64,000 nucleotides of DNA from Promethearchaeota archaeon (GTDB lineage: Archaea; Asgardarchaeota; Lokiarchaeia; Sigyniarchaeales; SOKP01). The translations under genes and the position numbers were made by a program. Of the stretch, positions 1 to 64,000 are shown one piece after another; positions within the stretch are counted from its first letter, which is position 1, and each line of letters opens with the position of its first letter. The notes under the pieces are model-generated. The model was not told where the DNA came from, made no database searches, and worked only from the letters and a program-made list of their open reading frames with translations. The stretch is from positions 32,001-96,000 of the forward strand of contig JAUVNS010000002.1 of NCBI GenBank assembly GCA_030599585.1, written 5' to 3'.

Positions 1-1
1 T

Positions 2-616
2 TAGAATTATTACTAGAGGGATATTTGCAAAGATTAAGTTCCTTTTATACTCTCTTTTCCATTTTATGACATTTTTATAACCATTTATATTCTGTCTTAA
101 AATATCTATTATTTTATAATAATCCAAATTAAAATTAATTTTTAAGTCGATTGAAGTTTTAACTAAGTTAACACCTTTCTTTGTTAGTTGGCGTAAGAGA
201 ATTGTTCCAACGATCACCTCAGCTTTATCCTTCCCAAATTCATTTAAAAGATTCTTTTTTGTTTCAAACCATTTTCTTATTATTGGTTTCTCCCACCAAT
301 CGCAAAATTCTTCAACAAATTCGACAAAAGGTTGTTGGAGCTTTGCTTGATAAGTTTCGTCATTCCAATTATTAAAAAAGTGAATAAAAAGCAAATTTAT
401 AACTATATTCGAGAGACATCCGTTCTTTGGTCCAGAATCCCATATATCTAAGATTAAGTCGAATCTTTTTTGACCAATATCTTGTTTTAAATGAATTGGA
501 GAAGAAAAACTAGAGGATAAATCACCGTAATCATATTTTTCAAATAATTTAATTAATAATCTAATGTTTCTTCTATGCTTATCATTCCAATCTATTGGAA
601 CTTCTATGTGCTTCAT
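2..616 (-). CDS. Hypothetical protein, 5' part only (runs off window start); last visible gene of the ParB-SNF2-DUF3883 operon
   Basis: Manual translation from ATG at 616 (MKHIEVPIDWNDKHRRNIRLLIKLFEKYDYGDL...) is stop-free for 205 codons to the window edge; 35 bp downstream of the 943-aa gene on the same strand; not in the ORF track. Confidence 0.75.
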   Translation of the reverse strand, partial: MKHIEVPIDWNDKHRRNIRLLIKLFEKYDYGDLSSSFSSPIHLKQDIGQKRFDLILDIWDSGPKNGCLSNIVINLLFIHFFNNWNDETYQAKLQQPFVEFVEEFCDWWEKPIIRKWFETKKNLLNEFGKDKAEVIVGTILLRQLTKKGVNLVKTSIDLKINFNLDYYKIIDILRQNINGYKNVIKWKREYKRNLIFANIPLVIIL

Positions 617-651
617 AACTAAAACTATTTTTTAATAAAATGTTAAAATAT

Positions 652-3483
652 TTAATTGCTTTTAATTGTCAAAATTAATTTGGATATATTATTATTTGAT
701 TCTTCAAGTAATTTAAAAATCTCTTCTCTTTCAAAAGTGGATAACTCAGTTCTTTTAAATTTTGATCTTAACAAATTTATGCGATCTCGTATTAATTTTG
801 AATGTTCTAAGCAAGATCTTCTCTCTTCTGATATTTTGATTTTCTTAACTAATCCAGTAAATAATATTTGAATTCGCTTTTTATCCTCAATTTCTTGATT
901 TAGAATTTGATCAATTATACTACTTTTTACTGGATCATTAATTATAAATTTAAATTTTTTAATCATATTAGCTTTCAATATCTTTTTTTTAGAGACAAAT
1001 TTTTTGTCAATATTATTCCTTAACCAGAGAAAAGTCATGTTTTTGATTTTCTCTTTCATTAAAATTAATTCTCTACCTCCTTTCCCTGTGTAAACTCCTA
1101 ATTTCGATAATTCAGAGTTTAATACTTCAAAATGTTCGAATATATCAAATTTTTCAATAATATAAAAGTCATTCTCTAAGCCATTTTCTACTAAAAATTC
1201 TTCCATAAGATCATAAAGAAATCTGTATGTCGAAATTTGATTAAAATCAATGTTAAAGATTTCACAAATTTCTTCGTGTTTAATCTCATTATTCACCATA
1301 TTTATTAACAATTTTAGATCTTTTAAATCAAATGGTTTATTCAATTCATACTTCGATTGAATATTAATTTCTGATTTTAATCTACTTAATTCCTTAGTAG
1401 TTAAATCTTTTGGGAACTGAACGATTTTGATAAAATTCTTTGAGTTAAAGGCTGTATCTGTTAATATTGGGCTTAAAATATTAGATAATTTTATTGTTGC
1501 TAACCTTTTATTTCCATCTATAATATTACCATAATAAGAGACAAGTATTGGATCAGTCTGCCCTTTATTTTTATACATTTTAACATATTCATTCGATTTT
1601 TCATCAAAGTTTAAATAATTAAGAATTATTTTTTCAAAAATAGGATAATTTTCGATATTATCTTTAGAAATATGAATTCCAATCCTCCTTTCAAATTGAT
1701 TAATAATGTGTAAAAAATAGTCGCTATCAATATCTAATTTTAAGTATTTAGCTTCAATTTGTTGAATTGGGAAACTATAATGTTTAAAATTCCACAGATT
1801 GATTTTATCGATTGAATCTTCAACATCAGTTATTATTATCTCTAAGTTTTCCTCGCGGAATTGAAATTTTTTATAATTAATGAGAATTTCATATAATTCT
1901 TTCGAATTGACATGAAGTTCTCTAAAAGATTCTTGAACTTTTTCATTCTCCATAATATTTTTCAAGATACTTTTAGCTAAGGATATTTTTTCATTTTCAA
2001 TTAGGTATTTTGATTTTAATATTTGGGAAAATATCATGTGTTCAAGAGGTATATAATCAAATTTATTGTATAGCTGAAATAAATGTTTTAATATTTTTAA
2101 TGCGGATTTGTTATTTCCTTTTGAACTTTTTTCTCTGGCTACAAGATATAATTTGTATCTTTCAAGATTTTTAATTTCTTTGAATTTATGGCTTAATGAT
2201 CTTTTGTTTTGATAGTATAATGCTTTTTCAACCCTTTTTAAAGCATTTGTAAAATCTGATTGTTCAAAAAGCAATCTTGCTTGAACTTCTTCTCTATAAG
2301 CGTTAATAATAAAAAAAATATCTTCTACAAAATTACCTTTTAATAGAGAAGAGATCGATTGGTATTGGTTTCTTAGAAAATTATTACAAATATTAAGACA
2401 ATCTTGATATTCATTTTTATATAATGAATTTTTCACTTTGACATAAATATATTTTAATAATGAACGGTAATATCTTTTTATATACTTTTCCTCTTTGAAA
2501 GAAGTCAGATCTTTATATGATTTAACATAAGAAGCTAACGCGATTTCTTGATCTTCAAATCTTTTCTCTTTTTTATAAAAGTATGCTAGACCTTCATAAT
2601 AATATGCTTCTGATATCTTTTGTTCATATTTTTTGTTTCTTAATTTAAAAAAATATTGAGCAAAATCATAACAAATTAAAGACAATTCTTTATTATCATT
2701 GAAATAGCAAATCTGGCCAATTGTATAGAAATATTTGGAAAAACAGAATTGAATTATTTTATCATCATAGCCCATTGCAATTTTTATTGATCTCATATAA
2801 AGTTCAGATTTTTTTCTTAAACATTCATTATTTTTTTCTGTTAATTTCCTTGCTTCGTCTAGGTAATAATTTAATAGTTTGCGATCTCCTCTATTTTTAA
2901 ATCTATAAAATTTATTATCCTTATATTTTTCTGCTAATGTTGCGATAACTAATATTTCTTCAATATCTTCTGACAATAATGATTCTAAATCATCTTCAAA
3001 ATCCAAGAAATAACTCAATTTTTCAAAATGATAATGAGAAATTATTCCTTTCTTTTTCAAAAGTTTATTATAAATAGCTTTGAATACTTCATATTTAGAA
3101 CATGAGAACCCTAATTGCTCAAAATCAGCTAATACTATTTCTAATTCATTTTTTGTTCTAATAACAAAGCCACTTTTACCTAAACCGAGTATCATGTTTG
3201 CAAACATTCTTTTATAAGTAATTTTCAATGCTTCTTTATTTCCGGGGAACAGCTTAAAAAAAGTTTTAAGTGCATTAATAGAATCTATATATAACGCGCT
3301 ATGACAATTTTCTGCATTTGTTGTTATTTTTTCAAAAAGGCGCCAACCTAAAGCTTCTTTATCTAAATTACGTTCTCTGATAATTAAGCGAATCGCATTA
3401 TCATTAAATTCTTTATTAGTAATAATTAAATTATATATCTCTTCTATATACTTATCATTAAGGAGTTCTTCTTTTAGATTCAT
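652..3483 (-). CDS. Helical-repeat (TPR-like) protein with a C-terminal ParB/Srx-like domain
   Basis: N-terminal ~540 aa is Tyr/Lys-rich helical repeats (YYYEGLAYFYKKEKRFED, FTNALKRVEKALYY); C-terminal part has GQTDPILVSYYGNIIDGNKRL and aligns with the 419-aa protein. Confidence 0.7.
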   Translation of the reverse strand: MNLKEELLNDKYIEEIYNLIITNKEFNDNAIRLIIRERNLDKEALGWRLFEKITTNAENCHSALYIDSINALKTFFKLFPGNKEALKITYKRMFANMILGLGKSGFVIRTKNELEIVLADFEQLGFSCSKYEVFKAIYNKLLKKKGIISHYHFEKLSYFLDFEDDLESLLSEDIEEILVIATLAEKYKDNKFYRFKNRGDRKLLNYYLDEARKLTEKNNECLRKKSELYMRSIKIAMGYDDKIIQFCFSKYFYTIGQICYFNDNKELSLICYDFAQYFFKLRNKKYEQKISEAYYYEGLAYFYKKEKRFEDQEIALASYVKSYKDLTSFKEEKYIKRYYRSLLKYIYVKVKNSLYKNEYQDCLNICNNFLRNQYQSISSLLKGNFVEDIFFIINAYREEVQARLLFEQSDFTNALKRVEKALYYQNKRSLSHKFKEIKNLERYKLYLVAREKSSKGNNKSALKILKHLFQLYNKFDYIPLEHMIFSQILKSKYLIENEKISLAKSILKNIMENEKVQESFRELHVNSKELYEILINYKKFQFREENLEIIITDVEDSIDKINLWNFKHYSFPIQQIEAKYLKLDIDSDYFLHIINQFERRIGIHISKDNIENYPIFEKIILNYLNFDEKSNEYVKMYKNKGQTDPILVSYYGNIIDGNKRLATIKLSNILSPILTDTAFNSKNFIKIVQFPKDLTTKELSRLKSEINIQSKYELNKPFDLKDLKLLINMVNNEIKHEEICEIFNIDFNQISTYRFLYDLMEEFLVENGLENDFYIIEKFDIFEHFEVLNSELSKLGVYTGKGGRELILMKEKIKNMTFLWLRNNIDKKFVSKKKILKANMIKKFKFIINDPVKSSIIDQILNQEIEDKKRIQILFTGLVKKIKISEERRSCLEHSKLIRDRINLLRSKFKRTELSTFEREEIFKLLEESNNNISKLILTIKSN

Positions 3484-3570
3484 TTTTTTACACCGATTTT
3501 TTCGTTATTAATACAAATTGGAATTGGAAATCATTTAATTTAGAAATATGGTTTTAAAAATCATATATAA

Positions 3571-4647
3571 CTATTTTAAACCATCATTTTCATAATTATC
3601 ATTTTCTCTTTCAATATCTGAAAATTTCATAGTTTCGTGCCTAAAACTGTCAAATGGAACTTCTACTTCATATAATGTAGGTTTCAAGGGTATTATTCCA
3701 TTTTCAACTAAATAGTGAACATTATTGAATTTCTTAAGAGTATTATTTTTTAAATTGACAAAATATATCCAATAATCTTCATTAAATTTAATAGAAGTTG
3801 AGTACTCATTTCGCGAGAGAAAAAAGCGTGAGTTTAGGCTATTAGTTGTTTTGACTTCTATATATTTACTACTCCCATCTTTATTAACAGATAAAATATC
3901 ATAACCCTTGTCAACATAATCTCTTGCGATTAGTCTAACACGGTTTATTAAATTTGGATCAGGAAATTTATTTACCTCTTGTTTTTCTAATCTAAAAGCT
4001 ATATTCTCTCCTAAAGTCCCGATAATTTTTTGTTTTTTTAAGATTTTTTCTAAATCATCCTCAGTAAATTTTTTTCCCATTAAAATTTTCTTCCAATAGT
4101 CCTCATAATCCAAAATTTCAGGGTGAAATTCAACCAGGTTTTCTGAAATTTGAAGATTAGCCTCCCAATAGTGATTTAGATTTGTAGATAATTCGAAGAA
4201 ATCATCCTCCATAGAATCAGACAATAAATTCAATGTTTTTAACATCGAAATAAGAACAGCGCAATATTTTGAACTGTGTAATTTATAAATTAAAAATCTG
4301 TCTTCTTTTTTTATTGCATATTTTTGTAAATCTTCAAATATCCAATTATTTAGCATAAACTCTTCAATTAGTTTCATCTGTAAATCTGTTATTTTTATTA
4401 AAGAATCTTGATCTGAATGACTTAAATAGTGTTCTCCAAATTCAGTTAAATGAATGATATTATTCTCATTAGAATAAAAAAAATTTAAGGTTTTTCCTAA
4501 TTTTAAACCTAAATCTGAATCACACGTACTAAGCAAGGGATTTTCCTTAATATATCGATCAAATTCATTATAGGGCATTCCTACCCCGATTGCCCTATAC
4601 TCCAATACTTTTTTTAAGATTAAATTAAATTGCCATAAAAAAGTCAT
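3571..4647 (-). CDS. DUF3883 (NO VEIN C-terminal) PD-(D/E)xK nuclease-domain protein
   Basis: GTLGENIAFRLE...GYDILS...KYIEVKTT...FFLSRNEY matches the DUF3883 signature; N-terminus is wHTH-like (IHLTEFGEHYL). Confidence 0.85.
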   Translation of the reverse strand: MTFLWQFNLILKKVLEYRAIGVGMPYNEFDRYIKENPLLSTCDSDLGLKLGKTLNFFYSNENNIIHLTEFGEHYLSHSDQDSLIKITDLQMKLIEEFMLNNWIFEDLQKYAIKKEDRFLIYKLHSSKYCAVLISMLKTLNLLSDSMEDDFFELSTNLNHYWEANLQISENLVEFHPEILDYEDYWKKILMGKKFTEDDLEKILKKQKIIGTLGENIAFRLEKQEVNKFPDPNLINRVRLIARDYVDKGYDILSVNKDGSSKYIEVKTTNSLNSRFFLSRNEYSTSIKFNEDYWIYFVNLKNNTLKKFNNVHYLVENGIIPLKPTLYEVEVPFDSFRHETMKFSDIERENDNYENDGLK

Positions 4648-4666
4648 TTAAATTACCCGAAATTAA

Positions 4667-6616
4667 TTAAATATCATCATAAAAAATTTCAAACTCTTCA
4701 GCATCAGGTTCGTTTGAAAAACCAATAAAAGATTCTGTATCATTTAGAATATGAAGCATATCTATTTCTTTTTCAATTAAGCGATTATGGATTTTATGAT
4801 CGATCGTTCCTTGAGGTAGATCGTCAGAAACTGATACTAAATAATAATATGTGATCTGATCATCATCTTCTAAACCAATTCTGTGAATTCTATCTTTTGA
4901 TTGAATAAATTGGCCACAATTATAAGACCTATCAACATAAATTGCATCGTGGCATACTTTATGGAGGGAAATTGATTCTGCGCAAGCTTGCGGATTAGCA
5001 ATTAATATAGAAAACTCATGAGGATCTTTTTTAAACCGGGAAATATAGTCTTCTCGGGATTCTTCGGTATAAATACCATTTCTTAAATCTTTTGCTTTAG
5101 ATTTAGGAGTATCTCCAATGATTAGAAAAACATGATCCTCCCCAAATTCCTCCTTGAAGAACTCATATAAGGTCTCAAGATTAATTATAAACTCGGACCA
5201 AATTAGGATTTTCTTTATATTTTTTTCATTTTTTAATTTTCTTACTAATTCAACTGTTTTTAACAATTTTGGGGAACATTCATAATTTGAATATATCTCC
5301 AAATTATTAATTACTTCCAGAATTTGATTGTCTGCTTCAATATTCTGAGATTGCCCAGCAATTTCATCTTTTAAAGATTCTAAACCATATTCTGTAGATT
5401 TTTCCATTAGTAAATTTAAATTTGAAGAAATTTGTCTTAATCTAACAATTAAACAATTTTTGTAACTATTTATTATCTCAAAATGAACTAAATTTTCAGC
5501 ATATTCGATAATATCCTTCCATCTTTCACTTACTAACTTATACAATGCTAATTGAGATGGAGAAAGGGGCACTTGAATCACCAATTCCTTTGGTTTTGGT
5601 AGATTCATTTGCGTTTTAGAGATTCGAGTAAAAAAAGGGTAAATTTTTTCTTTTATATCTTCTATAACTGAAGGGTTGGAGTTTCTAGTAAGATATTTAA
5701 AATGATTTTTATCACCTAATAATGCTCCAGGATATAAAAATGAGAATTGTGCAAAAAGATCATGAATATTATTTGGGACGGGTGATCCTGTTAAAATAAT
5801 TTTTGCTGAGCTATAAGGAGATAATCTGAGGATCGCAGAGGATCTTTTACCATCAATATTTTTGATATTATGAGATTCATCCAATACCAACACAAAACTA
5901 TATTTACTGAGTAGATCAATCAGATATCTTATATCTCTACGAGCAGTTTCATATGTTGTTAAAAATATATCAGTATCCGAAATAAGTGTCTCATCATTAT
6001 AATATTCTATCCTATCCTTTTTTCTACCATGAATTCTAATTAAGTTTGGAAGAGGCTCTTTAAAACATTCCTTGATTTCTTCTTCCCATGGCATCAATGA
6101 ACTATAAGGTCCAATTACAAGCAATTTATCAACAATCCCCTCATTTTTCAAAAAATCAAATCCTGCTAATACTATTGTTGTCTTTCCACTTCCAGGAACA
6201 CTAAAGTTTGCCACGCATTTTAATTCTATAAAATGATATACCGGCATCCTTTGATAATCAATTAATATTCTTTTAAAAGAAGGAGGGTTTTCTGAAAAGA
6301 TATTATCATGTTCTTTTATAGATTTGCCAACTTCAACTAAATCTATAATATCAACACGAGTTTTCAAATTAGTTAGAAAATTTTCTAAAACTTGTGTCTT
6401 TTTAATTTTATAATCTTTTTGTTGTTTTAAATACTCAAAAGAAAGAAGGGCTAGTTCATGATTTAATTCAAAATTTTCGAAAGTATATTGAGTGTCTTTT
6501 GGATTAGAGACTTTGTACCCATAATTATTCAATTTTACTCTAGTTTTAGCATTTGGTTTTTCTTCAAATCTTAAGATAAGGTTTCTTCTTTCATAATCCG
6601 CTATAATATTGTTCAT
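4667..6616 (-). CDS. SNF2-family (SF2) helicase/ATPase
   Basis: PGSGKT, LTTYE, VLDESHNIKN, LTGSPVPN, RLRQISSN, SPKL, QSKDRIHRIG. Confidence 0.93.
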   Translation of the reverse strand: MNNIIADYERRNLILRFEEKPNAKTRVKLNNYGYKVSNPKDTQYTFENFELNHELALLSFEYLKQQKDYKIKKTQVLENFLTNLKTRVDIIDLVEVGKSIKEHDNIFSENPPSFKRILIDYQRMPVYHFIELKCVANFSVPGSGKTTIVLAGFDFLKNEGIVDKLLVIGPYSSLMPWEEEIKECFKEPLPNLIRIHGRKKDRIEYYNDETLISDTDIFLTTYETARRDIRYLIDLLSKYSFVLVLDESHNIKNIDGKRSSAILRLSPYSSAKIILTGSPVPNNIHDLFAQFSFLYPGALLGDKNHFKYLTRNSNPSVIEDIKEKIYPFFTRISKTQMNLPKPKELVIQVPLSPSQLALYKLVSERWKDIIEYAENLVHFEIINSYKNCLIVRLRQISSNLNLLMEKSTEYGLESLKDEIAGQSQNIEADNQILEVINNLEIYSNYECSPKLLKTVELVRKLKNEKNIKKILIWSEFIINLETLYEFFKEEFGEDHVFLIIGDTPKSKAKDLRNGIYTEESREDYISRFKKDPHEFSILIANPQACAESISLHKVCHDAIYVDRSYNCGQFIQSKDRIHRIGLEDDDQITYYYLVSVSDDLPQGTIDHKIHNRLIEKEIDMLHILNDTESFIGFSNEPDAEEFEIFYDDI

Positions 6617-6623
6617 TGTTTAA

Positions 6624-7883
6624 TTAGTCCTCATCATCCTCTTTTAATAAGAAAATAATATCATTTATCTTCTCTTGATTTTGCTCCATTATTCCCAACA
6701 ACCTTTCTTCATCGATTTCAGTTTCTCCTTCATCTATAACATTTTGGATTCCATCTAATTTATCAGAAATCTGTTCAGCAAGAGTATAGATTTTTTCTTC
6801 CTTCTCACCTTCACGTATAGAATTAATTGCTGCTGTCATCAATTTATGGACTTCTCTCTTTCCTGAGACATTTTCATCCAGAGAGAGCACTTTTTCCACA
6901 GTATTTCTTAAGTCATTTCTATGTACAACTGAATTCAATTTTCTGATAACTTCTCTACTTTTCATTACCTTTTTTTCGGCAATCATTTCTGGATCTATGT
7001 TATTTTTTAACCATTTAAAAGCTAATTCTTGCATTAAGTCTAGTTCACGATCTAATTCAACTCCCTGTAAACCTGTATATCGAGCATGGCCTCTATTTAA
7101 CTTTCGCAGCTCTCTAAAATGATCAAAAAGATTTCTTTTATCGATTATTGTATACTTCTTCTCTATATCATTATCTTCCAAATAAAGTTCAATTAAATTC
7201 AAGACTTCTTCAAATTCTTCAACATCAGCATCAAATAGGTTGAACATTTTTGCTATCTCAGTTTTACTATAATTAAATGATTTTAATTTTCTTACAGCAA
7301 GAGCCTGATTTATTAAGGTATAATTTACTCTTTCATCTATAAATAATTGATTAAAAGTCTGAATTGCAAGCAACTGGCTTTTGGATAATCCTGAATCTAA
7401 CCTTACTACATCCATATGTTTATATTTATCATAGTTTCCTTCAGTTTTTACTTTTTCTTCCTGATACAATTGCCTTATAACCATATATCTTCTATTGCCG
7501 TCCAGTATTATCCCACCGTTAGTGATAATACCTGGGACTTCTTGTTGAGTATTAGAAATACTTTTCTTCAATTTTGATGTTTTTGTTTTATCAGATCCAC
7601 GCTGAAGTGTATCTTCAAATATTCCTGCATAAATCTCGCGATCTGACAAATTTTCAAAGTCCAATTCACTTCCTAATTTATTTAGTTCTTCTATTAACTG
7701 ACCCTCAATTCTCATATTATCAAAATTATATGTTAAAAATTCAATTGGAACTTTAACTACTTTTAAATCTTTCATAGTACCATCGAACCATCTTATCCGA
7801 TGTGTTCTTTCTGTAATTGCTATAACTCCATTAATTTCAATAAAATTATTTATTCTTAACGAATTCTCCTCTTCAAAAACCAT
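6624..7883 (-). CDS. ParB/Srx-like N-terminal domain protein with HTH and helical C-terminus
   Basis: VPIEFLTYNFDNMRI...QQEVPGIITNGGIILDGNRRY (ParB/Srx GxxR motif); YSKTEIAKMF is HTH-like. Confidence 0.8.
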   Translation of the reverse strand: MVFEEENSLRINNFIEINGVIAITERTHRIRWFDGTMKDLKVVKVPIEFLTYNFDNMRIEGQLIEELNKLGSELDFENLSDREIYAGIFEDTLQRGSDKTKTSKLKKSISNTQQEVPGIITNGGIILDGNRRYMVIRQLYQEEKVKTEGNYDKYKHMDVVRLDSGLSKSQLLAIQTFNQLFIDERVNYTLINQALAVRKLKSFNYSKTEIAKMFNLFDADVEEFEEVLNLIELYLEDNDIEKKYTIIDKRNLFDHFRELRKLNRGHARYTGLQGVELDRELDLMQELAFKWLKNNIDPEMIAEKKVMKSREVIRKLNSVVHRNDLRNTVEKVLSLDENVSGKREVHKLMTAAINSIREGEKEEKIYTLAEQISDKLDGIQNVIDEGETEIDEERLLGIMEQNQEKINDIIFLLKEDDED

Positions 7884-8076
7884 AATTTAAACCATCCTAA
7901 TTTAAAGATTTTTTTATATTTAATATATTGAGAGATTCCACCATAACAAATGAAATAGATCATATATTTGTCTTTAGTAAATTCATAAAACTATTCTTTT
8001 CAAATTAAAACTATAATAATTTGATGAACAAAAATTATTTAAATTTATACAATGCCGTAAATTTGTGTATTCCTGA

Positions 8077-8102
8077 TGTAAAAAAAAATCCTGCTTTTTA
8101 CA
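8077..8102 (-). terminator. Putative terminator of the 39-aa gene (T9 tract on the minus strand within a TGTAAAAA...TTTTTACA inverted repeat)
   Basis: tgtaaaaaaaaatcctgctttttaca lies ~20 nt downstream of the microprotein stop codon. Confidence 0.45.
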
Positions 8103-8119
8103 ATTTAAAATCATTTCTT

Positions 8120-8239
8120 TCATTTTTTTTTTAAAGCAGCCCTTTGAGCTCTCGATTTAAAACCCTGGTTTTTTCCGCTCTTATCTGCATGAGATTGTAT
8201 CCTACGAGCTGCTTTTGAACTCATCTTACTTTTTCCCAT
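8120..8239 (-). CDS. 39-aa basic microprotein MGKSKMSSKAARRIQSHADKSGKNQGFKSRAQRAALKKK (SMP/LEA-like 'A.RIQS...F..RAQ.AA' type)
   Basis: Manual translation; perfect SD GGAGGTGA (8245-8252) 5 nt upstream of the ATG; richer in GC than its flanks; below the ORF-track size cutoff. Confidence 0.85.
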   Translation of the reverse strand: MGKSKMSSKAARRIQSHADKSGKNQGFKSRAQRAALKKK

Positions 8240-8259
8240 ACTTTTCACCTCCTTTTGGA

Positions 8260-8381
8260 TTACTGTTTTTTCTCATATTAAAATTAAAATCATTATTATA
8301 TTTAAATATTATTGTTTTTTTCTAATAATATTGAGAAAAAGTAATATTTATTAATACGGACTGATAATATTAATTAAAAGA
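8260..8381. promoter_or_regulatory. Divergent promoter region with TATA-like boxes and imperfect inverted repeats (candidate CARF-HTH operator)
   Basis: Palindromic TATTTAAATA at 8299-8308; TTTATTAATA ~26 nt upstream of ATG 8382; TTTTCTCATATTA (8268-8280) is nearly inverted to TAATATTGAGAAAA (8326-8339). Confidence 0.45.
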
Positions 8382-9065
8382 ATGAGATTAAGTGATCCTA
8401 TGAAAATCCAAATCGCTTCATTTGCGTTAGTGCCTGACCATATTTTTATAGCTGAAAGATATTTTCATACTGAGAAAATAATTCTGATCTTAAGCGAAGA
8501 GAATAAGGAAAAACAAGCCAATAACAATGAGGAAATTAGCTCTAAAATTAATGAGGTGATTGGATTCTATGAAAAATTAAATGTTCCCGTAGAAAAAATA
8601 TATGTGAATTATAAGAACTTTATGGAAATGACTTTGAAATTAGCCAGATTACTTAAAATGTTTTCTCCTGATGACCAAATTTTGTTGAATCTTAGCGGTG
8701 GTCGTAGGTCAATCCCGATTTCTTTAATATATGCGGGAACCTTTATTAGTAATTTCAAGGATATTAATATTAAATGTGTAGTTATACCTGAAGACAAGAC
8801 TTATACTCCATTTAACTTGTTACCAAATTATTTACCGGACGAAATCGATATCAATCTAATGTCAAGGTTACCACAGAATTTAACCCTAACTGATTTAGAA
8901 AAGGATTTAGGAATAAAGCAACCTACAATATCAATTAGGTTAAAAAGGCTTGAAAAGTATGGATTCATAACCATGAAGGGAAGAAAAAGAGAATTAACGG
9001 ACTTAGGACTATTAATGGTCGACATTACTAATCTGGAATTCAATAAAGAGGATGAGGTAAACTAG
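8382..9065 (+). CDS. CARF + winged-HTH transcriptional regulator (Csa3-like)
   Basis: CARF motif ILLNLSGGRRSIPISL; C-terminal HTH LTDLEKDLGIKQPTISIRLKRLEKYGFI...RELTDLG; alternative start at 8400. Confidence 0.88.
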   Translation: MRLSDPMKIQIASFALVPDHIFIAERYFHTEKIILILSEENKEKQANNNEEISSKINEVIGFYEKLNVPVEKIYVNYKNFMEMTLKLARLLKMFSPDDQILLNLSGGRRSIPISLIYAGTFISNFKDINIKCVVIPEDKTYTPFNLLPNYLPDEIDINLMSRLPQNLTLTDLEKDLGIKQPTISIRLKRLEKYGFITMKGRKRELTDLGLLMVDITNLEFNKEDEVN

Positions 9066-9066
9066 T

Positions 9067-9909
9067 ATGATAACCTGGATAACAACTGTAGGATGGAGTC
9101 CATTTGCGGTTATAAACCCGATATGGGCGTATTGTAAGGAAAATGAGAAAACTCCAGACAAGTTATTTCTTATACACACCGAAAATATGAAGGTATTAAA
9201 AAACGTAGAAACTTGTAAAAAATATCTCAATGAGATTTTACGAGAATATTCCAATAATAATTTTAAAGAAGAAAATTTAATCAGCTACCAGATTGAAAAT
9301 GAGACCTACGAAATATATTCCCTCGCAATGAAAAAAATAATAGACCGGGAGCTTAAGGATGATAAAGCAAAGATAATCTTAGATATGACTCCAGGTAGAA
9401 AATATATGTCAGCAATTAATATGTTTTTCGGTCTAAAAGCATTAAATAATTCAATTCAGGTTCTTTATCTCTATTTAGAAGAAGCTAAATACCAAAAAGT
9501 TCCATATCCATTAACACCAATAATTAAAAATGAACTAGTAGACATCATTGAATCAGCTGAAATATTTTCTAAAGATATTATTATTGATGAGGTGATAGAT
9601 CCAGATGATGAAATTATCAAAAACATTTCTGACATAGATCTTTTGAGAAAGTTTCTGGTTTTAAGGGCTATAGTAAAAGATTTCAATACAATCACGAAGA
9701 TAAAAAAATATTTTTTAGCTAAGAAACAAAGCATTAGAAGCATAGAACTTAGACAAATTCTTAAAGAGTTGCTGGAAGGTAAATATGTAAGTATTACTAA
9801 AGTCCCAAACAAAAAACAAAATTACTTTTTATACAAAAATCTTGAAAAAGCAGATAAATACATAGAAGAAACATTAAATCAGCTTAATATCGGGGAGGAT
9901 GGTGGCTGA
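9067..9909 (+). CDS. CARF domain protein with a C-terminal wHTH-like domain
   Basis: CARF motif I ITTVGWSPFAVIN, TPDKLFLIHT, motif II ILDMTPGRKYMS, VLYL; C-terminal LRQILKELLEGKYVS...YFLY. Confidence 0.82.
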   Translation: MITWITTVGWSPFAVINPIWAYCKENEKTPDKLFLIHTENMKVLKNVETCKKYLNEILREYSNNNFKEENLISYQIENETYEIYSLAMKKIIDRELKDDKAKIILDMTPGRKYMSAINMFFGLKALNNSIQVLYLYLEEAKYQKVPYPLTPIIKNELVDIIESAEIFSKDIIIDEVIDPDDEIIKNISDIDLLRKFLVLRAIVKDFNTITKIKKYFLAKKQSIRSIELRQILKELLEGKYVSITKVPNKKQNYFLYKNLEKADKYIEETLNQLNIGEDGG

Positions 9910-9915
9910 TTAAAT

Positions 9916-11031
9916 TTGATTGATATAAAAACTATTTTAGAAAAATATATTCTATTAGACTCAAACGAATTTGTTATGTTCTTCAATGAACTTTTTTTAG
10001 ACGCTAAACACCACTTAACAATAAAAGATGCGCTCTATGGTTTAGATTTATTTGATATCAAAATTTCGGACCAGATTGAAGTAGAGATACTAATTGATTT
10101 AGATCTGATCAACCAAAACAGAAAAAATATGCCAATTAATACTCAAAATGAGTTTCCAAACAAATCTCGATTTTTTGAGATATTCCTCAAGTCAGGTCTA
10201 TTTTTTAATAAATATTACAGAGGTTCTATTGATCATATTCTACGAGATATGGATCAAGTCAATCCCCTTAATGGAGATCTTCCCATAGCGATATCTTTTG
10301 ATACGAATCTATATTTCAATCATTTTTTTAGTCAGATGTATCCAATGTTACTTGAACGATATGGAGCCCCAAGGTTTCCAATCAAATTTCTCATGTCGGA
10401 AGGCGTTAAAAAAGAACTTACTCGCTATGAAAAGAAGTATAAGCAACATGATATAGATGATTTGAAAAATGTTGTGAAATATCCCTCAATTATACAAGAT
10501 TTCTTTAACCAATCCACATTAACTTCCCGCTTATGGCATTTAGGGCATAGTGACTTTTTAAAATGTATTGATAATGTTAATTATAAACTTGTTGATGAGG
10601 ATACTTCAGTTAACCATAACGATATGGACAATAAAATAATTAATGGGTTATTGAAGGAAATAAAGCAACAAAATATTAAATTGTTTATTTTAAGTCAAGA
10701 TTCTGATTTCATTGCAAGATCAAGAGGAAATAAGAATTTAGTTGCCAAATTTTTGGATAAAATTCCATACTCAAAACTTAAACAACTATACTCAATTAGC
10801 TGGGAGAAATTCGTAAGATTCATTTACACGCTTTCAGTGACTTTTGGAGCAATTATTTTAGAGTTTAAGGAAAAACCAATTATCGTTATACAAGGAATTT
10901 GGCGCGGAAAGAAATTGTTTCATTGGGAAAATGAAACCATGAAGGTTTGTTCTGCCAATAATTTACTTAGTAAGATTGAAAGAGATTTAACCATCTTGAG
11001 AAATATTAAATTAGAGGAGGGGGTAAATTAA
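9916..11031 (+). CDS. PIN-domain ribonuclease
   Basis: PIN acidic motifs ISFDTNLYF, GVKKEL, DMDNKII, FILSQDSDF. Confidence 0.8.
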   Translation: MIDIKTILEKYILLDSNEFVMFFNELFLDAKHHLTIKDALYGLDLFDIKISDQIEVEILIDLDLINQNRKNMPINTQNEFPNKSRFFEIFLKSGLFFNKYYRGSIDHILRDMDQVNPLNGDLPIAISFDTNLYFNHFFSQMYPMLLERYGAPRFPIKFLMSEGVKKELTRYEKKYKQHDIDDLKNVVKYPSIIQDFFNQSTLTSRLWHLGHSDFLKCIDNVNYKLVDEDTSVNHNDMDNKIINGLLKEIKQQNIKLFILSQDSDFIARSRGNKNLVAKFLDKIPYSKLKQLYSISWEKFVRFIYTLSVTFGAIILEFKEKPIIVIQGIWRGKKLFHWENETMKVCSANNLLSKIERDLTILRNIKLEEGVN

Positions 11032-11056
11032 TCATGGTAATCTGGAGGTTGATTGC

Positions 11057-13813
11057 GTGAGTAATCTTTACTATGCTAATTTAGATATTCCTAGATATGA
11101 AATTGAAAAAGCTAATGCTTACTACAGGCTCAAAGATTTTATAAATTATTTAAGATTAGCAAAAGAAAATCAAGAGCGTCAAAAACATGCAATTTTTTGG
11201 AAATTCTTGAAACCAGAATCTATAGAGGAAATTATTAAAAAAAGATTTATTTTAAAAACTTCTAGAGAGGAACCTTACGATGAATGGACTTTGAATGAAT
11301 TAGGTGAATACATTGAGAATGATTATGATCTGAATACTAAATTACAATCTGAAATTCAAAAGGAATTTAACCAGATATCAGATGAGGAAAAAATATGGAT
11401 CAAGATTTCTGATAAGAATAGGACAGAGGAAGGATATAAACTAATCCAGAAATTTTTTCAAAATAATTTAATTTATGATTCTCCTGATCTTTTAAAGGAA
11501 AATAGTGTTAGAGTTTTAAGTAAGGATAGAAATTACAATGCATTAATCATTAATCGTAAACCTAAGAGCGAAAAAATTTATGTAAAATATCGAGCTATCC
11601 CCTTAATTCGTCAATTAGATGCACTCCTTAATTTACAGAAAAGACCACTTAAGGCTCATCTGCCTTTATTAAAATTGGTTATGAATAAGTACTTCGCAAG
11701 GTGGGCACCTGTTGATGTAAATACAGCAAACATAATTCAATGGCATCTTCTTAAAGATGATAATCGTAATGGAATAGAGAAACAGAGAGAATTTGTAAAA
11801 ATAGCTCTTAGTACTCCTGATTTTGCAATCTTAGAAGGACCCCCTGGGTCCGGAAAAACCTATACAATCTGTGAGTTAATACTGCAATTAGTAAATCTAA
11901 ATAAGAGAGTTTTGTTATGTGCATCAACGCATGTCGCTGTGGATAATGTCCTTGAGAAAGTTAAAGATAAAAAAGCAGTAATAGCTATAAGAATTGGAAG
12001 AGATAATATATCTGAAAAGGTTAGAGAATGTCAAATAGATGAAATTGAAAAGTATGAGAGTAAAAGGATAAGGAAGAATCTACTGATAAGGAAAAAAAAA
12101 GGAGCCATCACAGATAGTCAAAATTACTTATTAGAATGTTTACAATCAAATAAATCTAATATAATACGAGACACATTTCTTGATGCAGCAAATCTAATTT
12201 GTGGTACGAACATTGGAATTCTTAATCATCCAAAAATAAAACTTAATTTAAAAAATACTGTAGCAAATATCGATTACGACTATTTAATACTAGACGAGGC
12301 TAGTAAGACTACATTTCAAGAGTTCCTAGTCCCAGGGATGCTCGCTAAAAAATGGATCATTGTTGGTGATTTTAAGCAATTATCTCCTTATGTAGACGCT
12401 GAGGATTTGGAAGGTAATTTAATAGGTTTATTGAACCCTAAGGAAGAGATAGTATGTACTGATATTTTCGAAAGCTTCCTTAATTCTTCCAAATCTAAGA
12501 AAAATGTTAATTATTGGATGAACAGTTTAATAATAGAAAACGATGATAAAATAAGAAAATTGTATGAAAAACAAGCTAAAGCACTAGGTTTAGATTACAT
12601 TAGAATTGAAGATGAAAAATATAATAAATTTGAATTGTTAGGCTCTCAAATAATAATTACATCTGAATCATTAGTAAAAACAATAGAACATGATTTACCT
12701 GTTAATATACATCATATACGCGGAGATTTTCAATTAACTAATTTTAAAAGAAGAAGAGAGTTTTGGAAGAAGCATTGCAATCCAAAAATTTATGAAGATG
12801 ATAATGAGAATAATATACTAGAAAAAGAAAAATGGCCTCATCAAGTTGCATGGAGATTAATAAGAGCTAATGAGACGAGAATTACTAAAGAGAATCATGA
12901 ATACTATTTGAATCAATTGAAAGGACTGTATCCTAATTTTCAATTGTTAAATTCATCCAAAGATGAAGATATTGAAATTGAAAAAGATGTTGAAATTGAC
13001 ATTAATGAAAAACTTAAAGAAAAAATTGATTTAATTAGCACTATAGGATTACCATCAATTATTGAATCTCTCCAAAATGGAATAAAATCAAGTGTAAAAA
13101 GTAAATATCCATACATCCTTTCTGAAGGTTTTGATAAAGAAGTTCTTAACACAAGGCATGTATTACTTAACTACCAATATAGAATGCATCCAGAGATCTC
13201 AGAATTCCCCAGAAAATATGTGTACAATAATGATGCTCTCAAAGATTATCCAGGAACGAATAGAGAATGGAATTTTCCAAGATATGAAAATAAACGCATT
13301 GTATGGGTAAATACGTTGGGAAGTAAAGACTCTGAACTGAACATGAACCGTTCAGAAGTAGAGAATATTATTTTTGAACTAAAAGAATTTATGAAATGGT
13401 CGGAAAGAGGGGGAAGATATAAAACATGGGAAGTAGCAATTTTAACTTTCTATCGTGCTCAAGAAAGGCTGATTAGACGAGAATTACAAAAATTTTTCGC
13501 AACAAAAAGTAGAAGGTTTTTCAATTCAACGAAAATGAATGTTGCGGTTGAGTTATGTGTCGTTGATCGGTTCCAAGGACATGAAGCTGATGTTATTTTC
13601 TTATCTTTTGTTCAAACCCAAAAAGAAGGTTTTTTAAATAGTGTGAATAGATTAAATGTTGCCTTGACCAGAGCTAAATATCAATTAGTCATTTTTGGTT
13701 CTCATAAGTTTTTTATAAAAACAAAATCAGAAATTTTAAGAAATCTTGCTGAATTTTGTATGAAGAATATAATTATACCTTTTAGAGGAGGGAAAAAAAT
13801 TGGATACAATTAA
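11057..13813 (+). CDS. Upf1/DNA2/NAM7-like SF1B helicase (AAA_11/AAA_12)
   Basis: EGPPGSGKT, ASTHVAVDN, ILDEAS, VGDFKQL, QYRMHPEI, VDRFQGHEAD, RLNVALTRAK; SD GGAGGT upstream of the GTG start. Confidence 0.95.
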   Translation: MSNLYYANLDIPRYEIEKANAYYRLKDFINYLRLAKENQERQKHAIFWKFLKPESIEEIIKKRFILKTSREEPYDEWTLNELGEYIENDYDLNTKLQSEIQKEFNQISDEEKIWIKISDKNRTEEGYKLIQKFFQNNLIYDSPDLLKENSVRVLSKDRNYNALIINRKPKSEKIYVKYRAIPLIRQLDALLNLQKRPLKAHLPLLKLVMNKYFARWAPVDVNTANIIQWHLLKDDNRNGIEKQREFVKIALSTPDFAILEGPPGSGKTYTICELILQLVNLNKRVLLCASTHVAVDNVLEKVKDKKAVIAIRIGRDNISEKVRECQIDEIEKYESKRIRKNLLIRKKKGAITDSQNYLLECLQSNKSNIIRDTFLDAANLICGTNIGILNHPKIKLNLKNTVANIDYDYLILDEASKTTFQEFLVPGMLAKKWIIVGDFKQLSPYVDAEDLEGNLIGLLNPKEEIVCTDIFESFLNSSKSKKNVNYWMNSLIIENDDKIRKLYEKQAKALGLDYIRIEDEKYNKFELLGSQIIITSESLVKTIEHDLPVNIHHIRGDFQLTNFKRRREFWKKHCNPKIYEDDNENNILEKEKWPHQVAWRLIRANETRITKENHEYYLNQLKGLYPNFQLLNSSKDEDIEIEKDVEIDINEKLKEKIDLISTIGLPSIIESLQNGIKSSVKSKYPYILSEGFDKEVLNTRHVLLNYQYRMHPEISEFPRKYVYNNDALKDYPGTNREWNFPRYENKRIVWVNTLGSKDSELNMNRSEVENIIFELKEFMKWSERGGRYKTWEVAILTFYRAQERLIRRELQKFFATKSRRFFNSTKMNVAVELCVVDRFQGHEADVIFLSFVQTQKEGFLNSVNRLNVALTRAKYQLVIFGSHKFFIKTKSEILRNLAEFCMKNIIIPFRGGKKIGYN

Positions 13814-14900
13814 ACTTAAAAGAAAAGTGGAAATTCAAAGATTTAGAGCTATAATTGATTTAGGAAGGCAAAGAGAAAAAGAAGTCTATATAGCAATATT
13901 AAAACTGGCACAAGAAAATGAGGGGATAATTACACCAGAATTAATAATTGAGAGTTTCTTCGAGGGAAGACCCATAGATTTTGCAATTAGAATTATTCAA
14001 AATTGTAAAATAGATGGTTTATTTGATGATTATGGACATATTTCTGAAGAGGGGAAGGTTGCATTAAGTGAAAATAAGATATTTCTAGGAGAGAATGGAG
14101 CTTATGAATTTTGGACTACTTTAGATCCACTAATTCCCCAATTAATCCTTGACATTAAACTAATTGATGTACGCCAAATGAATAAAAAAGCAAATCGTGG
14201 TTCAGTAGAAGTAATTCCAGATTGGATTAAAAATCTGGAAAATCAAAAAATTAACCTCCTTAACAAGAATAAAGATGTTATAAAAATTTATGAGTTTCTC
14301 CCTCAAATTGAAGTATTAAAAAACTATTTAAATGTTACTGTTCACTTTCATATTACTCCATTAGAAGTATCTGAAGAATCCAAGCTAATGGTTGCTGGAG
14401 ATTTAAGGAAAAATCTAACTCAAATTCCAAAATATTCATTTGAAGAAATTTGGTTTTCTCTATTAGGAATTGAGAAAAATAAATGGGATCCAAATAAATC
14501 TGCATTGCTCTACAATTTTGAAGATGTTAAGGACAATAATTCAAGGATGAGTTTTTCTATCGATAAACAATTTCAAAGACCTGATATTTTAGATTTAGGT
14601 AAGTTTGAGGATGTATCTGTCAGGAATATTCCAATAATACCCGTCAACGAGAAAGAAGCAAATATATGGGCAAATTGGATATTAGAACAAGAGATTAATA
14701 ATTATACATATGAGGAATCATATATAGAAATATGCTACGGTATTGCTTCCAAACCTCAGTTTTCAGATTTTCAGATCGCCTTTCCATCACAAATAGAGCT
14801 TGCTGAAAAATTCATTAGGAGAGAAGATAACGGAGAAATAAAATTTTTAGAGAAATTTTGGTATTTACAAACACCAATAGATTTAAGAATTAAAAATTAG
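13800..14900 (+). CDS. Hypothetical helicase-associated protein, N-terminal wHTH-like
   Basis: Overlaps the helicase stop; AILKLAQE...IIQNCKIDGLFDDYGHISEEG resembles a wHTH; no catalytic motif recognised. Confidence 0.7.
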   Translation: MDTIKLKRKVEIQRFRAIIDLGRQREKEVYIAILKLAQENEGIITPELIIESFFEGRPIDFAIRIIQNCKIDGLFDDYGHISEEGKVALSENKIFLGENGAYEFWTTLDPLIPQLILDIKLIDVRQMNKKANRGSVEVIPDWIKNLENQKINLLNKNKDVIKIYEFLPQIEVLKNYLNVTVHFHITPLEVSEESKLMVAGDLRKNLTQIPKYSFEEIWFSLLGIEKNKWDPNKSALLYNFEDVKDNNSRMSFSIDKQFQRPDILDLGKFEDVSVRNIPIIPVNEKEANIWANWILEQEINNYTYEESYIEICYGIASKPQFSDFQIAFPSQIELAEKFIRREDNGEIKFLEKFWYLQTPIDLRIKN

Positions 14901-14912
14901 AGGGTTTTTAAA

Positions 14913-16493
14913 ATGTTTGAAATAATTCAGAAGCAGAAGGAAATTGATTTAAGAAGAGAAGAAATTCCTCATTGTTGGATTTATAAAGAATCTAATCAAG
15001 ATTTAGCATTAAATAATTATTTTAAGAATACACAATTATCAGATGACATTTGGTTGAGTGGTCAAGATCGGAAATTGCTTATTCAATTAATAAATTCAAT
15101 CAAAAAGGCAAGGAATATCATATGTTTATCAACATTTATTTTTAGTAGTAAAGAAATCAAGGATGAACTTATAGAAGCAAGTAAAAGAGGTGTGAGAGTT
15201 TATATGATTACTGCATCAAATAAACATTTAAAATCCTTACCTGAAGATGATGATAATTTCAACAAGCATATGTACGTGGAAATGAGCGAATTATTTAATG
15301 AGTTACAAGGAATAGTAAAAATAAGAACATCAGAAAACTTTCATACAAAATTCTTATTAATTGATCCAGGAAGAGATGAGATTTCTGAAGGTTATCTACT
15401 TACATCTAATTTTGATACAAAGGGATTGATCGGTAGGGATATTAAAGGGATTTATCATGTTAATCAAGAAATAGGTATTTTTTTAAATAAAAGAGAGGTT
15501 GAGGATCTTTTTAAGCAATTCTGCTTAGGTTTTTGGGAGTTAAGCAAAGAAGAATCCAAAGTTGATGGTTTTTATCCTTTAAATAGCAATATTCAACAGA
15601 ATTTTACCTTTAATAATCTTCTACTCAATTCTCCTAATCATAAGTCTTTAAAGAATGAAATAATTAATATTATTTCAAGTACCAGAGGTAAAATATTTAT
15701 CAGTACTTATGGTATTACGGACGATAATGAGATCTATAATTTAATTTTAAATGAACTTGTTGAGAAAAAAAGAGAAGTGTTCATTTTAACTCGACCCCGA
15801 GTAACTAAAATGGAAAGTTTAATTAAGTTATCACAAAATGGAGCAAAAATTTACGGACACTACGATATTCACGCTAAACTCGTAATTGTTGAAAATATAA
15901 ATAATCCACAAGGCATAGTTATGACAGCTAATATTGATAATATTAGTTTTGAAAATAGTTTTGAAACAGGAAAAATCTTAGATCCAGTTCAAGCAAGAAC
16001 ACTTTTAAATGTAATTTATACTTGGATTAATTATTTCCCATTGGAATTAATGTGTAATATTGAGAGAGGAAAATTGGATAGATATGCTCTAGTTTGGAAT
16101 AGATTAACAAAAACATTGGATCGTAAAAAAGTAATATTTGAAAAGATTGAAGAATTAAAACCAGAGTATGCAAGTTCTATCTTACATTACAGAAATTATG
16201 AAATTTCAAATAAAAAATTAGATTTTGTTGAAAGTAATTCTGAAATCGTTCAAAAAATGGTCTTTAAATACAAAGTAAAACCCCCAATCAAACCAGTTAA
16301 TGCAAAAACATATTTGGAAGAAGCGGACAAAGAAAAATCAAAATCAAAGAAAAATAAGAAAAATTTTCAATTCTTTCTTCTAAACAATCAAAGTTATATT
16401 GTAGTTAAAAATGACGATGAGTTAAAAGAAGCAATAAAAATCACAGAAAAATCAAATGTAAAAATAGTAACTCTCGAGAAATATCTCTTTTAG
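14913..16493 (+). CDS. Phospholipase D-family nuclease with two HKD-type motifs
   Basis: FHTKFLLID...LLTSNF and IHAKLVIVE...VMTANI; also LIEASKRGVRVYMI. Confidence 0.9.
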   Translation: MFEIIQKQKEIDLRREEIPHCWIYKESNQDLALNNYFKNTQLSDDIWLSGQDRKLLIQLINSIKKARNIICLSTFIFSSKEIKDELIEASKRGVRVYMITASNKHLKSLPEDDDNFNKHMYVEMSELFNELQGIVKIRTSENFHTKFLLIDPGRDEISEGYLLTSNFDTKGLIGRDIKGIYHVNQEIGIFLNKREVEDLFKQFCLGFWELSKEESKVDGFYPLNSNIQQNFTFNNLLLNSPNHKSLKNEIINIISSTRGKIFISTYGITDDNEIYNLILNELVEKKREVFILTRPRVTKMESLIKLSQNGAKIYGHYDIHAKLVIVENINNPQGIVMTANIDNISFENSFETGKILDPVQARTLLNVIYTWINYFPLELMCNIERGKLDRYALVWNRLTKTLDRKKVIFEKIEELKPEYASSILHYRNYEISNKKLDFVESNSEIVQKMVFKYKVKPPIKPVNAKTYLEEADKEKSKSKKNKKNFQFFLLNNQSYIVVKNDDELKEAIKITEKSNVKIVTLEKYLF

Positions 16494-16545
16494 TATCATG
16501 AGTAGTATTTCCAAAATTATTTTGGTAATTTCTCTTTCACTTAAA

Positions 16546-16842
16546 TTATTCGTTTTCTTTTTTATTGCTGTGCGTTTCTATACTGTAATACCAGTGTTTC
16601 ATATGGTATGGCATGTATATCAGATCACATATCTTAGCAGCAGCGAGAGCTTTTGCAAATCTTTTTTTTGTAGTTTCATTGCCCCTTGCGTAAAACTCAT
16701 TAATTGGAAAAATCTCATTAGCCTTTACCCAAATTTCAAAACAAAAGCTTGAATTGATTGTTGGAACTTCTTTATACTTAATAGACACAATAAGTCTTTT
16801 TTTTTGTAGTTCATCTAAAGTATTTATTGGATTATTTAACCC
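16546..16842 (-). pseudogene. dsRNA-binding-domain-like reading frame, probably the frameshifted 3' half of the 16836-17360 gene
   Basis: Frame stays open upstream of the GTG at 16788 to 16842: GLNNPINTLDELQKKRLIVSIKYKEV...FCFEIWV...YARGNETTKKRFAKALAAAKICDLI. Confidence 0.5.
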
Positions 16843-17360
16843 TTACCTATATCTTTATATCTTACTTGAAAGTTATCTCGTATATCGATTTCATTGGGAT
16901 CACTTATGTCAGTGAAAAATTTGTAGTATTTCATCTCATCATCTTCGATTTCAAATTTCCAAAAACTCATTTCATCTGTTGTGTAGTCCCAACTTTCAGA
17001 ATTAACAGCCAAGCCTGTGATAGATTTAATATCAGAGTTTATTTTTTTGAAGGCTTTCATATAATCTATCACTTGCTTTCTCAATTCTGTAGGATCTTTT
17101 TTTTTACATTCTACAATTAAAAATTTTCCTAAACCATCAGTAAAAACTAAATCTCCTTTTCCTTTGTCTGTTCGGCCTTGTACAACTTCCCATTCATAAT
17201 CGTAAGCATATTTATACTCTCTGAATTGAGGCATTTTCTCTGCAAGATGATTGATAACCTCTTTGACAATTAAAAATTCAGGATTTTTATCCCAATTTCT
17301 ATTAATAATGTAAGAGCGAATAGTATTATCCCTATGTTTTAAAATCTTTTTATTTCTCAT
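16836..17360 (-). CDS. PD-(D/E)xK restriction-like nuclease domain protein
   Basis: YEWEV...GKGDLVFTDGLGKFLIVECKK...RKQVIDY (D...ExK...QxxxY). Confidence 0.7.
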   Translation of the reverse strand: MRNKKILKHRDNTIRSYIINRNWDKNPEFLIVKEVINHLAEKMPQFREYKYAYDYEWEVVQGRTDKGKGDLVFTDGLGKFLIVECKKKDPTELRKQVIDYMKAFKKINSDIKSITGLAVNSESWDYTTDEMSFWKFEIEDDEMKYYKFFTDISDPNEIDIRDNFQVRYKDIGKG

Positions 17361-17492
17361 ATTCTTCTTTAAGAATTCTTATCATTTATCTATCTATTAA
17401 TTGCTTAATTACATTTATAAGATTCAACTTATCGCCAAATATTTAAGCATAATAAGAACTACGGATTTTGTCTTTGGATAACATAGTTGCAA

Positions 17493-17975
17493 TTATTCTT
17501 TTTCTTTATCCTTTCTCGCTTGAAGATATGATGAGAACCCCAAATGTAATAGTGAAAAGAGCATACGCGCGTGTTTTTTTCTAGCCTTAGGGTCTTCGTT
17601 AAGGTAATAGATTTCCTTAGCAAACTTGGTTATTTCATCTCGATAGTAGTCTACATACGCTCTACAGTGTTTTTCGAACTCTTCACCATCAAAATCAACA
17701 ATAAATTTTGGTCTTACTTTGTCTGTAGCTCCTATTTCGGATTTTACCTTATCGGTTGCTTTTTTTGATTGATGTAAGATGTCATCAACAGCATATACAT
17801 CGTCTTTTTCTGGTTTTTTGTTATACTGAACTAATTTTCTCCCATAAGGACACATTAACTTACAATAAGAGCAGTAAGTTATTTGTTCATCAAAATCCAA
17901 GGAATCCCAGGCCTTATCTGGAATTTTTTGACACGCATAAGGAAAATTATTGGCTTTTTTTAGTATGTCTTTCAT
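17493..17975 (-). CDS. Hypothetical Cys-containing (putative zinc-binding) protein
   Basis: Start moved to ATG 17975 (GGAGGT SD upstream, removes overlap with rnhA); C...CSYCKLMC. Confidence 0.65.
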   Translation of the reverse strand: MKDILKKANNFPYACQKIPDKAWDSLDFDEQITYCSYCKLMCPYGRKLVQYNKKPEKDDVYAVDDILHQSKKATDKVKSEIGATDKVRPKFIVDFDGEEFEKHCRAYVDYYRDEITKFAKEIYYLNEDPKARKKHARMLFSLLHLGFSSYLQARKDKEKE

Positions 17976-18000
17976 ATAATTACCTCCGCCTTGATTATTT

Positions 18001-18441
18001 TTAATTTTTAAATCCTTCAGCATCCAATCGGTCATTACACAATTTATCGCATTTTTGGATGTAGGGATTATTCCTTCCCACATGAAAAAACTCCACCTTT
18101 TCGTATTTCTCGCACAGCTTATAGACCTCGCTGCACATTTTCGATAAGTGTGGATAGTTGATTTTCCATTTCTTATTGATTTGCTGGACTGCTAAGTTGC
18201 TATCAGAATACACTTGAATGTGCCCTCGTGAGAATTTTTCAGCAACTTTTAAAGCGTTAATTATAGCTTGATATTCGGCAGTATTGTTTGTCGCAGTTCC
18301 AATAAAAACACACTCATCGCGGATAATTTTATCATTATGAAGGAATAGAAAAGCGCTAGCAGCGGGTCCGGGATTGCCGCGTGAGGCACCATCCACATAA
18401 ATTTTAAGTTTATCTCCTTTTTTAACGGGACTGTTGTTCAT
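18001..18441 (-). CDS. rnhA: Ribonuclease HI
   Basis: IYVDGASRGNPGPA, TNNTAEYQA, VYSDS, HVGR...CDKL. Confidence 0.93.
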   Translation of the reverse strand: MNNSPVKKGDKLKIYVDGASRGNPGPAASAFLFLHNDKIIRDECVFIGTATNNTAEYQAIINALKVAEKFSRGHIQVYSDSNLAVQQINKKWKINYPHLSKMCSEVYKLCEKYEKVEFFHVGRNNPYIQKCDKLCNDRLDAEGFKN

Positions 18442-18568
18442 AATAAAGATGAGTGAATTTTTTAATTTAAATTTATAACAACCTTCTTTGTTCTTTCCTT
18501 TCTCGACTTGAAATTCTTTAACAATTCCCTATTTATTAGTAATATTTTTATAAAACGAAACAGAAATA

Positions 18569-19189
18569 TTGATTATGGAAAATCCAAATATTAGCACTCC
18601 TGCTAGCGAGGAGAAACTTGAACCAGAGAAGCCAGAATTTAAAAAAAATGATTTTACGATAACATTTGATAATGTAGGGGACGGTTTCGAAATGTTTGTT
18701 CAGAAGTCTGCTGATGCTTTGTTCGGCTTGGGAAAATATATTAAGAATTTATTTACTTCAAGAAAAATAAAAAGGAAGAACGATACAAAAACAGTTAAAC
18801 CTTTTAAAATTCGAAGAAAGACCCCCGCTGAACGGCAATATGAGTTATCAAAGAAAATTTATCGCGAGCATAGGAAGCTGGAGAAGCAATTAGAAAAAAT
18901 CGATGCGTCGCTTACTAAGACACAAGAGCTTGCGGGTCAAATTAAGGAGGATACTTCGAAGATAAAGCTTGATATTGAGGCGGTGAGTGTTATATTGGAG
19001 TATCAAATGGACCGAATCGATGATGTCGAGGATTACATGAAGAACCACCTTGGAAGTGATTGGCTTCAAATCAAAAATCTCTGGTCTGAGTATAAGGAGG
19101 GTGACATGACGAGGGGCGATTTCACAAAAGCCGCATTGAAGAAGTTAGGAAAAAATTTCCTTGGAATATTTGTAAACACCGTTTCTTAA
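18569..19189 (+). CDS. Hypothetical coiled-coil protein
   Basis: 206-aa ORF with a heptad-rich central region, followed by a T tract. Confidence 0.7.
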   Translation: MIMENPNISTPASEEKLEPEKPEFKKNDFTITFDNVGDGFEMFVQKSADALFGLGKYIKNLFTSRKIKRKNDTKTVKPFKIRRKTPAERQYELSKKIYREHRKLEKQLEKIDASLTKTQELAGQIKEDTSKIKLDIEAVSVILEYQMDRIDDVEDYMKNHLGSDWLQIKNLWSEYKEGDMTRGDFTKAALKKLGKNFLGIFVNTVS

Positions 19190-19324
19190 GTCTTTAATAT
19201 TTCTTCTTTTTTTTTCAAAACAAGAAAACTTCCAAAACATCCAATTTTACAAAAAGGTAAAGACTTAAATGCTCTTTATACCAAACAATGCTTATACTTT
19301 AAATAATAGAGAGTTGGTGAGATT

Positions 19325-19837
19325 ATGGAACACGATAATCAGGCTAAATTTGACGAGAAGATTAAGGAGTTAGAAGAGAAACTGCCTAAAATGACCGTTG
19401 GCGTGAATTGTGCTGAATTGACATTGACGAGTATTTTAGATGTATTAGGCATCAATGACGGTATTATTAACAACCTTATGATTCCGCTAGCTGGTGGCTT
19501 TGGAGGATATAAATCTGAGAAGGGATGGCAAGGTGCTTGTGGTGCTGTATGTGGAGGGGTGGCAGCGTCAGGAGTAATTTTAGGCGGTAAAGAAAGGATG
19601 TCGAATGCTTCAATTCCAGTTGCGTATTTGAAAGGGGCAAAATTTGCCACAGATTTCGAAAAGGAGTTTGGGACAGTTGTATGTTCAGGGTTGTGTGGTT
19701 ACGATTTTAGCGATCCTGCGGCTTTTATGGAATACGAGAAAAATAACACTTGGGAAAAGACCTGTTCTAAGTATGTTATATGGGCAGTTGATCACACAAG
19801 AAAATTAATGCGTAAAGATTTAAGAAAAAAATGGTAA
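19325..19837 (+). CDS. C-GCAxxG-C-C family putative redox protein
   Basis: NCAE, GFGG...GACGAVCGG, FGTVVC, C-terminal Cys. Confidence 0.88.
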   Translation: MEHDNQAKFDEKIKELEEKLPKMTVGVNCAELTLTSILDVLGINDGIINNLMIPLAGGFGGYKSEKGWQGACGAVCGGVAASGVILGGKERMSNASIPVAYLKGAKFATDFEKEFGTVVCSGLCGYDFSDPAAFMEYEKNNTWEKTCSKYVIWAVDHTRKLMRKDLRKKW

Positions 19838-19955
19838 TCTTAAATTAGTTTTTTATTTTTTTATATATTTATTTAATTGAATTATTTTATTTCTACAAAT
19901 TCTTTTACTATTCTTTAAATATTTCAATCATAATAGGCTGGAAGGTGATAAATTA

Positions 19956-21218
19956 ATGAAAATGATTACTGGTGTGGACATTTTAGATAAAGAGATAAAG
20001 GAGAAGTTAAGGACAGAGAATATTTATAAGATTTTTAATAATTTTATATTTCCACTTATAACAGAGGAAGAACGGGAGTTTTTGGAGGAACTGGAGCAAT
20101 TTTTACTTAAGGAAATTGAGCCTAAAGTGAACTTAAATGAAGAAGTGTACGAACTTTTTCCTATCCTGGGTAAGAAAAACTACATCCAGAGATTAAATGC
20201 CTATGGAGATTCTGAAAGGTATAGCATGCGCTATGAAATGCTCTTAGCAATGGCAACATCAATTATTGATCCCGAGTTAGATCTAGCCCGTGTGGTTACA
20301 GGAGTAATATTTGCCAATCCTTTGTTTCAATTTGGTAGAGGAGATAGAATTTCTGAAATTTTGAATGAAATTATTACGGGGAAAAAGATAGGTTGTATTT
20401 GTATCACTGAGAAAAAGCACGGTTCTGATGCTGTGAATATGGAAACCAAGGTTATTGAAAAGGGAGATCATTTAACATTTACGGGAGAGAAATTATATAC
20501 GACGAATGGTCCAGTAGCTGATTATTTTATTGTGTATGGGGTCTCAGACGTCTCAGATCCACGAGGAACAATGTATCAAGCAGTTGCAGAAAGAGGATAT
20601 GAAGGATTGCAAACTAATAGACTTGGTATTCAATCAGTTCCGCGCGTACAAATAGGGCAAACTCTTTTTAATTCTGTGAAAATCCCTAGAGAAAATATTC
20701 TTGGAGGGAAGGGTCAAGGTTATAAGAATCTATTTTCTGGACTTGTCGCTGAAAGATGTTCTATTATTGGATCTAGTTTAGGTATTGCGTGGTTAACTGC
20801 GGTTACAGGTCTTATATACACAAATTTAAGAGTTCAATTTGGTCGCCCTTTATATGATTTTCAAGGTATTTCGCTTCCTCAAGCCCAGAATTTTACCGAA
20901 CTTATGGCAGCTACAGAACTTGGTTTTAAGTCAGCTTCGGAGTATAATAAAACAATTGAGCAAAAACATTTCGATCAACAAAAATTCATTAAATATAACG
21001 CCGCTTTTAGTTCCGGGACAAAATATCTTGCCTCACACTTAGCTCATAAAATATCGTATGAAACTCAACAATTATGTGGAGGTATTGCATTTACAGATAA
21101 CCTGCGAATTGATAAAGCATTAGAAGTTGCGAAAGTTCAGGAAATAATAGGGGGAGCTCGAAATATACAGCTCTATTTGGTTAGTAGAGGCATTAAAGAC
21201 ATGATATCTCTTTTATAA
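19956..21218 (+). CDS. Acyl-CoA dehydrogenase family protein
   Basis: CITEKKHGSDA, GEKLYTTNG, RVQFGRPL, QLCGGIAF, EIIGGARNIQ. Confidence 0.92.
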   Translation: MKMITGVDILDKEIKEKLRTENIYKIFNNFIFPLITEEEREFLEELEQFLLKEIEPKVNLNEEVYELFPILGKKNYIQRLNAYGDSERYSMRYEMLLAMATSIIDPELDLARVVTGVIFANPLFQFGRGDRISEILNEIITGKKIGCICITEKKHGSDAVNMETKVIEKGDHLTFTGEKLYTTNGPVADYFIVYGVSDVSDPRGTMYQAVAERGYEGLQTNRLGIQSVPRVQIGQTLFNSVKIPRENILGGKGQGYKNLFSGLVAERCSIIGSSLGIAWLTAVTGLIYTNLRVQFGRPLYDFQGISLPQAQNFTELMAATELGFKSASEYNKTIEQKHFDQQKFIKYNAAFSSGTKYLASHLAHKISYETQQLCGGIAFTDNLRIDKALEVAKVQEIIGGARNIQLYLVSRGIKDMISLL

Positions 21219-21287
21219 TTATACAAAAGAAAAAAAAGTGGTATAATTTAGGTAAATAAATCTGGAATTCGTATTTAGATTAACATT

Positions 21288-21587
21288 TTAACCTAGACCA
21301 ACCATACTCAAGGCGTCTTTCGCTTCTAAAACGGGATGGATCGTATATTTGTAGCCCACTATGTCCATATATCCAGAAAATCTTTTAGTGATTGCTTTTA
21401 AAGCGTCGAAGTATTTACTATCATCTTCAATCTTATAAATCGTGAAAAAAATATAATCACCCGCCGCAGAGTTAAATACATGCTCAGTTTTTATATAATC
21501 AGGTAATTTTTCAAGTTTTAGAAAGGTTTTTCCAACTTCCATTCCAACGTGAGCCGGGAAACTTCCTGTGATAACAATATAAGCCAT
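21288..21587 (-). CDS. Small ~100-aa paralogous family protein (copy 1 of 4)
   Basis: Similar to ORFs at 30916, 58716 and 63092 (FP.H...E..K.FL...Y..I.G..Y......EAL..LG); GGAGGT SD. Confidence 0.75.
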   Translation of the reverse strand: MAYIVITGSFPAHVGMEVGKTFLKLEKLPDYIKTEHVFNSAAGDYIFFTIYKIEDDSKYFDALKAITKRFSGYMDIVGYKYTIHPVLEAKDALSMVGLG

Positions 21588-21714
21588 TAGTATTACCTCC
21601 TTTTATTAATTAGCAGAAAAAGTTATGAATTAGATAATTTTAGGTAGATTTCGTTAAGTGTTTTAAGACACTTTTGTATAAAACTTTTATGATATTAAAT
21701 GTAATATTTTTGAA

Positions 21715-22335
21715 TTACTTAGCATAACGGAGGAGATACCACTGTTCGACATCAGTCTTGGGTATAGTTCCTTCTCTCACTACCTCAAATTCAAACCGTT
21801 TGTAGAATTTCACATTTATTTCAGTAGAAGTTTCAAGAAATACGGGTAGTGGATTTGTGTTATCGATTTTTTCAAGCATATATTCCATCAACAAGCTTCC
21901 ATATCCTTTCCCCTGATGTGTGGGTTCTACACCAAGCGTTTGCAAGTACCAGTGATCACCAGGAGCAAACTCCCGATGCACCACAGTACTATGTTCTTCA
22001 ATAGGTTTAATCCGCTTACCAGCTTCTCTTCCTAATTTGTAGAATTTTGCCTTTAGTAAACATCCGATGTCCATTATTAACTTATATTCTTTATTAATGT
22101 AAGGTAGCCATACAGCTACGCCTTCTAAATTGGAAGAGGTCGCGTGTGTCTCGCCGTATTTAACGCCCAAACAGCTTGTCATTTGAAAAACATATTTCAT
22201 CACAGCATGCCTTTTTTCTTTGTCAGGAATATCATAAACTGAAACAGGATCGTCCTGTAGAGCGCGACCCAAAACTTCACCTGCGTTTCTAACTTGAGTT
22301 TTGTCTAACGTTATAATATCTTCTTTTGATAACAT
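21715..22335 (-). CDS. GNAT family N-acetyltransferase
   Basis: WYLQTLGVEPTHQGKGYGS, FLET, NVKFYKRFEF. Confidence 0.92.
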   Translation of the reverse strand: MLSKEDIITLDKTQVRNAGEVLGRALQDDPVSVYDIPDKEKRHAVMKYVFQMTSCLGVKYGETHATSSNLEGVAVWLPYINKEYKLIMDIGCLLKAKFYKLGREAGKRIKPIEEHSTVVHREFAPGDHWYLQTLGVEPTHQGKGYGSLLMEYMLEKIDNTNPLPVFLETSTEINVKFYKRFEFEVVREGTIPKTDVEQWYLLRYAK

Positions 22336-22483
22336 ATGAAAGAATTAAATTATTTCAATAAAAAGATATAATAGACCAATAAACGAAAAAAATGTTATCA
22401 AACTTATTTACCAGGAGCAGTTGTATTTTACTCTTGAATTATTAAAAAAAAAGTAATATTAAAGTTTAAAACTTGATTTTAAA

Positions 22484-23857
22484 CTATTTTAGTTTGTATT
22501 TCTGCTTCTTTATGAGCGAAATAGTTGATATCGTAGTGAGCGCTATGATAATAGGGAGGTAATATCCTGGGATAAAAGGATTCTGAGGAGGAAGAGGCGC
22601 AATGCATCCGAACATGTCGTAATATATATAGTTCTCGTTCTGTTGTTGTCTTATGCTCTGATTAAATTCACTATATACCCAAAAAACTTCATTAGGAAAT
22701 GACATGGTTCCGTATCCACCTACAATAATTCCGATTTCTTCGGACGCGTTGTAATGTTCAAGTTCCGTTTTTGGAATGCTCATTTCAAACATCCTATGAT
22801 CGGATGCGTTGTTTGCGCTTGGTCCAAAGCTCCATTCAATATTGTAGTTTGAAATCGATGAGTAAGGGCTCAACATAGCACCATTAAATGTATTGGTGTA
22901 ATTATATCTAATTGTAAACTCGAGGTATTCGAATTGAGTCATGAATGGTGCGCTATTATTACCGATGATGCTAAATTTCATTACATACTTTGACGACAAA
23001 TTTGCGGGTCCGTAATCGAAGGATTCTGCGAGAAGGCTTGTGCCCGTATTGATTGATCGAGTTTGTAGCGGATCGTTAGAATCCATAGTTCCATCGTTAT
23101 ACCAGAACACCAGTTTATGGTCTGAGATTGTTGTGTTCATCCGAGTTTTAAGCTCTAATTTCACTTCGTTTACTGCATCGGCGAAGAGTTCAGGAAAAAG
23201 TGGGAACCATTCTTTAATGTCTACGGAAAAATCCAGCTGAGTTAGGTGATCGCCTGCGCTTAACGATGATGTTATATTAAAATAGGGAACGGGTCCCCAA
23301 TCGAAATGAGCATAATTACCTTGAGTTGTTCCATAGATTGCATTGTATTCGCCATCATTATTAACATCGTAGCCTCCATATAATCCAGTGTATTGATTCC
23401 GGAAAAAAGGAAAAACATCATCGTTTTCGACATCGTGAAGTAATGATTCAGTCCCATTATTGAGGTAGGAAGCCCAACTTGTAACATCATCAAATGTCTT
23501 GTTATTCACATTCATCCAGACACCGACCCATTCGTCTGTTGTACCCCCCGTCTGATCACTACATAAATCAAGACCTACATAAAAATTAGTGACATCTTCA
23601 CCAAGATACATATAATTGAAGCCATCCTTGTCTGGTGGATTAAATGTATCGTCGATATTCAGGTAAAACTTAACTTTCCAATCACGATCTGACCACTCTG
23701 CTTCGTTAATAACTCCGTCCACAACGATATCCTCCATAGGCGCTGAACCGCTACTTTTAGGCACTTGTGCTGAAAGGTTAACTGAAAACATACTAAGGCT
23801 CGACAAAAATGTTAAAGAGAACAACAATAATAAGGTTTTAAATTTTTGATTTACCAT
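22484..23857 (-). CDS. Secreted/cell-surface protein with C-terminal IPGY-TM-basic anchor
   Basis: N-terminal signal peptide; IVVDGVINEAEWSD (DOMON/CBM9-like start); many NxS/T sequons; FIPGYYLPIIIALTTISTISLIKKQKYK. Confidence 0.75.
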   Translation of the reverse strand: MVNQKFKTLLLLFSLTFLSSLSMFSVNLSAQVPKSSGSAPMEDIVVDGVINEAEWSDRDWKVKFYLNIDDTFNPPDKDGFNYMYLGEDVTNFYVGLDLCSDQTGGTTDEWVGVWMNVNNKTFDDVTSWASYLNNGTESLLHDVENDDVFPFFRNQYTGLYGGYDVNNDGEYNAIYGTTQGNYAHFDWGPVPYFNITSSLSAGDHLTQLDFSVDIKEWFPLFPELFADAVNEVKLELKTRMNTTISDHKLVFWYNDGTMDSNDPLQTRSINTGTSLLAESFDYGPANLSSKYVMKFSIIGNNSAPFMTQFEYLEFTIRYNYTNTFNGAMLSPYSSISNYNIEWSFGPSANNASDHRMFEMSIPKTELEHYNASEEIGIIVGGYGTMSFPNEVFWVYSEFNQSIRQQQNENYIYYDMFGCIAPLPPQNPFIPGYYLPIIIALTTISTISLIKKQKYKLK

Positions 23858-24064
23858 GATCTTTTCATTTTTAATTTTAAAATTAGTTTAAAGATAATAT
23901 TCAAACTGCCTATATAAATTTGCTGATGGTTTGCTTGAAAATTGTTCGCTTGTCCCTTTTAGTTATTTTAATTAATACTCTAGAATTGACAAGAAAAAAA
24001 TTTAGACCCACGAATATCCCCTTAAGTATTAACAAGTGATTCTACGGAAATCCGAAATGTATTT

Positions 24065-24802
24065 ATGACTGGAATTATTTATGTACATGTAATAATGAAG
24101 ACAGAAACAGAAAAAGACGACCAAGAGTCGTGCCAATCCACTATAAATCCCAGCGAGTGGAAGGGAAGAACGATAGAAATTGACGACGCTGGGACGGGTG
24201 ATCTCGTCGGAGATGCCTTTATTGGCTTTCGAGACACGAACACGGGAAAAATAATTTTTCAATCGGTTCCAGTTATCCTCTATAACAAGGAGAACAAGGA
24301 AGAGGATCGACCGAAGAAACATATTCTAAAGATAGTTATCAAAGCTCTTAGAGCGCTTAATCACAGCAAGGGAGATAGAATACTCCTATGCCGGGGTAAT
24401 TGTTTTGATCTTGTTAGAGAATATTTTGACGAGAATAAAATATACTACGAAGCGGCAATTGTCGAAGGAGAACTCCAAGACGCTGTGGAGGGTAGATTTA
24501 TTCAACACCTCAGAACATTAGGAATGGGCTCAAAGAACCTTACGAATGACTCAGGTATCAAGAGATATTTTATCTCGTTTAACTGGGTATGTCAAGACTT
24601 CCCAAATCGGGAGCGCTACGTTAAGACGGGCTTCCCATCATGGAAAAGGAAGTGGCGTAATATAGCTATTGAGCGCTACCAAAATTCTAGGAGAGGTAAG
24701 GCTCAAAGAAGAGAGTTAATCGAGCGAAGAGCGAACGAAATCTATAACGTTATGCTTGAGAAACCTATTTCTATAAGAAAGGCAGTCTCTGAGAGTAGAT
24801 GA
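24065..24802 (+). CDS. RNase H-like fold hypothetical protein
   Basis: IEIDDAGTGDLVGDAFIG resembles the RNase HII GxDEAGxG motif; true start probably 24095. Confidence 0.55.
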   Translation: MTGIIYVHVIMKTETEKDDQESCQSTINPSEWKGRTIEIDDAGTGDLVGDAFIGFRDTNTGKIIFQSVPVILYNKENKEEDRPKKHILKIVIKALRALNHSKGDRILLCRGNCFDLVREYFDENKIYYEAAIVEGELQDAVEGRFIQHLRTLGMGSKNLTNDSGIKRYFISFNWVCQDFPNRERYVKTGFPSWKRKWRNIAIERYQNSRRGKAQRRELIERRANEIYNVMLEKPISIRKAVSESR

Positions 24803-25027
24803 AACCCTTAGTATTTAGAGAATAGAACCTAATTATTGTTAAAAAAGCAGTTTCTTATACTTTAAATGCAAAAACATCACCCTTCTATCTTTTTATAAAA
24901 GATTTATTTAAATAAAACCAATGTGTAAAGATAGAATTAATACGCTTTCTAATGGTGTTTTTAAATTAACATAATAAATAAAAGAATTGTATCTTTACGA
25001 CCTAATTTTTTATGGAGGTAATTAACC

Positions 25028-25546
25028 TTGGGTAAGGGTAGTACAGTTTTAGGTGTAATAGCATTAATTTTGGGAGCAAGTGGTTTAGGATTAGGAGGTT
25101 TAGCGTGGATATCTGTATCAAGAGTAGAAACTCAAGTAGCCAGCTTTTCTGAACAAAATACATGGTATAAATACAACGAGACAGTATTTAGCTGTGATCC
25201 AATACAAACATATTTAACATTTACTGGTTTAACGATTGAATTTGAACTAGGACCAAACGAATCGGCATATTTTAGTTTTACAAGTCGGGGACACACGGAG
25301 CAAAATCTAGGAGCGTGGTCCCGGATTTTAATTCTTTTTAAAGTAGATGGAATTAGTAGACTTGATCCGAGTGCTGAGGTGGGAGCTTATAATGTAGGTT
25401 TTGTCATGCATTCTATGATTCATTTACAAGATGTTAGGGATGATTTATCACCCGGCGTACACACAGTTACTGTAGTTATTAGAGGGGATCCAGCAGCAAA
25501 TTATGTTTGGAAGAGTTCATTATTCGTCCAAAAGTTTCCTATGTAA
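25028..25546 (+). CDS. Membrane-anchored beta-rich protein
   Basis: N-terminal TM (VLGVIALILGASGLGLGG) plus beta domain (LSPGVHTVTVVIRG); GGAGGT SD; T15 tract after the stop. Confidence 0.75.
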   Translation: MGKGSTVLGVIALILGASGLGLGGLAWISVSRVETQVASFSEQNTWYKYNETVFSCDPIQTYLTFTGLTIEFELGPNESAYFSFTSRGHTEQNLGAWSRILILFKVDGISRLDPSAEVGAYNVGFVMHSMIHLQDVRDDLSPGVHTVTVVIRGDPAANYVWKSSLFVQKFPM

Positions 25547-25581
25547 TTTAAAAAAATTGGTTTTTTTTTTTTTTGAAATCA

Positions 25582-26281
25582 AAGTGGACAATAAAGTATA
25601 TTAACGCCGATGAAGAAATACATATCACATAATCAGTATTTAGTTTAGAATTTGAGTAAATCAATATAAGAAAACATGAGTTGAGAATTGATGGGAAAAC
25701 GAAAAGTTTCAATATTTAGTATTTTAGCGCTTATTGTAGGGCTTTCTGGGCTTGGACTAGGAGTGTATTCGCTATATAATTACCAACAGCTTGTTAATCA
25801 AGTAGAGCCCCCAAGACCTTTAGCAAGAGCATACCTAAATTTTGGATACATGTTCTCGAGCGGGAGCTATAATCTCGTGAATTTTGATGTTTTAGATTAC
25901 GACGAGACAGGTGACTTTAATTTAATGACAGACAGGTTTATTTGTCCGATTTCGGGATATTACCTCATTTCAGGAATGGTTACATTTGGTGGTATGCAAG
26001 ATGGAGAGGCGATATTTGCGGCAGCGTTTATAGAGGGCGTCTTAAAAGCGTGGATTATAGCACGCGCGGCTCATTCAACCATTTTATCAACGAGTTTTAC
26101 AGATATCGTATATTTAAACGAGGGAGATTATGTTGAGCTGCGGGCGTATCATACTGGGAGTGGTCCAAGAGAGATTTTTGGAGATTCACAAGGCATATAC
26201 ACGTACCTTACGATCGCAGCTACAGATATTCTAAATTAATAATACTTTTTTTTTATTTAAGTGGACAATAAAGTATATTAA
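25582..26281 (+). promoter_or_regulatory. Duplicated 23-bp promoter-like element upstream of the two C1q-like genes
   Basis: AAGTGGACAATAAAGTATATTAA is identical at 25582-25604 and 26259-26281 (purine-rich BRE-like plus TATA-like). Confidence 0.6.
25688..26239 (+). CDS. Membrane-anchored C1q/TNF-like domain protein (copy 1)
   Basis: VNFDVLDYD..GDFN..TDRFICPISGYYLISG...IVYLNEGDYVEL matches the C1q pattern F.CP..G.Y...L..GD.V. Confidence 0.72.
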   Translation: MMGKRKVSIFSILALIVGLSGLGLGVYSLYNYQQLVNQVEPPRPLARAYLNFGYMFSSGSYNLVNFDVLDYDETGDFNLMTDRFICPISGYYLISGMVTFGGMQDGEAIFAAAFIEGVLKAWIIARAAHSTILSTSFTDIVYLNEGDYVELRAYHTGSGPREIFGDSQGIYTYLTIAATDILN

Positions 26282-26366
26282 TCCCGGAGTGGAAATACTT
26301 ACCATATTAATTAGCTTATATTTTAAAATTAAGAAAATCAAATAAGAAAAAGCGAGTTGAGAAAAG

Positions 26367-26903
26367 ATGGGAAAGAAAAAGGTTTCAATTTTTAGCGTTT
26401 TAGTATTTATTGTAGCGCTTTTGGGGCTTGGAGTCGGAGCGTATTCATTATATAATTACCAGCAGCTGGTTAGCCAGGTAGAACATCCTAAGTCCTTGGC
26501 GAGAGCATTTTTAGAAAACAGTTATTCAACCCTGGATGAAGAATGGTTTAAAGTTGATTTTGATGTGCTAGATTACGATGTGAGTAGTGATTTTAATATT
26601 ACAACTGATAGGTTTACCTGTCCGACTTCGGGGTATTACCTTATTTCAGGAATGGTTACATTTAGTTCTATGCAAGATGGAGAGAGAATCGAAGTGGGAG
26701 CGTTAAGCGAATTTTTTTTTGAAGCGGGAAGTGTAGCTCATGCATCTCATACAAACATTCTATCAGCTGGTTTTACAGATATCGTATTTTTAAACGCAGG
26801 AGATTATCTTGAGTTTGTAGCATATTATACTGGGGCTGCGTCGATTTACGGAGACTCTTCAGGTAAATACACGTACTTTACAATCGCAGCTATGGATTTT
26901 TAA
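26367..26903 (+). CDS. Membrane-anchored C1q/TNF-like domain protein (copy 2, tandem duplicate)
   Basis: Highly similar to the preceding ORF; FTCPTSGYYLISG, VFLNAGDYLE. Confidence 0.72.
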   Translation: MGKKKVSIFSVLVFIVALLGLGVGAYSLYNYQQLVSQVEHPKSLARAFLENSYSTLDEEWFKVDFDVLDYDVSSDFNITTDRFTCPTSGYYLISGMVTFSSMQDGERIEVGALSEFFFEAGSVAHASHTNILSAGFTDIVFLNAGDYLEFVAYYTGAASIYGDSSGKYTYFTIAAMDF

Positions 26904-26965
26904 ATTAATAACTATTTTTTTTTTAATTTCGTACGTGTGGAAAAGCCCATTATCAGAATATTCAT

Positions 26966-28189
26966 TTAGTTCTTAACTAGGTAAAATATAAAAGCTGAGA
27001 TTAAAAGGACGATGCTAACCATTAGGAACACACCTCCAAAAGAAAAAAAGATTAGGATATATCCACTTAGGATGGGGCCGATAGTTTGTCCTATGTCCAT
27101 AATGGTACTCAAAGTTCCGATTGCGGTACCATAATCTTCTTTTTTAGAAATATCTGATACATAAGCGGCGGTAGAAGAGATTACCATGGCCATACCGATT
27201 CCAAAAGCGCACAATATCAAAATTACTCCGATATAATTGGTCGTAATTGGAATTATCCACGATACTCCTCCACCTAGTAAGAGTCCTACGAGAATAGTTA
27301 AACGACGACCAACTTTATCTGATAAAAATCCCATTAGGGGTTTGAACACAACAAGCATTAAAGTTAAGATTGCAGGAATTAAACCAATCAACCAGGTGTC
27401 GAAATTAAGCGAGTTGGCATATATTATTATATAGGCTTCAATAATCCCGAAGGCAAAATATTGGCTAGCTTGAACAATGGAGGTTGATAGTATGATCTTA
27501 TGGGTTAAAACTTCTTTAATTCCTTTCGCGAATTCTTTTATTGTTAGTGAGGGTTTTTCCGTTACTTGTTCGAATTTAATATTGGTGGTTCGATTTCGAT
27601 AAAAGAACACCGTAATCGTAAGAGCGATAGCGCCTGAAATCGCACATCCAATGTAGACGCCATAATAATAATTAGTGGTTATAAATAGAATTGTCCCTCC
27701 AGTTATAGGTGCCAGGAAGCGTCCGATGAGAGTAATTGAAGAAAACGACGAAATATATTTACCTTTATTATCAGGATACGATTCAGCAATAGCAGCCATT
27801 GCAACGGGAACGAAAATTGCGGTTGAAAAGCCGTGATAGAAACGAATAATCATCAAAATCCAAATGTTTATCGCAAAAAGATAAAAAAAGGGAGCGGTCG
27901 CAAAGATTATGGTCGAAACGAGAATTAGTTTTCTTCGGCCGTACATGTCTGATAATCGTCCAGCGATCATGCTAACTAAAATTCCTGGAACGGTGGAGGC
28001 CGCAATAACGTAACCAATAAATCGCATTTCGAATTCCGAAGTAATTAAAGATTCTGCGAAGAGGGGTAAAATTGGACTTTTGGACATTGTAGAACTAAAC
28101 AACGCAAAAAATCCGATAAAGCTGATAACAAAAAAAGAAATTATTTTAAGGTTTTTGACACCTTTTTTATCTTCTATTTCGTTGGTCAT
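26966..28189 (-). CDS. MFS transporter
   Basis: About 12 TMs; GRLSDMYGRRK and GFLSDKVGRR motif A. Confidence 0.92.
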   Translation of the reverse strand: MTNEIEDKKGVKNLKIISFFVISFIGFFALFSSTMSKSPILPLFAESLITSEFEMRFIGYVIAASTVPGILVSMIAGRLSDMYGRRKLILVSTIIFATAPFFYLFAINIWILMIIRFYHGFSTAIFVPVAMAAIAESYPDNKGKYISSFSSITLIGRFLAPITGGTILFITTNYYYGVYIGCAISGAIALTITVFFYRNRTTNIKFEQVTEKPSLTIKEFAKGIKEVLTHKIILSTSIVQASQYFAFGIIEAYIIIYANSLNFDTWLIGLIPAILTLMLVVFKPLMGFLSDKVGRRLTILVGLLLGGGVSWIIPITTNYIGVILILCAFGIGMAMVISSTAAYVSDISKKEDYGTAIGTLSTIMDIGQTIGPILSGYILIFFSFGGVFLMVSIVLLISAFIFYLVKN

Positions 28190-28719
28190 AGAGACTCATT
28201 GAGTTTTTGTTTAATGAACGCATGCCTTTCTGGTCGTGTTTTGATGTTCGCTATTTCGTCCTTATATTTTTCACGGATTATTTGTTGTTTAAAGTACGTG
28301 TATACGGCGTCGTAAACCGGAAATTCCTTTTCCAATGCTTCGTGATCTGAATCTACTAAAAATGGAGTTCCAACTGCCACAAGTTCTAACGCCCACGCCA
28401 AAGGTTCCTTGTCTATTCCTCCCGTATCTGCGGCTCTCACAAGTTTTCTAACTCTTTGCAGAGCTTCATCACTTTCGAGCTCATATTTTTCCACGATGGC
28501 GTCAAACGTGCAATGTTTCTCACCGTTGCATATGTGGTGATCGAGTTCTACTCCCGTGCCAGCAGTATCAAATGGAATTGCTCCAGTATTCGCTACAAAA
28601 TCGGGTATTTCGTCTCTCGGTAGGAAAACGAATTGAGCGCGCTTGTCAACGAATCTTTTGATTAACCAAGGGCTAGCTACTCTATCAATATGTACATAAT
28701 CTCGGGTTACCCATAACAT
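28186..28719 (-). CDS. Chromate resistance protein ChrB-domain protein
   Basis: WVTR..HIDRVASPWLIKRFVD...PFD...HCTFDAIV; ATGA overlap with the MFS gene. Confidence 0.85.
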   Translation of the reverse strand: MLWVTRDYVHIDRVASPWLIKRFVDKRAQFVFLPRDEIPDFVANTGAIPFDTAGTGVELDHHICNGEKHCTFDAIVEKYELESDEALQRVRKLVRAADTGGIDKEPLAWALELVAVGTPFLVDSDHEALEKEFPVYDAVYTYFKQQIIREKYKDEIANIKTRPERHAFIKQKLNESL

Positions 28720-28785
28720 TTTTTTCTCACTTTTTAATTGATTTTGCTTCTGTATCTATTCAATTATTCAATTTATTTAAAATTT

Positions 28786-29283
28786 TTATTCTGGCAATTT
28801 AGTTCCGCATTCTTGACAAAAAGTATTATTTCGGTTATTTTTTTTTCCACAACTTGGGCAATAAATGATAGGTTCTTGCACTCCTGCTTGAGGTGGCATG
28901 TTTTGTATTTCGTCAAACATTTTTATATAGTTTGGAGCGATGGTCCGTTCGAGTTTCATAGGGTTAGTTCCCAATTCAAGAGCCCATCGCTTGATAACGC
29001 CTTGTGGTTTCAGCCATTGCATTCCATACCCAAAAGATAGTGCTACTTCAACGCTCACGTAAGTCGTCGCATTATCAGGATTATACCCAATCTTCATGGT
29101 ATAAGTTTCTCCGTACGACATCATAGATATATCACGCTGGATAATTAGGGTATATATTAACGAATTTGGAGATTTTATTTGGCTGTTAATTTTTCCGCTA
29201 TTATTTGCCCAGAATGAATGTGTTCTATTGAGAACTTCTTCTAAAGACATTTCCAGGGAGTAATAACCAAATTTATGACCCAT
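28786..29283 (-). CDS. Double zinc-ribbon domain protein
   Basis: C-terminal CPSCG...FCQECGTKL. Confidence 0.8.
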   Translation of the reverse strand: MGHKFGYYSLEMSLEEVLNRTHSFWANNSGKINSQIKSPNSLIYTLIIQRDISMMSYGETYTMKIGYNPDNATTYVSVEVALSFGYGMQWLKPQGVIKRWALELGTNPMKLERTIAPNYIKMFDEIQNMPPQAGVQEPIIYCPSCGKKNNRNNTFCQECGTKLPE

Positions 29284-29505
29284 TTAGACTCCACTCTTTT
29301 TTTCATGAAAAGTAGTTAATTGAATCTGTAGTATTATTTAAAATCGTCTTTTATTTGAATTTTATAATTCATTAATTCTGGTGGTCTTATTATTATAAAT
29401 CTATTATCAGAAGTATAACTATTCAATAATCTATAATGAAGAGCTTTATACGGGTAAGTTATGTATCTTCTAATTAGACAAATAATTATAATAGAGATGA
29501 ATAAA

Positions 29506-29961
29506 ATGTTTAAAAAAATATTGTTAGGTATTGATATTTCTGAAAATTCGATGAAAGCTGTTGATAAAGTAATTGAGATACAGAAAGAAACTAACTCTGA
29601 AGTTGTATTATTCCACTCGTTTTTGCACCACATTTCAGAACTAAGACCCACTTTTGGGATGAGTTCTGTACCTGATACATCTTTGAGTTATGAGATTCAT
29701 AACGACATAGTTAAAGAGGGAACTAAACTTTTAGACGATATTAGGAAAAAATTCGAGAGTAAAGGATTAAAAGTCGAAACCAGAAGGATTTTTGACTTTG
29801 GACCGGAGTATTACATTGAAGAAAGGGTAAAAGAAGAAGGTTTTGATCTCGTTGTATTAGGATGTGGAGGGAAACATTCAAAACTAAGACGCACATTTAT
29901 CGGAACGGTCCCGGAGTATGTTATTAATCATGTGGACGTGGATGTTTTAATCGCTAAATAA
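29506..29961 (+). CDS. Universal stress protein
   Basis: MFKKILLGIDISENSMKA, DLVVLGCGG, FIGTVPEYVINH..VDVLI. Confidence 0.9.
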   Translation: MFKKILLGIDISENSMKAVDKVIEIQKETNSEVVLFHSFLHHISELRPTFGMSSVPDTSLSYEIHNDIVKEGTKLLDDIRKKFESKGLKVETRRIFDFGPEYYIEERVKEEGFDLVVLGCGGKHSKLRRTFIGTVPEYVINHVDVDVLIAK

Positions 29962-30014
29962 TATTTTTATTTTTCAATTTTTTATTTTAATGAATTAGAA
30001 TATAACTAAATGAG

Positions 30015-30425
30015 ATGATACTAATGAATAAAAAAAAAACAATTGAACAGGAAATAATAATTAAGGGCACGCCTCACGAAATTTATGAAGTGTTTATGGA
30101 TGCAAAAAAACATTCTAAATTAACTGAGAGCAAGGCTAAAGTAAGTCGTGAAGTTGGGGGAAGTTTTTCAATATACGAAGGAGCACTAAGTGGAAAAAAT
30201 GTCGAATTGATACAGGATAAGAAGATAGTCCAAACGTGGCGTGGTGATGGCGAGAATTGGCCAAAGGGGTATTATTCAAAAATTACTCTAATCTTTGAGC
30301 CCGATGATAAAGGAACTTTGATAAAATTTACACATATAGACATTCCTGAAGCGTCTTATGAATCAGTGAAAGAAGGATGGGACATGTATTATTGGGAACC
30401 ACTTAAAGAAATGTTTGGGAAATAA
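30015..30425 (+). CDS. SRPBCC/AHSA1-like (Aha1 C-terminal type) protein
   Basis: GGSFSIYEG..SG.NVEL...KIVQTWR...GWDMYYWEPLK. Confidence 0.85.
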   Translation: MILMNKKKTIEQEIIIKGTPHEIYEVFMDAKKHSKLTESKAKVSREVGGSFSIYEGALSGKNVELIQDKKIVQTWRGDGENWPKGYYSKITLIFEPDDKGTLIKFTHIDIPEASYESVKEGWDMYYWEPLKEMFGK

Positions 30426-30431
30426 TCAGTT

Positions 30432-30617
30432 TTACAAAAATTTGTCCATGAGGTATCTCTTTGCCTTTATATCAGTTATGCTAAAATCTAATGTATCGAT
30501 GACATGTTGAGCCTGGTCATTAGCGATTTCCCTTGCTTCTTTTTCATCTTTAGCGCTAATTTTGAATTTTCTATACGGAAAAAGGTGGAATTTTACTTTT
30601 ACATCATAATCTGGCAA
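30432..30617 (-). CDS. Small hypothetical protein
   Basis: 61-aa ORF filling the gap, GAGGG upstream, natural-looking sequence (ISAKDEKEAREIA). Confidence 0.5.
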   Translation of the reverse strand: MPDYDVKVKFHLFPYRKFKISAKDEKEAREIANDQAQHVIDTLDFSITDIKAKRYLMDKFL

Positions 30618-30915
30618 CTTGAGTCCCTCTAGTTATTTAAATATTATCAAAAAGGTTTACTATACTTTAAGAAATCTTATGTTATAAAGCTAAATTATCT
30701 ACCAGACAATTCTTCAAATTGTTGAGTTAAAGGACAGACAATAAAAAAAGTATATATTAGATTTCTCAAGTTCACAAATCCTTGTTTATTGTAGATTTCT
30801 TTTTGATAAATTTTTGACGATGATGTAAAGACTTAAATTGAAAAGAGATATTTTTAACTTGCGATTATTCAATTAAATTCGAATGATTTTATTATCGCAT
30901 TTTAAGGTGAAAAAT

Positions 30916-31239
30916 ATGGTTTATTTACTAGCAACAGTATGGTTTCCGCCCCATAAGGGAGAGGAAGTTGGAAAGAAGTTTCTTGAAGTTGCAAAGAAAT
31001 TTCCGGAGGATAGGTCCCTCGGAAAACTGGTTTTAGATGGCGCATTGATGAGAACCAAAGATGGTATAAAAGCTATAACAATTTCTAAAGTAAAAGAAGG
31101 GAAACTTGATGATGCACTTGCCAAAGTTAACGATATGTTAGCGTTTTACTCCGAAATCGAAGGCGTAAACTCGAGAGTAGACACTATGGCTACATTAGTA
31201 GAATCTCTGGACATCGTAGGGATTAAAATACCAGAATAA
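30916..31239 (+). CDS. Small ~100-aa paralogous family protein (copy 2 of 4)
   Basis: AAGGTGA SD before ATG 30916; WFPPHKGEEVGKKFL...VKEGKLDDAL. Confidence 0.75.
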   Translation: MVYLLATVWFPPHKGEEVGKKFLEVAKKFPEDRSLGKLVLDGALMRTKDGIKAITISKVKEGKLDDALAKVNDMLAFYSEIEGVNSRVDTMATLVESLDIVGIKIPE

Positions 31240-31614
31240 AACATTTTAAGCATAAATCTTTACTTTTTTTTATTTATTTTTGAAATTGAATTGAATAACT
31301 AGTCTAAATTATTTTAGCCAAATTCATGTAATATTAATTGAATGCTTTTTTCCTTCAATTCATATGACAAAAAGGAAAAAGTCGAATGTACCTCACGGAA
31401 TTTAATTTTACTATTAATCAGCGTGAAAAAAATGAAAAACTGGTTAATAATTTAGAAAAGATATAAATATGTAAATTTATATGTCTAGATTTGTATTATT
31501 TTTTTACAAAAAAGGCGTGTTTAAGAGAACCATTACGACGGGGTAAGTTTAATTAAGATAATACAACTTTAACAAGGTTGGTTAAGAAAATTAAAAAGTT
31601 ATAATTAGGATAAT

Positions 31615-32127
31615 ATGCTTGACGCAATTTTTAAGATTATCATTTTTGGTGATGCAGGTAGTGGAAAAACAACACTAACAAAAAGATTTAAAACAGATTT
31701 ATTCGTATCAGATTCCCAGATGACTATCGGAGTTGACTTTGAAACTAAAACTTTTGAGGTTGATGGAAAAACCGTAAAGTTAATGATCTGGGATTTCGGC
31801 GGTGAGGAGAGATTTCGATTCATGTTACCTGAGTATATAAATGGTACGATGGGGGGGATATTAATGTACGATATTACGCATTATCCGTCTCTTGCTCACA
31901 TTGACGATTGGTTATCCGTTATAAATGGTAAAAAAGATCGATTTCCACTCGTTTTACTTGGCGGTAAAGCTGATTTAGATATAATTAGAGAAATTCCTTT
32001 TAAAGAAGGAATGAAGTATGCTAAAGTAAAGGGATTCAGCGGTTTCACGGAATGCTCGAGCAAGACGGGAGAAAATGTGGAAAAATCGTTTGAACAATTA
32101 ACAAGAATGATGTTAAGTAGATCTTGA
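31615..32127 (+). CDS. Rab-like small GTPase (Ras superfamily)
   Basis: G1 GDAGSGKT, G2 TIGVDF, G3 WDFGGEERF, G4 GGKAD, G5 ECSSKTG. Confidence 0.93.
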   Translation: MLDAIFKIIIFGDAGSGKTTLTKRFKTDLFVSDSQMTIGVDFETKTFEVDGKTVKLMIWDFGGEERFRFMLPEYINGTMGGILMYDITHYPSLAHIDDWLSVINGKKDRFPLVLLGGKADLDIIREIPFKEGMKYAKVKGFSGFTECSSKTGENVEKSFEQLTRMMLSRS

Positions 32128-32156
32128 TTCATATAAATAAAAATAGGATTTTTATA

Positions 32157-33503
32157 TTATTTAATTTTATATTGGCTTTTTAGGAAATTGGTGATGTAGT
32201 CTTTAACTTTATTTCGGTCGGGTAAACTTGCTACCATGCCGTAAATAGCAGCGTCTCCGTCTGAAGATGCCTCTGGATGCTCTTTAATCTCTTTAACAGC
32301 TTCCTTAAGATCCTTCAAGAAGGTCTCTACAATACTAGCGTGGTGAGGATTAACCATCATGTGTAAAGCGTTTGGAAATTGAATTCGGTCTAAATGCCAC
32401 CCTTTCTTATCCATAATATCTCCTAAATTATAGATGTCCACTGTGTCGGATGTAAAGCAAAAAACGCTCATAACCGGGTCTCCTATAATATATAGTCCAG
32501 AGATTTGATTAATTCCATCAATTAATTCTTTAGTAGCCTTCATGACGACTTTAGCCAATTGTAGATAACCATCGTTTCCTAATACCTTCATTGAAGCCCA
32601 CGCAGCAGCAATTGGCCCACCAGGCCGAGTACCTCTCATAGAAGGGGATATGTAAATGCCACCTGACCAGTCAGTATAGACTGAAAATTGATGCTTCCAC
32701 ACTCTTTCTCTGCGATACATTATTGTAGAAGCACCTTTTGCACCATACCCATATTTATGGACGTCTGCCGAAATAGAGGTTACTCCTGGTACTGAAAAAT
32801 CAAAATCCGGAACATTATTACCAAGCATCTTCACAAAGGGAAGCATAAAACCTCCAAGACATGCATCAACATGCATCCCTATCCCTCTATCTTTTGCGAT
32901 ACTCGCGAGTTCTGAGATGGGATCTACTACACCTCTAGGAAAATCACACGCAGAACCGACCATCATTATAGTGTTCTCGGTCAATGCGTTTTCCATAGCT
33001 TTTACATCTGCCCGGTGAGTTACTTTATCCACGGGTACTTTAACTATTTTTACTCCAAAATAATCAGCTGCTTTGTCAAAGGATGGATGTGCTGAACTCG
33101 GGACAACCATTTCAGGTTCTTTGATATGGGGAAATTTATCCCGTGCCCAATCTCTATAGGTTTTTACTGCCATTAGGAGACTTTCCGTTCCACCCGATGT
33201 CATACTTCCACAACACCTATTATCTCCTCCAAACAAGTCAACTGCCATGGAAATCACTTCCGTTTCAAACTTCTTTAGACTGGGAAAAGCCATGGGACTA
33301 AGGGCGTTCTTTGAAAAAAACATAGCAGAAGCTTTTTTAAGCATTTCTGTATGTTTATCTGAAGCGTGATATACAAGGCTCCAAACCTTTCCATCCTTCC
33401 AATTTATGTCGTCTTCCCGTATTACTTCCATATTTTTGAGAATATCTTCTTCAGAAATTCCATTTTCTGGTAATACTACTTTAGGTCTAGCCATTTTTTC
33501 CAC
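32157..33503 (-). CDS. Sphingosine-1-phosphate lyase-like PLP-dependent enzyme (group II decarboxylase family)
   Basis: TSGGTES, AHPSFDKAA, HVDACLGGF, SISADVHKYGYGAKG, GTRPGG. Confidence 0.85.
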   Translation of the reverse strand: MEKMARPKVVLPENGISEEDILKNMEVIREDDINWKDGKVWSLVYHASDKHTEMLKKASAMFFSKNALSPMAFPSLKKFETEVISMAVDLFGGDNRCCGSMTSGGTESLLMAVKTYRDWARDKFPHIKEPEMVVPSSAHPSFDKAADYFGVKIVKVPVDKVTHRADVKAMENALTENTIMMVGSACDFPRGVVDPISELASIAKDRGIGMHVDACLGGFMLPFVKMLGNNVPDFDFSVPGVTSISADVHKYGYGAKGASTIMYRRERVWKHQFSVYTDWSGGIYISPSMRGTRPGGPIAAAWASMKVLGNDGYLQLAKVVMKATKELIDGINQISGLYIIGDPVMSVFCFTSDTVDIYNLGDIMDKKGWHLDRIQFPNALHMMVNPHHASIVETFLKDLKEAVKEIKEHPEASSDGDAAIYGMVASLPDRNKVKDYITNFLKSQYKIK

Positions 33504-33608
33504 TAAATTAAATTTGATATTTGAATATCTAAATTAATTGTTACATATTAAATAAACTTGAAATCCTTAAAATGAGATAAAACGTTCAAAAATAAGACTC
33601 TTATAGTA

Positions 33609-33794
33609 TTAATGCAATACCTTAGAGGTAGATTTAAGTTTATTTAATCCAGATTGATATTCCGAACACATTTTGTAATTAGGAAAGTCGCAAACTTCTT
33701 TTGCTTTGGGTAGGTGGCACGAACGAATAAATGGGCACGATAGTAACGAGTCTTCCAATGGCTTGATTTCTGTATTCATTTTGTGCCTCCTCAT
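33609..33794 (-). CDS. Small Cys-rich hypothetical protein
   Basis: CPFIRSC...C...CSEY; GAGG SD before an internal ATG. Confidence 0.5.
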   Translation of the reverse strand: MRRHKMNTEIKPLEDSLLSCPFIRSCHLPKAKEVCDFPNYKMCSEYQSGLNKLKSTSKVLH

Positions 33795-33957
33795 TTGGAA
33801 AAAATAACCTTTCTTTTCCGATAATAATTATCAATTGGAGATTATTAAATGTAACTATTATAACCTCTAAATTCCTCAAACGAATTATCATTTGTATAGT
33901 CGTTTGTTTATACAAAGAGAAAAAGCTGTGAAATCCTTAATGTGTTGGTGTTTTTCT

Positions 33958-35160
33958 TTATTTCCTCATATCAAGGAAACCGCCGGATCTCATCAATTTG
34001 CACGGTTTTAAATATTTTCTTCCCGTTAATTCTGCGAGCTCGTCCAATTTCACAACCAGTTGTTTGTAATTCTTTTTACCCATAGCAAAGGGACCTGGTA
34101 AATGAAAACCAGTTGATACCGCTTTATCAATCGTTTTATAATTAGTAACACAGCCTTCTTCTAAGATTCTACAACCTTCATTTAATTGGATTGCTATTAG
34201 AAGTTCAATATCCACCAGATTCGCTCTTTTTGAGCGATCTATACTAGGTTCCGTATTTTGAGACCAATCATAGAAGCCCCGGCCGGTCTTTTTTCCCAGG
34301 TTGTTTTCATTAATAAGTTTCGTAAACAGCTCGTGGGGGGCAAAGTCTGGCGAGAGAGTTTCTTCAAAGTATTTCATCGCGTTAAAAACAGTGTCAATGC
34401 CTATAGTGTCACATAAATAAAAAATACCATCAGGCATAAAATCAATTACGTCCGCATCGAGTTGCTCAAAGGGGATATTTCTAGCAATAGCTTGTTCAAT
34501 AAGCAAATTTATATATATTTCAGTAGAGCTTATAATTCTATTTACGATGAATCCAGGAGATTCTCTTTGGAGTTCTATAAGCAATCTTTTTCCTTCTAAG
34601 CTTGGTAACTTATGGCCAACTTCTGTCGCAATTTTTAGAGTATCTTCTGAAGTTTTTTTTCCTTTCGTAATTTCGATTAATTTATTTTCGAGAGGGGCTA
34701 CAAAAAAATGCATTCCGATGACCTTTTCAGGACGCCCCGACGCATTTCCAATTTCTGTAATACTCATAGTTGAGGAATTAGTAGCGAAAATTGTATGTTC
34801 GGGACAATATTGCCCTAATTTTTTAAATACTTCTTTTTTAATACTCATGACTTCAGGAACAGCTTCTATAACAAAGTCTGTATTTTCAACAGCGTTCTGT
34901 AGGTTTTCTTCTTTTACCAACCTTTTTACGAGGATTTCAGTTGTAATATTATCGTCTAATTGCCCTTCTTTTTCAAGAACTTTTAAGCCAGTTTTGGGAT
35001 CGTTTATAATACTGTCTACTCCCTTATCGATCAATTCCATACTAAGATCGTTAAGGATCACTTTGCTAAAACCAGCCATCAGCGCGACTTGGGCGATAGC
35101 GTGGCCTTGTATTCCTGTTCCTATTATTGTAATGCTTTTTATTTCAGAAATATCTTGCAC
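33958..35160 (-). CDS. 3-hydroxyacyl-CoA dehydrogenase
   Basis: IIGTGIQGHAIA, VIEAVPE, ATNSST, GMHFF, PGFIVNR, LGKKTGRGFY. Confidence 0.93.
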   Translation of the reverse strand: MQDISEIKSITIIGTGIQGHAIAQVALMAGFSKVILNDLSMELIDKGVDSIINDPKTGLKVLEKEGQLDDNITTEILVKRLVKEENLQNAVENTDFVIEAVPEVMSIKKEVFKKLGQYCPEHTIFATNSSTMSITEIGNASGRPEKVIGMHFFVAPLENKLIEITKGKKTSEDTLKIATEVGHKLPSLEGKRLLIELQRESPGFIVNRIISSTEIYINLLIEQAIARNIPFEQLDADVIDFMPDGIFYLCDTIGIDTVFNAMKYFEETLSPDFAPHELFTKLINENNLGKKTGRGFYDWSQNTEPSIDRSKRANLVDIELLIAIQLNEGCRILEEGCVTNYKTIDKAVSTGFHLPGPFAMGKKNYKQLVVKLDELAELTGRKYLKPCKLMRSGGFLDMRK

Positions 35161-35420
35161 TTGAAATCAACTATTAAATTATCTTTATAGTTTAAGAGAA
35201 TTCACTGAATATTAAATTATTCGCTCTCTATCTTAATCTCAAATCCATAAACTGAAAAGCTAATGAGTCTCGAAATTTTACCTTATTAATAACATAAGAC
35301 TCAAATAAATAAATCACGAGTTCCTATTAAGATATTAAAAAGTATTTTAAATCACTTAAGAAAGAGATTTAATGCATATTTTCTCTTAGATTGAGCTTAA
35401 CCATATAGAAAGGATGATAT

Positions 35421-36518
35421 GTGTCACAAGAAAAAAAAAATAGCGACAATAGCATGAGAAAGTTAGAATTTAAAAATCAGACGGTTTTTTTCAAATCGTC
35501 TGAACACATGGCTGAATTGGAGGACGAATCGATTGATGTCGTTATTACATCTCCACCATATAACCGAGGAAAAACATATTCTTCAGATAATGGTGAAATT
35601 CATGATGACAAGATGGAAGATGCTGAATACTACTCTTTCTTAACTACCATCTGGTCTGAGTGCTATAGAGTAGCAAAAAAAAGTGCAGTTTTCTTTCTCA
35701 ATATTGGTGATTCCGCAGGAGATCAAGGGAAATCTGAAAAAGTCGCTAAGTCTGCTGAATACGCATCCTGGAAGCGAATTCAAGATATTATCTGGGTTAA
35801 ATCGTTCCTTGGAAAAGGGCACTACACCCCATCAGGAGGGAATCGAAGGTTAAATAATCTCTGGGAGCATATTTTCCTCTTTGCAAAAAATACTAAAGAA
35901 TATAAAATTGACCCAAAAGCAATAGGTATTCCTTACACAGATAAATCCAATATCGGAAGATATTCTGATACAGATTTAAGAGATCCCGGCAATGTGTGGT
36001 TGATTCCATACACGAAGACTACGGGAGCAACGATTAAGAAAGGACACGAGGCGCCATTTCCAATAGGTCTTCCATATAAATGTATTAAGATGGTTCCAAA
36101 TGTAAAAACAGTATTAGACCCCTTTGGGGGGACTTGCTCAACTTTAGCAGCTTGTCTAAAATTAGGAGTAAAGGGGTATGCTTACGACAAATATCCCCGC
36201 GTTGAGGTTATAAAATTGAGAATTCTCGAAGGAAAAAACTTTCACGAAATTGAAGAAAATCTGATACCTCATTTAGAGTTGTCCCTAAGATTATTAAATG
36301 ATTTGTTACCAGACGCTTCAATAGTAATACCTGTTATAAAGTCTAAAGCGGAATTTAATAATTTTTACATACTTAACGAAGTCTTAAATAATCTAAATAT
36401 TGACAATTCGTTTAAGAGTAGCCTAGAAAAAAGGATAGATCATTTTAAAGAGTCTTTACATGAAAAAAAGGAGCAAGAAATTAAGTTTCGTCAAACAAAA
36501 TTAGATTTTGAGTCGTAA
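35421..36518 (+). CDS. Site-specific DNA methyltransferase (beta class, N4-C/N6-A), orphan
   Basis: VVITSPPYN, GHEAPFP, VLDPFGGTCST. Confidence 0.88.
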   Translation: MSQEKKNSDNSMRKLEFKNQTVFFKSSEHMAELEDESIDVVITSPPYNRGKTYSSDNGEIHDDKMEDAEYYSFLTTIWSECYRVAKKSAVFFLNIGDSAGDQGKSEKVAKSAEYASWKRIQDIIWVKSFLGKGHYTPSGGNRRLNNLWEHIFLFAKNTKEYKIDPKAIGIPYTDKSNIGRYSDTDLRDPGNVWLIPYTKTTGATIKKGHEAPFPIGLPYKCIKMVPNVKTVLDPFGGTCSTLAACLKLGVKGYAYDKYPRVEVIKLRILEGKNFHEIEENLIPHLELSLRLLNDLLPDASIVIPVIKSKAEFNNFYILNEVLNNLNIDNSFKSSLEKRIDHFKESLHEKKEQEIKFRQTKLDFES

Positions 36519-36640
36519 GTGTTGGTTGGTTTAATTCTTACTTATCATATTTATCTTTTAAAATTATTATTTTTTAATACGGTTAATTTTTAATAACCTT
36601 ATGAGGCTTTCTTTTAATGAAAAATAATCATTAAGTATAA

Positions 36641-37114
36641 TTGGGTCAAATTTACGAAATAACCATGGCACAAAAAATTATTCCACCTCAAGAAAAACCT
36701 ATAGACGAGAAGGGATACTTTGAAATTTTAAGTAAAGCTGTTTTTAACGCGGGATTCTCATATCAAGTGGTGAGAACAAAATGGGAAGGTATCAAAGAAG
36801 TTTTTAACGAATTCCACCCAGAAATTATCTCGAAGTGGACAATAGATGAGGTTTCAGATGCGTTGGAATCTCCTAAAATAATACGAAATTCAAGGAAAGT
36901 AAAAGCTATAGTATCTAACGCACAAATCTTTCTTGAGTTAGTTAGAAAACACCGTTCCTTTGAGAATTACTTGGATTCCTTTCGAAACAAATGTTACGAA
37001 GAAAAGCAGCAAATTATAGCAAAACAATTTAAGTGGCTGGGACCAACTGGAGCTCACTTTTTCCTCTGGTCAATCGGAGAGGATGCTCCTCCTTGCGAAG
37101 CAATGATTAAGTAA
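36641..37114 (+). CDS. DNA-3-methyladenine glycosylase I-like protein
   Basis: FEILSKAVFNAGFSY..V..KW, IIRNSRKVKA, FKWLGPTG. Confidence 0.85.
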   Translation: MGQIYEITMAQKIIPPQEKPIDEKGYFEILSKAVFNAGFSYQVVRTKWEGIKEVFNEFHPEIISKWTIDEVSDALESPKIIRNSRKVKAIVSNAQIFLELVRKHRSFENYLDSFRNKCYEEKQQIIAKQFKWLGPTGAHFFLWSIGEDAPPCEAMIK

Positions 37115-37125
37115 ACAATTATTAA

Positions 37126-38667
37126 TTATTTTTCAGTTGATTCTTTAAATTCTGGAATTAAAACGATAAAATTACTACCTTCTAAGTATTCTCCTTCAAT
37201 TCGATCTTCAACCCAAATTTTTCCGTTATATAATTTAATAATCTTAGTAATCAACGATAAGCCAATCCCCATCCCTTTTTCTCCTTTTAATTCCTTAAAA
37301 CCTTCCAAAAAGATTTTTTCTTTTTTAGAATCATGAACACCAATTCCATTGTCTTTGAATTCTAACTTTACATAACTTAACCCATTTAATTTTGCTTTAG
37401 AAACAATAATATTTATCTCTGGAACCTCATTATTGTTGTACTTAATGGCGTTGAAAAGAATATTTTCGAAAACATCTGCTAATAGCTCGTTAGCAATAAC
37501 AAATATTTGATCTTTGCTTCTTTCAACATTAATTTTAATTAATTTGCGGAGGTTACTTTCTTTTGCATATTTTACCGCTTTTAATAAATAGTCTAAGAGA
37601 TCCGTACGATCTAAATCGATTTTTTCTTTATCCAGCTCAGAAAGCTTTTGTATGCAAGAGATCAAGCTTTTTCCTCTATTTAATTGGTCATCGATGGTTT
37701 GAAATAGAGATTCTAGCATCTCAGAATCAAGTTTAGCTTGAGTTTTTTTTTTAATGTTAAATAATTGAAACGACATTGAAATAACATGAATAATATTACT
37801 AATGTCGTGGGTGAACAAATCCTTGTAAAATGTGGCTCTGTTATATGCATTCTCGTATTGCTTTTCAGTCTTTCTTAAGTTTTCTTCTGTCATTTGTAGC
37901 TTTTCTATAAGTTGCTTTCTTTTAGGAAGAATAACAAGTCTTGTCGAGAAGGGTTTCTTTATGAATTGTGTTAGGCTTCTTTTATGGAGCACCATAAAAG
38001 CGAGGAGAAAAGGGCTAAAACCTAAGCCCAGAATCAATTTCCCTGCAATGTTTCCTACAATAAATTGTCCAAATACAGGTTCAAAGAATGACACGATGAA
38101 AGGAAATAGAAATCCATCTAAACAAAGGATTCCTATATAAGATACGATATATAGCGCAATAACTAAAGAGAGCCGCTTAAATTTTTCTTTTATTTTCTCT
38201 AATATATAAAACAGAGCAAGAATTTCAATTACAAATACGACAGAGCTTACTATATTAATCGTAATTGTAGTATTGAAAATCCCTGGTGAAACTGAGAAGA
38301 GATTTACCGTAGTAGGAGAGCTTAAAACTGCTACTAAGAGTTGATAAAAGAAAAATAGAAAAAAGTTAAAAAATACTTGAATACTAATCAAATTCCTAAC
38401 TACAGTCGGTTCCTGGGAGGCTATTCCTAAAAAGAATGTGATTAAAATAATCGAAGAGTAAGCAATGTTTCCTCCGGTGATTAGCAAGTCCTCAGACAAT
38501 TTAATTGAATAAAGAACTGCAAATAACTGAGTGAACACGTATAAGAATCCGAAATAAAAATAAAAGAAAGCAGTTGATTTAAATGCTCGAAAAATCGAAA
38601 CGATTAATATAGGTGAAAGACCGTACAATAATAAGTGCAAAATTAAGAATACAAGAGATTCCACCAC
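37126..38667 (-). CDS. Membrane sensor histidine kinase with a VUT-like N-terminal membrane domain
   Basis: About 7 TMs; H-box FTHDISN, N-box NILFNAIKY, DNGIG, GMGIGL, GSNF. Confidence 0.88.
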   Translation of the reverse strand: MVESLVFLILHLLLYGLSPILIVSIFRAFKSTAFFYFYFGFLYVFTQLFAVLYSIKLSEDLLITGGNIAYSSIILITFFLGIASQEPTVVRNLISIQVFFNFFLFFFYQLLVAVLSSPTTVNLFSVSPGIFNTTITINIVSSVVFVIEILALFYILEKIKEKFKRLSLVIALYIVSYIGILCLDGFLFPFIVSFFEPVFGQFIVGNIAGKLILGLGFSPFLLAFMVLHKRSLTQFIKKPFSTRLVILPKRKQLIEKLQMTEENLRKTEKQYENAYNRATFYKDLFTHDISNIIHVISMSFQLFNIKKKTQAKLDSEMLESLFQTIDDQLNRGKSLISCIQKLSELDKEKIDLDRTDLLDYLLKAVKYAKESNLRKLIKINVERSKDQIFVIANELLADVFENILFNAIKYNNNEVPEINIIVSKAKLNGLSYVKLEFKDNGIGVHDSKKEKIFLEGFKELKGEKGMGIGLSLITKIIKLYNGKIWVEDRIEGEYLEGSNFIVLIPEFKESTEK

Positions 38668-38882
38668 TTAGCACCTTTATTTTAAAAATTTAAATTTATA
38701 TCACATACAAACAATATGGTTTGAAAATAGAATAAATTAATCTTTTAAAAATATCTTTTTTATAGATAATAATCTGATATTTTTTTGATTAAGAAAGAGA
38801 GAAGCTTTTATAGACTCACGTTAATCTATAAAAACTATAAAATATACCAAGAATTAAATTAAAAAAAAGTGATTTTAAACTT

Positions 38883-39476
38883 ATGGCAGGGCTTACATAT
38901 ACTACGGCTGAATTTAACACAATAGTTACGATGTTAGGGTGCCTATGTGCTACAGTGCAAGCAGCAACGGGATATTATGCTGGCTACAAGAAGAAAAAAG
39001 TATCGTTACTAAAAACAAACGACATATTATTTAGGTCTCATAGAGCCTTTGGTGGATTTGCGACAACATTATACTTTTTGGGTTTGTTTGCTGGCATCAC
39101 AGGGTTTATTGGCGCTATTTTTTTCGGAGAACCGCCTTTTGAAATACTTGATTTTAGTTTTAACTTTCACGTATGGCCCAGCTTTGCGATTGCAGTCATT
39201 GTTATATGGAAGACTTATGTATCATACTTCAGAAAACCACTAATTTACAAGCAGTGTAAATGGTTAGGGGTTGCTACTTTTATCGCGTGGTCTTATAATT
39301 GGATTAGTTCAGCTTTTTCATATTATTTGCGAACTTTACCATCAAATCCACAGCATCCTCCTCCTACGTATTTACTACCTTTTGAATTATCTTGGCTTCA
39401 AATTATTCTCCCATTTATTATAGGAGCAGTAATAGGGTTCTTTATATTAAAAGCAGCTGATAAAAAAGAAAGGTAA
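38883..39476 (+). CDS. Hypothetical multi-pass membrane protein
   Basis: About 5 TMs with His residues (SHRAFG, NFHVW), possibly cytochrome b-like. Confidence 0.65.
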   Translation: MAGLTYTTAEFNTIVTMLGCLCATVQAATGYYAGYKKKKVSLLKTNDILFRSHRAFGGFATTLYFLGLFAGITGFIGAIFFGEPPFEILDFSFNFHVWPSFAIAVIVIWKTYVSYFRKPLIYKQCKWLGVATFIAWSYNWISSAFSYYLRTLPSNPQHPPPTYLLPFELSWLQIILPFIIGAVIGFFILKAADKKER

Positions 39477-39594
39477 CTGTAGAATACATTAAAAAAGCTC
39501 TTAAGATGTATAGTAAGGGAATTTTTACATTATAAGAAAAATGTTTTTATAATTAACTTTAGAGTTATAATGTAAAACATGAGATGTGTATTTA

Positions 39595-39963
39595 ATGCCG
39601 AGATTAGTGCATTTTGAAATGAATGTAAAGGATGTCCATAAGGCAATATCTTTCTATGAAGATGTATTTAGTTGGAAGTTTCAAAAATGGGATGGTCCTA
39701 TGGATTATTGGCTCATTATGACTGGTGACGAAAACGAACCAGGAATCGATGGAGGGTTAGGTTACGCAGAAGAAGGCTTCCCAAAAATGGTGAACACTAT
39801 TGATGTAGATGATATTGACGCCATAATCAAAAAAATTGAAGCTAAAGGTGGTGAAATCGTGAGACCAAAGCACGCTGTTCCCGGTGTGGGCTGGTTAGCT
39901 TACTTTAAAGATTCTGAGGGTGTTATGTCCGGAATTATGCAGAACGATCCTAGAGCTAAATAA
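39595..39963 (+). CDS. VOC/glyoxalase family protein
   Basis: VHFEM...FYEDVFSW...GIDGGL...GWLAYFKDSEG. Confidence 0.92.
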   Translation: MPRLVHFEMNVKDVHKAISFYEDVFSWKFQKWDGPMDYWLIMTGDENEPGIDGGLGYAEEGFPKMVNTIDVDDIDAIIKKIEAKGGEIVRPKHAVPGVGWLAYFKDSEGVMSGIMQNDPRAK

Positions 39964-39970
39964 ATTTTTT

Positions 39971-41620
39971 TTATTTTATACCAAGCCTTTTTTTTTCTAG
40001 TTCGACCAGTTCTCTTCTTAAAATTTTTCCAGAGCCAGATTTTGGAATTTCGTTGACGAACTCAACCTCTCGAATCTTTTTATAAGCAGAAATCCTTTCA
40101 GCAACCCATTCTATAATTTCTTGCTCAGACACTTTTCCTATAGACTCTGGTTTTAAAATGATAAAAGCTTTCGGAATTTCACCAATATCTAGCTCTATTG
40201 AAGGCTTACCTATAACTGCAGCGTCAGAAACATGAGGATTGTTAAAGAGCATATCTTCAAGTTCTGCTGGAGCGATACTCCAGCCTTTATATTTAATCAT
40301 TTCTTTTATCCGATCAAGAAGGTGTTCGAATTCTTCTTCGTCTATGTATGCCATATCGCCTGTTCTTAACCATTTTTCTCCGGTTTTAGGATCTGTCCAA
40401 AATGCACTTTCGGTAGCCTCTGATCGGTTCCAATAGCCTTTCATAACTTGAGGTCCCTTTATGACTAGCTCACCAACATCTCCGCGTTTAGGTAGTTCTT
40501 CGCCTGTTTCTAAGTCAATAATCTTATGAAAAGTATCTGGGAGTAAAGTTCCTTGGGATTCCATCTTAGGATGGGACATAGGATTAACGGCAACTACAGG
40601 AGACGCTTCGGTTAATCCCCATCCGTGTTGGATGGTTACATTTTTAGCGTTACAATTCTTTTTTGCTAATGCATAAAACCTATCAAGGAGTTCGAGTGGG
40701 ATAGGGGCTCCACCATTATTAACAATTTTAAGATCCTCCCAATCGTATCCTTTAACTCCTGGCTCTTCGAGGTGTCTAACTACTGCGAGAAATATTGGGG
40801 GCACACATAAGCTGAATGTAACTCTATATTTTTCTACCAACTTACAAAACTCCTTCACATCGAATCGAGGTGTCACAACCTGTGATGCACCTAACCAAAT
40901 CGCTTGGTTCATACAAACATTAAGGCCATAGATATGGTAAAGCGGGAGCACAGTCATGGCGATGTCAAAATCGCTTAACTCGAACATTTGAGATGCTTGG
41001 ACTACATTTGACACCATATTATAGTGAGTAAGCATTGTGCCTTTAGGTAAACCGGTTGTTCCACTTGTGTATACCAGCGCAGCAAGATCTTCTTTAGGAT
41101 TGAATACATATTCTGGAGGATCTGATTTTGTACTTTTCATTAGGACCGACCATCCAATGGTCCCCTCCGGCATTTTAAGATTCCCTTTAATCTCTTCTGA
41201 TTCGATTATTATTATTGTTTTAAGGCTTGTTTTATCTTTGATTGCAGCTACAATTGGGTATAATGGCTGGAAAACAACTATAGTTTCCGCTCCAGAGTCA
41301 ATAGCTTCGTATTTGACCTCAGTTTCTTTAAATAAGGGATTCATAGGGACCATTATTGCCCCTGCTTTCTCTAACCCATAAAACGCTATTTCCCACTGGA
41401 TTGAATTGGGGATATAAAGGGCTACTCTATCGCCCTTTTTCACGCCTAAGTTTTTCAATGCTGTAGCGAAGATATCTACTTGCTCTTTAAACTGTTTGAA
41501 AGTCATTTCCATAGGGTAAAGAAAAGCTAATTTGTCAGGAAATCTTTCAGCAGTATCCTCTAAAACATTATGGATAGGAATTATGGGATAGTAAAGGTGT
41601 CCTCTTTTGAATTTAACCAA
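39971..41620 (-). CDS. Long-chain fatty acid-CoA ligase
   Basis: YTSGTTGLPKG, GWGLTEAS, LRTGD, DRIKEMIK, PKSGSGKILRR. Confidence 0.93.
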   Translation of the reverse strand: MVKFKRGHLYYPIIPIHNVLEDTAERFPDKLAFLYPMEMTFKQFKEQVDIFATALKNLGVKKGDRVALYIPNSIQWEIAFYGLEKAGAIMVPMNPLFKETEVKYEAIDSGAETIVVFQPLYPIVAAIKDKTSLKTIIIIESEEIKGNLKMPEGTIGWSVLMKSTKSDPPEYVFNPKEDLAALVYTSGTTGLPKGTMLTHYNMVSNVVQASQMFELSDFDIAMTVLPLYHIYGLNVCMNQAIWLGASQVVTPRFDVKEFCKLVEKYRVTFSLCVPPIFLAVVRHLEEPGVKGYDWEDLKIVNNGGAPIPLELLDRFYALAKKNCNAKNVTIQHGWGLTEASPVVAVNPMSHPKMESQGTLLPDTFHKIIDLETGEELPKRGDVGELVIKGPQVMKGYWNRSEATESAFWTDPKTGEKWLRTGDMAYIDEEEFEHLLDRIKEMIKYKGWSIAPAELEDMLFNNPHVSDAAVIGKPSIELDIGEIPKAFIILKPESIGKVSEQEIIEWVAERISAYKKIREVEFVNEIPKSGSGKILRRELVELEKKRLGIK

Positions 41621-41868
41621 TACTAATACCTCTTTAACTTATGTAGATTAATGTTCTTAAAACTTATTCATTAAATTAGTCGTAATTTAGATTATAATGT
41701 ATTTGTTTTATTTATATTAAAATTTACTGCAATAGTGTATAGCCTTATTATATTTGAATTTAAATTCTTCCTTTTTTGAAGAAAGAAAACAGTCTGGAGC
41801 TTAATAAAGATATGTGCAAGTTTAGCATAATTGTTATTTTATTAACGCTCATCCATAGCAAACAACTT

Positions 41869-42315
41869 TTACCATTTTCTGATGTCAATAAGAGTTATTC
41901 CGTTTTTAACTTTTTCCCTTTCTTCTGCAAAATGTTTTTCTAATCCAATCTCTTTGACTCTGTTATAATTTTCAATTACAAATGGGTATCTATCTCTATG
42001 GTAGGCTGTAGATGGGCAATCTAAAAATTCTTCACATAATAAACAACTTTGTAGTTTACTAGCTTTTTCGCATTTTAATACGTCGCACCAAGGTTCTTTT
42101 ATTTGACGACATGTAGGGCATGAATCTTTGGTTAACCATTCCAATCCCTCTTGTACATCTTTAAAACTGAAGTTAACTTCATCTTCTGCCCATGTATATG
42201 AATTTTTTATTAATCTGAGGAGTTCTGAGGCTAATTGCGAGATTTTTCCATTACCATTTGGACACATCTCGCAAAATACTCCGCATACTCCATAGGAATA
42301 ATTTTCCTTAAACAT
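41869..42315 (-). CDS. DUF3795-like Cys-rich protein
   Basis: CGVFCEMC...CPTCR...C...C...CLLCEEF.DC. Confidence 0.75.
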   Translation of the reverse strand: MFKENYSYGVCGVFCEMCPNGNGKISQLASELLRLIKNSYTWAEDEVNFSFKDVQEGLEWLTKDSCPTCRQIKEPWCDVLKCEKASKLQSCLLCEEFLDCPSTAYHRDRYPFVIENYNRVKEIGLEKHFAEEREKVKNGITLIDIRKW

Positions 42316-42450
42316 TTTACATCAGTTCTGTTGTGTGGATAAATCTATATGTTTTTTTCGAGATTTAAAGATTTTCACCGAGATAACGATAAGATTTAAT
42401 TTTAATATTAGACATTCGATAATGAAATTAAAAAATAATATCACAAGAAA

Positions 42451-44406
42451 ATGGATTATCTTAAAATCTTAAAAGGTCAACCTGAGGAAGAACTTTTTCT
42501 TTTAGGGAACATGGCCATTGCTCGTGGAGCTTTAGAAAGGGGTATAAATGTGTACACCTATTATCCAGGTACACCCAGTTCTGAAGTTGGAGAGATTTTC
42601 ACAAAAATTTATAAGAACGCAGGGATGAATTGGGTTGAAAGCAGTATAAACGAAAAGGTTGCATTGGAAGTAGCGGGCGCTGCTTATGCTCGAGGAGCAA
42701 AAGCTATGGTAGGTATGAAAAATGTGGGGTTGAATGTTGCTTCAGACCCCTTTTTTGCGCTTGCTACTACTCGTCCAAAGAATGAAAATTCAGCTATGGT
42801 TGTTTTAATTGCAGATGACCCTCAACAATATTCAAGTGCTGTTGAAATGGATTCAAGATATTACTTGAAACTATTAAAAATACCCGCTCTGGAACCTAGT
42901 AATCCTCAAGAATGCTTGGAATATACTAGATGTGCGTTTGAAATTTCAAGGGAATTAAAGATCCCTGTTATTATAAGACTGGTAACAATGATAGCTCACG
43001 CTAGGAGCAATGTTAAAATAGGAAAACTAATACCACCAAAACTTAATAAAACCTTTGATTTATCATCTGAGGTTAATGTTTCATCAAGACTCTATTTTTT
43101 AGACTTGAAACAAGATCAAATATACAATCGGATGAATCGAGCATTAGTTAAATCAGAAAAGAGTTCTTTAAATTGGATTGAAAATGAGAATACAGCAAAT
43201 ATTTTCAGTTTAGCAATTATAACTAGTGGCGTATCTTATAGCTATGTGATTGAAGCCTTGGAATTCCTGGACTTAAAGGCACCTATCCTTAAACTTGGCT
43301 TTATTAATCCTCTTCCTGAAAGAAAAATCGTTGCATTTCTAAAACGGTTTAAACAAGTGTTTGTCGTAGAAGAAAATGATGCGTACATCGAAACGGAAGT
43401 TTTAGCAATTGCTCAAAAGAATGGCATTCAAACAAAGATACACGGGAAAGATCCATTTTCTTATTCAAAAGAAAGTTCTTTATTGAATTTTGTTGGGGAA
43501 TTAAATCCAACTAAAGTAGCTCTTGCGCTGATAGAAATAACTAATCTAACACCAAAAATAAACCTAAAGCAAATTAAAGAGAAAAAGTACGAAACAGTTA
43601 GAAGGAGACCTGTATTATGTGCTGGCTGTCCTTACGCTACAATTGGATATGCTTTAAAGAAGGCGGTCGAAAAATTGGAATCCGACTCGAAAAAGGAAGT
43701 TTACTTTTACCAAGACATTGGGTGTTATACGCTTCTATCTTTTCCACCCTATTCTTTTGCTAATGTGAAATACTGTATGGGATCTAGTATCGCTCTAGCT
43801 CAGGGCGTTGCTCACACCGACGACAGCCTAAATATAGCCATTATAGGGGACGGTACTTTTTTTCATTCTGGAATACCCGCACTACTAAATGGGATTCACA
43901 ATAAAACACCAATTTTAGTATTAATTCTAGATAATGGTTGGATTGGAATGACCGGGCAACAACCCCATCTAGGAAGTGACACTCGTTATTATCAGGAGGG
44001 AAATCTTAAGAAAAAAATAAATTTAGAGAAGTTTTTACTAGGTACAGGAGCTAATATAAGCGTAATAAAACGCCAAAAACACATTGAAGGGAATTATCCT
44101 GACAGATTGAAAGATTTAATTTATGAAAAAGGTCAAATCGTTTTAGAAAAAAGAGAAATGCAGGTAATTGTTATTGAAGATGAATGTATCCAAAAATTTA
44201 ATCAAAGAAACACACTGGAAGTAAGGTATGTAGATGAAGGATTATGTACCAATTGTGGTATATGCTATAATCAATTTAACTGTACTGCGTTAAATGAAAA
44301 AAACGACAAAGCTTATATCAATTTAAGCGAATGTTTAGGGTGTGGTATCTGTGAAGAATTATGTCCAAACAATGCAATATTAGGAGGAGATAACAACGAG
44401 TTCTAA
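42451..44406 (+). CDS. iorA: Indolepyruvate:ferredoxin oxidoreductase subunit alpha
   Basis: YPGTPSSE, NEKVALE, GLNVASD, LCAGCP, DIGCYTL, GDGTFFHSG, two C-terminal 4Fe-4S motifs. Confidence 0.93.
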   Translation: MDYLKILKGQPEEELFLLGNMAIARGALERGINVYTYYPGTPSSEVGEIFTKIYKNAGMNWVESSINEKVALEVAGAAYARGAKAMVGMKNVGLNVASDPFFALATTRPKNENSAMVVLIADDPQQYSSAVEMDSRYYLKLLKIPALEPSNPQECLEYTRCAFEISRELKIPVIIRLVTMIAHARSNVKIGKLIPPKLNKTFDLSSEVNVSSRLYFLDLKQDQIYNRMNRALVKSEKSSLNWIENENTANIFSLAIITSGVSYSYVIEALEFLDLKAPILKLGFINPLPERKIVAFLKRFKQVFVVEENDAYIETEVLAIAQKNGIQTKIHGKDPFSYSKESSLLNFVGELNPTKVALALIEITNLTPKINLKQIKEKKYETVRRRPVLCAGCPYATIGYALKKAVEKLESDSKKEVYFYQDIGCYTLLSFPPYSFANVKYCMGSSIALAQGVAHTDDSLNIAIIGDGTFFHSGIPALLNGIHNKTPILVLILDNGWIGMTGQQPHLGSDTRYYQEGNLKKKINLEKFLLGTGANISVIKRQKHIEGNYPDRLKDLIYEKGQIVLEKREMQVIVIEDECIQKFNQRNTLEVRYVDEGLCTNCGICYNQFNCTALNEKNDKAYINLSECLGCGICEELCPNNAILGGDNNEF

Positions 44407-44974
44407 TAGCTATACAATAATAATTACAGGCTTGGGTGGACAAGGATTAATTAGGTTTTTACAAATTTTAGGATATAGTTTGATACAAAAAGGATATAAA
44501 GTAATAAGTTCTGAAAAACACGGTCTTAGTCAGAGGGGAGGTAAGGTAACATGCTTCCTACGTTTTGGAGAAAAGATAGCTGCCCCAATACCTATTATAG
44601 GTTCAGTAGATATGATAATCTCCTCTGAAAAAGCTTGTATTTTTGATGTATTAGAATTTACAAAACTTGATCGAAGTTCTAAGTTAATAATAGCAGATTA
44701 TGAGAAGGAATCTCAAAATAATGATTATCCTTCAGAAGAATATTTTATAAAAGTTCTAAATGAGAACTCGGATCATATTAATGTAATTCCAGTTATGCCA
44801 ATCGTCGCACAATTTAAGAATCTAAAAATTATAAATACGATTATTTTAGGGTACATTTTAAGATTCTTACCTATTAGTGAAGAGGATATTAAAAAATCAA
44901 TAAATGTATATTTTAAAAAAGATCTAGTGGTCCTAAATCAGAAAGCACTTGAAGAGGGAATAAAATTAAAATAA
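44396..44974 (+). CDS. iorB: Indolepyruvate oxidoreductase subunit beta (probable ACG start)
   Basis: YTIIITGLGGQG, SEKHGLSQRGGKV; the conserved first strand lies upstream of the called TTG at 44432. Confidence 0.85.
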   Translation, partial: TSSNSYTIIITGLGGQGLIRFLQILGYSLIQKGYKVISSEKHGLSQRGGKVTCFLRFGEKIAAPIPIIGSVDMIISSEKACIFDVLEFTKLDRSSKLIIADYEKESQNNDYPSEEYFIKVLNENSDHINVIPVMPIVAQFKNLKIINTIILGYILRFLPISEEDIKKSINVYFKKDLVVLNQKALEEGIKLK

Positions 44975-45103
44975 TTGGTAATAATATAATTGTCATAAAT
45001 TATACCCTCATAGGTTTCTTAGAACATGTTCACGATAAAAATTATATGATCTTCCATTTTTAATTGAAATAGAAGTTAAAATGTTTTATCGTAGTGGAGT
45101 AAA

Positions 45104-45886
45104 ATGAGTGTAGAAGCGTATCTTAACAAAGGAATAAAAGAAATTATCACGGAATTTCCTGAAGTTGAAAAAATTTTAGACGAATTTGAGATTGCATGTA
45201 GCACTTGCGGTGAAGGTCTATGTTTATTGAAGGATATAGTAGAAATTCATTATATGGAAGAGGAAGTAGAATCAGAGCTAATGGCAAAAATTTCAAACGC
45301 TATTTTCCCTAACAAAGCTATCGAATTCCCTAAAAGAAAAAGAAAAACGAGTGGTCCTAAGGAAATTAAGTATTCCCCTCCTATGAAAAAGATGGTAGAA
45401 GAACACGTTCTAATAAAGAGATGGTTAGCGCTCTTACCAGAAGTAATTGATAACTTAGACTTAGATACGGAAGAAGGGTTACAACTTATTAACAACGGAA
45501 TAGATTTTATTCGGAATTTCGCAGATAAATATCATCATGCGAAAGAAGAAGATGAGACATTCAAGTATTTTGACGAAAATTTTGACATGATCAAGGTTAT
45601 ACGTAACGATCACATTAGAGTTCGTGGACATGTGAAAGCAATGCTCCAAGCGATTGAAAATAAAGATAAGAAAATGTTAGCAGAGCATCTAGTTTCTTAC
45701 AGTCAGATATTACCTGAGCATATTAAAAAGGAAGACGAAATTCTATTTCCTTGGATGGATAGAAACCTAACTACAAATCAAATTGGGCAATTATATTCGA
45801 GATTTAACGAAATTGACGCAGAATACGGGGAAGCTCCCATAAAACATAGAACTTTTATAGAAGAGTTAGAAAAAAAATTCTCTTAA
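45104..45886 (+). CDS. Hemerythrin domain protein with an N-terminal CxxC domain
   Basis: EEH...HHAKEE...DH...HIKKED; N-terminal IACSTCG. Confidence 0.85.
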   Translation: MSVEAYLNKGIKEIITEFPEVEKILDEFEIACSTCGEGLCLLKDIVEIHYMEEEVESELMAKISNAIFPNKAIEFPKRKRKTSGPKEIKYSPPMKKMVEEHVLIKRWLALLPEVIDNLDLDTEEGLQLINNGIDFIRNFADKYHHAKEEDETFKYFDENFDMIKVIRNDHIRVRGHVKAMLQAIENKDKKMLAEHLVSYSQILPEHIKKEDEILFPWMDRNLTTNQIGQLYSRFNEIDAEYGEAPIKHRTFIEELEKKFS

Positions 45887-46010
45887 ATCTATACAAAAAT
45901 GAAGATATTATATTCTTGGATACAGATTCACATCCTTTTTATTTTATCTTCCTTTTCACTATTAATATTACATAATTATTCGCAATAAAAAGCACAAGAT
46001 TTGATTTAAA

Positions 46011-46220
46011 TTGGAACGAAAAAAACTTATTGGTTTAATTCTATTAATAGCAGGATTAGTATTTATTTCTATAAATCTGTTTGTGATTTATCCTTTTATT
46101 AGTTGTTTTTTTGCACCCCTTACATTTTGGCTTCTCGCCATTATAGCTGCTGTCACTGGATTAGTATTATTTTTTGATATAAACTTATCCTTTTCTGAAG
46201 AGGAAGAGGAAAAGGATTAA
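46011..46220 (+). CDS. Small two-TM membrane protein
   Basis: Two hydrophobic helices and an acidic tail. Confidence 0.55.
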   Translation: MERKKLIGLILLIAGLVFISINLFVIYPFISCFFAPLTFWLLAIIAAVTGLVLFFDINLSFSEEEEEKD

Positions 46221-46318
46221 TACAGAGACGTACTTATAAGGGATGGAAATCTTATCGAAGAAATAGAACAAAAATTCTGTTAAAAAATTTATTTTATTCT
46301 TTTTGTTTTTTAAATTTG

Positions 46319-46936
46319 CTATTTACTATATCTCATCATCAACCAGACATCGGTATCAAATTCAGGTAAATCTATTTGTTCGATAACTTCAAATCCAAAA
46401 TGTTCGTATAATGAAATATTTCTTTCGCCCGTTTCTAAATAACAAGGTAAATTGTTTTCATCGAGTTTGGCAAGCATAGGTTTCAATAATTTGCTAGCAT
46501 AGCCCTTTCCTTGATGTTTTGGGTCTATCGCAAGGTTATACAAATACATATGAGGAAAACTGGCATGCTGTTTATGTTTTTCATTAGCTAATTTGCTATA
46601 TCGCATAAGTTGTTTTCGACCTTTTTTTCCTGCTGCAATAATCATAGAAAGAGCTCCATGTCGTATGTAATGCCAATTTGTTAGATTTATTTTATCGTGA
46701 GGCAACCAACCGGCAACACCTTCGATATTTTTACTTGGGGCGTAAACATTACCAAATTTTAAAGATATCCGATAAGTTAAATTCATTAATTTTATTAAAA
46801 ATTTCATTTGTTTAGAGGAATCTATAGAGGAATAAGAAAAATCATCAGCTTCAAAATAAGCTCTGGCAGCAACTTTCCCAGCTAAATAAATATTTGTTTT
46901 ATCGAATCTAAATAGATTCTCAAGGTCGTTAAACAC
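46319..46936 (-). CDS. GNAT family N-acetyltransferase
   Basis: YLYNLAIDPKHQGKGYAS, CYLET, LYEHFGF; paralog of 21715-22335. Confidence 0.92.
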   Translation of the reverse strand: MFNDLENLFRFDKTNIYLAGKVAARAYFEADDFSYSSIDSSKQMKFLIKLMNLTYRISLKFGNVYAPSKNIEGVAGWLPHDKINLTNWHYIRHGALSMIIAAGKKGRKQLMRYSKLANEKHKQHASFPHMYLYNLAIDPKHQGKGYASKLLKPMLAKLDENNLPCYLETGERNISLYEHFGFEVIEQIDLPEFDTDVWLMMRYSK

Positions 46937-47195
46937 AGATAAAGTAATTTTCTATTGCTATTAATCTCTTCTAAAAAAAAATAGAAGTTAGCAAATTAGA
47001 TGATATCCTAAGTTTTTTTATAGCAGGAAGGGCTTAGTTCTTAATTTTAAGTCAATTTATTATTTTTCTTAAATTTTTTGTCCAATTTGTTTTAATTTTA
47101 TAATTAAATTGTAAGAGACCTAAATAAATCTACATCCATCTTCTTAAAAGGGTTAATCTTCATTGCTACAACAATGATTATAATAACAATTTGAG

Positions 47196-47738
47196 ATGAA
47201 AAATGTGAGTGATAAAAACAAAAGAAAGAATACTTCAACTATTTCAGTTATCGCTCTTCTTTTTGGTCTAGCGGGTTTAAGCGTGGGCGTTATTTCGTTA
47301 ATCTTGCCTAGCACACCCTCTCAACAAGAAGGGGTCCGGGTAACTGGGATTTGGTTTAGTGAATCTGGTGATCCATTTTATCTAACTAGCGGATCGGCCA
47401 CCGAAATTCCGAATTTATTAATAGACTTTTCAGCAAATTCAGGGGAAACAATACATTTCTTATACACCGGAACGGCTCTGTTAGATACGAGTCCTTATTT
47501 TGGGCAACCCGCGCAATTACAATTTCAGTTTGTTTTAGATGGTAATGTTTTTTCGAGCTTTACTAATTTAATAACCCCAGATATGAGCGGTGAGAACTTC
47601 ACTGTTCCTATAACACTTGCTTACACATCAGATACTATTTCGGGATTGCAGCATAATATAACAGTACGAGTGTATAGTGGTGCAAATGATGCAGCTGTCT
47701 ACAAGAATAAATTATTGGTTCAGACTTTTTCTACTTAG
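47196..47738 (+). CDS. Membrane-anchored beta-rich protein (paralog of 25028-25546)
   Basis: ISVIALLFGLAGLSVG TM; GETIHFLYT, FVLDG, HNITVRVY, LLVQTF. Confidence 0.7.
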   Translation: MKNVSDKNKRKNTSTISVIALLFGLAGLSVGVISLILPSTPSQQEGVRVTGIWFSESGDPFYLTSGSATEIPNLLIDFSANSGETIHFLYTGTALLDTSPYFGQPAQLQFQFVLDGNVFSSFTNLITPDMSGENFTVPITLAYTSDTISGLQHNITVRVYSGANDAAVYKNKLLVQTFST

Positions 47739-47871
47739 AATTTGAACTTAAAATTAACAACATTTTTTCTTTCTTATTTTTTAAATAATTATTTTTAAGT
47801 CTTTAAATTATAGTAGACTTAATAGAATAGAAAGAATATCTAAGAACTTCCTTCAATTAAGTAAGAAAAAA

Positions 47872-48147
47872 ATGTTCCATGATAAAGTCGAATTTCAAGC
47901 TCTCAATAAGCTTTCTTTAAAAGTTGTTCTTATATTCGTGATTTTTGCTTTTGGGTTGGTATGTGTGTATTCAACAGTAACTCTCTACCTAACTTTTGGA
48001 ATTACGGGCCTTATAATAAAAGTAGTATTAAAAAAGTTCAAGAAGTCAAAAAAGCTTAGACGAACCTTGTTTGAATTCCACACGAGTTTAATAATATTTA
48101 TAATAATTATTTCACTCCACATCGCCCACGTCGCCTATGGGGATTAA
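47872..48147 (+). CDS. Small membrane protein
   Basis: Three hydrophobic segments. Confidence 0.5.
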   Translation: MFHDKVEFQALNKLSLKVVLIFVIFAFGLVCVYSTVTLYLTFGITGLIIKVVLKKFKKSKKLRRTLFEFHTSLIIFIIIISLHIAHVAYGD

Positions 48148-48161
48148 TCCATCATGGAATA

Positions 48162-49436
48162 TCAGCGAGTTTTCATTTTTAAATTTCGGGATAGGTAAAG
48201 TAAGGGTATTAGGACCGATACTACAAGGATTATAAGGAATACAAAAACACCATAGATGTTAATTTCTGCGATAAAACCCGCCGCAATTGGGGTTAAACCA
48301 AAACCAATACCCTTTAATATTTCGTTTATAGTAGAATATTTTTTTGTATTTTTCGCAGCACCGTAATCAATCATGATTTTTAACGAAGTACCTTGAATTA
48401 ACCCTATAAAAAGCCCGATAGATGCACTTATTATGGATACATATAGTATGTCTTGAACTAATACGATCGCTATGGAGCTAACTAGTATCATAATAAGACT
48501 AACATATACGGATATTTTTTTAGAATAGAGTTTCATAGAGTTACTCCAGGTTAATCCACCTAATTGTCCGACTTGCATTGAAAGTTGAATGAGATATGAA
48601 AAATATGAGGGACTACCGGAACTTTTTAGAAATACGGGAATACTAAACCGGAACACAGATTTTGATGCAGCATATATTAATAAAATGATCCAGGAAAACA
48701 AAATAGGATAAACAATCAGCTTATTGTTTGATTTATGTTGGTCTTGAGCTACCATAACACTGTTAAGTTTCGAGTCTCCATTTTTGTTTATGAAATTCCT
48801 ATCCACATGGTTTAATTCTGATTCCTTTTTAAGGAATAGACTAAAGATTGGTAGCGAAAAAGAAATTACAAACGCGAAAATCATAGCGATATATTCGTCC
48901 AAAGCGAAAGCCCAAAAGTAACCAACTAAAAGTCCTGAAATAAAGCCTAGATTCCAAGAAAAATTAAAATGTCTGAAATTTTTATTAGATTTAGCATCAC
49001 TACTAACACTTTGCCATCTGCTTAGCAAGTTATAACAATTAGGCCAAAATATGCCTATTAATAATCCACTTAAAACTCGAATAAAAATGAGATAAAACGG
49101 CTCAAAGTAAATCATTTGAGCAGCCACTAGGATAGGAGTGCCAATCGCAGATATTATGATTGAATTTCGAATTCCTAGTTTTTTTGTAATTAGGTGGCCA
49201 AGAATAGGACCGAAGATATACGCAATTGCAGGTGCTGAACTAATTATTCCTAGCATACTCTCGCTTACATCTTGATAGAAATAAATATAATTTTGAAAAG
49301 CTCTTTCAAAAATAGATAAGAAAAATAATCGGCAAAAGGAAAGCATAAAAATGGGCCAAACACGATAAGAGAATACATTCTCACATTTGTTTACCTCTCC
49401 AGAGCGGAAAGAGGGTGTATCTTCTGCAATCCCCAA
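48162..49436 (-). CDS. MFS transporter
   Basis: About 12 TMs; paralog of 57324-58589 ([24 protein letters not shown]). Confidence 0.85.
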
Positions 49437-49568
49437 GTTTGTTACCTAATTCTTCTAATAAGAAATAGAACAGCGTATATCTCAAATACTTTTTCGATTA
49501 GTAAAAATTTATTAACAAAATGTTACATAAATTATCTGAAAGTTATTCATAATTTCATAGGATTAAAA

Positions 49569-51122
49569 ATGAATGTAAAAGAAATTAAGGGTCGTGTTGA
49601 TTTTAGTTCTGGAAAATTTTTAGGATATGTATTATGGAGGCAGTCTGACGGTTTTCACTTGAGATGGACAACTAAAGGAAAAAAAGAAAATAATTTTCAA
49701 GGAAAGATAGTCTTTCAAAGCAAAGTGTTACTAACTAAAAAGCTCAGACCAGAATCTAAAGATAATATAAAACAATCAGAGAGTAAAACGATTGAATGGG
49801 ACACTACACTGAAAAACGACATTGATGGGGTAGACTTCCTCACTCCAGGAAACTTCGAATTAGAACTACGAATAGATAAGAAAAAAATAAAACCAAAAAG
49901 CATTTTTCTGGGACCTCAGATGATACAACCTGAGAGTAATCCATTTACGGTAATTCAAAAAACGCTTGATAAAGAAGATATAATTGATGAACCCGTCCTA
50001 AAAAAAAGGACTGAACCTATTTACGAGCCTACTCTTGAGCCAGAATCAGAGCCTGAACCTGAGCCAGAACCTGAGCCAGAACCTGAGCCAGAACCTGAGC
50101 CAGAACCAGAACCAGAACCAGAACCAGAATCTAAGCCTGAACCAGTATATGAGCCTACGCCTGAGCCAGAACCAGAACCGGAACCTGAGCCAGAGCCTAA
50201 ATCAGAACCAGTGTATGAACCTATACCAGAGCCTGAACCAGATCCAGTATATGAACCTACGCCAGAGCCTGAACTAGAACCAGTATACGAACCTACGCCA
50301 GAGCCTAAACCAGAACCAGTGTATGAAACTATACCAGAGCCTGAACCAGAACCAGTATACGATCCTACGCCAGAGCCTGAACCAGAACCAGTATACGATC
50401 CTACACCAGAACCAGAACTTGTATACGAACCTACGCCAGAGCCGGAACCAGAATCAGAATTTGAACCTAATTTTATGCCAGAAATAGCATTTGAACCTAT
50501 TCTTGAGCCAGAGCCATATGAACCTAAGCCAGAGCCAGAGCCTGAACCAGAATCAGTGTATGAACCTGTACCAGAGCCTGAACCAGAACCAGTGTATGAA
50601 CCTACGCCAGAGCCTAAACCAGAACCAGTGTATGAACCTATACCAGAGCCTGAACCAGATCCAGTATATGAACCTACGCCAGAGCCTAAACCAGAACCAG
50701 TGTATGAAACTATACCAGAGCCTGAACCAGAACCAGTATTCGATCCTACGCCAGAGCCTGAACCAGAACCAGTATTCGATCCTACACCAGAGCCTGAACC
50801 AGAACCAGTGTATGAACCTACGCCAGAGCCTAAACCAGAACCAGTGTATGAACCTATACCAGAGCCTGAACCAGATCCAGTATATGAACCTACGCCAGAG
50901 CCTGAACTAGAACCAGTATACGAACCTACGCCAGAGCCTGAACCAGAACCAGTATACGATCCTACACCAGAACCAGTATACGAATCTACGCCCGAACCAG
51001 TATTCGAACCTATTCCCAGTCCAGAACATGAACCGCTCTCAGAACCTTTTTATAAGCCAAAGTCCGAAGAGGATGAAGAAACCGAGGATGAAGATGAAAT
51101 GAAATCCTCAGATGAATACTAA
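49569..51122 (+). CDS. Protein with an N-terminal beta domain and a long acidic Pro-Glu repeat tail
   Basis: ~130-aa globular domain (GFHLRWTT...DGVDF...PESNPF) followed by ~340 aa of (PE)n/PVYEPT repeats. Confidence 0.85.
50011..51020 (+). repeat. Coding tandem repeat: 6-nt (CCAGAA/CCTGAG) and ~36-nt ([12 protein letters not shown]) units
   Basis: Many copies of ccagagcctgaaccagaaccagtgtatgaacctacg and variants. Confidence 0.95.
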
Positions 51123-51706
51123 ATCAGATATTTTTAAATTTTAATTCTTCTTTATATTACATACGATCTACTTTATTTAATCAAATAAAAGTAACTTAGT
51201 TTTAACATTTGATGAAAAATGTTAGAAAAGAATCATTATTTTAACAAATTGAACTTAAATCTGGTGATTAATTACTGCCAGATTCTATTGGCTTTTTTTT
51301 TCAAAAAAACAGACTGTTTTCAATGCTCGTTTCAATAACGCACTTGTAGTCCTTAAAGGCTACTTCGGAAAACACATATGCATGATTTTTAACTTCCATC
51401 AACTAATCTAGTTTTCGAAATTACATTAGAAAGGAGTTAAAAATGGATGAAGATATATTAATTAATGGCTCAAAAAAGTGAACATTTCCTATTTGACAAC
51501 CAATTATTTGAATTATATATTCTACTTAGTGATATTTAGGAATTAGAGAATAAAATAGATGAAGAAAAGGTTTATAAAGGAGAAATGATTTTTTATTAAT
51601 AATCAATGAATCTTAATACTCAATTATTATCATATAATATTTGATTGAACAAGAAATGATTTAAAACCTAATTGATGAGGTGGCTAATTCGATATGACGG
51701 ATTAGC

Positions 51707-51895
51707 ATGTCAGTAATATATCAAAGACAAAGAAGAAAAAAGAAGAAATATCCTCGAAACAGAATCAGTAGAAAAGTCCTTAATAGACAAAAATTAAGGA
51801 AAAAAGTATTAAAATCTCGAGGGTGGAAACTTAATTATCCAGAGTTATTCGAATACTCTGATAAGTTTCCTTATATCATCAGGAAGAATCAGTAA
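51707..51895 (+). CDS. Small, highly basic hypothetical protein
   Basis: 62 aa, Arg/Lys-rich (RQRRKKKKYPRNRISRK); followed by a T tract. Confidence 0.5.
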   Translation: MSVIYQRQRRKKKKYPRNRISRKVLNRQKLRKKVLKSRGWKLNYPELFEYSDKFPYIIRKNQ

Positions 51896-51935
51896 ATAAT
51901 ACTAATATTATTTTTTTTTATTCCTTTTAAGTTGT

Positions 51936-52775
51936 TTATTCATGCGGTAGTAGGGTTACTAGAGATATTATTAAGATTATCCCACATAAAAAAATTAATG
52001 CTTGTATTATCGATTTTTTTAAATCCTTTTCCTTTATCAATTCAGGCATGAGTTCAGTACTAGCGATATATAAAAAACCACCGCCCGAGAATGCTAAGAA
52101 AAAGAGATTAAAGATTTCTACGTTGTCTGACAAGATAAATGCTGTTAATCCACCTAATAAGGCAATCATACCACTAAGAAAATTAAAGAATAGCGCTTTT
52201 TTCTTTGAAAATCCACCGTATAAAAGTATTCCGAAATCGCCGATTTCTTGTGGGAACTCGTGAAACACCACAGCGAGAGTTATAATTATACCGCTTTTAG
52301 TTCCACTTAAAAATGCAACCATTATGATTATCCCATCCAAAAAGTTATGAAGTCCATCCCCGATTAAATTAAGAAGAGCAAAACTTTTAACCCCACTACT
52401 TTGTGACAATGAGTAGTCTTCGCCCTCTCCTAAACCAGTATAACACACTAATTTGTTTTCTTTTTCATGCGCGTGCCCGTGAAACCAGTAAATAAAACGT
52501 TCGATAACGAAAAATATCACAAAACCAAAAATAATAAAGATAAAAACTAAATTTTCAGCAATTCCTGCTCCACTTGAATTCAATTCCTCTAAATGGTGAA
52601 TTGATTCTGGAATTAAATCGAATAACGCAGATGCCAGAATTGTACCAGTTGCAAACGCCACTAAAATGAAGAGAATGTTGTCTAATGTCTTTTCCCTTAT
52701 TGAAATCATAAATAATCCAAGTAAACTGAAGCTACCGATAATAAATATCATTAAAAAGCCTATTATTACTTCCAT
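51936..52775 (-). CDS. ZIP family metal transporter
   Basis: HGHAHE, GDGLHNFLDG, HEFPQEIGDF. Confidence 0.93.
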   Translation of the reverse strand: MEVIIGFLMIFIIGSFSLLGLFMISIREKTLDNILFILVAFATGTILASALFDLIPESIHHLEELNSSGAGIAENLVFIFIIFGFVIFFVIERFIYWFHGHAHEKENKLVCYTGLGEGEDYSLSQSSGVKSFALLNLIGDGLHNFLDGIIIMVAFLSGTKSGIIITLAVVFHEFPQEIGDFGILLYGGFSKKKALFFNFLSGMIALLGGLTAFILSDNVEIFNLFFLAFSGGGFLYIASTELMPELIKEKDLKKSIIQALIFLCGIILIISLVTLLPHE

Positions 52776-53017
52776 CTTCTATCTTTGATTCTGTTATTGT
52801 GTAATCTAGCTTTAAATGTCTTGCTATAGACAAAATGAACTAGTAATAAAATAACTATAGTTTCTAATTATTAAAAAGTTGATTAATGGAAATACAATCA
52901 TTTCGATTTAGAAAATCTACCAGATACATATTACAAAAAAGAACATATCTCTTAATTTCTGGGTAGGAATAAAGTATTAATCCATAATAAAATAAAATTT
53001 CTGATTACTGCTTTATC

Positions 53018-53515
53018 TTATATTCTTTCTAATTTTTTACGAATTTTTAATAACAGAGTAATGACAGAAACAACTAGAATTAGATATAGTCCTATATATC
53101 CCGGAATAGCTCCATCGGTAGGTCCGTTTGAGGGCCCTATTGTCTTTGTTATGGAGCCCCCTTGGTTGCATGTTGCCGTTACCTGAATAGTAGATTCATC
53201 CTTGGTTATTACAGTATACTCATACGTAAAAAATAACAAATCGGGCTGACTTGTGTAGGTTTGAGTCTGGTCTATAGTTCCATTAACTCTAATGGTAACT
53301 GAAAATACATAATGAGAAGTGTTATCGGAAACTCCGTGGGTGATTGAAACTTTAAGCGTGTTTGTACCTGAATTGTAATCCAATGACATATCCTGTGGTG
53401 AGTGTGCTCTTACATTACTGCTTGCTATGGTTAAGAAGACGATAAAGAAGACAGATAAAAAATAATATTTATTTTTTTTAGGCATTGTTAACAAGTTTTT
53501 GGTTATGAACTTCAC
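53018..53515 (-). CDS. Secreted protein (desulfoferrodoxin-like His motifs) with IPGY-TM anchor
   Basis: Signal peptide ending VRA-HSP; THGV...HYV; C; AIPGYIGLYLILVVSVITLLLKIRKK. Confidence 0.7.
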   Translation of the reverse strand: MKFITKNLLTMPKKNKYYFLSVFFIVFLTIASSNVRAHSPQDMSLDYNSGTNTLKVSITHGVSDNTSHYVFSVTIRVNGTIDQTQTYTSQPDLLFFTYEYTVITKDESTIQVTATCNQGGSITKTIGPSNGPTDGAIPGYIGLYLILVVSVITLLLKIRKKLERI

Positions 53516-53610
53516 GTAAATGAATTATGGTTAAAAATTTAATAATTTAGTATTTAATTGTTTCCTTTATAAATTTAAAACCAATGAAAATGTTCTTTCT
53601 AACGAATTTT

Positions 53611-54417
53611 CTATAACCATTCGCAATTAAGATATTTGCGAAGGTTTTTTTTACGGTTTTTCTTTCCTAACGCTCTATTAATCTCTCCAGGGATGAATAT
53701 TACAGATTTAGATTTAACAGCGTCAAGTGAAAGTGAAACAACTTCTTCTGCTTCCATCCAACGTTCTGGTTGATACGAACTTCTTTGAAAACCGCTCATA
53801 GCATTAGTGTCGTGAAATTCAGAGTAAGTAAAACCTGGACACAACGCTTGGATATAAATTCCTGTTCCCTTGACTTTTACTTTAAGTAACTCCGAAAAAA
53901 TAGTCACCGCTGATTTAGTAGTAGTGTACATTATTAGCGCAGAATCTTTACTTATTGCCGACATTGATGAAGTATTTATAATAACACCTCGTTTTCTTTT
54001 TGCCATTCCTGGAATCGTAGCGTGACAAAGTATTACTGGACTTGCGAAATGGACATTTATCATATCGACATGTTTCATTCTCTCTATCTTTAGAAAATTT
54101 TGCATAATTCCAAATCCAGCGTTGTTTATTAACATATCAAGATTTTCTATTTCGTTGATTCTTTTGATAACTTGTTCGTTATCAGAAATTTTGGATAAAT
54201 CAGCAACAATCACTTCAACATTGATAGAATATTTTTCCTGTAATGTTTTACTGAGAGCATCTAGTTTTTCTTTTCTTCTTGCTACTAAAATTAAATCAAA
54301 ACCTTGTTGTGCTAATTGCCTGGCAAATTCCGCTCCAATTCCAGATGAGGACCCTGTTATTAAAGCTGATCCCGGATTCTCCCAACCCATAAAATTATTT
54401 TCAGAATTCATAATCAT
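53611..54417 (-). CDS. Short-chain dehydrogenase/reductase
   Basis: TGSSSGIG, NNAGFG, YTTTK, LCPG. Confidence 0.93.
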   Translation of the reverse strand: MIMNSENNFMGWENPGSALITGSSSGIGAEFARQLAQQGFDLILVARRKEKLDALSKTLQEKYSINVEVIVADLSKISDNEQVIKRINEIENLDMLINNAGFGIMQNFLKIERMKHVDMINVHFASPVILCHATIPGMAKRKRGVIINTSSMSAISKDSALIMYTTTKSAVTIFSELLKVKVKGTGIYIQALCPGFTYSEFHDTNAMSGFQRSSYQPERWMEAEEVVSLSLDAVKSKSVIFIPGEINRALGKKNRKKNLRKYLNCEWL

Positions 54418-54615
54418 CGCGTGTTTTTTAATTAAATTTCTAACTCAAATATCAAATTGAGTTTATTCTTTTATAAATTCTTCCTTTACTAAACTCGCTC
54501 AAACATCCAAGGAAATTGTTCTATAATACATAAAACCTTTATAAAATAAGAATAAAAATTAAAAAGTGGAAATTCTAATTAAAACTAAGTTTTAGTAAAA
54601 CAAATAAAAAAGCCA

Positions 54616-55182
54616 ATGCTGAAAATAAAATTAAAGAAAAATGAGCGGAGTAGAAACACTTTATATTTAATTGTGATTTCACTGATTTTTATCCAATTTT
54701 GTAATTTTGCTTCGTTGGGGATCGCAGCTGATCCAGTAAGAACTGATATTTCCGTTAGTGTAGCGAACGATATGATCAATAATAACACGGGATATCCTAA
54801 TCTGCTTGTTTTAGATGTAAGGACAATTGAAGAATATAATGACGCCCATCTGTATAATGTTACTTTAATCCCCGTTGATGAGCTTGGAGGTAGGTTAAGC
54901 GAGATAGAATCTTATAATGATACGGAAATTATAGTATATTGTAGAAGTGGAAGTAGAAGCTTACAAGCGAGCAATCTCTTAGTTGCTAACAACTTTACGA
55001 AAATTTATAATATGGAAGGAGGAATTAATGCGTGGATAGCTGCGGGTTTTGACTATTGGTTAAACGAAGATGTAAGTATCATCGATTTCGCATTACCGGT
55101 ATTTCTAGTTTCTATTGTAGGAATAATATTTGTGTTAGTTCTCTTTTCTAAGAGGAGATGGAAGTTAGGAAAAACCTATTAA
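54616..55182 (+). CDS. Membrane-anchored rhodanese-like protein
   Basis: LDVRTIEEY..AHL, YCRSGSRS, MEGGINAW; N- and C-terminal TMs. Confidence 0.9.
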   Translation: MLKIKLKKNERSRNTLYLIVISLIFIQFCNFASLGIAADPVRTDISVSVANDMINNNTGYPNLLVLDVRTIEEYNDAHLYNVTLIPVDELGGRLSEIESYNDTEIIVYCRSGSRSLQASNLLVANNFTKIYNMEGGINAWIAAGFDYWLNEDVSIIDFALPVFLVSIVGIIFVLVLFSKRRWKLGKTY

Positions 55183-55243
55183 TACTAACAATATCAAACT
55201 CACGATTAATAAAACTTATAAAACTAAAAAATCTTGATGATGT

Positions 55244-56035
55244 ATGAAAACAACAATATACTACTTTACTGGAACAGGAAATTCGTTGAAAGTTGCCAAG
55301 GATCTTTCAGAAAAGTTAGAAGAATGTGAGCTTGTACCTATTGCAAAAGTTTGGGAGGATGATCATCTTGCTTCGTCCAGCGAAAAAGTTGGTTTTATTT
55401 TTCCTCTCTATTACGCTGGATTACCTAAAATTGTCTATGATTTCTTAAACAAAATAGAACTCGCTAAATCCAATTATTTCTTTGCTGTTATAACAAATGC
55501 TGGAGATATTAATAATACACCCTTACTGCAAATAGAGACAATTTTAAAATCGAAATCTAAAACTTTGAGCGCTGGCTTTTTTATATTAATGCCAAACAAC
55601 TATATAATTGGTATTGATATTCACTCAGAAGCACGCCAAAAAGAATTTTTTGAAGAAGCAAATAAAAAAATTGAAACTATTCATAAAACCGTAGAGAAAA
55701 ATGAAAGTAATTTAGGGAAGGATTTCTTTGAAAAACGAAGAATTAAGAGCGAGAAATTTAATAAGAGTTTTCGAGATAGTGTTTATGAATCTGACAAATC
55801 TTTCTACGCTGAAGACACATGTACTACTTGCGGAATATGTGTAAATGTATGTCCAGTAAATAACATCGTTCTTGTAGAGGATGTACCTCAATGGCAACAT
55901 AAATGTCAGCAATGTCTAGCTTGTATTAACTTTTGTCCTGAAAAATGTATTCAATTTGGTGATAAAACGTTAAAAACACAAAGGTATCACCATCCCGATA
56001 TAACAGTTAAAGATTTAATCAACCAGAAAAATTAA
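55244..56035 (+). CDS. EFR1-family flavodoxin/ferredoxin protein
   Basis: YFTGTGNS, MPNNY, CTTCGICVNVCP, CQQCLACINFCP. Confidence 0.9.
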   Translation: MKTTIYYFTGTGNSLKVAKDLSEKLEECELVPIAKVWEDDHLASSSEKVGFIFPLYYAGLPKIVYDFLNKIELAKSNYFFAVITNAGDINNTPLLQIETILKSKSKTLSAGFFILMPNNYIIGIDIHSEARQKEFFEEANKKIETIHKTVEKNESNLGKDFFEKRRIKSEKFNKSFRDSVYESDKSFYAEDTCTTCGICVNVCPVNNIVLVEDVPQWQHKCQQCLACINFCPEKCIQFGDKTLKTQRYHHPDITVKDLINQKN

Positions 56036-56671
56036 TTATTTCTTAATATTTTCCTTTTGTTTCTTTAATTTTGGAAAAAACATTGGGACTTTTTCTTTAT
56101 AATCCTTATAGTCATTTCCAAATTCTTTAATTAATTCTTTTTCTTCCTTCCAAGCAACAAGGAAATTTAGTAGAATTACCAAAGGTGTAAAAATTAAAGA
56201 GAATAACGACGATAACAAAAAAGAAATTCCAATGTGAGCCAATAATCCTCCAAAGTATTGGGGATGCCTAATTATTGAATAGATTTTAGAGGAAACGATC
56301 TGGTCTGTTCTATGAGTTTCGGCTACTTTAAGGGAAGTTTCTTTTACGCTCAAAATTCCGAGCCATGCTCCTATTAGTATAAAAGGAACGGACATTAATA
56401 AATAAAAAATTGGTATTGAAAAGTTAATAATTGGAATAATAAAACTAGGATTTTGCAAGAATGGAATACTTAGCCGAGGTTGAGGCGAAATCCATATTCC
56501 AAACCAAAATATAAAAAACCCCCATCCAGAGGTGAGCCCGAGTATCCCAGTGATTTTATTACCTTTATCCGCTCCATATTTTTTTTGAAACTTCAAATGT
56601 TCAACAGATAAAAAATGAAGTGGAACCATAAAGCACATCCCTAAAATAGATAAAATAAACCATGGATACAT
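56036..56671 (-). CDS. Isoprenylcysteine carboxyl methyltransferase/PEMT family membrane protein
   Basis: IYSIIRHPQY, EEKELIKEFG.DY.DY..KVP. Confidence 0.88.
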   Translation of the reverse strand: MYPWFILSILGMCFMVPLHFLSVEHLKFQKKYGADKGNKITGILGLTSGWGFFIFWFGIWISPQPRLSIPFLQNPSFIIPIINFSIPIFYLLMSVPFILIGAWLGILSVKETSLKVAETHRTDQIVSSKIYSIIRHPQYFGGLLAHIGISFLLSSLFSLIFTPLVILLNFLVAWKEEKELIKEFGNDYKDYKEKVPMFFPKLKKQKENIKK

Positions 56672-56692
56672 TTTTATAATCCTCTTGTAGTT

Positions 56693-57205
56693 TTAAAAAT
56701 TAAATATCATATCTCCAACACATTTTTCTTGAGAATGTAATAAACACTCATTAATTTCAGGTTCAAGCTTAAATTTGACACCTACTACGTCTAGCCAGCA
56801 ACCAAGGCGATATAAAAGACCACACTCATATTTTTCCTTTATTCCAATCCTTTTCATCCCTTCATAAGCGAAGCATTTTCCCATTTCCCAATGTAGGATG
56901 TTGTGCCTAGGAAACATGTAGTTAAAATCCATGAAATCGCCTTTTAAAATCGAAAATCCATTGTTAATAAATGCTTTTAGTTGTTCAAAGGTATTTACTT
57001 TGGCCTTTTCCATACCTAAAGCTTTCTGAACTCTTTGGACTTCAAATGGAGAAAGTGTTTTAATTGCAGCTTTATTTAATTTGTTTGCGGTCTCAATACC
57101 AAATTCCTTGACACAGTTATAAAACCACGAACCGTCATGAGTCATCCAACACTTAACAAGAAGTTCTTTTAACTGATGTTTATTGAGTTGATCAAATAAA
57201 GTCAT
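56693..57205 (-). CDS. DUF6125-like hypothetical protein
   Basis: CWMTHDGSWF...FG.E.A..LN; three further Cys. Confidence 0.6.
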   Translation of the reverse strand: MTLFDQLNKHQLKELLVKCWMTHDGSWFYNCVKEFGIETANKLNKAAIKTLSPFEVQRVQKALGMEKAKVNTFEQLKAFINNGFSILKGDFMDFNYMFPRHNILHWEMGKCFAYEGMKRIGIKEKYECGLLYRLGCWLDVVGVKFKLEPEINECLLHSQEKCVGDMIFNF

Positions 57206-57323
57206 ATCAATATTTTCCTTTAATAAATTCCTATTTAATTATCATTTAAGACCACTTGCATATAAGATTATTCAATTTCGAAGTCTAAAATAAAATAACA
57301 AGACGCTTTTTAGCTATTAATCC

Positions 57324-58589
57324 CTATTTTTTAATTTTACGAAACAGATATACTAAAATAACTAAAAAAGTTAAACCACATATTATAATAAAAACAAAAA
57401 CAGGGTAAATACTGACTTCGACAACATAACCCGCTATAATTGGGGTAACACCAAAGCCAATTCCTATCAAGATTTCATTTATAGTTGAATATTTCGCTGT
57501 ATCTTCAGCTGTTCCGTAATCTAGCATGATTTTCATTGATGTTCCATGGATAAATCCAAAGAAAAGACCTGCAAATGCGAATATTAATGCAATATACCAA
57601 ATATATCCAACGATAAAAATACTATATGAAATTAAGATAATCCCAGTTAACCCTAATACCACGGCAATTTTTCGCTTTTGAACGTTCATCACATTAATCC
57701 AAGTTAAACCAATAAGCTGGGCCATTTGTATTCCCCCTTGGACAAGGTAAGTTGATTGAGAGGGTAACGAATTAATTGTTAAAAAAATAGGATATGTGAA
57801 TAGGTAAATCGATTTTGAGATCGTTAAGAATATTATTCCAATCCATGAGAATAGAATTGGATACACTATCATTGGTGAATTTGAATTTAATTTAGAGTAC
57901 TTAATGAAATCCTCTTCATAAACAGGATTCTCTAAGTGAATTTCAAGTTTCTCTGGGGGACTATGAGTCTTGGGAGTTTTCTTCATAGCAAAATTGATTG
58001 GTATTAGTAAAAACGATAATAACCAAGAAATAATCATGATGATATAATCGCTCATAAAAAACGCCCAGAAGTAGCCAATTATCAGCCCAAATATAAAACC
58101 AAAATTCCAAGAAAAATTAAAATTTCTAAAATTCCTCTTAGCCTTTTCAGGACTACTTGTTTTCTGCCATTTACTTAACTGATTCATGCAATTTGGCCAA
58201 AAAAGTCCTAAGGATAACCCTAATGATATCCGACATGTGATTAAAAACCATGGTTCTAAGTAAATTATTTGAGCTCCAGTTAAGATAGGCGTAATAAATG
58301 AGGTTAATAAGATGGCATTACGAATTCCTATTTTTGACGTAATGAATTGCCCTAAAATTGGAGCAAAAATGTACGCTAGAGCCCCAGCAGAAGTGATAAT
58401 CCCAAGAGTACTTTTAGAGATTTTAACATCAAATAAGAGATAATTTGATAACGCTCTTTCAAAAAGGGAGAAATAGAATAGTCGAATGAAAGCGATCCAG
58501 AATAGAGGCCAAGCTCGATAATCTTGTAATGAATCTTTTACTCCTGTTTTCTCTTTTAGAAAAAAAGGAAAATTATTCGAGATTGGCAC
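57324..58589 (-). CDS. MFS transporter
   Basis: About 12 TMs; paralog of 48162-49436. Confidence 0.85.
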   Translation of the reverse strand: MPISNNFPFFLKEKTGVKDSLQDYRAWPLFWIAFIRLFYFSLFERALSNYLLFDVKISKSTLGIITSAGALAYIFAPILGQFITSKIGIRNAILLTSFITPILTGAQIIYLEPWFLITCRISLGLSLGLFWPNCMNQLSKWQKTSSPEKAKRNFRNFNFSWNFGFIFGLIIGYFWAFFMSDYIIMIISWLLSFLLIPINFAMKKTPKTHSPPEKLEIHLENPVYEEDFIKYSKLNSNSPMIVYPILFSWIGIIFLTISKSIYLFTYPIFLTINSLPSQSTYLVQGGIQMAQLIGLTWINVMNVQKRKIAVVLGLTGIILISYSIFIVGYIWYIALIFAFAGLFFGFIHGTSMKIMLDYGTAEDTAKYSTINEILIGIGFGVTPIIAGYVVEVSIYPVFVFIIICGLTFLVILVYLFRKIKK

Positions 58590-58715
58590 AATAAGGATAC
58601 TTTTTTTTTAGTTTTTTAAGAAAGTAGCCCTTTGCTCAAATATTTTCTTAAATGATGATTAATGGGTTTCAAAATAGAAAAAAAAGAAGTTTAAATTTTT
58701 ATGTACGATTTAATT

Positions 58716-59021
58716 TTACTCCCATTTCATCCCTAATAACTTAAAACCATCAGAAGTCCCTATTAAGACTTCACTCTGAATGCGAAAACCTTCAATTTGA
58801 TGAAACGGCATGAAATATTTACCGATTTCCATAAAAGCATCTTCTGCATTTTCCTTATCAGTATAAATTAAATGGTATTGCTTCATACCGTCATTTCCAG
58901 CGTAAGTATTGAAAACACGCCATTTTTTCACATATGGTATTTCTCTCGGCTGTTTTAGAATCAATTTCGCCATTTCAACTGATTTATGATTGGGATAATT
59001 TACTGTTATCATTAAGATCAT
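58716..59021 (-). CDS. Small ~100-aa paralogous family protein (copy 3 of 4)
   Basis: YPNHKSVEMAK...IPYVK...F..IEGF...GFKLLGM; GAGGTGA SD. Confidence 0.72.
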   Translation of the reverse strand: MILMITVNYPNHKSVEMAKLILKQPREIPYVKKWRVFNTYAGNDGMKQYHLIYTDKENAEDAFMEIGKYFMPFHQIEGFRIQSEVLIGTSDGFKLLGMKWE

Positions 59022-59245
59022 TCTTTTTTCACCTCATTAATAAATTTCAAATGTTTTGAATTTCAAAACAATGCTTATGTGTTCTTAATTATTATTTAAC
59101 ATTTTCCATTTTTGTCAAAAAAAAAAGGATTATTTACTAAATATCAGTTATTAGTTTCAGGGATCAAACTCTTTAGTTAGAATATCTGCTGATATATTTA
59201 AAACAAATAATGTAATAATTAAAATTGAGTAATACTCTGAAGATT

Positions 59246-60091
59246 TTATTTTTGTAAGTCTTGTAGAATTGATTCCATTCGATTTTTCACGCCTCTTCTT
59301 AAATATCGATGATGATCAGTTGGGATATAGAATTTTTCGTCCTTTAGAGCGTGAAATAAAATCTCGGCTACTTCATCTGGAGATATCCCGTTTTCGATTG
59401 ATTGTTGATAAGCTTTCATAATTTGTTCTATTTCAGGATTAGTAGTTGTACCATGATACAGCTCTTTTGGTCGATTTCTATCGCTTTCTGTAAGTTTTGT
59501 GGAAGCAAATCCAGGACAAAGGGCTAAAACTTTTATTTTCGCACCAACGCGAGTTAGTTCAAGCTTTAAAGCTTCAGAAAGCGCGATTAGGGCGTGTTTA
59601 GTTATACTATAAATTCCAGTACCTATCGTTGGAGTTAATAACCCAGCCATAGAAGCTGTATTTATTACAAAGCACTCGCAATTTTGTTCTAGCATGATTG
59701 GAATAAAAACGTGAATTCCATGAATCACGCCCCAGAGATTAACTCCAAAAATCCACTTCCATTCAGATAAAGAGTTCTCCCACACGGTTGTTGAGGATTT
59801 AGTGGCAAAACCTACTCCCGCATTATTACATAATATGTGTACGGCGCCAAAATGATCGATGGTTTTTTGGGCTAAGGCTTTAACATCTTCAATTTTCGAA
59901 ACATCTGTCAGAACACTTAAAACATTTGGACTTATTTCTTTTAGCTCTTTTTCCGCTTGAGATAACGCATCTAACTCAATGTCGGCTAAAACAATTTTCA
60001 TGCCTTCTTGTAAAAATTTTTCTGCTATGCTACCCCCGATCCCGCTTGCGGCACCAGTAATTACAGCTACTTTATTAGAAAATTCTTTCAT
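59246..60091 (-). CDS. Short-chain dehydrogenase/reductase
   Basis: TGAASGIG, NNAGV, NTASMAG, YSITKH; start moved to MKEFSNK. Confidence 0.93.
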   Translation of the reverse strand: MKEFSNKVAVITGAASGIGGSIAEKFLQEGMKIVLADIELDALSQAEKELKEISPNVLSVLTDVSKIEDVKALAQKTIDHFGAVHILCNNAGVGFATKSSTTVWENSLSEWKWIFGVNLWGVIHGIHVFIPIMLEQNCECFVINTASMAGLLTPTIGTGIYSITKHALIALSEALKLELTRVGAKIKVLALCPGFASTKLTESDRNRPKELYHGTTTNPEIEQIMKAYQQSIENGISPDEVAEILFHALKDEKFYIPTDHHRYLRRGVKNRMESILQDLQK

Positions 60092-60208
60092 AATTATAAT
60101 TATGCTGATTATATTTATAAAAATTGGACTAAAAATCATTTTTTAACTGTTACTGTTTTTTTATTATTAAATAGTTTAAATTCGAATTATAATTCGCGTG
60201 AAAAATCT

Positions 60209-60526
60209 ATGACTGGCACCAATTTTAATTATTGTCCCAATTGTGGTAAGAAAATACACAAATCTAATAGCAAAAGAGTTAATTTTTGTTGTTATTGTGG
60301 GCACAAATTAAAAGCCAAAGATAGATCATCGCAGGAACACATTCGATGCACTATTTGTCATGAATTTATCTGGTCTAGAAGCACTCGAATTATAAAATGC
60401 TCATTCTGCGGTAGTAGTTATCATTATTCATGCGTGCATGATTGGTTATTAAGATACAATGCCTGCCCAATGTGCCAAAATGTATTTTTAAATCCGAATC
60501 TTGTTCTTTCAAGAAAGCGAAAGTGA
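60209..60526 (+). CDS. Zinc-ribbon + RING-finger protein (putative E3 ubiquitin ligase)
   Basis: CPNCG...FCCYCG, then CTIC...CSFC...HYSCVHDWL....CPMC. Confidence 0.85.
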   Translation: MTGTNFNYCPNCGKKIHKSNSKRVNFCCYCGHKLKAKDRSSQEHIRCTICHEFIWSRSTRIIKCSFCGSSYHYSCVHDWLLRYNACPMCQNVFLNPNLVLSRKRK

Positions 60527-60536
60527 GAATTCAATT

Positions 60537-61652
60537 CTAAAAAAAGATTTCTTTAGTAATATTTTCAATGGGGAGAAAGATTTCCATAGCTCCATCCCAA
60601 TCCCGTATTATATTAGAATATAAGAATTCGACTTTCTCAATAAAACGTTCAAGCAAAAAATTAAGGGATCTTAAATTTTGATCAGCTACAATTACCCCCG
60701 TAATATATTTACCTTGGTGTGTTATTAACACTTTTCCTTCCTTTTCTATGACCATCTCCCCGTCATCCTGAGATATTTCTTTTAACATCATTCTAATAGT
60801 GTTTATAGCACCTGACATGATTTGGTCTTGGCGTGTATTGGTTGGATCCTTGAAAAATTTATAATAGACGCAAATTCCAGAAGCCCTCATGAGAAAAAGT
60901 TTATCGATTTTATCTTTCCAATTCTGCTCAGATAACGATGGTAAATTAATAAAATAGATCGAAAGAACAAAAATGCCAATTATTTGAATAATATCTCCAA
61001 ATAAACGAATAATTAATCCAAACAAACTTACAAATGGATCTGAAGTAGCTCCAAAGCCAAAGCCTAGAAATATTACCCCAATTATAGAGAAATATATTTT
61101 TACCTTATAATTATGTATTTCCTGATTCTCGCTAGTTTTCTTTAAAAGTTTTTTCATATATATTAAAAAAATTAAAATTAAAGGTATCCAAAATAATACC
61201 AGGGAAGCATTTTGAGTAAATTCAATAGCTGTGAAAAATAAAACAACAGAAATAAGAGTAAATATTAAGAAAATCTTAGAAAACAGGTACTTTCCAATAA
61301 TTATCTGATATTTTTCGATTTTGTATATAAAAACTAACCCTAAAATCATTCTCAAGAGATATCCAATATTAAAAACGACTAAACGTGAATGTTGAGTCTC
61401 CATGTAATAGTCTCCGAAAATATAAAAAACTCCCATTGATGAATAAGCGAGAAGGAATAGAATTGACGCTTTCTCAATGAAATTGCTTAATTTCCTCTCC
61501 CTGTTCTTTACCCTCATATAAAGTAAAAAAGCTAATTCTGAAAACAGAAATATCATGACCCATTCTATTATTAATAACGGTTCTCTTAATGTTCCATTTA
61601 TTGGGTATAAATTTTGTCCAAGCAATATTATTATACTCTTTCTATTTTTCAC
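60537..61652 (-). CDS. Multi-pass membrane protein with a C-terminal longin-like domain
   Basis: About 7 TMs, then LFLMRASGICVYYKFF...IMSGAI...GKYITGVIVAD...WDG...IF. Confidence 0.7.
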   Translation of the reverse strand: MKNRKSIIILLGQNLYPINGTLREPLLIIEWVMIFLFSELAFLLYMRVKNRERKLSNFIEKASILFLLAYSSMGVFYIFGDYYMETQHSRLVVFNIGYLLRMILGLVFIYKIEKYQIIIGKYLFSKIFLIFTLISVVLFFTAIEFTQNASLVLFWIPLILIFLIYMKKLLKKTSENQEIHNYKVKIYFSIIGVIFLGFGFGATSDPFVSLFGLIIRLFGDIIQIIGIFVLSIYFINLPSLSEQNWKDKIDKLFLMRASGICVYYKFFKDPTNTRQDQIMSGAINTIRMMLKEISQDDGEMVIEKEGKVLITHQGKYITGVIVADQNLRSLNFLLERFIEKVEFLYSNIIRDWDGAMEIFLPIENITKEIFF

Positions 61653-61666
61653 TTGATCTAATAATT

Positions 61667-62812
61667 TTAATCTAAGATATTTTGTAAAATCACATCAAAA
61701 CCGGAGAAGATCGTTTCTCTAAACTTATCTACAATATCAAAATTAACTAGCAATCCACTATAAGAATTTAGAAATTGAGCTTTCACCTTTTTTAGAAATA
61801 ACTGTAAACTTTTCATATTTTTATCGACAAATAATACAAACAGAAATTGAGATTTGGGGTCTTTTTCATACTCGAGGAGAATGCTAAAATTACCATATTT
61901 AATTATCTTAACTCTATTTTGGTAGGTTTTTGTAATTTCATCAAATACATCACTAATTCCTACAACGCCTATTGAATGTATTGGATTATTATTTTTATTT
62001 TTATTATTGTAATGAGACTCCGGTTCATTAGTGAGATTTCTTATTTTGTTAAAATCATATGAATATAGCTCATATAAATTCCTTGCATCGATAACGTACA
62101 ACTTTAAAAGATTATTTTTCCAATTAAATTCAAGGACACCTGGGAATTTGAAAGTTCCATAGATTATTGCCATTAAACCTATATTTATCACATAGCTTCC
62201 AACAAAATAGAAGAAGTCTCTTACATCAAATAACACAGGTATATTAGGCAAGCCTGAACCAAGGAACATGCCTATTAAAAATATCACCTCTCCTATTAAG
62301 GTCATTAATAAACGTGAATGTACTGTGCCTGAAGTAAGTTTAACTAGTTTTATCTGAAAATATAGAAAATACAAGCCTCCTATAAGCCCTATTAGCATAC
62401 TCGGAAATAAGCCTATTGGTTTAACGTACAAAAATAACAGATAGATAATGCTAATCCCAGAAAGCACACTAACTATTTTGACTAATTTCGAATTTATAAG
62501 AGTGAGAAATGGTTTTGACAATAAAATCAGGAGGACTACTAATATCCCTCCTTGTAATAAAGAGATTCCAATTCTTATAAATAATTCAGCTAAATAACTA
62601 TCGTGGATATAAAATGAGCCGATAACTAAAAAAAGATATGACGTAGCTCCAATTCCGAAAATATTGGAAAAGGCCAATAAGAATTTGTTTAACCCGATTT
62701 TGTCTTTTCGGTGTTTCCGATATAAATATAAGAAGTATATTGCTAATTGATAATCTAATATAATCGAAAAAATCATAGCCGGTAGATAGACTTCTCTTAA
62801 ACTAACTAACAT
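61667..62812 (-). CDS. Multi-pass membrane protein with a C-terminal longin-like domain (tandem paralog)
   Basis: About 7 TMs, then LYVIDA...LYSYDF...GVVGISDVFDEIT...FVLFVDKNM..L..FL..V...F. Confidence 0.68.
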   Translation of the reverse strand: MLVSLREVYLPAMIFSIILDYQLAIYFLYLYRKHRKDKIGLNKFLLAFSNIFGIGATSYLFLVIGSFYIHDSYLAELFIRIGISLLQGGILVVLLILLSKPFLTLINSKLVKIVSVLSGISIIYLLFLYVKPIGLFPSMLIGLIGGLYFLYFQIKLVKLTSGTVHSRLLMTLIGEVIFLIGMFLGSGLPNIPVLFDVRDFFYFVGSYVINIGLMAIIYGTFKFPGVLEFNWKNNLLKLYVIDARNLYELYSYDFNKIRNLTNEPESHYNNKNKNNNPIHSIGVVGISDVFDEITKTYQNRVKIIKYGNFSILLEYEKDPKSQFLFVLFVDKNMKSLQLFLKKVKAQFLNSYSGLLVNFDIVDKFRETIFSGFDVILQNILD

Positions 62813-63091
62813 ATCTGCTCATAGATGCTTTTTTACTTATCAATCTGTTATTAAATTTACCTATTTTATAATAATCTGAGATATTCCTCTTTTATTTTAT
62901 GCTAAATAGTCAGATCACGTCATAAGTAAGATAAAGTGTATGTATTTAAAATTAATTTTTACCACCGTTTCAAAAAGTTTGACAATAATGGAAAAATTAA
63001 AATGTAAAAAAATTCTAAGTATGATAATCCAATTTAACTAAAACCTTGTATAACCTTATTAAAAATTACATATAATAAAGAGGCGAAAAGT

Positions 63092-63418
63092 ATGCCATAT
63101 TTATTTACTTATAATATATTCCCCAATGATCAAGCAGGAAATATTTCGAAAGCTTATTTAAAAGTAATCAAAGAAGAACGAGCTGAATGGAGACCTTTAG
63201 CTAAAGAAATAATATCTAACGCTGTTAAAGGAACTTTAGATGGTATGAGTGCGATTAGTGTTTATGACGTAAAGGAAGGAAAACTAGAAGAACTTCTTGC
63301 AATACAACAAAAACATCTACTTGTTTATCAGGATATCCCGGGGTATCGATATAAGATGGAAGTCCGATTTAAAATAACTGAAGCCTTAGGGATGTTAGGA
63401 TTGAAGTTCCCCGAATAA
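63092..63418 (+). CDS. Small ~100-aa paralogous family protein (copy 4 of 4)
   Basis: FPNDQAG...YDVKEGKLEELL...YQDIPGYRY...EALGMLGLKFPE; closest to the 30916 ORF. Confidence 0.75.
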   Translation: MPYLFTYNIFPNDQAGNISKAYLKVIKEERAEWRPLAKEIISNAVKGTLDGMSAISVYDVKEGKLEELLAIQQKHLLVYQDIPGYRYKMEVRFKITEALGMLGLKFPE

Positions 63419-63484
63419 ATCAAAATTAACAATTAACTCTTTTTTTTTATTTTTTAAGTAAATCAAATTTAATTACGACAGAGT

Positions 63485-64000
63485 TTAAAAACATAAGCAT
63501 TTATCAGAAATAGGACATATTTCGCATTTAGGCTTATTTTTAGAACATGTTAGGGCTCCAAAGTCAAGCATTGCCCAATATATGTATTTAACATCCATTT
63601 TTGGCAATAAATTGTCCAAATGAGAATACATGGAATCACGAGTAAATTTAGAGCCTTGAGATTCAAACACCCTTGTTATAACTCTTTTTATGTTAACATC
63701 AAAAAACAATGTTCTTTTGTTTAATCCGAAGCACCCAAAAGCTTTACTCACGTAATCAGCTATGCCTTTTACTTCTTTAAGTTTATCCGTATCTCGCGGG
63801 ATTTCTCCATTATGTTTAGTTACGATCAATTGACTCAAGTCTTTCAAAATTTGAGCTCGTTTATTTGATAACCCCAATAATTTTATCGCAGGTTGTAAAT
63901 CGGAAATTTTAGCATTGTTAATTGAGGAGAAATCCTTGTATTTCTTAAAAAAAGGGTGATACATATTGGAGACATTCAAGGCAATTGTTTTTTGCAGTAA
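63485..64000 (-). CDS. HhH-GPD DNA glycosylase (MutY/Mig-like) with 4Fe-4S motif, 5'-truncated by the window end
   Basis: LLQKT at the edge, LGL..KRA, VKGIADY, DVNIKRV, LDFGALTC...PKCEICP...C. Confidence 0.85.
   Translation of the reverse strand, partial: LLQKTIALNVSNMYHPFFKKYKDFSSINNAKISDLQPAIKLLGLSNKRAQILKDLSQLIVTKHNGEIPRDTDKLKEVKGIADYVSKAFGCFGLNKRTLFFDVNIKRVITRVFESQGSKFTRDSMYSHLDNLLPKMDVKYIYWAMLDFGALTCSKNKPKCEICPISDKCLCF

What the first reader, a model, noticed from the sequence alone, without database searches (positions are those of the whole stretch)
652..7883. Internal paralogy: the 943-aa protein ends in a diverged full copy of the 419-aa ParB-like protein
Seen: colinear matches between the C-terminal ~390 aa of 652-3483 and the 6624-7883 protein: GNIIDGNKRL vs GIILDGNRRY; HEEICEIFN vs KTEIAKMFN; DLMEEFLVENGLENDFYIIEKFDIFEHFEVL vs NLIELYLEDNDIEKKYTIIDKRNLFDHFREL; YTGKGGREL vs YTGLQGVEL; FLWLRNNIDKKFVSKKKILK vs FKWLKNNIDPEMIAEKKVMK. 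The fused copy appears to lack the YNFDNMRI motif. Inference: local duplication and fusion to a TPR-like sensor; the two could heterodimerise, with the fused copy acting as regulator, decoy or guard (compare integrated-decoy immune receptors).
Basis: partly seen in the sequence, partly recalled or inferred. Interest (0 to 1): 0.7.

Follow-up and report, generated by a model that had tools for sequence, protein, structure and literature searches.

The report
Degenerate ParB twin in defence operon
The last 384 residues of the 943-residue protein are an old, faster-evolving copy of the operon's ParB-like protein that lacks most nucleotide-site motifs. This copy stays beside a ParB/Snf2-motor/nuclease cassette in every related locus examined, so it is probably a non-catalytic partner or regulator of an archaeal DNA-defence system.

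Summary
**Observation.** Confirmed. Residues 560-940 of the 943-aa protein (652-3483, minus strand) are homologous to residues 29-413 of the 419-aa protein (6624-7883). BLASTP gives E 1e-19 and profile-profile comparison gives E 4.7e-27.

**What the 419-aa protein is.** ParB1 has a true ParB N-domain plus HTH fold. It heads a widespread, unannotated ParB / Snf2 helicase / NOV_C (DUF3883) nuclease cassette. This scan has met that cassette before on other DNA (24 notes in at least 23 genomes), mostly in methylase-linked bacterial forms.

**What is new here.**
- The fused copy (ParB2) is not a local duplicate. All ParB2 copies form one clade (100/100). Their tree mirrors the ParB1 tree (Mantel r 0.91). 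An AU test rejects sisterhood within this genome (p 0.002).
- Every ParB2 has lost box I. Most have R to K in box II.
- ParB2 evolves faster than ParB1 but is under purifying selection (dN/dS 0.30 against 0.16).
- Its N-terminal partner varies: a TPR-like solenoid, a sacsin-type GHKL ATPase, or about 90 residues.
- It lies beside ParB1 in 8 of 8 loci with enough context, in three different gene orders.

**Reading.** ParB2 is most likely a non-catalytic ParB partner that couples a sensor module to the cassette. Heterodimerisation was not shown. It is a new variant of a known kind, closest to AbiR and Hma.

The parts
6624..7883 (-). ParB1: 419-aa ParB N-domain + HTH + C-terminal helical hairpin protein, first gene of the operon. 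Box I YNFDNMR lies at 7710-7730 and box II DGNRR at 7488-7502.
   Evidence: AF2 model pLDDT 89.3. Foldseek top hits are pNOB8 ParB-N 5k5d, M. xanthus ParB-CTPgammaS 7bnr, Noc and KorB. VIA-align gives Z 8.9 over 208 residues to 5k5d. Motifs.
4667..6616 (-). Snf2-family helicase, 649 aa, with GSGKT and DESH motifs present.
   Evidence: Pfam SNF2-rel_dom 1.1e-30, ResIII, Helicase_C. Best PADLOC model is the ZorD helicase part, 2.7e-44.
3571..4647 (-). Stand-alone NOV_C / DUF3883 PD-(D/E)xK nuclease, 358 aa. The D...EVK motif is visible in '..YDILSV..KYIEVKTT..'.
   Evidence: Pfam NOV_C 5.5e-16. PADLOC PD-T4-1 and PDC-S36 nuclease-domain hits. Sequence.
2884..3483 (-). N-terminal ~200-residue alpha-helical domain of the 943-aa protein. 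Function unknown; many invariant residues within the TPR clade.
   Evidence: No Pfam or Atlas assignment.
1879..2883 (-). TPR-like helical-hairpin solenoid, residues ~201-535 of the 943-aa protein.
   Evidence: AF2 pLDDT about 85-95 in this part. Foldseek hits to Ctr9, SKI3, APC/C, IFIT5 and OGT TPR arrays. ARM_TT21/TPR Pfam hit in homologue P0018. Atlas leads are all TPR clusters.
652..1806 (-). ParB2: degenerate paralogue of ParB1, residues 560-943 plus the stop codon. It keeps DGNKR (1504-1518) and the HTH region but lacks box I and the box III pattern.
2..616 (-). Start of a fifth gene that runs off the window. Its full-length homologue in L001 is a 685-aa multi-TM protein ending in an RxxxxH (HEPN-like) motif. 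It is a lineage-specific accessory, absent after ParB2 in L007 and L017.

Best explanation
SHOWN.
- The operon at 652-7883 (minus strand) encodes ParB1, an Snf2 helicase, a NOV_C nuclease and a 943-aa protein. That last protein is built as: unknown N-domain + TPR-like solenoid + ParB2.
- ParB1 belongs to a large, unannotated family of ParB-fold + HTH proteins. This family heads a ParB / Snf2 / NOV_C cassette found across bacteria and archaea, often next to an N6/N4 DNA methyltransferase.
- In a small archaeal subfamily the ParB gene duplicated once, long ago.
- One daughter (ParB2) lost box I and the box III pattern, and usually the first box II arginine.
- ParB2 evolves about 1.5-2 times faster than ParB1 but stays under purifying selection.
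- ParB2 became fused to interchangeable N-terminal modules and has stayed linked to ParB1 through three rearrangements of gene order.

INFERRED.
- ParB-family proteins work as dimers whose N-domains close around nucleotide. I therefore read ParB2 as a non-catalytic partner subunit that pairs with ParB1, or with ParB1-loaded DNA.
- This pairing would place the cassette's DNA loading, and hence Snf2 translocation and NOV_C cutting, under control of the sensor or ATPase module carried on ParB2's N-terminus.
- In these methylase-poor loci that control may replace methylation as the safeguard against self-attack.
For: - Paralogy: BLASTP 1e-19; hhalign E 4.7e-27 over ~380 columns.
- ParB fold of ParB1.
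- Ancient single duplication: the ParB2 clade has 100/100 support, ParB1 93/88, and the rest of the family 100/98 (quick tree).
- ParB1 and ParB2 share an inserted 'WL(K/R)NNIDPxMI..KK' block that the wider family lacks.
- The AU test rejects a window/L001-specific duplication (delta lnL 211.85, p 0.002).
- Co-divergence: Mantel r 0.91, with 4 of 5040 permutations as high. ParB2 is less conserved than ParB1 in 21 of 21 locus pairs.
- ParB2 is functional, not decaying: dN/dS 0.30 against 0.16 for ParB1.
- Motif loss.
- Obligate linkage: ParB2 is downstream in the window, L001, L007 and L017. It is upstream on the same strand in G140 and L016. It is divergent upstream in L003 and L005.
- Swapped N-termini: TPR-like, sacsin/GHKL at 47-51 bits against a cutoff of 32.8, or ~90 residues. 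Only the ParB2 part is homologous between the clades.
- Cassette breadth: 871 representative clusters below 1e-10. About 40 of 46 genome loci have ParB-Snf2-NOV_C and 19 of 46 have an adjacent methyltransferase.
- No such methyltransferase was detected in the window or in L001, L003, L005, L007 or L017.
Against: - No direct evidence that ParB1 and ParB2 touch.
- ParB2 keeps its HTH region and the second box II arginine, so it could bind DNA and act on its own.
- The ParB2 part of the full-length model is low confidence (pLDDT 30-70), so its fold rests on homology to ParB1.
- The methyltransferase search used only two queries of one methylase class and short contigs, so 'methylase-less' is weak.
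- dN/dS comes from a single close pair.
- The tree is unrooted and ParB2 sits on a long branch.
- Defence function itself is inferred from gene content, island context and relatives such as AbiR and Hma, not tested.
Confidence: 0.5

Rival explanations
1. Integrated decoy or guard. ParB2 mimics ParB1 to bait viral proteins that inhibit or hijack ParB1. Binding is read out by the TPR/GHKL module and triggers the nuclease or the downstream TM-HEPN protein.
For: ParB2 evolves faster than ParB1 in 21 of 21 comparisons, and the N-domain has the highest dN/dS in the operon at 0.45, as expected of a surface facing an adversary. Loss of catalytic motifs while the scaffold is retained. A HEPN-type gene follows in the window and in L001.
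Against: All dN/dS values are well below 1. The HEPN gene is absent from the other ParB2 loci. No viral anti-ParB factor is known for this family. The same data fit a plain regulatory subunit.
Confidence: 0.15
2. Independent DNA-targeting module. ParB2 homodimerises and simply tethers the TPR/GHKL module to DNA through its retained HTH. It has no physical contact with ParB1, and the two proteins act at different steps.
For: The HTH-region similarity is retained, with weak MerR/GerE HTH hits in P0014 and P0029. The C-terminal helical hairpin, a plausible homodimerisation element, is retained. A separate tandem ParB duplication in Thaumarchaeota keeps both copies catalytically intact, showing that two ParBs can coexist without one becoming a pseudo-subunit.
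Against: Strict co-inheritance and co-divergence with ParB1. ParB1 and ParB2 share a conserved block that the rest of the family lacks.
Confidence: 0.2
3. Recent local duplication followed by decay. The fused copy is a functionless remnant.
For: 23% identity and the lost motifs could look like decay.
Against: The ParB2 clade spans loci whose ParB1 proteins are only 30% identical. AU test p 0.002. dN/dS 0.30. Intact reading frames of 940-1330 residues in most loci.
Confidence: 0.02
4. The genes are plasmid or mobile-element partition and maintenance functions (ParB as a centromere-binding protein), not a defence system.
For: The best structural match is the pNOB8 plasmid partition ParB. The region is a low-GC island.
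Against: No ParA-type ATPase in the operon. There is invariant coupling to an Snf2 helicase and a PD-(D/E)xK nuclease, often with a methyltransferase. The flanks carry other defence-type operons. The experimentally validated AbiR system has a ParB-like component plus an Snf2-nuclease component (PMC13064643).
Confidence: 0.05

Closest known systems
AbiR of Lactococcus lactis pKR223 (AbiRi/ii/iii plus the LlaKR2I methylase; review PMC13064643)
   Same: A ParB-like protein whose model superimposes on PDB 5K5D, the same top hit as ParB1. An Snf2-type ATPase combined with a restriction-type nuclease. A third large accessory protein proposed to be the sensor. A validated anti-phage phenotype affecting DNA replication.
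   Different: In AbiR the nuclease is fused N-terminally to the Snf2 ATPase. The accessory protein is sigma70-like, not TPR::ParB, and no second ParB copy is reported. AbiR needs a methylase and is toxic without it, whereas no methylase was found here.
Hma system (HmaA Snf2::DUF3883, HmaB DUF1156 methylase, HmaC DUF499 ATPase; PMC11232893)
   Same: An Snf2 helicase working with a DUF3883/NOV_C nuclease. HmaA's nuclease nicks DNA and is needed for T4 defence.
   Different: Here the helicase and nuclease are separate genes. A ParB-fold protein replaces the AAA+ HmaC. There is no DUF1156 methylase. No Hma model appears among the hits listed for any of the five proteins.
Canonical CTP-dependent ParB clamps (ParB/Spo0J, Noc, KorB)
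   Same: ParB1 shares the N-domain + HTH fold, an arginine box (DGNRR) and a box I-like N..N.R motif.
   Different: No ParA, and no Pfam ParB_N hit at threshold. It has long helical insertions and its own C-terminal hairpin. The box III position that is E in the wider family is Q in all ParB1. Nucleotide specificity is unknown.
Integrated-decoy immune receptors (plant NLR-ID) and pseudoenzyme partners
   Same: A degenerate copy of a working protein is fused to a repeat/sensor or ATPase module and kept next to the working copy.
   Different: This is an analogy only. There is no NLR/STAND domain here and no evidence of bait function.

Membership tests
ParB/Srx superfamily (ParB N-terminal domain) | ParB N-domain fold followed by an HTH | tested here: met
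   ParB1 model pLDDT 89.3. Foldseek E 2e-4, probability 1.0, to 5k5d, 7bnr, Noc and KorB. VIA Z 8.9, 208 residues, rmsd 3.9. ParB2 qualifies only through homology to ParB1; its own model is low confidence.
ParB/Srx superfamily (ParB N-terminal domain) | Arginine-rich box II (GxRRxxA-type) | tested here: met
   ParB1 has DGNRR, invariant in 11 sequences. ParB2 has DGN[K/R/Y]R, where only the second Arg is invariant.
ParB/Srx superfamily (ParB N-terminal domain) | Box I-type N..N.R motif on the first strand | tested here: met
   Met for ParB1 and the wider family (YNxxNxR). Not met for any of 8 ParB2 copies. Equivalence to ParB box I is by position in the fold, not by a residue-level superposition.
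ParB/Srx superfamily (ParB N-terminal domain) | Pfam ParB_N / ddrB-ParB score above the gathering cutoff | tested here: not met
   ddrB-ParB 17 bits against a cutoff of 27.6, and no ParB_N hit. The PDB sequence search was empty. The family is too divergent for current sequence models.
ParB/Srx superfamily (ParB N-terminal domain) | NTP (CTP) binding or hydrolysis | not testable with these tools
   Needs biochemistry.
ParABS partition system | Adjacent ParA ATPase and a parS centromere | tested here: not met
   No ParA-type hit among the operon proteins. parS was not searched.
Hma defence system | HmaA Snf2::DUF3883 fusion with a DUF1156 methylase and a DUF499 ATPase | tested here: not met
   Helicase and nuclease are separate ORFs. 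No Hma model appears among the hits listed for any of the five proteins (for the helicase 25 of 27 families are shown). Pfam of the five operon proteins shows neither DUF1156 nor DUF499.
AbiR-like systems | ParB-like protein + Snf2 ATPase with restriction-type nuclease + large accessory protein | tested here: inconclusive
   The architecture is analogous, but the domain order differs and sequence homology to AbiR proteins was not tested.
AbiR-like systems | Dependence on a cognate DNA methyltransferase | tested here: inconclusive
   tblastn with two N6/N4 methylase queries found none in the 64-kb window or in five related loci. Other methylase classes were not searched.
Type I Zorya (ZorD) | ZorD helicase-nuclease together with ZorA, ZorB and ZorC | tested here: not met
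   Only the helicase core matches ZorD models. The other four proteins hit no Zor model.
TPR-like solenoids | Helical-hairpin superhelix | tested here: met
   AF2 helices 201-535. Foldseek hits to Ctr9, SKI3, APC/C, IFIT5 and OGT. Pfam TPR models reach threshold only in homologue P0018 (27.2 against 27).

The most novel reading that the evidence does not exclude
In this archaeal branch of the ParB/Snf2/NOV_C cassette, self/non-self control by DNA methylation has been replaced by a protein switch. A pseudo-ParB (ParB2) forms an asymmetric clamp with ParB1 that has a single working nucleotide site. The exchangeable N-terminal module (TPR array or GHKL ATPase) senses infection and licenses or blocks clamp closure, and with it Snf2-driven nuclease attack. 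ParB2 could also act as a bait for viral anti-ParB factors.
Probability: 0.25. Interest if true: 0.7.

Novelty: new variant of a known kind. Interest (0 to 1): 0.5.

Why it matters
- ParB-fold proteins are known mainly as symmetric CTP-gated DNA clamps. A conserved pair of one motif-intact and one motif-degenerate ParB inside an immune-type operon would be a natural test case for asymmetric ParB clamps.
- It would also show how a sensor module can be wired to a translocase-nuclease effector.
- It gives a handle on a very widespread cassette that is still unnamed and annotated only as 'hypothetical protein'. Its only experimentally studied relatives (AbiR, Hma) are mechanistically unresolved.
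- The swap of TPR, GHKL or no module on a constant ParB2 module marks ParB2 as the docking part.

Tried and rejected
- Complex prediction of ParB1 with ParB2 (alignments A6 + A5) scored 0.06 against a mark of 0.32: no verdict. It is evidence neither way.
- Sequence search of the PDB with the ParB1 profile gave only chance-level hits.
- hhalign of the family profile against a Pfam-positive ParB_N protein from L001 aligned only the box II region, at 4.5% probability. A residue-level mapping of box I and box III onto canonical ParB was therefore not obtained.
- The N-terminal 200 residues of the 943-aa protein have no Pfam or Atlas assignment.
- The search for related loci with the broad alignment A7 failed for lack of a conserved stretch. 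It was repeated with the narrower alignment A8.
- Plasmid search for an AbiR-bearing record found Firmicute plasmids with distant ParB-like hits and a Lactococcus plasmid carrying type III R-M + ParB + helicase. None was an identifiable pKR223/AbiR record, so AbiR homology stays untested.
- Literature searches found no paper describing a ParB / Snf2 / DUF3883 operon or a ParB paralogue pair in defence.
- The apparent natural 'split' of the TPR and ParB2 parts in L005 was rejected. It is a single-base frame change at an A5 run, and the frames are otherwise continuous.
Full report
**1. Observation**

The minus strand of 1-7883 carries five co-directional ORFs:
- 6624-7883: 419 aa, P0002, called ParB1 here.
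- 4667-6616: 649 aa.
- 3571-4647: 358 aa.
- 652-3483: 943 aa, P0001.
- 2-616: runs off the window.

The gaps between them are 7, 19, 87 and 35 nt.

BLASTP of P0001 against P0002 aligns 639-943 with 111-416 (E 1e-19, 23% identity, 50% positives, compositional adjustment on). A profile of seven stand-alone homologues against a profile of four fused homologues extends the match to P0002 29-413 = P0001 560-940 (probability 99.7%, E 4.7e-27). The paralogy is real and nearly full length. The genome holds only these two copies.

**2. What the parts are**

- The 649-aa protein is an Snf2-family helicase (SNF2-rel_dom 1.1e-30). Its best PADLOC models are ZorD and DpdE helicase cores.
- The 358-aa protein ends in a NOV_C/DUF3883 PD-(D/E)xK domain (5.5e-16).
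- ParB1 has no Pfam hit at threshold. With a 10-sequence alignment it folds at pLDDT 89.3.
- Its best structural matches are ParB N-domain + HTH structures. These are pNOB8 ParB-N 5k5d, M. xanthus ParB with CTPgammaS, Noc, KorB and Spo0J (Foldseek probability 1.0; VIA Z 8.9 over 208 residues).
- ParB1 residues 336-419 form a long helical hairpin.
- The 943-aa protein folds as an alpha domain (1-200), a confident TPR-like solenoid (201-535), a linker, and the ParB2 region. The solenoid has pLDDT about 90 and Foldseek hits to Ctr9, SKI3, APC/C, IFIT5 and OGT. ParB2 is modelled poorly with only six sequences.

**3. The cassette is widespread**

A profile search of 1.84 billion representatives found 1596 relatives, 871 of them below 1e-10. 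Most are ~400-aa proteins matching the N-domain + HTH half.

Forty-six loci were fetched from reference genomes. They come from Methanomicrobia, Thermoplasmata, Nitrosopumilales, Bacteroidota, Acidobacteriota, Verrucomicrobiota, Chloroflexota, Leptospira and others. About 40 show ParB - Snf2 - NOV_C in that order, and 19 have an adjacent N6/N4 methyltransferase (also L019 and L020). Members are annotated 'hypothetical protein'.

This scan has met the cassette before on other DNA. There are 24 notes in at least 23 genomes, mostly methylase-linked bacterial versions. One of those notes led me to AbiR.

**4. History of the duplicate**

Close relatives of ParB1 are rare: 9 in the 5.8-billion-protein set, and 4 of 400 genomes of the phylum. 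Every locus with enough context also has a ParB2-type gene:

| Position of ParB2 | Loci |
|---|---|
| Downstream of NOV_C | window, L001, L007, L017 |
| Directly upstream of ParB1, same strand | G140 (470 aa), L016 (1333 aa) |
| Divergently upstream | L003, L005 |

The L005 copy is interrupted by a frame change at an A5 run.

In a careful ML tree, all nine ParB2 copies form one clade (100/100), ParB1 forms another (93/88), and the rest of the family a third (100/98). The two subtrees have the same shape (quick tree).

- Pairwise identities of ParB1 and ParB2 across seven loci correlate (Mantel r 0.91; 4 of 5040 permutations as high). ParB2 is the less conserved in 21 of 21 pairs.
- Forcing the window/L001 copies of both types into one clade costs 211.85 log-likelihood units (AU p 0.002).
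- ParB1 and ParB2 share an inserted block, 'WL(K/R)NNIDPxMI..KK', that the wider family lacks. This argues that the duplication happened in their common ancestor, after it split from the rest of the family.

So this is an ancient single duplication with co-inheritance, not a local one.

Thaumarchaeal loci show a separate tandem ParB duplication in which both copies keep all motifs.

**5. What changed in ParB2**

| Motif | ParB1 and wider family | ParB2 |
|---|---|---|
| Box I | YNxxNxR, conserved | Absent in all copies (L-K-L-D-type sequence instead) |
| Box II | (D/N)GNRR | DGN[K/R/Y]R |
| Box III-like | 'IEAxxQ' in the wider family; 'IQTxNQ / LQTxIQ' in all ParB1 | Variable |

The HTH region and the C-terminal hairpin remain alignable.

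Between the window and L001 (dS about 0.3), dN/dS values are:
- ParB1 0.16
- Snf2 0.16
- NOV_C 0.25
- ParB2 0.30
- TPR 0.26
- N-domain 0.45

ParB2 is therefore constrained, but less so than ParB1.

**6. The N-terminal module is exchangeable**

The TPR clade comprises the window, L001, L003, L005, L007, L017 and L018. It shares the N-domain + solenoid.

The sister clade carries either a ~930-residue region starting with a sacsin-type GHKL ATPase domain (P0028, P0041; 47-51 bits against a cutoff of 32.8) or only ~90 residues (G140). Profile comparison finds homology between the clades only in ParB2. ParB2 is thus the constant part and the N-terminus the variable part.

**7. Mechanism**

Shown: the architecture, fold, history, motif loss, selective constraint and linkage described above.

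Inferred from established knowledge of ParB clamps:
- ParB clamps are dimers whose N-domains engage around nucleotide. ParB2 is therefore most simply a non-catalytic partner of ParB1.
- It would bring a sensor or regulatory module to the ParB1/Snf2/NOV_C machinery.
- No N6/N4 methyltransferase was detected in the window or in five TPR-clade loci. The ParB2 protein may therefore replace methylation as the safeguard. This is weak, because only two methylase queries were used and the contigs are short.

The single complex prediction gave no verdict and is not used as evidence.

Rivals are a bait/guard role, an independent DNA-tethering role, decay, and a partition function. Decay is contradicted by the tree and by dN/dS. 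A partition function is unlikely given the absence of ParA and the fixed nuclease/helicase partners.

**8. Comparison with known systems**

The closest experimentally studied systems are:
- AbiR: ParB-like AbiRii matching 5K5D, Snf2 + nuclease AbiRiii, a large sigma70-like AbiRi, and methylase dependence (PMC13064643).
- Hma: an Snf2::DUF3883 fusion with a DUF1156 methylase and a DUF499 ATPase (PMC11232893).

Neither has a second, degenerate ParB or a TPR/GHKL::ParB fusion, and no paper found describes one. I file this as a new variant of a known kind.

**9. Context**

The operon lies in a low-GC stretch (24-29% against 31-37% elsewhere). Next to it is a CARF/helicase/PLD operon. Earlier notes place the genome in the Loki-group Asgard archaea and report a DISARM-like system just upstream of the window; I did not verify either statement.

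Noticed in passing
L026 7710-10203; L027 7707-10221; L028 7777-10194: Nitrosopumilales-type genomes carry two tandem ParB-like genes ahead of Snf2-NOV_C(-methylase). Both copies keep box I, II and III. They form two clades of their own, so this is an independent, older-than-species duplication of the same component.
   Followed up: partly
L016 2810-6811 and L014 879-4850: ParB2 is fused to a ~930-residue N-terminal region that begins with a sacsin-type GHKL ATPase domain. The gene sits upstream of ParB1-Snf2-NOV_C. A GHKL ATPase together with a NOV_C nuclease recalls the parts list of Tiamat/NO VEIN proteins.
   Followed up: partly
L005 2029-2220 (minus strand): The TPR::ParB2 gene is split into 504-aa and 394-aa ORFs by a one-base frame change at an A5 run. 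This is either an assembly error or a recent inactivation.
   Followed up: partly
L011 1486-1944 (G177, same family as the window's genome): A 152-aa ORF matches only the C-terminal ~157 residues of ParB2 (35% identity), and no ParB1 hit was seen nearby. It is probably a remnant of a lost system.
   Followed up: no
window 7349-7366 (ParB1 residues ~173-178) and homologues: The wider family has a conserved Glu at this position (IEAxxQ). All 11 ParB1 proteins of the duplicated subfamily have Gln instead. If this Glu corresponds to the catalytic Glu of ParB box III, ParB1 itself may bind but hydrolyse nucleotide poorly. No residue-level superposition was obtained.
   Followed up: partly
window 2-616 and L001 15733-17790: The fifth gene encodes a 685-aa protein with a soluble N-domain, a multi-TM middle and a C-terminal RxxxxH (HEPN-like) motif. 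The N-domain has a weak, sub-threshold Mab-21_C hit. The gene is present only in the window/L001 lineage.
   Followed up: partly
L069 (Lactococcus lactis plasmid NZ_CP087603.1) 3008-11714: A type III methylase and endonuclease are followed by a 423-aa ParB N-terminal-domain protein, a 620-aa DEAD/DEAH helicase and a 201-aa protein. This is another ParB-helicase module riding with an R-M system on a dairy plasmid.
   Followed up: no
L001 2088-3338: The contig that holds the closest homologous operon also encodes a separate 416-aa protein with a threshold Pfam ParB_N hit, next to an HFX_2341_N protein. It is unrelated to the ParB1/ParB2 family beyond box II.
   Followed up: partly

Follow-up and report, generated by a model that had tools for sequence, protein, structure and literature searches.

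The 64,000-nucleotide stretch of Promethearchaeota DNA analyzed here (hereafter, the window) carries a 39-codon gene whose small, basic product is probably, as judged from its sequence and gene context, an optional accessory of archaeal antiviral loci. Taking all of the evidence together, we explain the product with moderate confidence as a basic hairpin microprotein that is a facultative accessory of RNA-centered antiviral loci under wHTH sensor-regulators. Based on the gene neighborhoods that we compared, its linkage to defense genes is real, but broader and looser than first proposed in an earlier note on this DNA, which cast the peptide as the output of a CARF regulator or as the seventh component of a single six-gene system.

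The microprotein coding sequence occupies 8120-8239 (-), with the stop codon at 8120-8122 and the ATG at 8239, and the 39-aa peptide quoted in the earlier note is its exact translation. We placed the start at this ATG because homologs begin at MGK; a GTG at 8248, which would give 42 aa, was dismissed for the same reason. The ORF is single-copy in the genome (4.85 Mb, 52 contigs), and G+C in the window is 24-38%. The encoded protein has a mass of 4.3 kDa, a pI of 12.0, a net charge of about +12, and a GRAVY of -1.39, with 3 Gly among its 39 residues (7.7%) and no Cys. The Shine-Dalgarno site reported earlier is indeed perfect: GGAGGTGA lies at 8245-8252 (-), 5 nt before the ATG, and is kept as GGGGGTGA in the syntenic locus L042. 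Judged from this strong Shine-Dalgarno site, expression of the microprotein is probably high.

Oligo-T alone is the usual terminator signal of archaea, and a run of nine T at 8080-8088 (-), 32-40 nt past the microprotein stop, is likely such a terminator. The run had originally been described together with an inverted repeat; the T9 is there, while a scan for bacterial-style hairpin terminators found no stem-loop downstream of the gene, so the claimed repeat is unsupported as a stem-loop. The T9 run likely sets the microprotein gene apart, as a monocistronic unit, from a second apparent defense operon (window 2-7883, (-)), which begins 236 bp downstream and has genes for an SNF2 helicase and for a weakly ParB-like protein of 419 aa. 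The sequencing runs that contain the stretch are of sediment and cold-seep DNA only, with no RNA run among them.

The ORF is a genuine gene under strong purifying selection. A word-indexed search yielded 89 homologs at E<=1 (67-95% identity, mostly 35-43 aa), and of 1.84 billion cluster representatives searched exhaustively with HMMER, 80 matched the microprotein. Against Asgard homologs, the window ORF has pN of 0.05-0.18 vs pS of 0.57-1.0 (saturated), and dN/dS is about 0.05-0.10 where calculable, indicating purifying selection. A chance ORF is ruled out by these two sets of homologs and by the saturated synonymous sites with low pN. Seven positions are invariant in a 27-sequence alignment (I14, D19, G22, N24, F27, K28, and R30), and the family core motif reads AxRIQSHADKxGxNQxFKxRAQ. 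We define the unnamed RIQSHADK microprotein family (archaea, Myxococcota, and fungi) by the pattern M-x3-A-x-R-I-Q-S-H-A-D-K-[ST]-G-x-N-Q-x-F-K-x-R-A-Q in a protein of about 40 aa or in a C-terminal module, and the window peptide belongs to it.

AlphaFold2, run on a 77-sequence alignment, predicts with confidence a two-helix fold (mean pLDDT 88.6), a helical hairpin composed of helix 8-21, a G-K-N turn, and helix 25-37. A Foldseek comparison of the hairpin model with the PDB returned no match, and a profile search of PDB sequences returned chance antibody matches only. Pfam, NCBIfam, and PADLOC hold no family for the microprotein or its long forms.

A one-genome-per-species scan recovered 66 loci, spread over Asgard lineages, Thermoplasmatota including MGII (Poseidoniales), methanogens, Bathyarchaeia, Nitrososphaeria, and Myxococcota. 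Fungal proteins also match, which bears out the earlier statement that the family spans archaea, bacteria, and fungi. Occurrence is patchy, with a copy in 3 of the 24 genomes of the window's genus, and a pattern scan of the viral contigs in IMG/VR turned up none. The long forms, as well as the myxobacterial and fungal forms, carry RG/RGG-rich extensions; homologs from fungi and spore-forming Myxococcota have Gly-rich tails; and one relative, P0102, has two modules in tandem. Truncated or degenerate genes occur at L006:1486-1569 (G020) and at L174:6337-6411 (G253), the latter between a radical SAM gene and a helicase. These truncated copies suggest an accessory gene that is still being lost.

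The earlier note had also assigned the peptide to the SMP/LEA-like proteins. The resemblance to SMP (D-34 LEA, PF04927) is recognizable: the microprotein is likewise hydrophilic and rich in Ala, Gln, and Ser, and shares a motif of the form AA.xIQSxAD...G....AQSAA; UniRef gives one relative the name "SMP domain-containing protein," PF04927 is found on 18-19% of the members of neighboring ESM-Atlas clusters, and P0102 has two modules in tandem. PF04927 (gathering score 22 bits), however, matched neither the window peptide nor 27 relatives at E<=10, nor did a six-frame search of the whole genome give a match at that threshold. SMP proteins carry several SMP units within a larger protein, whereas the microprotein is a single 39-aa unit, with two modules only in rare relatives such as P0102; its net charge of about +12 and its antiviral genomic context in archaea also set it apart. 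Membership in the Pfam SMP family was thus rejected on the missing match and the single unit, and we treat the similarity in sequence as a lead only. In composition, the microprotein is a hydrophilin (Gly >6%, strongly hydrophilic), but, unlike typical hydrophilins, it is predicted to be folded.

The microprotein gene is divergent from a Csa3-like CARF-wHTH regulator gene at 8382-9065 (+). An archaeal TATA box for the microprotein promoter, TTTAAATA, lies at 8299-8306 (-), within a block (8292-8314) that is conserved with two orthologous operons, and would place the transcript start near 8278, with a 5' UTR of about 39 nt. This box falls inside an inverted repeat at 8292-8345 (arms 8292-8313 and 8324-8345) that extends over both divergent core promoters. 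The core of the repeat is AATATTATT (8305-8313), 10 nt, and AATAATATT (8324-8332), and its left arm overlaps the TATA box and presumed BRE of the microprotein promoter. The repeat is kept at the aligned position in L156 and L159, and when the control regions are aligned for the window, G302, and G016, only two blocks prove conserved, which jointly make up the repeat. The CARF-wHTH gene has no Shine-Dalgarno site; with a TATA-like box about 31-39 nt upstream, its leader is likely short.

Based on its sequence, the inverted repeat is a candidate operator for a CARF-wHTH dimer serving the two divergent promoters; an equally good reading is a symmetric pair of AT-rich core promoters (TATA/BRE elements). 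The conserved palindromic divergent promoter makes control of the microprotein gene by the CARF-wHTH protein plausible, and we put the chance that the gene is co-regulated with its locus at about even. Searches of the genome, 100% complete by marker genes, turned up no Cas10 homolog above the cut-off and no SMODS cyclase. In the passages of Bell et al. 2024 (PMC11090510) that bear on related helicase-nuclease systems, RtcR-like sensing of RNA fragments is proposed for the CARF proteins.

Five co-oriented genes follow the regulator and span 9067-16493 (+). Directly downstream of CARF-wHTH is a CARF_m1 protein (9067-9909, (+)), followed by the PIN half of CARF_PIN (9916-11031, (+)), a UPF1-like SF1 helicase that matches MkoA (11057-13813, (+); 2e-81), a conserved 366-aa adaptor with no family match (13800-14900, (+)), and a two-HKD PLD nuclease (14913-16493, (+)) that matches DrmC-type models and not MkoB. 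Domain scans of the six operon genes detected no CnuB/CnuC (McrBC-like) genes.

Neighbors were tallied at 61 archaeal species loci, with the window left out, by calling ORFs, comparing them with the window proteins, clustering them, and annotating the cluster representatives. We give counts and not P values because the loci come from related lineages. Immediately upstream of the microprotein gene is a CARF-wHTH regulator at 10/61 loci (66-355 bp away, mostly divergent; divergent in at least 9), while a wHTH regulator of other architecture takes the same position at five more. Viperin is a neighbor at eight of the loci, mostly 40-115 bp upstream on the same strand, a spacing found in at least 7 species genomes; a UPF1-like (MkoA/CnuH-like) helicase and/or PLD nuclease is present at 10/61, and a recurrent unannotated family, c4, at 6/61. 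At least one of these five neighbor types occurs at 31/61 loci, and about half of the archaeal loci have none. The 10 CARF-wHTH and 10 helicase/PLD loci confirm the predicted linkage of homologs to CARF, helicase, and PLD genes. The linkage is archaeal: bacterial members had been suggested to lie near such genes as well, but regulator, viperin, helicase, PLD, or c4 neighbors were found at 0/10 bacterial loci. Neither an absence of homologs, nor of purifying selection, nor of CARF/helicase/PLD linkage, any of which the earlier note said would speak against its proposal, was observed.

All of the viperin neighbors submitted to NCBIfam pass the equivalog model NF038283 (222-297 bits vs a cut-off of 180). 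Chance adjacency of viperin and microprotein is negligible because viperin is present in only 10 of 201 sampled Asgard genomes. The microprotein, in turn, is found at only 2/12 Asgard viperin loci, and the window's own genome has no viperin. The helicase neighbors match PADLOC MkoA (2e-81 to 3.5e-99), and the MGII and thaumarchaeal nucleases match MkoB (2e-29 to 7e-35). The window layout, with the microprotein divergent from the CARF-wHTH gene that heads a six-gene operon, is found again at L042/L156, with variants in G038 and Heimdallarchaeum aukensis. Other immune-type contexts include McrBC with PLD, an SLFN-like helicase with PglZ, STAND NTPases with TPR repeats, and NYN RNases. The c4 proteins (346-559 aa; L022:6125-7804, L030:6808-7848, L050, L061, L069, and L071) are encoded divergently upstream of the microprotein or of viperin-microprotein pairs, mainly in methanogens and Thermoplasmatota, with one in a Nitrosopumilaceae genome. 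They have no Pfam, NCBIfam, or PADLOC match, and the ESM Atlas gives weak wHTH leads below 0.9; c4 may be another regulator class.

In several lineages, the peptide is coupled to its neighbors within an operon or within one protein. In MGII archaea, the gene for the long-form peptide follows those for the helicase and MkoB, and the stop codon of one gene overlaps the start of the next (L036, L043, and L045); in L004 (G016, same genus), the peptide gene has a SPASM radical SAM gene on one side and the helicase gene on the other. Three metagenomic proteins consist of a complete viperin (234-260 bits) running in frame into the peptide module; one of these fusions is on 6 contigs (4 retrieved, from 4 different samples) and another on 3. 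The fusion linkers still encode a Shine-Dalgarno site, which suggests stop-codon loss in tightly packed operons, and the fused genes show that tethering of the peptide to viperin can be tolerated. Further in-frame fusions join the peptide to a wHTH regulator (P0181), a Zc3h12a-type NYN RNase, and a zinc-ribbon protein. A predicted complex of the L012 viperin with its adjacent peptide scored 0.00 in a run without controls and points neither way.

At L037:6587-7999, L055:3-1397, and L130:5583-7004, the peptide gene is coupled in translation to the gene of a protein of about 470 aa with a wHTH and a zinc ribbon; this coupling occurs in Methanosarcinales and Methanofastidiosa, and the two are fused once (P0181). 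On plasmid pMETHO01 of Methanomethylovorans hollandica, the peptide gene overlaps (ATGA) the upstream gene of a 473-aa wHTH protein and is followed, on the same strand, by a viperin gene annotated in RefSeq. Cultured methanogens that carry the peptide include M. hollandica DSM 15978, Methanoculleus chikugoensis, and Methanolobus sp. ZRKC3.

The 366-aa adaptor is kept between helicase and PLD in 22 further Asgard genomes of 400 sampled and is a useful marker of this helicase-adaptor-PLD operon type. We anchored a reverse survey on it and cut out 20 loci from those 22 genomes, with flanks of about 9 kb as far as the contig reached. Helicase and adaptor are together in 20/20 loci and PLD is in 19/20, often headed by a CARF-wHTH gene and/or viperin. 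With the window counted, the peptide is present in 5/21 such operons, in every case at the head; the five include one degenerate remnant. Since 16/21 operons have no peptide and one copy is degenerate, the microprotein, as judged from gene content, is an optional accessory of the operon and no fixed seventh subunit. An obligatory seventh subunit is ruled out by the same 16 operons. Nor is the peptide restricted to the six-gene system of the window: it is promiscuous, and wHTH sensor-regulators and viperin are its most frequent partners. The 30 best MkoA-model Asgard loci had no peptide within 1.5 kb, a figure that reflects short flanks and an unspecific model; the MkoA model also matches housekeeping helicases (7/14 control genomes), and the adaptor-anchored survey was used instead.

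The helicase-adaptor-PLD operons at L158, L161, L168, L170, L172, L173, L174, and L175 begin with a radical SAM gene. It is confirmed as viperin in L168, L173, and L175, and CARF-wHTH is often beside it. By gene order, viperin plus a Mokosh/CoCoNuT-like module thus appears as a recurrent composite in Asgard genomes.

The sister six-gene operon in G016 has an unrelated 44-aa, NPNN-rich microprotein in the same slot (L159:3856-3990, (-)). Its ORF is divergent from the orthologous CARF-wHTH gene, has a Shine-Dalgarno site, and lies behind the same conserved palindromic promoter. The NPNN family, with the motif DDRSxSMNPNNPAY..DNRSxQLNPN and other loci at L176-L205, occurs in 45/400 Asgard genomes and has no match in Pfam, NCBIfam, or PADLOC. 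An NPNN-type motif also forms the N-terminal extension of the MGII long-form peptides. Because an unrelated microprotein fills the slot in G016, the slot rather than the RIQSHADK peptide may be what matters.

The surrounding genes resemble known systems in part. Mokosh type I, in the available text of Millman et al. (bioRxiv 10.1101/2022.05.11.491447), consists of two genes, the MkoA helicase and the MkoB PLD, with no small third. The window helicase matches MkoA (2e-81) and the MGII/thaumarchaeal peptide loci match both MkoA (3.5e-99) and MkoB (2e-29 to 7e-35), but the window PLD matches DrmC-type models only, and the MkoA serine-threonine kinase region is left uncovered. CoCoNuT III-C, in the passages of Bell et al. 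2024 (PMC11090510) describing it, pairs CnuH-CnuE with McrBC-like partners and comprises a UPF1-like helicase and a wHTH-PLDx2 effector, with a predicted RNA target and often under CARF-type regulators. By this description, the window operon is alike in its UPF1-like helicase with PLD and unlike in having no CnuB/CnuC, and those passages mention no such small protein. For prokaryotic viperin (pVip), the partner named in the accessible literature is a nucleotide kinase; the viperin-peptide adjacency and the three fusions resemble this viperin-kinase linkage, yet the known partner is a kinase and the window genome is without viperin. Within the accessible text of the Mokosh, CoCoNuT, and viperin papers and of two archaeal-defense surveys (open-access and bioRxiv search), such a peptide goes unmentioned, and its association with viperin, helicase-PLD, and regulator genes is undescribed in the portion of that literature searched.

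Our preferred explanation, the facultative accessory, would work as follows. In archaea, the microprotein would accompany viperin, UPF1-like helicase and PLD (Mokosh/CoCoNuT-III-C-like), NYN RNases, and STAND NTPases, and its gene would typically adjoin the wHTH sensor-regulator of its locus. In the window, its own TATA box, strong Shine-Dalgarno site, and T9 terminator would make it a monocistronic unit divergent from CARF-wHTH, which would control it along with the six-gene operon. The product would bind a polyanion, RNA or the ribosome being likelier than DNA, and would support or protect a growth-arrested state during the immune response instead of serving as a stoichiometric subunit of any one effector. 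We propose binding to RNA, ribosomes, or another polyanion only tentatively, because of the charge of about +12, because the long, myxobacterial, and fungal forms carry RG/RGG-rich extensions, and because the partners all act on RNA or nucleotide supply. A universal target, rather than the effectors, is suggested because the peptide is near-invariant while its partners vary. A role in dormancy or protection would also fit the homologs of spore-forming organisms.

These fungal and myxobacterial homologs argue for a function independent of immune genes, and the microprotein might be an LEA/SMP-like hydrophilin of general use in stress or dormancy, without a specific role in immunity. Its gene, often together with a regulator, would then form a small mobile cassette that enters variable, defense-gene-collecting islands. 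The patchy occurrence within the genus (3/24 genomes), the hydrophilic composition (GRAVY -1.39), the Gly-rich tails in fungi and spore-forming Myxococcota, the lack of recurrent neighbors at half of the archaeal and all bacterial loci, and the mixed company of McrBC, PglZ, SLFN-like helicase, and STAND genes are all as expected of such a cassette. It would not predict coupling and in-frame fusions specific to viperin, MkoB, NYN, and regulators in separate phyla, the recurring head position in helicase-adaptor-PLD operons, or a viperin that is in only 10/201 Asgard genomes yet adjoins 8 peptide loci, and we consider it rather unlikely. Slimmer still, in our estimate, is the chance that the peptide works with the wHTH regulator, for instance as a co-repressor, an anti-repressor, or an autoregulatory peptide, and tunes the sensor instead of acting downstream. 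A regulator is indeed the commonest immediate neighbor (15 loci), is co-transcribed or overlaps at ATGA in the wHTH-X loci (L037, L055, and L130), and is fused in frame in P0181; the peptide is, however, 70-90% identical throughout while facing at least three unrelated regulator architectures, and the MGII and thaumarchaeal operons hold it without an adjacent regulator.

The earlier suggestion of an antitoxin or trigger role found no support. An inhibitor or antitoxin-like guard that keeps viperin, helicase-PLD, or NYN inactive until infection might well be small, probably highly expressed, and placed beside potentially toxic effectors, as the microprotein is, but one nearly invariant peptide is implausible as a guard for such unrelated effectors, most operons of the same type manage without it, and a covalent viperin fusion is hard to square with a releasable inhibitor, all of which makes this reading very unlikely. 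To a ribosomally made precursor or substrate of the adjacent radical SAM enzyme we give almost no credence. Radical SAM genes do adjoin many loci, with SPASM types in L004, L010, and L089, but most of the encoded enzymes score as viperins under the equivalog model, and the substrates of viperins are nucleotides; the peptide lacks Cys, shows no division into leader and core, is conserved over its whole length with a predicted hairpin fold, and in most copies, the window included, has no radical SAM neighbor. Assignment as a RiPP precursor was rejected on the missing Cys, the whole-length conservation, the predicted hairpin, and the viperin identity of the radical SAM neighbors.

A broader and doubtful reading is that this nearly invariant two-helix microprotein is an ancient, shared dormancy or protection factor, used in archaea with RNA-directed antiviral modules that eukaryotic innate immunity has as well (viperin and UPF1-like helicases), and in spore or seed dormancy in fungi, myxobacteria, and possibly plants (SMP). 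If true, this would link antiviral RNA-stress signaling and dormancy via one conserved effector, with the NPNN family as an interchangeable second microprotein in the same slot. Few immune genes are common to archaea, especially Asgard, and eukaryotes; viperin and the UPF1-like helicase-nuclease modules belong to these few, and the archaeal loci have so far been annotated as one- or two-gene systems. The 40-aa gene is often overlooked by gene callers, and its recurrence beside these modules, or in fusion with them, suggests an overlooked accessory layer in the immune loci of Asgard archaea, Thermoplasmatota, methanogens, and Thermoproteota. Omission of the microprotein may affect heterologous tests of enzymes that are cloned alone, and since the peptide is tiny, predicted to be folded, and found in cultured methanogens, any contribution that it makes to archaeal immunity is directly testable.

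Follow-up and report, generated by a model that had tools for sequence, protein, structure and literature searches.

A Lokiarchaeial operon wiring CARF sensors and a PIN ribonuclease to a helicase-adaptor-PLD core: a probable antiviral locus of exchangeable blocks

Two described kinds of defence system pair a UPF1-like helicase with PLD nuclease domains. In Mokosh (Millman et al., 10.1101/2022.05.11.491447) the helicase belongs to COG1112 and defence requires both its ATPase and the PLD active site; type I includes a Ser/Thr kinase, and in type II helicase and PLD are fused. In CoCoNuT types II and III, especially III-C (Bell et al. 2024, PMC11090510), the UPF1-like helicase CnuH carries a helical insertion after Walker A and is followed by an elongated wHTH, that of CnuE, proposed to bind this insertion; two PLD domains serve as effector (III-C has a wHTH-PLD fusion), an RtcR CARF regulator heads the operon, McrB/McrC (CnuB/CnuC) are present, and the whole, nearly absent from archaea, has been proposed to act as an echeloned RNA-targeting defence. 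On the sensing side, the CARF_m1-type CARF-PIN proteins Msed_1167, ST0035 and SiRe_0806 (PDB 9JXW/9JXX) are type III CRISPR ancillaries, Sso2081 is the Crn1 ring nuclease, and Csa3 and HFX_2341 are CARF-wHTH regulators. As had been anticipated, no named system matches the operon described here in full, within what could be searched; no description of its six-gene combination was found in the literature, where a brief earlier mention of CARF_m1, CARF3 or RtcR-PspF neighbourhoods with this helicase is possible. Its parts are of known kinds, and what appears to be new is a CARF head wired to a helicase-adaptor-PLD core.

The operon lies in a window of 64,000 nucleotides, the whole stretch of lokiarchaeial DNA that was analysed, and consists of six intact, co-oriented plus-strand genes (g1 to g6) with gaps of 1, 6, 25, -14 and 12 nt, an architecture which, together with the domains assigned in the original prediction, was confirmed by ORF calls and domain matches; catalytic motifs are all present across the six genes. 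The same gene order recurs in about ten other Lokiarchaeia loci at 28-90% identity, and chance adjacency of the whole order is thus disfavoured. The host genome is a metagenome-assembled genome of 4.85 Mb in 52 contigs, 100% complete with 8.9% contamination. DNA contigs from sequencing runs, possibly of the source sample itself, tile the operon, and no RNA run was listed as containing it; scans for sigma-70 promoters and terminators, with models ill-suited to archaea, stayed at chance level. The defence context suggested earlier was borne out by a DrmD/DrmMI/DruE-like island upstream of the operon, a low GC content (0.29 vs 0.33), viperins beside many related cores (none scored over the cut-off in the host genome itself) and a patchy spread.

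The helicase g4 (11057-13813, 918 aa) is of the UPF1-like SF1 type seen in MkoA and CnuH, with AAA_11 and AAA_12 matches, intact motifs I-VI and, C-terminal to Walker A, a helical insertion (about residues 330-380). It matches MkoA at E 2e-81, from residue 80 onward and over model positions 459-1085 only, and the expected lack of the Mokosh kinase holds, in that profile searches gave no kinase family match on g4. The last gene, g6 (14913-16493, 526 aa), encodes a two-HKD nuclease of the PLD family (PLDc_2, E 1e-18 in two stretches) with the motifs H144-x-K146-x4-D151 and H320-x-K322-x4-E327; it matches MkoB, the second gene of Mokosh type I, only at E 0.006, and in every locus X, the product of g5, separates the PLD gene from the helicase.

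X (g5; 13800-14900, 366 aa) had been registered as an unassigned extra subunit; an extra subunit it is, and structure and complex modelling now assign it as a putative adaptor. Its AF2 model (pLDDT 96) shows an N-terminal wHTH (26-92) between long beta-strands and a beta-rich C-terminal part. VIA recovered the wHTH only (Z 9.3, rmsd 1.7 over 65 aligned residues), barely covered the C-terminal part and found no structural match for it; Foldseek returned nothing in the PDB at E <= 0.001, and the ESM Atlas held unnamed clusters only. The family comprises 377 clusters at 50% identity from archaea, bacteria and plasmids, with no relatives in viral contigs; no longer, fused forms were found, an observation of little weight. 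X stands between helicase and PLD in all 49 loci with visible flanks and in two Vibrio plasmids besides. A model of the helicase-X complex scored 0.61 (best of three controls, 0.00). In calibration, 58 of 80 solved complexes attained the mark, against 2 of 110 mismatched pairs; runs agreed in at least 89% of contacts, with a partner pLDDT of at least 80. The modelled interface joins X 27-68 to helicase 334-379, which predicts X to be an elongated-wHTH adaptor that docks on the helicase insertion, the same contact as that proposed for CnuE and CnuH (PMC11090510).

The original prediction had likened this core to Mokosh. The likeness holds for the kind of helicase and PLD, but in view of the predicted contact between the wHTH of X and the insertion of the helicase, as proposed for CoCoNuTs, CnuH-CnuE would appear to be as close a model, judged by features and structure models. 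Membership of Mokosh was rejected, as the operon has neither the kinase of type I nor the fusion of type II and differs further in its CARF regulation and its obligatory X; PADLOC would call the core a partial Mokosh at best. Membership of CoCoNuT was rejected as well: CnuB and CnuC were seen neither among the six genes nor among their neighbours (McrB and McrC queries from L059 had no match in the genome, and a PF09823 search, run without a positive control, was likewise negative), CARF3 and CARF_m1-PIN replace RtcR, wHTH and PLD are encoded by separate genes here and in all loci inspected, and X has some 260 further residues.

At the head of the operon, g2 (9067-9909, 280 aa) joins a CARF_m1-type CARF (1-163; VIA Z 13 to Csm6, SiRe_0806 and Sso2081) to a lineage-specific PadR-like wHTH (185-280; VIA Z 11.7), and g3 (9916-11031, 371 aa) encodes a PIN domain whose residues D129, E167 and D262 are invariant and whose D238 is 97% conserved. 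Both match the PADLOC CARF_m1--CARF_PIN model PDLC01973, g2 at E 2e-27 and g3 to its C-terminal part at E 3e-22; the g3 PIN profile had no match among PDB sequences. In one locus (L038) a g3-type PIN is fused to a CARF-wHTH in a protein of 701 aa. Judged by these matches, g2 and g3 are the putative sensor and effector halves of a split CARF_m1-PIN RNase, kin to the type III ancillaries; unlike those, the pair is divided between two genes, has gained a wHTH on the CARF and is joined to a helicase-PLD core in a genome in which no type III system was found. The nearest solved relatives of g2, Sso2081 and SiRe_0806, bind cA4, and its own ligand pocket is invariant and keeps the cA4 pocket motifs. 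Its Crn1-like motifs are G9-x-S11 (motif I), N17 and D106-x-T-P-G110-R111-K112 (with the G-R-K of motif II). In the alignment with Sso2081 every residue of motifs I and II has its counterpart, and g2 differs from that protein in a W at the place of T10, its C-terminal wHTH and its PIN partner. Because the ring-nuclease motifs are kept, g2 may destroy its own ligand and so reset the switch.

The first gene, g1 (8382-9065, 227 aa, start possibly at 8400), resembles the Csa3/CARF3 transcription factors (PADLOC CARF1/CARF3 E 3e-21, Csa3 E 5e-18) and conserves the NLSGGRR ligand motif. With Csa3 and HFX_2341 it shares the CARF-wHTH arrangement, motif II and a palindromic candidate operator; in contrast to them it falls below the Csa3 cut-off TIGR01884 (40.8 vs 60.2 bits) and leads a non-cas defence operon, with no cas neighbourhood found. 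The inverted repeat, ATATTATT-N10-AATAATAT, spans 8306-8331 upstream of g1 and overlaps a TATA-like box at 8301-8308. With at most two changes it occurs in 14 of 15 upstream regions (shuffled controls gave a mean of 0.5, a contrast that is overstated because the pattern was taken from related, AT-rich sequences), and the 4.85 Mb genome holds only two perfect copies. Its arms are conserved at 0.87-1.0 save for one position (0.67), and the 3' half of the spacer at 0.47-0.67. We consider it a candidate operator for g1 or for the wHTH of g2.

The operon is made of three exchangeable blocks, namely the regulator with its palindrome, the split CARF_m1-PIN pair and the helicase-X-PLD core, and the notion of a fixed six-subunit system was given up as the blocks recombine separately. 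Between the operons L010 and L016 the head (g1 to g3) is 81/68/76% identical and the core 41/28/29%; between L016 and L063 g1 is 84%, g2-g3 47/50% and the core 71-75% identical. The head occurs on three helicase lineages (in a quick tree), and head and helicase trees disagree. The head also precedes other cargo (unrelated genes in L066, an Eco57I-type RM in L072), and in L049 the pair g2-g3 is present although both g1 and the helicase are missing; joint action of head and core is therefore not a necessity. The spread covers 30 of 400 genomes of the phylum and two of about 42 of the genus, many of the supporting contigs coming from a few sediment studies and hence not independent. Nor can the core be called Asgard-specific: it is also found in Thaumarchaeota, Thermoplasmata, Sorangium and Bacillaceae and on plasmids, among them those of Vibrio. 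Cores with a catalytic PLD nearly always adjoin a CARF gene, CARF3-type in archaea and RtcR-type in bacteria; about 20 head-less cores with HKD-bearing PLDs do so, 12 of them confirmed by PADLOC. In bacteria an RtcR/PspF-type CARF-AAA gene lies 3' of the PLD (sigma54 regulators in two Vibrio plasmids), and in distant Asgard archaea and Thermoplasmata CARF3, CARF_m1 and PIN adjoin the core in other orders (L052, L079, L083, L084).

On balance we lean towards an inducible, two-tier anti-virus operon of three exchangeable blocks, probably RNA-targeting. The cargo swaps (L010/L016 and L016/L063), the three helicase lineages, the disagreeing trees and the other cargo of L066 and L072 would also fit a head that served as a regulatory and addiction cassette, in which a Csa3-like regulator accompanied a VapBC-like pair, g2 neutralized the PIN toxin, the cassette marked a hotspot of defence genes, and the core was its commonest captured cargo, co-transcribed and functionally independent. 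Antitoxins often carry a DNA-binding wHTH, and the gain of a PadR-like wHTH by g2 suits this account. A mere hotspot, however, does not explain why CARF3, CARF_m1 and RtcR, which are unrelated, joined the core repeatedly in varied orders and phyla; the invariant ligand pocket of g2 also speaks against such a cassette, which we regard as rather unlikely. Improbable in our estimation, though with family ties in its favour, is a type III CRISPR ancillary acting in trans, both CARFs reading cA4 from a Cas10 missing from the assembly or recently lost: close CARF-PIN relatives sit inside type III loci (L040-L043, L083), one six-gene operon (L016) abuts a type III-A locus, Cas10 is carried by the genomes G016, G063 and G064, and the kin of g2 bind cA4. 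Against it, a search of the whole host genome, 100% complete, found no Cas10, RAMP, SMODS, mCpol or CRISPR array, an absence that is not proven because the assembly is in 52 contigs; nor was Cas10 found in G104, G082, G242 and G243, which all encode CARF_m1-PIN and are 82-97% complete, or in the single-contig G050 (CARF3 and core), despite intact motifs. What had been stated for the window, that no cas gene, array, Cas10 or CD-NTase is visible, extends to the genome for the families searched; the label CRISPR-independent suits this host but not the origin of the family, since relatives of g2 and g3 sit in type III loci and some operon genomes carry Cas10. A housekeeping role in RNA surveillance or stress, NMD-like or Rtc-like, had also been entertained, and the UPF1-like helicase, the RNases and the RtcR-type CARFs at bacterial cores recall it; we think it very improbable in view of the patchy spread, the low-GC defence island, the plasmids and the frequent exchange, and neither rtcA nor rtcB was seen beside the operon.

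Everything that we infer about function in the anti-virus reading, from the genes, motifs, synteny and folds above, would run as follows. The g1 dimer would bind the palindrome that overlaps the TATA-like box, and its occupancy by a nucleotide ligand would gate transcription. The ligand-gated RNase of g2 and g3 would impose dormancy or death. In the core, g4 would move with ATP on single-stranded nucleic acid, by analogy with its family most likely RNA rather than ssDNA, while X, its wHTH docked on the helical insertion as modelled, would recruit the PLD nuclease g6, a role suggested by the invariant order of the genes and, in CoCoNuT III-C, by the fusion of wHTH and PLD; such action may be likened to that of Mokosh and CnuH-CnuE. 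The ligand is probably oligoadenylate-like, cA4 supplied in trans where a type III system exists, and where no cyclase is found, as here, it may be an oligonucleotide derived from infection or RNA cleavage. Besides the separate occurrence of head and core, it counts against this reading that no ligand source was identified and that the CARF-PIN protein ST0035 binds cA4 weakly and is not activated by it (PMC6546367).

More speculatively, and as a conjecture that we can put forward only tentatively, the operon might be a cyclase-free CARF circuit, in which infection-derived or core-generated oligonucleotides, and not the cyclic oligoadenylates of Cas10, are read by two CARFs, one inducing the operon and the other freeing the PIN RNase; the core would then be a general RNA-processing engine, which other Asgard lineages have plugged into viperin loci and Ca. 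Harpocratesius into the operon of the PIWI-like HrAgo1. With a three-gene helicase-adaptor-PLD core defined, a role assigned to a protein family (X) that had no annotation, and a tractable bacterial version at hand on a Vibrio rumoiensis plasmid (helicase-X-PLD-RtcR, WP_089138966-969), the signals read by CARF proteins in hosts that have neither Cas10 nor CBASS become accessible to experiment.

The operon of HrAgo1, a eukaryote-like Argonaute of Ca. Harpocratesius, carries the same helicase-X-PLD core. If the core is indeed an RNA-processing engine, the parts of that operon would resemble the Armitage/Zucchini list of piRNA biogenesis. The helicase there, published as a Dicer-like DExD/H protein, is of the UPF1/MOV10 type, and X and a PLD-like gene come after it, an arrangement with a bearing on the origin of piRNA-type pathways.

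The six open reading frames of the + strand operon (window 8382-16493), which belongs to an Asgard archaeon of the Promethearchaeota/Lokiarchaeia group, and their intergenic gaps of 1, 6, 25, -14 and 12 nt were confirmed as originally predicted. Genes g1 to g3 (CARF-wHTH, CARF plus wHTH, PIN) form what we call the head, and g4 to g6 (UPF1-like SF1 helicase, protein X, PLD) the core. In the reading we favor, which we regard as somewhat probable, the core would be a nuclease machine corresponding to a split CnuHE (the helicase and wHTH-nuclease proteins of CoCoNuT) or to a kinase-less Mokosh, g1 would switch its transcription in response to a ligand, and g2-g3 would provide a ligand-gated RNase, possibly self-resetting, as an abortive back-up. 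The ligand is the weakest step of this mechanism: cleavage by Zucchini-type PLDs and by most PINs yields 3'-OH ends, and a 2',3'-cyclic-phosphate ligand would thus need another nuclease.

The core retains the full set of SF1 motifs in g4 and both HKD motifs in g6, the second with E for D. Protein X (g5) matched no family in Pfam, PADLOC or NCBIfam, and its relatives form 377 clusters at 50% identity. Its fold is predicted confidently (pLDDT 96), with an N-terminal wHTH at residues 26-92 set between long strands (Z 9.3, rmsd 1.7, 65 residues); its beta-rich part gave no structural match. According to the CoCoNuT paper (PMC11090510), such helicases usually stand ahead of an elongated wHTH that is joined to nucleases (in type III-C, two PLDs), a helical insertion after Walker A may be bound by the wHTH, and the operons are headed by RtcR CARFs. 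A complex model of helicase residues 240-873 with X scored 0.61 versus 0.00 for the best control, a mark attained by 58 of 80 solved complexes and by 2 of 110 mismatched pairs; contact agreement between runs was at least 89% and partner pLDDT at least 80. Modeling places X 27-68 against helicase 334-379, which supports a predicted binding of X to the helical insertion of g4, the contact proposed in that paper.

In the head, g1 is of the Csa3/CARF3 type (PADLOC E 3e-21), with Csa3 as the closest solved structure and a conserved NLSGGRR pocket motif. A palindrome upstream of it, ATATTATT-N10-AATAATAT, overlaps a TATA-like box and is shared by 14 of 15 loci. Its arms are more conserved than its spacer, and only two perfect copies occur in the whole genome; we regard the palindrome as a candidate operator. 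A single PADLOC model, CARF_m1--CARF_PIN, is matched in its N-terminal part by g2 (E 2e-27) and in its C-terminal part by g3 (E 3e-22), and one relative (L038, 701 aa) carries both as a fusion; the pair is therefore a split CARF-PIN. The structure model of g2 comprises a CARF domain (Z 13 to Csm6, SiRe_0806 and Sso2081) and a PadR-like wHTH (Z 11.7), the latter missing from short type III-linked and Heimdall-type relatives. The top match in profile searches was the ring nuclease Sso2081 (E 1e-6), whose catalytic motifs I and II (PMC10018336) align with G9/S11 and G110-R111-K112 of g2. All four acidic PIN residues are kept in g3.

Chance adjacency of the six genes, which would have refuted the original prediction, is contradicted by recurrence of the co-linear order in ten other loci (L010, L016, L018, L047, L050, L063, L065, L067, L068, L070), a count that overstates independence, since several of them stem from one small set of sediment studies; five further loci, truncated by contig ends, show it in part. 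Without this head, the core is also found across Asgard (30 of 400 genomes) and in Thaumarchaeota, Thermoplasmata, Sorangium, Bacillaceae, Bacteroidia and two Vibrio plasmids, and X lies between helicase and PLD in all 49 loci with visible flanks. In a quick tree, where starred branches force three changes, the head precedes three separate helicase lineages, and the g2+g3 tree conflicts with that of the helicase. Between L010 and L016 the head is 81/68/76% identical and the core 41/28/29%, whereas between L016 and L063 g1 is 84%, g2-g3 47/50% and the core 71-75% identical. This tree conflict and these identity contrasts imply that g1, g2-g3 and g4-g6 are swapped as three blocks. The head also stands before other cargo (L066; an Eco57I-type RM system in L072), and g2-g3 occur alone in L049. 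That the locus is instead a hotspot for a toxin-antitoxin pair plus regulator, with independent cargo, is an alternative we take seriously while judging it rather unlikely. The head is often divergent from thiC (L018, L061, L064, L070, L075; assigned partly by Pfam, otherwise by N-terminal likeness), a pattern suggestive of a fixed hotspot on the chromosome whose cargo varies. A three-gene cassette (DUF4145 plus AAA_12 fragment, radical SAM, class III aminotransferase; L066:6821-10277, L076:5929-9425), placed directly after the head or after the whole operon, is possibly a small-molecule defense pathway.

The operon had been called CRISPR-independent. In keeping with this, searches of this genome (100% complete, 52 contigs) revealed no Cas10, RAMP, SMODS nucleotidyltransferase, mCpol or array, and no Cas10 turned up in genomes G104, G082, G242, G243 or the single-contig G050. 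However, the closest stand-alone CARF-PIN relatives lie in type III loci, one six-gene operon adjoins a type III-A system, and genome G016 encodes Cas10 elsewhere. These type III links imply that the sensor-toxin block has a CRISPR-related origin and that its independence is only facultative. That the operon is a type III ancillary, acting in trans or orphaned, seems to us improbable, and a housekeeping function in RNA surveillance is hardly to be expected.

The operon falls outside Mokosh I, Mokosh II and CoCoNuT. Mokosh I has a kinase, whereas the operon has none and carries an extra gene; Mokosh II fuses helicase and PLD, here separate; CoCoNuT combines McrBC with a fused wHTH, whereas here no McrBC was found and the wHTH is separate. 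By analogy, the operon may nonetheless work like Mokosh or CoCoNuT. The original interpretation is partly supported: it holds as to the lack of a full match with a named system among those searched, but the six genes are not a fixed unit. For the stand-alone core, X and archaeal CARF-PIN coupling, no description was found in the searchable literature, whose coverage excludes the key CARF classification paper. Newly described here are a co-linear Loki form that lacks viperin, the exchange of three blocks, a candidate operator, the model of the helicase with X, a bacterial form of RtcR type and the connection to HrAgo1.

The CARF-core link is deep. A CARF gene adjoins about 20 cores without this head whose PLDs have HKD, the HMM being seeded from such neighbors and 12 independently confirmed by PADLOC as CARF3-type; loci truncated by contig ends, and a subtype with PLDs lacking HKD, depart from this pattern. 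Since the only two strong CARF genes of this genome, beside two weak candidates, are both in the operon, the adjacency is not background. Distant Asgard and Thermoplasmata have CARF3, CARF_m1 and PIN beside the core in different arrangements, with a viperin frequently preceding the helicase. In bacteria the gene after the PLD encodes an RtcR/PspF-type CARF-AAA-HTH protein (E 2e-157 in L100; truncated in Sorangium), and in the Vibrio plasmids sigma54 regulators follow the PLD. Viperins, none above cut-off in this genome, lie divergent from the head or directly before the helicase (L016:3730-4563; L066:3222-4046, assigned by N-terminal likeness only; L011, L079, L084-L088, L090, L092, L093, L101), that of L092 with an amino-acid-kinase-family gene. 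The subtype lacking HKD has longer helicases (L055, L059, L060, L064, L094, L096); in L059 and L064 the helicase has an AAA+ ATPase gene in front of it, and in Sutcliffiella (L059) McrB and McrC lie upstream in a CoCoNuT-like arrangement.

In Ca. Harpocratesius repetitus (FW102; same order as the host), the core lies downstream of an RNase III gene and of HrAgo1 (L055:1529-12424: rnc, HrAgo1, SF1 UPF1-like helicase of 1276 aa, X, PLD-fold gene of 762 aa). HrAgo1 (817 aa) matches PDB 8R3Z over its full length (E 0). The HrAgo1 paper labels the helicase DExD/H, Dicer-like, and never mentions a phospholipase (10.1101/2023.12.14.571608); we find the enzyme to be an SF1 member of AAA_11/AAA_12 type, and downstream of it lie X and a PLD-fold gene that lacks HKD. 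The parts of this single locus come closer to Armitage/MOV10L1 plus Zucchini plus PIWI than to the Dicer-like reading, although the PLD looks inactive.

The operon (GC 0.29) lies at the 3' end of a low-GC stretch (0.277 over 1-17 kb versus 0.333 beyond) that extends upstream past the window edge into a DrmD / two DrmMI / DruE-like island. This island (L097/L098, G000:C24:7972-32616) comprises an ABC-ATPase pair, a DrmD-like SNF2 protein, two DrmMI-like methyltransferases, a 1946-aa DruE/YprA-like helicase and a TPR protein; it is DISARM/Druantia-like and continuous with the operon locus. A large helicase similar to the DruE/YprA-like one adjoins the head in L047. The divergent four-gene operon at 652-7883 (- strand) encodes a ParB-like protein (419 aa), an SNF2 helicase (649 aa), a NOV_C/DUF3883 nuclease (358 aa) and a 943-aa protein of no family, similar in its C-terminal third to the ParB-like gene (E 2e-16); this operon is possibly another undescribed defense system. 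The 3' end of the six-gene operon is flanked by a 174-aa PD-(D/E)xK-like ORF (16836-17360, - strand), with no PADLOC match, and an RNase HI-like gene recognized by sequence motifs (18001-18441, - strand). In run X2 of the same study, a single unverified contig joins window 15010 to 17345 with 35 other letters between, a possible sign of a strain in which the PLD gene is largely gone.
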